This document shows positions 1-2,024 of a stretch of 2,024 bases of DNA, piece by piece. A program made the position numbers and the translations under genes. The notes under the pieces were generated by a model. The model was not told the origin of the DNA, searched no databases, and worked only from the letters and a program-made list of their open reading frames with translations. Source of the stretch: a virus (lineage: Duplodnaviria; Heunggongvirae; Uroviricota; Caudoviricetes); the IMG/VR virus record IMGVR_UViG_2778261418_000020, positions 1-2,024 of that record. One strand, 5' to 3'. Each line of letters begins with the position of its first letter. Position 1 is the first letter of the stretch.

Positions 1-201
1 TTACCCATTGGCGCGGCTTAAGAGCTTATTTTTGAATTCACAATGGTCACGATATAACCATCTTGCTCGCCCGTGGATAACTTTGGCTTTAGGCAGGTCT
101 CCGGACTTAATCCGGTCATAGATGAAGGTTTTACCGAAGCCAGTATCGGCCATGATGAATTTCAAATCAACCAGGGAATCAGGCTGTAGTTCGTGTTGCA
201 T
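1..201 (-). CDS. AlpA-family small DNA-binding protein, excisionase-like (Xis/AlpA type), 66 aa
   Basis: Complete ORF with ATG at 199-201 and TAA at 1-3. A GGAG lies 9 nt upstream on the minus strand (plus 216-219). The stretch LKFIMADTGFGKTFIYDRIKSGDLPKAKVIHGRARW fits the AlpA/excisionase helix-turn-helix pattern (TG..x.T.Y..I..G.FP....G.R.RW). Size and position at the low-coordinate end of an early operon are typical of xis preceding int. Family call is by eye. Confidence 0.7.
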   Translation of the reverse strand: MQHELQPDSLVDLKFIMADTGFGKTFIYDRIKSGDLPKAKVIHGRARWLYRDHCEFKNKLLSRANG

Positions 202-246
202 GAGTGCTATCTCCGAATAGGGAATCGAACCTGCAAATCAGGCAAG

Positions 247-267
247 AAAAAACCGCCATCAGGCGGC
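247..267 (-). terminator. Rho-independent terminator candidate between the zinc-ribbon gene and the excisionase-like gene
   Basis: Minus-strand RNA reads GCCGCC-UGAU-GGCGGU followed by UUUUUU: a 5 bp all-GC stem (plus 253-257 pairing with 262-266) with an optional closing G-U, a 4-nt loop (258-261) and a 6-U tract (plus A-run 247-252). It sits 65 nt downstream of the stop at 333-335 and about 45 nt upstream of the ATG at 201. Confidence 0.55.
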
Positions 268-332
268 TTGGTGTTCTTTCAGTTCTTCAATTCGAATATT
301 GGTTACATTGTTTTCATATATGAATAAATAAA

Positions 333-512
333 TTAGCTTTTTTCGTTGCCTTCGCGTTCTTTATTAATTTTGACAAAATCGTTTTTACCACGCTCTCCAA
401 ATGCGTCTTTAGAGTCGTTGTATCCGCAATCGCAGCACACATAATCATCAGACCATCCACGCATTGTTTTTTCTTTTGCAATATTTCCAGAACCGCATTT
501 TGGACAAGACAT
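333..512 (-). CDS. Small Cys4 zinc-ribbon protein, 59 aa (MSCPKCGSGN...CCDCGY...), function unknown
   Basis: Two cysteine pairs (CPKCG and CCDCG) spaced about 20 residues apart, typical of a zinc ribbon. ATG at 510-512 is preceded by a consensus Shine-Dalgarno GGAGG (plus 520-524) with a 7-nt spacer. The ORF track begins 11 codons earlier at TTG 543-545, which has no RBS, so the ATG start is preferred. Stop TAA at 333-335. Lysine/glutamate-rich C-terminal tail. Confidence 0.6.
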   Translation of the reverse strand: MSCPKCGSGNIAKEKTMRGWSDDYVCCDCGYNDSKDAFGERGKNDFVKINKEREGNEKS

Positions 513-608
513 ATCACTACCTCCAAAGCATGAGTGAGATGACAACGTAACATTGATTGGAGATTAACAATAGATTGCTGATGTAAAAGATATGTATAAG
601 CTTCGCTT

Positions 609-1016
609 TCAAAGTGGAGGCTCTGGTAGCGGCATCCAGTGTGTGACATTGCTAATCAGGTCATATTCATTAGTTTGAGGATGGTTGCCGCTATCATCTC
701 CATATTTAAGACTCTCCATAAAACCATAATGCTTATTCCCATTAACTCTCACAAAACCGTAATAAGCTGGTATAACGCCGATCTCACACGTAACCAGTAA
801 AGGAAAACTAGTTCTCCAATTTAGCTCGCCAATTACAGGCATTCGCTCACTACAGCTTATCCAACCATCCTGAGTTACCGGAGGGTTGCCAGCCTTGCGC
901 ATGGCAATCTCCACGATTTCAACCATATCTCCTGGCGGAATTTTGCAATGCTGACCAAAGCGCTTCTGCTGTCTGGCATATTCGAGGATGTGCTCCAGCT
1001 TGGTACGATTAATCAT
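609..1016 (-). CDS. DUF551-domain phage protein, 135 aa
   Basis: C-terminal half has the DUF551 signature recalled from lambdoid prophage proteins (GWISCSERMP...VTHWMPLPEPP). ATG at 1014-1016 overlaps the upstream stop (ATGA at 1013-1016). Shine-Dalgarno GGGAG at plus 1024-1028, 7 nt upstream of the ATG. Stop TGA at 609-611. Confidence 0.75.
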   Translation of the reverse strand: MINRTKLEHILEYARQQKRFGQHCKIPPGDMVEIVEIAMRKAGNPPVTQDGWISCSERMPVIGELNWRTSFPLLVTCEIGVIPAYYGFVRVNGNKHYGFMESLKYGDDSGNHPQTNEYDLISNVTHWMPLPEPPL

Positions 1017-1396
1017 GATTTATCTCCCTTAAGCATGGCAGCACGGCAGGCGTTCCAGCCAGCTGTTCGCCCAAGCGCGTAAACTTCAGATGGCTCAAGA
1101 TAATCAATGTCCTGCCCGTCCTCATCGTCGTTCTCAGGTAATGCAGCAGGTACTACCGGTACTGGCGGGGCGGCGTAGACTTCAATAATCCCATTATCAA
1201 TAGGCCATTCTCCATCCTTGAGATAGTCACTTGTGCCGTCAACTTGCTGTTCAGCAATGTGGAATGCACCAACTGGCTCTGCCTCAAGCGATGCCAGTGC
1301 AATTCGTGCCAGTTCCATTTGTTCGCCACGAGTAAGCCCGTTTTCAAGCGGATTTTTAATGAACAATTCAATACGTTCTTTGGTAATAGTGGTCAT
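1013..1396 (-). CDS. Hypothetical phage early protein, 127 aa, with acidic proline-rich linker; possible Ead/Ea22-like C-terminal motif (unverified)
   Basis: Complete ORF with ATG at 1394-1396. Shine-Dalgarno AAGGA at plus 1404-1408 with 7-nt spacer, overlapping the stop codon of the upstream gene. Stop TGA at 1013-1015 overlaps the next gene's ATG. Predicted helical N-terminus (LTRGEQMELARIALASLEA), then AAPPVPVVPAALPENDDEDGQDIDY linker, then GWNACRAAML tail. No family assigned with confidence. Confidence 0.65.
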   Translation of the reverse strand: MTTITKERIELFIKNPLENGLTRGEQMELARIALASLEAEPVGAFHIAEQQVDGTSDYLKDGEWPIDNGIIEVYAAPPVPVVPAALPENDDEDGQDIDYLEPSEVYALGRTAGWNACRAAMLKGDKS

Positions 1397-1406
1397 TTGT
1401 TAGTCC

Positions 1407-2024
1407 TTAAACTGCTAGTTGCAATTGCATTTCAAAGCGGTCGCGTTGTTCACAATACGCAAGAGAACCAGGGCTATTGTGTGCCTCAATCCGTTCTACC
1501 ATTAATGCTGCGCGTGTCTCTTTACTTGCAGGTGCATAAGCCCCAGACCAGGCTTTATCAATACCGATGTTTCGAGCGACGTTCGTACTATCTGCGCTGG
1601 CTAAGGGTAATTTTGTGAATATCAGCGGATTTAACATGCGCAATCCATGTAGTTTCGTAACCGGCTGACCATGCCCATCAACAATGTGACGAATCAGGTC
1701 TTTCATTCTGGCTACCGCAAGAGTTGGGCGCTTTACGTCATAGTCGCCACAACTACCGATAGCCACTCGCGGAAACTCATTGCACAAATGAATAAATCGC
1801 TCGTCACTTTCATTCATGTGCCACACTGGAACGCCAGCTAGTTTTCCGTGAGGCCACTCATTCAGAAGCGCATCATTTTCCTCCTCTCCGCCATCAATAA
1901 CATCCGGGATAATGGCAAAATCGAATCCTGGGTGATTCTTCCAGCGAGCAACAAACTCGTAGTAATCGCTCCAGTCGATTTTGTTTTTGCCAGCTGCTTT
2001 CCAGGCGGTGAATGCACCGTTGTC
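1407..2024 (-). CDS. TGT-fold (queuine/tRNA-guanine transglycosylase-like) protein, candidate phage DpdA-type DNA transglycosylase; partial, 5' end outside window
   Basis: Open minus-strand frame with no stop from 2024 down to TAA at 1407-1409, giving 205 codons in the window. The ORF track starts at an internal GTG (1824-1826), but the frame is open upstream to the window edge, so the true start is beyond 2024. Motifs in TGT order and with roughly TGT spacing: DNGAF (2010-2024) versus TGT DSGGF; FDFAIIPD (1902-1925) versus TGT IVMIFDE; AIGSCGD (1743-1763) in the glycine-rich position; LHGLRMLNP (1626-1652) versus LMGVGKP; SADSTNVARNIG (1563-1598) versus TGT DMFDCVMPTRNARNG, which holds the nucleophile Asp. 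Compared against E. coli Tgt from memory only. Confidence 0.55.
   Translation of the reverse strand, partial: DNGAFTAWKAAGKNKIDWSDYYEFVARWKNHPGFDFAIIPDVIDGGEEENDALLNEWPHGKLAGVPVWHMNESDERFIHLCNEFPRVAIGSCGDYDVKRPTLAVARMKDLIRHIVDGHGQPVTKLHGLRMLNPLIFTKLPLASADSTNVARNIGIDKAWSGAYAPASKETRAALMVERIEAHNSPGSLAYCEQRDRFEMQLQLAV

Follow-up and report, generated by a model that had tools for sequence, protein, structure and literature searches.

An acidic early-operon protein of an Escherichia coli prophage is a chain of exchangeable cassettes joined at near-invariant short motifs

EaA of phage P22 (AAM81404.1, 317 aa) is encoded between the Ea22-like eaD/eaI genes and eaG. Its leader is followed by a YAAPPVP junction, by a segment that, judged by eye from an EHAEWSDKTFG motif, resembles dATP/dGTP pyrophosphohydrolases, and by a DUF551 domain. 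The Ea22 protein of lambda is modular, tetrameric and pro-lysogenic: an N-terminal segment and a coiled coil precede an exchangeable C-terminal domain, of which a DUF551-bearing variant has been reported (PMC10834534). The concept of short conserved boundary sequences in lambdoid phages is attributed (PMC3029335) to Clark et al. 2001, on HK620, and to Susskind & Botstein 1978; such sequences are short islands of identity flanking unrelated segments. The minimal pairing segment for Red-beta is reported to be 23-27 bp (PMC3945230).

Here we describe a 127-codon ORF that occupies the same operon slot as P22 EaA. It lies in a window of 2,024 nucleotides, the whole stretch of DNA analysed, with the following genes and signals around it.

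609..1016, minus strand: downstream DUF551 gene, 135 aa, translationally coupled (ATGA)
1013..1396, minus strand: 127-aa ORF, EaA-leader / Ea22-slot cassette family, form without C-terminal domain
about 1374-1415: conserved 'gene start' island common to relatives, including the AAGGA motif
1404..1408, minus strand: Shine-Dalgarno-like AAGGA, 7 nt 5' of the ATG, overlapping the upstream TAA (1407-1409)
1407..2024, minus strand: 3' portion of the upstream gene, cut off by the window end; matches PHROG 887

Translation of positions 1013-1396 on the minus strand gave the 127-aa sequence quoted in a preliminary description of this DNA, in which the gene was taken to be translationally coupled on both sides. 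Packing was found to be tight on either side, but a true overlap exists downstream only: the stop TGA (1013-1015) and the ATG of the 135-aa DUF551 gene (1014-1016) form an ATGA overlap, while a gap of 10 nt separates the upstream stop from the ATG of the 127-codon ORF. PHROG 887, matched by the upstream gene, is labelled 'queuine tRNA-ribosyltransferase', and the gene bears the name 'EaA protein' in some Salmonella phage records. The downstream product has a 50-aa N-terminal part of its own (phrog_24004), followed by DUF551 (Pfam PF04448, E 1.1e-11).

In comparison with seven E. coli relatives, the 127-codon ORF gave dN/dS values of 0.10-0.23, and loci L005-L007 differed from the window by synonymous changes only. 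The ORF is a genuine gene under purifying selection. The exact protein was present on 8 contigs, with four distinct neighbourhoods among those shown and two different upstream gene arrangements at its loci. The operon order is recombinase, anti-RecBCD, Ead_Ea22, 127-aa ORF, DUF551, Zn-ribbon Eag and TorI/Xis, which places the ORF in the early-left slot between the recombination/anti-RecBCD genes and xis, as in the order of L005-L008 and of P22. Rad52_Rad22 or ERF genes lie within the same operon, and the Zn-ribbon gene shows weak Lar-like similarity. The ORF is an ordinary accessory gene of the early-left operon in an E. coli P22/HK620-like prophage beside dsdC. Its product is indeed the small acidic early-operon protein noticed before, with a pI of 4.22 and a net charge of -14 (24 D/E versus 10 K/R), of which -6 falls to residues 43-75 and -8 to residues 76-112.

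Database searches with the 127-aa query returned 4234 proteins at E ≤ 1e-3 and 976 clusters at 50% identity. The family against which the ORF was tested, the EaA-leader / DUF551 cassette family (PHROGs 60, 660, 3323 and 5117), is without a Pfam model for its N-terminal part. Every matching PHROG is labelled 'unknown function', and none of the annotated homologues has an assigned function. The preliminary description had suggested a Pfam search; the 127-aa product matched nothing there (E ≤ 1), nor in NCBIfam (E ≤ 0.1) or PADLOC, and PDB sequence searches, run with the protein alone and with a profile of 50 sequences, yielded nothing under E=0.6. Family features were found along most of the chain: the MTTITKE leader with the ELARIALASLEAEP junction (residues 1-42; phrog_3323, E 3.8e-20), the YAAPPxP junction after a short hairpin cassette (residues 74-83) and GWNACRAAML (residues 113-122), a motif absent from some members, such as P22 EaA. 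No C-terminal effector domain is present on the same polypeptide; DUF551 sits on the next, ATGA-coupled gene. By tblastn, many phages have residues 1-46 at the start of EaA, DUF550 and DUF551 genes. Common E. coli prophage proteins of 205-223 aa match residues 1-122 with their N-terminal half at 94-98% identity, and divergence starts exactly past ...CRAAML. Among 150 representative relatives, DUF551 was found in 46, dATP/dGTP pyrophosphohydrolase in 5 and Pfam Ead_Ea22 in 3. The 127-aa ORF is not a free-standing novelty, and by itself it is one more hypothetical prophage gene.

Forms lacking a C-terminal domain were nevertheless encountered repeatedly. Seventeen of the 150 representatives stop exactly 5 residues past GWNACRAAML and a few more within 14, and about one third of the ORFs on viral contigs end at most 11 residues after it. 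Free-standing forms of 120-137 aa occur in many divergent clusters with at least 5 different tails, and forms of 131 and 135 aa stand in tandem with fused paralogues inside single operons. The domain-less forms are a recurrent subtype of the family. The net charge of free-standing relatives ranges from -1 to -15, most of them being acidic (mean -7.9 per 100 residues). Of 38 distinct short-tail contexts, 32 have the next ORF beginning -11 to +2 nt from the stop, with an ATGA or GTGA overlap in 16 of those 32, and a GGAG-type Shine-Dalgarno sequence was seen in nearly all short tails listed. In several E. coli genomes, PGAP ends a pseudogene call at codon 46 (codons 1-46) and leaves the remainder unannotated; this annotation failure is accounted for, because the gene is mosaic.

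The term bipartite, used in the preliminary description, understates how the protein is built: at least 3 cassettes and four junction motifs (the MTTITKE start, ELARIALASLEAEP, YAAPPVPVVP and GWNACRAAML) were distinguished, and in most close relatives another domain follows at the C-terminus. Exchangeable cassettes (leader, hairpin and acidic linker), joined at near-invariant short motifs, make up the product and are arranged as follows.

1316..1396, minus strand: cassette A, residues 1-27 (MTTITKERIELFIKNPLENGLTRGEQM), EaA-type leader
1271..1315, minus strand: junction J1, residues 28-42 (ELARIALASLEAEPV), with clusters of alignment ends and the site where PGAP pseudogene calls repeatedly stop (codon 46)
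1178..1270, minus strand: cassette B, residues 43-73 (GAFHIAEQQV...IIEV), low-confidence beta-hairpin, net charge about -6
1148..1177, minus strand: junction J1.5, residues 74-83 (YAAPPVPVVP), containing the GGTACT near-repeat
1061..1147, minus strand: cassette C, residues 84-112 (AALPENDDEDGQDIDYLEPSEVYALGRTA), acidic linker into the start of the C-terminal helix
1031..1060, minus strand: junction J2, residues 113-122 (GWNACRAAML), near-invariant, end of the predicted helix 102-124
1013..1030, minus strand: tail KGDKS and stop (AAG GGA GAT AAA TCA TGA)

BLAST alignment ends accumulate at all four junctions; around J1 they concentrate at 1266-1277 and 1314-1319, and at J1.5 they gather at 1146-1157. 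In a 50-sequence alignment, Y74, P77, P78 and P80-P83 are at least 90% conserved. Relatives carry alternative cassettes in the B position, e.g. VAYIFKHPAGKLFW, and many in the C position, e.g. VVPEEKPMPNPLSMYAVDAVAAIAEVR. The GGTACT near-repeat remarked on earlier is present at 1149 and 1158 on the plus strand, and is a trivial consequence of the codons of PVPVVP. The impression of a conserved C-terminal tail proved correct for GWNACRAAML, which is nearly invariant across relatives. The KGDKS 'tail' behind it is simply the ribosome-binding site and start of the downstream DUF551 gene: its codons hold the Shine-Dalgarno sequence AAGGGAG (1024-1030) and the ATGA overlap (1013-1016).

At the DNA level, J2 is an identity island of about 30 bp, outside which identity drops to 30-50% within 6-10 nt. 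Across 159 sampled ORFs with GWNACRAAML, 68 upstream and 81 downstream classes formed 118 combinations, one upstream cassette pairing with 14 different downstream partners; the loci for the breakpoint and combination counts were selected for the exact J2 peptide, so these counts carry an ascertainment bias. The motif was found in 23% of complete E. coli genomes and also beyond Enterobacterales, and its W, C and R are constant in variants still matching W-x-x-C-R, which is the pattern by which J2 variants were found. The third-codon positions of GWNACRAAML are 77-92% one base, and the majority 26-mer was unaltered in 17 of 44 species-level genomes, including a Stagnimonas MAG and Pectobacterium. 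We considered whether J2 is uniquely conserved at the DNA level and rejected this, its third-position value being 0.83 versus 0.74-0.91 in other conserved motifs. Because other motifs of these genes show similar values, DNA identity at J2 may reflect recent shared ancestry or gene flow, not a selected 'linker' role. The junction motif strings had no match in the text of the literature searched, and GWNACRAAML is absent as text from the supplement of the Ea22 paper (PMC10834534).

The relationship to described proteins follows the same pattern. P22 EaA and the 127-aa protein have the first 40 residues in common, with a few substitutions (MTTITKERIELF.K.PLENGLTRGEQMELARIALASL.AE), as well as the YAAPPVP junction; EaA lacks GWNACRAAML, and the window ORF differs from it in cassettes B and C and ends at 127 aa. 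The E. coli proteins of 205-223 aa, labelled 'DUF551 domain-containing protein' or 'Eaa protein' (P0004, P0035, P0115), have the same cassettes and junctions, but read QGKSEQPQNAQQNIPENIPGGNSPVTPDGW after GWNACRAAML and then DUF551 or another domain, where the window ORF stops. Phage g341c gp22, annotated 'Truncated P22 EaA protein', is free-standing, has the same length and layout and is 47% identical over the full length, and the 125-aa profile of PHROG 5117 matches residues 1-126; in both, the cassettes differ in sequence from those of the window ORF.

A resemblance to C-terminal regions of Ead/Ea22-like proteins had been noted earlier. The resemblance holds: a coiled-coil 'ead/Ea22-like family protein' of a lambda-type prophage in E. 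coli Z1323CEC0018 ends ...AIAEVRGWNACRAAMLKGDKS*, its terminal ...GWNACRAAMLKGDKS* being identical to J2 plus KGDKS of the window ORF, and has the same ATGA-coupled MINRTKLEH...DUF551 gene behind it. J2 DNA also underlies CDSs annotated 'ead/Ea22-like' (H114, H145, H157). The Ead_Ea22 profile gave no match on the window ORF (PF13935, E ≤ 1; NCBIfam, E ≤ 0.1), and the sequence comparisons indicate that the C-terminal segment common with Ea22-like proteins is a shared cassette, not a sign of family membership. Ea22 and the window ORF have the slot and the modular logic in common, but the N-terminus of the latter is EaA-type and without the long coiled coil.

The islands described here measure about 26-35 bp, at or above the minimal pairing segment for Red-beta. 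Like the lambdoid boundary sequences, they flank unrelated segments; unlike them, they lie inside reading frames and are translated to conserved peptides, and therefore exchange yields in-frame chimeric proteins. In polymorphic toxin loci, an invariant short peptide (CdiA 'VENN', Rhs 'PxxxxDPxGL') stands between a constant N-terminal part and variable C-terminal domains. The window has no toxin/immunity pair, secretion signal or sequence relation to such loci, and the likeness would be one of architecture by analogy only.

AlphaFold2 predicted helices at residues 6-14, 23-38 and 102-124 and a weak hairpin at 43-46/70-73, with a linker free of secondary structure and no long coiled coil, at moderate confidence (mean pLDDT 68, pTM 0.36). 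The first helix and the beginning of the second fall in cassette A. Block-mean pLDDT was lowest in residues 51-70 (51-53) and reached 58-71 in residues 71-100; the J2 helix was the best-predicted segment of the stand-alone model (74-82). Foldseek of this model against BFVD found uncharacterised phage proteins only, with poor TM-scores. In a model of the natural fusion P0035, the DUF551 domain was confident (pLDDT about 87) and unpacked against the N-terminal part, no contacts between the two being suggested, and the entire middle part including the J2 helix was below pLDDT 50. The DUF551 domain of P0035 gave weak Tudor/SH3-like matches only (E ≥ 0.07). Given the low confidence of the stand-alone model there, the acidic region of the 127-aa protein may still fold on a partner.

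Taken as a whole, these data are best explained, with a probability of roughly 0.55, by a cassette-shuffled early-operon protein that originated by exchange at J2 and acts as a scaffold or adaptor. In composition it joins leader helices of the P22-EaA type, a small hairpin and an acidic linker in frame at almost invariant junctions. Most close relatives run on from the same 122 residues, past GWNACRAAML, through a Pro/Gln linker to a variable domain at the C-terminus (DUF551 in about one third). Here the chain ends five codons past the motif, and these codons supply a separate DUF551 protein with its ribosome-binding site and ATGA start. The arrangement probably originated by homologous exchange inside the island encoding GWNACRAAML; the host prophages encode Rad52-type or Erf recombinases in this operon, a few kb further upstream. 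The island, at about 30 bp, reaches the 23-27 bp pairing segment of Red-beta, which supports exchange at J2. De Paepe et al. are said to have described, in 2014, relaxed recombination by Rad52-like recombinases. Function is the weakest step: the acidic, partly disordered product may be the scaffold or adaptor half of the family, its conserved helices J1 and J2 would mediate self-association or partner binding, and by analogy with Ea22 it would modulate host or phage physiology rather than mimic DNA.

A further-reaching idea, which we put forward tentatively and regard as open to considerable doubt, is that the junction motifs, GWNACRAAML above all, are more than remnants of shared ancestry and are maintained as compatible 'splice points' at which annealing recombinases (Red-beta, Erf and Rad52-type, encoded in the same operon) continually shuffle cassettes into a combinatorial library of early proteins. 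If true, this would be a recombination-based diversification of host-interaction proteins with a logic like that of polymorphic toxin loci, and the 127-aa ORF would be one draw from the shuffled library. The motifs could instead be kept for a protein-level reason only, e.g. a helix binding a conserved host target, recombination being incidental. The exact 9-residue peptide in Pseudomonas, Aquitalea, Pigmentiphaga, Xanthomonas, Stagnimonas and Martelella assemblies, with unrelated flanks, points in that direction, as do the unchanged W, C and R (in variants matching the search pattern itself) and the comparatively well-predicted J2 helix. However, third-codon positions are nearly fixed too, which would not follow from a need for the peptide alone, alignment ends fall at the motif, and some of the non-Enterobacterales matches may be contamination (small Segatella and Collinsella MAG contigs; a 6-kb Micromonospora contig), making this explanation rather unlikely. 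That the 127-aa product and the co-translated DUF551 protein associate non-covalently and act as one unit, as a split two-gene version of the 211-220-aa fusions, is unlikely: although ATGA coupling would favour coordinated translation, the two genes stay together in each of the four neighbourhoods shown, an Ea22-like protein has the same J2-KGDKS / MINRTKLEH-DUF551 junction behind it and the phrog_60 profile matches both proteins in successive regions, many unrelated genes follow the J2 tail (>20 different N-termini among 32), the two halves are without mutual contact in the predicted fusion, and the DUF551 gene here has its own N-terminal part.

The ORF might also be a non-functional remnant, left after recombination at J2 replaced the C-terminal domain and kept only as carrier of the downstream ribosome-binding site. 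Such an origin would suit the predominance of longer fusions among close relatives, the 'Truncated' label once given to a free-standing relative, the PGAP pseudogene calls and the existence of a frameshifted read-through variant (P0003). It is quite improbable in view of the low dN/dS and the purely synonymous changes versus L005-L007, the recurrence of free-standing forms across divergent clusters, their coexistence with fused paralogues in one operon and the Shine-Dalgarno sequence retained by the 127-codon ORF. Very improbable is the anti-defence or host-takeover role proposed in the preliminary description; as a DNA mimic, the protein would sequester a DNA-binding defence protein such as a restriction enzyme. 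The 127-aa protein resembles T7 Ocr and ArdA in its small size and low pI, the free-standing relatives are mostly acidic, and the early-operon site is near an anti-RecBCD gene and the Zn-ribbon gene with weak Lar-like similarity. Beyond acidity nothing was found for it: there is no sequence or fold similarity to Ocr or ArdA, or to any known mimic or anti-defence family in Pfam, NCBIfam, PADLOC, PDB or BFVD. The charge lies mostly in two exchangeable cassettes (residues 43-112), which include the least confident stretch of the model and a linker predicted to lack secondary structure. It varies among relatives, those with other cassettes there being nearly neutral (net -1 or -2), and the family-invariant J1 and J2 are not acidic.

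The data document boundary motifs, translated in frame, where early-operon proteins are recombined in a great number of combinations, and they connect the leader of P22 EaA, the Ea22 slot of lambda and DUF551 genes in a single network of exchange. GWNACRAAML, which is covered by no Pfam model, is present in several other proteobacterial orders, and its conserved W, C and R together with the island offer a handle on how phage mosaic proteins form and on the role of the family.

Other candidate features of the window were examined. Plus-strand ORFs overlapping the region (e.g. 1244-1618, 124 aa) were set aside as antisense artefacts, because all homology belongs to the minus-strand frame. Programmed frameshifting or read-through into DUF551 was rejected, no canonical slippery heptamer being seen at the ATGA junction; the single 173-aa read-through variant, P0003, is frameshifted and continues into a nonsense frame. 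RNA folding across J2, the Shine-Dalgarno sequence and the start gave z = -0.6, so a regulatory hairpin there is without evidence. Rfam searches of both strands returned nothing at E ≤ 1, a tRNA scan of the window found none, and a promoter scan found none within the region. The repeat scan of the window gave short chance-level repeats only, and a 13-nt inverted match linking J2 with position 1826 was put down to chance. A single convincing terminator was found, at 250-269 downstream of Eag.

All convincing genes of the window lie on the minus strand; they are listed below in order of transcription.

Genes and features of the window
1407-2024, minus: upstream gene, 3' 205 codons, running off the window (PHROG 887, E 8e-83)
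1013-1396, minus: 127-codon ORF
609-1016, minus: DUF551 protein, 135 aa (Pfam PF04448, E 1.1e-11)
333-545, minus: zinc-ribbon 'Eag' protein, 70 aa
250-269: terminator, between the Eag gene and the TorI/Xis-like gene
1-201, minus: TorI/Xis-like gene

The 127-codon ORF, its sequence, its proline-rich acidic stretch and its GGTACT near-repeat were all confirmed, the repeat units at 1149 and 1158 being codons of PVPVVP. The frame is coding and under purifying selection: dN/dS was 0.10-0.23 against seven E. coli relatives, and two synonymous changes were the only differences between the window and E. coli loci L005-L007. Translational coupling, proposed for both sides in the preliminary description, was upheld downstream by an ATGA overlap (1013-1016), but upstream the genes do not overlap and are separated by a 10-nt spacer, with an AAGGA motif overlapping the TAA stop of the preceding gene. 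The exact protein was found, unnamed, on 8 contigs of public E. coli assemblies. In the four neighbourhoods listed, the setting was the end of a P22/HK620-like prophage adjoining dsdC. Upstream of the ORF, the same operon carries cIII, kil, Rad52-type or Erf recombinase, SSB, anti-RecBCD and Ead_Ea22 genes. Matches to at least 80% of the 2-kb window at a single place were found neither in phage records nor in complete E. coli genomes; the window itself is therefore a particular mosaic.

Searches with the 127-aa protein returned 4234 proteins at E<=1e-3, and likewise 976 clusters at 50% identity. The closest relatives are not 127 but 205-223 aa long and go by the labels 'DUF551 domain-containing protein' or 'Eaa protein'. 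Over residues 1-122 their identity to the ORF is 94-98%, and divergence begins exactly past ...GWNACRAAML, where they continue as fusions into DUF551 or another C-terminal domain. P22 EaA has residues 1-40 and the YAAPPVP motif in common with the ORF but differs in its other content. Inspection of 149 representative relatives showed exchangeable cassettes strung between short, near-invariant motifs, and in BLAST alignments of the window to 120 viral contigs containing the J2 motif, the ends clustered at these motifs.

Junction motifs and clusters of alignment ends (window positions)
J0: start MTTITKE; 1374-1379 and 1410-1415
J1 (residues 28-42): ELARIALASLEAEP; 1266-1277 and 1314-1319
J1.5 (residues 74-83): YAAPPxPVVP; 1146-1157
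J2 (residues 113-122): GWNACRAAML; 1026-1037 and 1056-1067
J3: GNSPV(I/T)PDGW, in fusions, directly before DUF551

Among 150 representatives, 46 had a DUF551 domain, 5 a dATP/dGTP pyrophosphohydrolase domain and 3 an Ead_Ea22 domain; the C-terminal parts of the others had no Pfam model. Some operons carry free-standing paralogues of 131 and 135 aa in tandem with fused paralogues. The analysis shows a mosaic anatomy with junction islands, recurrent free-standing forms and conserved coupling to the next gene. The 127-aa protein belongs to a known kind, the mosaic accessory proteins found in the lambdoid ea/exo-xis region.

The J2 motif was followed in 159 ORFs containing the exact peptide, drawn from viral contigs and one genome per species. 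Its flanks fell into 68 classes (20 residues before) and 81 classes (24 residues after), in 118 combinations, and the commonest upstream cassette had 14 different downstream partners. DNA identity was near 100% at the motif and fell to 30-50% within 6-10 nt to either side. Within J2, third-codon positions held one base in 79-94%. The commonest 26-mer accounted for about half of the viral-contig matches (63/122) and was intact in 17 of 44 species-level genomes. Of 5426 complete E. coli genomes, 1244 carried J2 DNA, at up to five places each. The CDSs covering it had the labels DUF551, ead/Ea22-like or hypothetical, and some copies lay under no annotation. The peptide is spread across many Enterobacterales genera and was also found in ORFs of Pseudomonas, Aquitalea, Pigmentiphaga, Xanthomonas, Stagnimonas and Martelella assemblies. 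With about 0.5 chance matches to the pattern estimated for the collection searched, almost every match is expected to be genuine, although contamination is suspected for a few that sit on small MAG contigs. No family model of GWNACRAAML, and no mention of it in the literature, was found. Third-position conservation of J2 (0.83) compares with 0.74-0.91 for other conserved motifs of these genes: DNA identity is a property of all shared islands, and may come simply from gene flow.

Past J2, the window protein ends in KGDKS, whose codons (AAG GGA GAT AAA TCA TGA) contain a Shine-Dalgarno sequence, AAGGGAG, and, 7 nt further on, the ATGA at which the DUF551 gene starts. Exactly five residues past J2 is also where 17 of the 150 representatives stop, with tails KGDKS, NGGKS, QGKGE, HGKGE or KGGAK. 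The next ORF started -11 to +2 nt from the stop in 32 of 38 distinct short-tail contexts, 16 of them with an ATGA or GTGA overlap; a GGAG-type motif was present in nearly all tails listed for these contexts, and the downstream genes were very diverse. The recurrence of short tails, together with the fusions, indicates that J2 has two roles, as an internal border in fusions and as the final coding element ahead of a gene junction.

The preliminary description had suggested a vague resemblance to C-terminal regions of Ead/Ea22-like lambdoid proteins. The ORF itself gave no match to the Ead_Ea22 profile, but the resemblance holds for a shared C-terminal cassette, found in a lambda-type E. coli prophage. 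There, a 185-aa 'ead/Ea22-like family protein' with lambda Ea22 coiled-coil sequence ends in ...VVPEEKPMPNPLSMYTVDAVAAIAEVRGWNACRAAMLKGDKS*, and the gene after it is the ATGA-coupled MINRTKLEH...DUF551 gene also present in the window. At least two unrelated N-terminal partners have therefore been combined with the J2-KGDKS-DUF551 unit. Ea22 is described as modular, tetrameric and pro-lysogenic, with exchangeable C-terminal domains including DUF551 (PMC10834534).

Cassettes would be exchanged by homologous recombination inside the junction islands. The J2 island, about 26-35 bp, reaches the minimal pairing segment reported for Red-beta (23-27 bp; that of RecA is 31-34 bp; PMC3945230), and the host prophages carry Rad52-type or Erf recombinase genes. 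The islands fit the idea of 'short conserved boundary sequences' in lambdoid phages, which is credited to Clark et al. 2001 and to Susskind and Botstein 1978 (PMC3029335). Two to three tandem paralogous cassette genes per early operon, free-standing or DUF551-fused and each with J1 and/or J2, were seen at two loci (L038, 7471-8897; L069, 1502-3191), and one protein, P0173, has two J2 copies 55 residues apart; tandem arrays would permit intra-operon recombination. The same cassettes and J2 were observed in phage SJ46 (Punavirus, L004) and in several 92-112 kb E. coli plasmids, P1-like plasmid prophages, so that the exchange network covers lambdoid, P22-like and P1-like elements.

The AlphaFold2 model of the 127-aa protein (50-sequence alignment; pTM 0.36, mean pLDDT 68) has helices at 6-14, 23-38 and 102-124, a weak hairpin and a linker without secondary structure, the two conserved helices being the best-predicted parts. 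In the modelled natural fusion P0035, the DUF551 domain (pLDDT about 87) did not pack against the N-terminal part, which fits independent units on a flexible string. Within the family, the 122-residue part may act as the constant half, a scaffold or adaptor, which is the weakest step of our proposal, and by analogy with Ea22 the protein would be expected to modulate phage or host physiology through self-association or partner binding. The DUF551 domain itself (P0035 residues 150-213, equivalent to window 609-800) was confidently modelled as a small all-beta unit; its Foldseek matches, to Tudor, chromo and SH3-like barrels, were weak (best E 0.07), and it has no solved relative.

The preliminary description had instead suggested a host-takeover or anti-defence protein such as a DNA mimic. 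The acidity on which this drew is real (net charge -14, pI 4.22) and fairly general in the family (mean -7.9 per 100 residues). However, the net charge of free-standing forms spans -1 to -15, and most of the charge is held by residues 43-112, two exchangeable cassettes that include the least confidently modelled stretch and the linker. The invariant parts of the family are not acidic. Searches of Pfam, NCBIfam, PADLOC, PDB and BFVD folds revealed no likeness to a known mimic or anti-defence protein, and beyond composition and neighbourhood we found no positive evidence for this role, which we consider unlikely. On current evidence, the Eag protein is the better anti-restriction candidate in the operon: it matched the Lar restriction-alleviation family PF14354 below threshold (E 1.5e-4, 22.4 bits, cut-off 28.6), and in related prophages some protein at the Eag position carries the PGAP label 'Lar family restriction alleviation protein'.

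The TorI/Xis-like protein matched the PADLOC model mad1 (mads_1; E 7.6e-14), probably because both descend from an excisionase-type HTH protein and not because of a role in defence. PHROG 887, the family of the upstream gene, is labelled 'queuine tRNA-ribosyltransferase' (moron/auxiliary metabolic gene); the gene had no match in Pfam, NCBIfam or PDB sequence searches, and could encode a DpdA/TGT-like enzyme modifying DNA or tRNA. Its name in some Salmonella phage records is 'EaA protein', but it has no relation to P22 EaA. Window 219-240, in the gap separating the torI start from the terminator, reads GGGAATCGAACCTGCAAATCA, which is similar to the reverse complement of a tRNA T-arm (GGTTCGATTCC); ARAGORN found no tRNA there, and the stretch may be an att-arm remnant or chance.

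Of modest interest are the translated in-frame junction motifs, the wide spread of GWNACRAAML and the repeated mis-annotation of these genes in RefSeq. Relatives are named 'hypothetical', 'Uncharacterised' or 'DUF551 domain-containing'. CAM6801335.1 (127 aa, in the same 90% cluster as the window protein) is wrongly named 'Valyl-tRNA synthetase', a label that also lies over one J2 DNA match (H134) in a RefSeq genome and appears to be a propagated mis-annotation. In several E. coli RefSeq loci (L001, L002, L129, L130, L175-L177), PGAP calls a pseudogene limited to codons 1-46 ('incomplete; missing C-terminus') and leaves the remainder split or unannotated, also in genes with an intact frame. The L001 ORF, for example, is 97.9% identical across all 384 nt. 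These calls appear to be an artefact that the mosaic structure causes in annotation.

Follow-up and report, generated by a model that had tools for sequence, protein, structure and literature searches.

Does the partial gene at the edge of this stretch of phage DNA (2,024 nucleotides in all, referred to below as the window) encode a DpdA-like enzyme of the tRNA-guanine transglycosylase (TGT) fold, and from where would a phage without its own preQ0 genes obtain the base to be inserted? The gene lies at positions 1407-2024 on the minus strand. Read from 2024 to 1407, the window translation contains no internal stop and yields the 205 C-terminal residues (residues 47-251 of a 251-aa protein), ending with a TAA stop codon at 1407-1409; the ORF overruns the window edge and its first 46 codons lie outside. 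The partial translation opens with DNGAF and contains the segments FDFAIIPD, VAIGSCG, KLHGLRML and ADSTNVARNIG. On the basis of DNGAF, FDFAIIPD and ADSTNVARNIG, together with a glycine-rich and an LMGVGKP-like segment, a first-pass annotation had named the gene a DpdA-like transglycosylase candidate. All of these elements were found to be present, and the motif assignment proved essentially right.

The 618 bases that fall within the window were found at 100% identity within an intact 756-nt gene of many complete E. coli genomes, and the full ORF beyond position 2024 was obtained. It encodes an intact 251-aa protein (WP_000582234.1), labelled 'hypothetical protein' in E. coli RefSeq; in an E. 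coli prophage locus with identical DNA (L001) it occupies positions 12001-12756. Of 5426 complete E. coli genomes, 203 carry a copy at 95% identity or more and 204 give any match; many unrelated strains share the intact ORF at 100% identity. The DpdA-like family to which the candidate belongs comprises 825 clusters at 50% identity.

Family assignment and predicted active site

Residues 1-248 of the complete protein are matched by PHROG 887, 'queuine tRNA-ribosyltransferase' (E = 2.3e-103). A tblastn search of 50,697 phage records with the candidate matched 132 records. The matches included the DpdA proteins of Pantoea phage MED16 (38% identity, E = 2e-34), Salmonella phage 7-11 (36%, E = 2e-24), Pseudomonas phage Iggy (26%, E = 1e-5) and Pantoea phage Vid5 (25%, E = 6e-4). 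MED16, 7-11 and Iggy are phages with measured 7-deazaguanine DNA. Comparison of the family profile with Iggy DpdA by hhalign gave a probability of 98.8% (E = 8e-17). In the viral structure library BFVD, every named match at E ≤ 1e-3 was a phage 'queuine tRNA-ribosyltransferase', and RefSeq phage records, including that of BTP1, give the orthologue the same name.

Pfam (searched with the partial and the full-length protein; none at E ≤ 10), NCBIfam and PADLOC returned no relevant match, and searches of the PDB by phmmer and with a 52-sequence profile gave only chance matches to GCN4 coiled coils. These negative results carry no information, as the same searches also miss the validated Iggy DpdA; the MED16 and 7-11 DpdAs escape Pfam too. 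A comparison by hhalign of the family profile against one single E. coli Tgt sequence, rather than a diverse TGT alignment, gave no match. The profile search against the TGT Pfam family that had been suggested for this gene gave no match; the PHROG family was clearly matched. Sequence comparison supports the candidate as a minimal, 251-aa, single-domain phage DpdA from the DNA-acting branch of the TGT superfamily.

To gain more insight into conservation, 52 family representatives with 33-53% identity were aligned. D47, H172, S189, D191 and S192 are invariant in this alignment, and P86, D87, H115, G136, G173 and L174 are conserved to at least 90%. The putative catalytic Asp residues are thus retained, with D47 and D191 invariant and D87 at 90% or more. 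Invariance of active-site residues at 33-53% identity points to purifying selection on catalysis, and judged from the alignment the motifs of the candidate are not due to chance.

A 94%-identical full-length orthologue was modelled with AlphaFold together with 51 diverse relatives (pLDDT 95.9, pTM 0.91). As the first-pass annotation had anticipated, the model belongs with TGT-type proteins: it consists of eight beta/alpha units, forming a (beta/alpha)8 barrel most similar to TGT-family structures. The conserved residues lie at the C-terminal ends of strands beta3 to beta8. By position and motif, three Asp residues are placed after beta3, after beta4 and on beta8, as in the TGT superfamily.

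In bacterial DpdA (PMC10164549), the acid/base is Asp95, with Phe99 four residues on; the base is recognised by Asp130 and His181 and stacked upon by Leu236. The nucleophile is Asp256, and beta6 leads into a Gly-rich loop. Equivalences between these residues and those of the candidate were inferred by motif and strand position. D47 (codon 2022-2024, minus strand; LDNGAF, end of beta3) is the putative counterpart of Asp95 and of the general acid-base of TGT, and F51, four residues past D47, matches Phe99. D87 (codon 1902-1904, minus strand; IIPDVI, just past beta4) would correspond, tentatively, to the base-recognising Asp (DpdA Asp130, TGT Asp156), as hhalign to Iggy DpdA aligns the segment around D87 with an offset of three residues. 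H115 (codon 1818-1820, minus strand; VWHM, end of beta5) is likely the counterpart of His181. The codons of H172, G173 and L174 (1641-1649, minus strand; KLHGLRML, beta7) specify a putative counterpart of the LMGVG/Leu236 base-stacking segment, which aligns to KVHGFGL of Iggy. D191 (codon 1590-1592, minus strand; SADSTN, beta8) is the putative nucleophile, corresponding to DpdA Asp256 and TGT Asp280, and aligns to SCDSS of Iggy. A conserved His at position 196 of a reference sequence separates DpdA/DpdA1 from DpdA2 (PMC6884629). In the comparison with Iggy DpdA, H172 (KLHG) aligns with KVHG and may be the corresponding residue.

The fold and catalytic residues are common to tRNA TGTs as well, and the enzyme might thus act on RNA, exchanging guanine in host or phage tRNA and retuning translation during lytic growth. 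The family name used by RefSeq and PHROGs, 'queuine tRNA-ribosyltransferase', would agree with such an activity, as would the presence of a tRNA-Asn gene in BTP1, which carries a 93%-identical copy of the candidate gene. Queuosine is normally found in four tRNAs, of which tRNA-Asn is one. However, the family names were carried over from the superfamily, the protein is a 251-aa barrel alone, with neither the zinc subdomain nor the C-terminal tRNA-binding parts, and the closest relatives for which any data exist are DNA-modifying phage DpdAs. We therefore consider an RNA target very improbable. In BTP1 (L006), tRNA-Asn is encoded together with tRNA-Thr at 36889-37041, and its occurrence beside a dpdA-like gene in one genome is probably a coincidence.

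Precursor supply and neighbouring genes

If the candidate inserts a 7-deazaguanine into DNA, a source of the base is needed. The absence of preQ0 biosynthesis genes from the 1.4 kb downstream, as noted in the first-pass annotation, was confirmed, as the four window ORFs that follow the candidate include no que gene. It extends much further: no que gene is annotated within 12 kb on either side of the gene in the E. coli prophage, upstream included, or in the whole BTP1 genome, and neither the prophage arm nor BTP1 has an annotated gene for FolE, QueD, QueE, QueC or an amidotransferase. Related loci were gathered with a 10-sequence alignment, which gave 80 viral contigs with 71-99% identity, extending up to 10 kb per side and totalling 1.08 Mb. 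A tblastn search of these 80 contigs with E. coli QueC, QueD and QueE, the FolE, QueD, QueC and QueE of Iggy and a phage QueD gave 0 matches.

The E. coli host has queC, queD and queE. When DpdA of phage 9g was expressed alone in E. coli, 0.03-0.3% of the G in plasmid DNA was replaced by preQ0 made by the host (PMC6884629). Since the host carries these genes and 9g DpdA can use host-made preQ0, supply of preQ0 by the host is plausible.

A partner gene, such as an amidase, a transporter or an ATPase, was sought by clustering, across the 80 loci, every ORF on the same strand up to 3.5 kb from the dpdA-like gene. No cluster occurred in more than 30 of them, and the commonest neighbours were EaA- and Ead/Ea22-type genes. 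The dpdA-like gene stands by itself as a module of a mosaic region.

These neighbourhoods also bear on the idea that the TGT fold has been repurposed for something other than base exchange in nucleic acids. Binding or transfer of a protein-linked deazaguanine (as by Cap10 of type IV CBASS), sequestration of 7-deazaguanine precursors used by host defence systems or excision of guanine only would be examples. Against such a function, the surroundings contain neither a CD-NTase gene nor a QueC-like Cap9/QatC gene, QueC found 0 matches in the 1.08 Mb, and no neighbour is shared by more than 30 of the 80 loci. Moreover, the protein is homologous in sequence to phage DpdAs, as against 10% identity to Cap10, and the nucleophile and acid/base Asp are strictly conserved, as in a working transglycosylase. 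A repurposed fold is thus very improbable.

In temperate Caulobacter phage DMCA, which has an integrase, a 37%-identical homologue directly follows a QueD-like gene (the pair at L007, 5705-6726) and is therefore not a pure singleton. The QueD-like gene is short (98 aa), and its stop codon overlaps the start codon of the homologue. This adjacency ties the wider subfamily to 7-deazaguanine metabolism.

In 9 of the 80 loci (for example L066, 7555-9609), a 684-aa ORF lies no more than 3.5 kb from the dpdA-like gene, on its upstream side in 7 loci and on its downstream side in 2. Its N-terminus resembles a DNA cytosine-5 methyltransferase (…GSVCSGIEAAS…), and it may be a second DNA-modification gene of the same region.

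Operon and prophage setting

The five ORFs of the window all lie on the minus strand and are closely packed. The next gene in the operon (1013-1396, minus strand) starts 10 nt past the stop codon of the dpdA-like gene and encodes a 127-aa protein of unassigned function with an EaA-like N-terminus. It matches phrog_60, 3323 and 5117, all of unknown function and all matched over their first parts only. A neighbour of the same kind lies downstream in 30 of the 80 related loci. The N-terminus of the 127-aa protein (MTTITKE...) is common to far longer EaA/DUF550-type proteins (361 aa in L017), and the ORF looks like a short or recombinant form of an eaA module; its counterpart in the E. coli prophage locus L001 is flagged as a pseudogene.

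The 127-aa ORF overlaps by ATGA with a gene for a DUF551 protein (609-1016, minus strand), which is followed by a gene for a small zinc-ribbon 'Eag' protein (333-545, minus strand). The last gene (1-201, minus strand) is of the excisionase/TorI type, named 'response regulator inhibitor TorI' by RefSeq on identical DNA and matched by phrog_66 (excisionase); with it the early-left operon ends on the att-proximal side. An intrinsic-terminator-like hairpin (250-269, minus strand), AAGCCGCC-TGAT-GGCGGTTT followed by TTTCTT, separates the Eag-type gene from xis/torI within an otherwise single apparent operon. By analogy with the lambda leftward operon, it could be a regulated or antiterminated site.

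Sigma-70 promoter-like sites were absent from both strands of the window (positions 1-2024; 0 versus 4.0 ± 1.8 expected from shuffles), which fits a stretch inside a long operon read from a distant promoter. Upstream of the gene, the E. coli prophage with identical DNA carries ead/Ea22-like, anti-RecBCD, exonuclease, SSB, Rad52-type recombinase, kil, ral and repressor genes. In the complete genome of Salmonella phage BTP1, a 93%-identical orthologue occupies the same place, between ead/Ea22 and eaA genes. This gene order identifies the locus as the xis-proximal portion of the early-left operon in a temperate phage of HK620/P22 type. The earlier description of an integrase/excisionase-proximal early operon of a temperate phage therefore holds, with the TorI/excisionase gene at 1-201 and the HK620/P22-like gene order behind it.

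The window itself is a particular mosaic of ea-region modules. Its parts are each common at 95-100% identity, with junctions near 245, 645 and 1400, and none of the 5426 complete E. coli genomes and none of the 50,697 phage records contains 80% or more of it in one piece. A hitch-hiking or decaying accessory gene, currently inactive, might be expected in so mosaic a region, where the whole window is contiguous in no complete E. coli genome or phage record; the RefSeq label 'hypothetical' in E. coli and the lack of modification in mycobacteriophage Orion, which has a singleton DpdA (PMC6884629), would fit, but an ORF that is intact and identical in so many unrelated strains, in a family of this breadth with invariant active-site residues, makes this the most improbable of the explanations considered.

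Known relatives and proposed mechanism

The gene had been put forward as the strongest candidate for an unusual system in the window. In this respect the expectation was not borne out. The gene type is already known: phage records name it, and it was catalogued in 2019 by Hutinet et al., who described a group of 76 phages with 'DpdA only' (group 3) and proposed reliance on host preQ0 (PMC6884629). Supplementary Data 1 of that study lists BTP1 (SIU02687), SPN3UB, SfI, HK106, SEN1 and 7-11 as having DpdA, and the singleton DpdAs of Gammaproteobacteria phages form a separate sequence cluster (PMC6884629). The candidate is 93% identical over all 251 residues to the proteins of BTP1 and SPN3UB, and 68% identical to that of Shigella phage SfI. 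It shares with the BTP1-type singletons the early-left position between ead/Ea22 and eaA-type genes in a phage without que genes. We found no substantive difference from BTP1, SPN3UB, SfI and coliphage HK106; the candidate is an E. coli allele in another mosaic of neighbours. In the searched literature, no experiments on lambdoid/P22-type, BTP1 or SfI orthologues were found.

The nearest relatives with data are the DpdAs of MED16 and 7-11, which are homologous over most of the length, have LDNGAF, IPDxI, HGLR and ADS in common with the candidate, and likewise occur without a phage preQ0 pathway. They belong, however, to virulent or otherwise unrelated phages and to a different branch of the family. 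DNA of 7-11 contains 50 dADG per 10^6 nt, about 0.02% of G (PMC6884629). In MED16 DNA, dADG amounts to 354 per 10^6 nt (0.13% of G), accompanied by traces of dPreQ0; this DNA was cut by most enzymes tried, including at sites with the GA and GGC motifs that are modified in CAjan. Because the tested relatives, at 36-38% identity, carry only sparse dADG and MED16 DNA is still cut, a protective role is doubtful for the clade of the candidate. By the same analogy, the expectation in the first-pass annotation that modification protects the phage genome from host restriction is weak for this gene.

DpdA1 of Queuovirinae-type phages (9g, CAjan, Iggy) has the DxGAF, HG and (S/C)DS motifs in common with the candidate. 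In contrast, these phages co-encode FolE, QueD, QueE and QueC, replace 16-32% of G and are clearly protected against restriction. The Iggy protein is also longer (312 aa) and about 26% identical to the candidate.

Bacterial DpdA of the Dpd system (PDB 7ui4) is a 413-aa protein that includes the 128-residue insertion Ins8, depends on the ATPase DpdB and is encoded in a dpdA-K cluster; the candidate has none of these features. An assignment to the bacterial Dpd system was rejected: the gene is surrounded by phage ea, recombination and xis genes, and neither DpdB or a dpd cluster, nor Ins8, nor a PADLOC match was found. A canonical tRNA TGT (PF01702) was rejected likewise, as the protein has no Pfam match, no CxCxxC...H zinc site and no C-terminal tRNA-binding region. 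The PF01702 miss by itself does not exclude DpdA membership, since validated phage DpdAs miss this family too. The candidate has five scattered Cys residues and no zinc motif in 251 aa, compared with CDCYTC in the 375 aa of E. coli Tgt. TGT and ArcTGT carry the zinc site and tRNA-binding extensions; the candidate, about 125 residues shorter, has neither. CBASS Cap10 was also rejected, with no CD-NTase or QueC-like Cap9 neighbour and 10% identity.

We consider it likely that the candidate is a DNA-guanine transglycosylase, expressed from the early-left operon, which swaps a small fraction of G for a host-derived 7-deazaguanine. This proposal starts from the observed homology, fold, active-site conservation, operon position and lack of a phage pathway. 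Upon infection or induction, the gene would be transcribed within the leftward early operon of a P22/HK620-like phage. D191 would attack C1' of deoxyguanosine in duplex DNA and expel guanine, with D47 acting as acid/base. D87 and H115 would read the incoming base, stacked on F51 and L174, and the 7-deazaguanine base would then replace guanine. The base, preQ0 or its amide ADG, would come from the host queuosine pathway; it would have to be host-supplied because the phage has no folE, queD, queE or queC.

The substrate, the DNA target, the extent of modification and the benefit proposed here are inferred by analogy. As in the tested singleton-DpdA phages, modification is probably sparse and motif-limited, affecting at most a few G per thousand. 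The benefit would at best be narrow protection against particular nucleases.

The tested singletons carry dADG rather than dPreQ0, without a known amidase, which leaves room for another substrate or a non-protective role. A further reading, possible but rather unlikely, is that the lone DpdA of lambdoid/P22-like prophages inserts another host-derived base (ADG or CDG) directly or converts the nitrile itself, and that the marks act as a signal and not as a bulk shield. If this were true, direct insertion or nitrile conversion would explain dADG without an amidase, and the few marks could mean self-marking, control of packaging or replication, or evasion of one specific defence system.

The assignment matters for annotation: in about 4% of complete E. 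coli genomes the gene is labelled 'hypothetical protein', although it falls into a catalogued DpdA group. The largest group of phage DpdAs is the one without its own preQ0 pathway, and its tested members hold traces of dADG. An inducible lambdoid prophage in E. coli, where the que genes can be deleted, would be a convenient system for asking what lone DpdAs insert, where and why.

Unusual forms of the gene were also observed. In a 415-aa protein (P0074), an N-terminal segment of about 165 residues is fused to a complete DpdA-like domain with 69% identity to the candidate. The segment may be Ead/Ea22-like, given that such genes lie upstream in related loci, and the protein could be a true fusion or reflect a missed stop codon or frameshift between neighbouring genes. 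A 1719-bp record labelled 'Staphylococcus phage SA 1298 Kay' (OR850331.1) contains an enterobacterial copy of the candidate gene with 93% protein identity and is probably a mislabelled or contaminant sequence.
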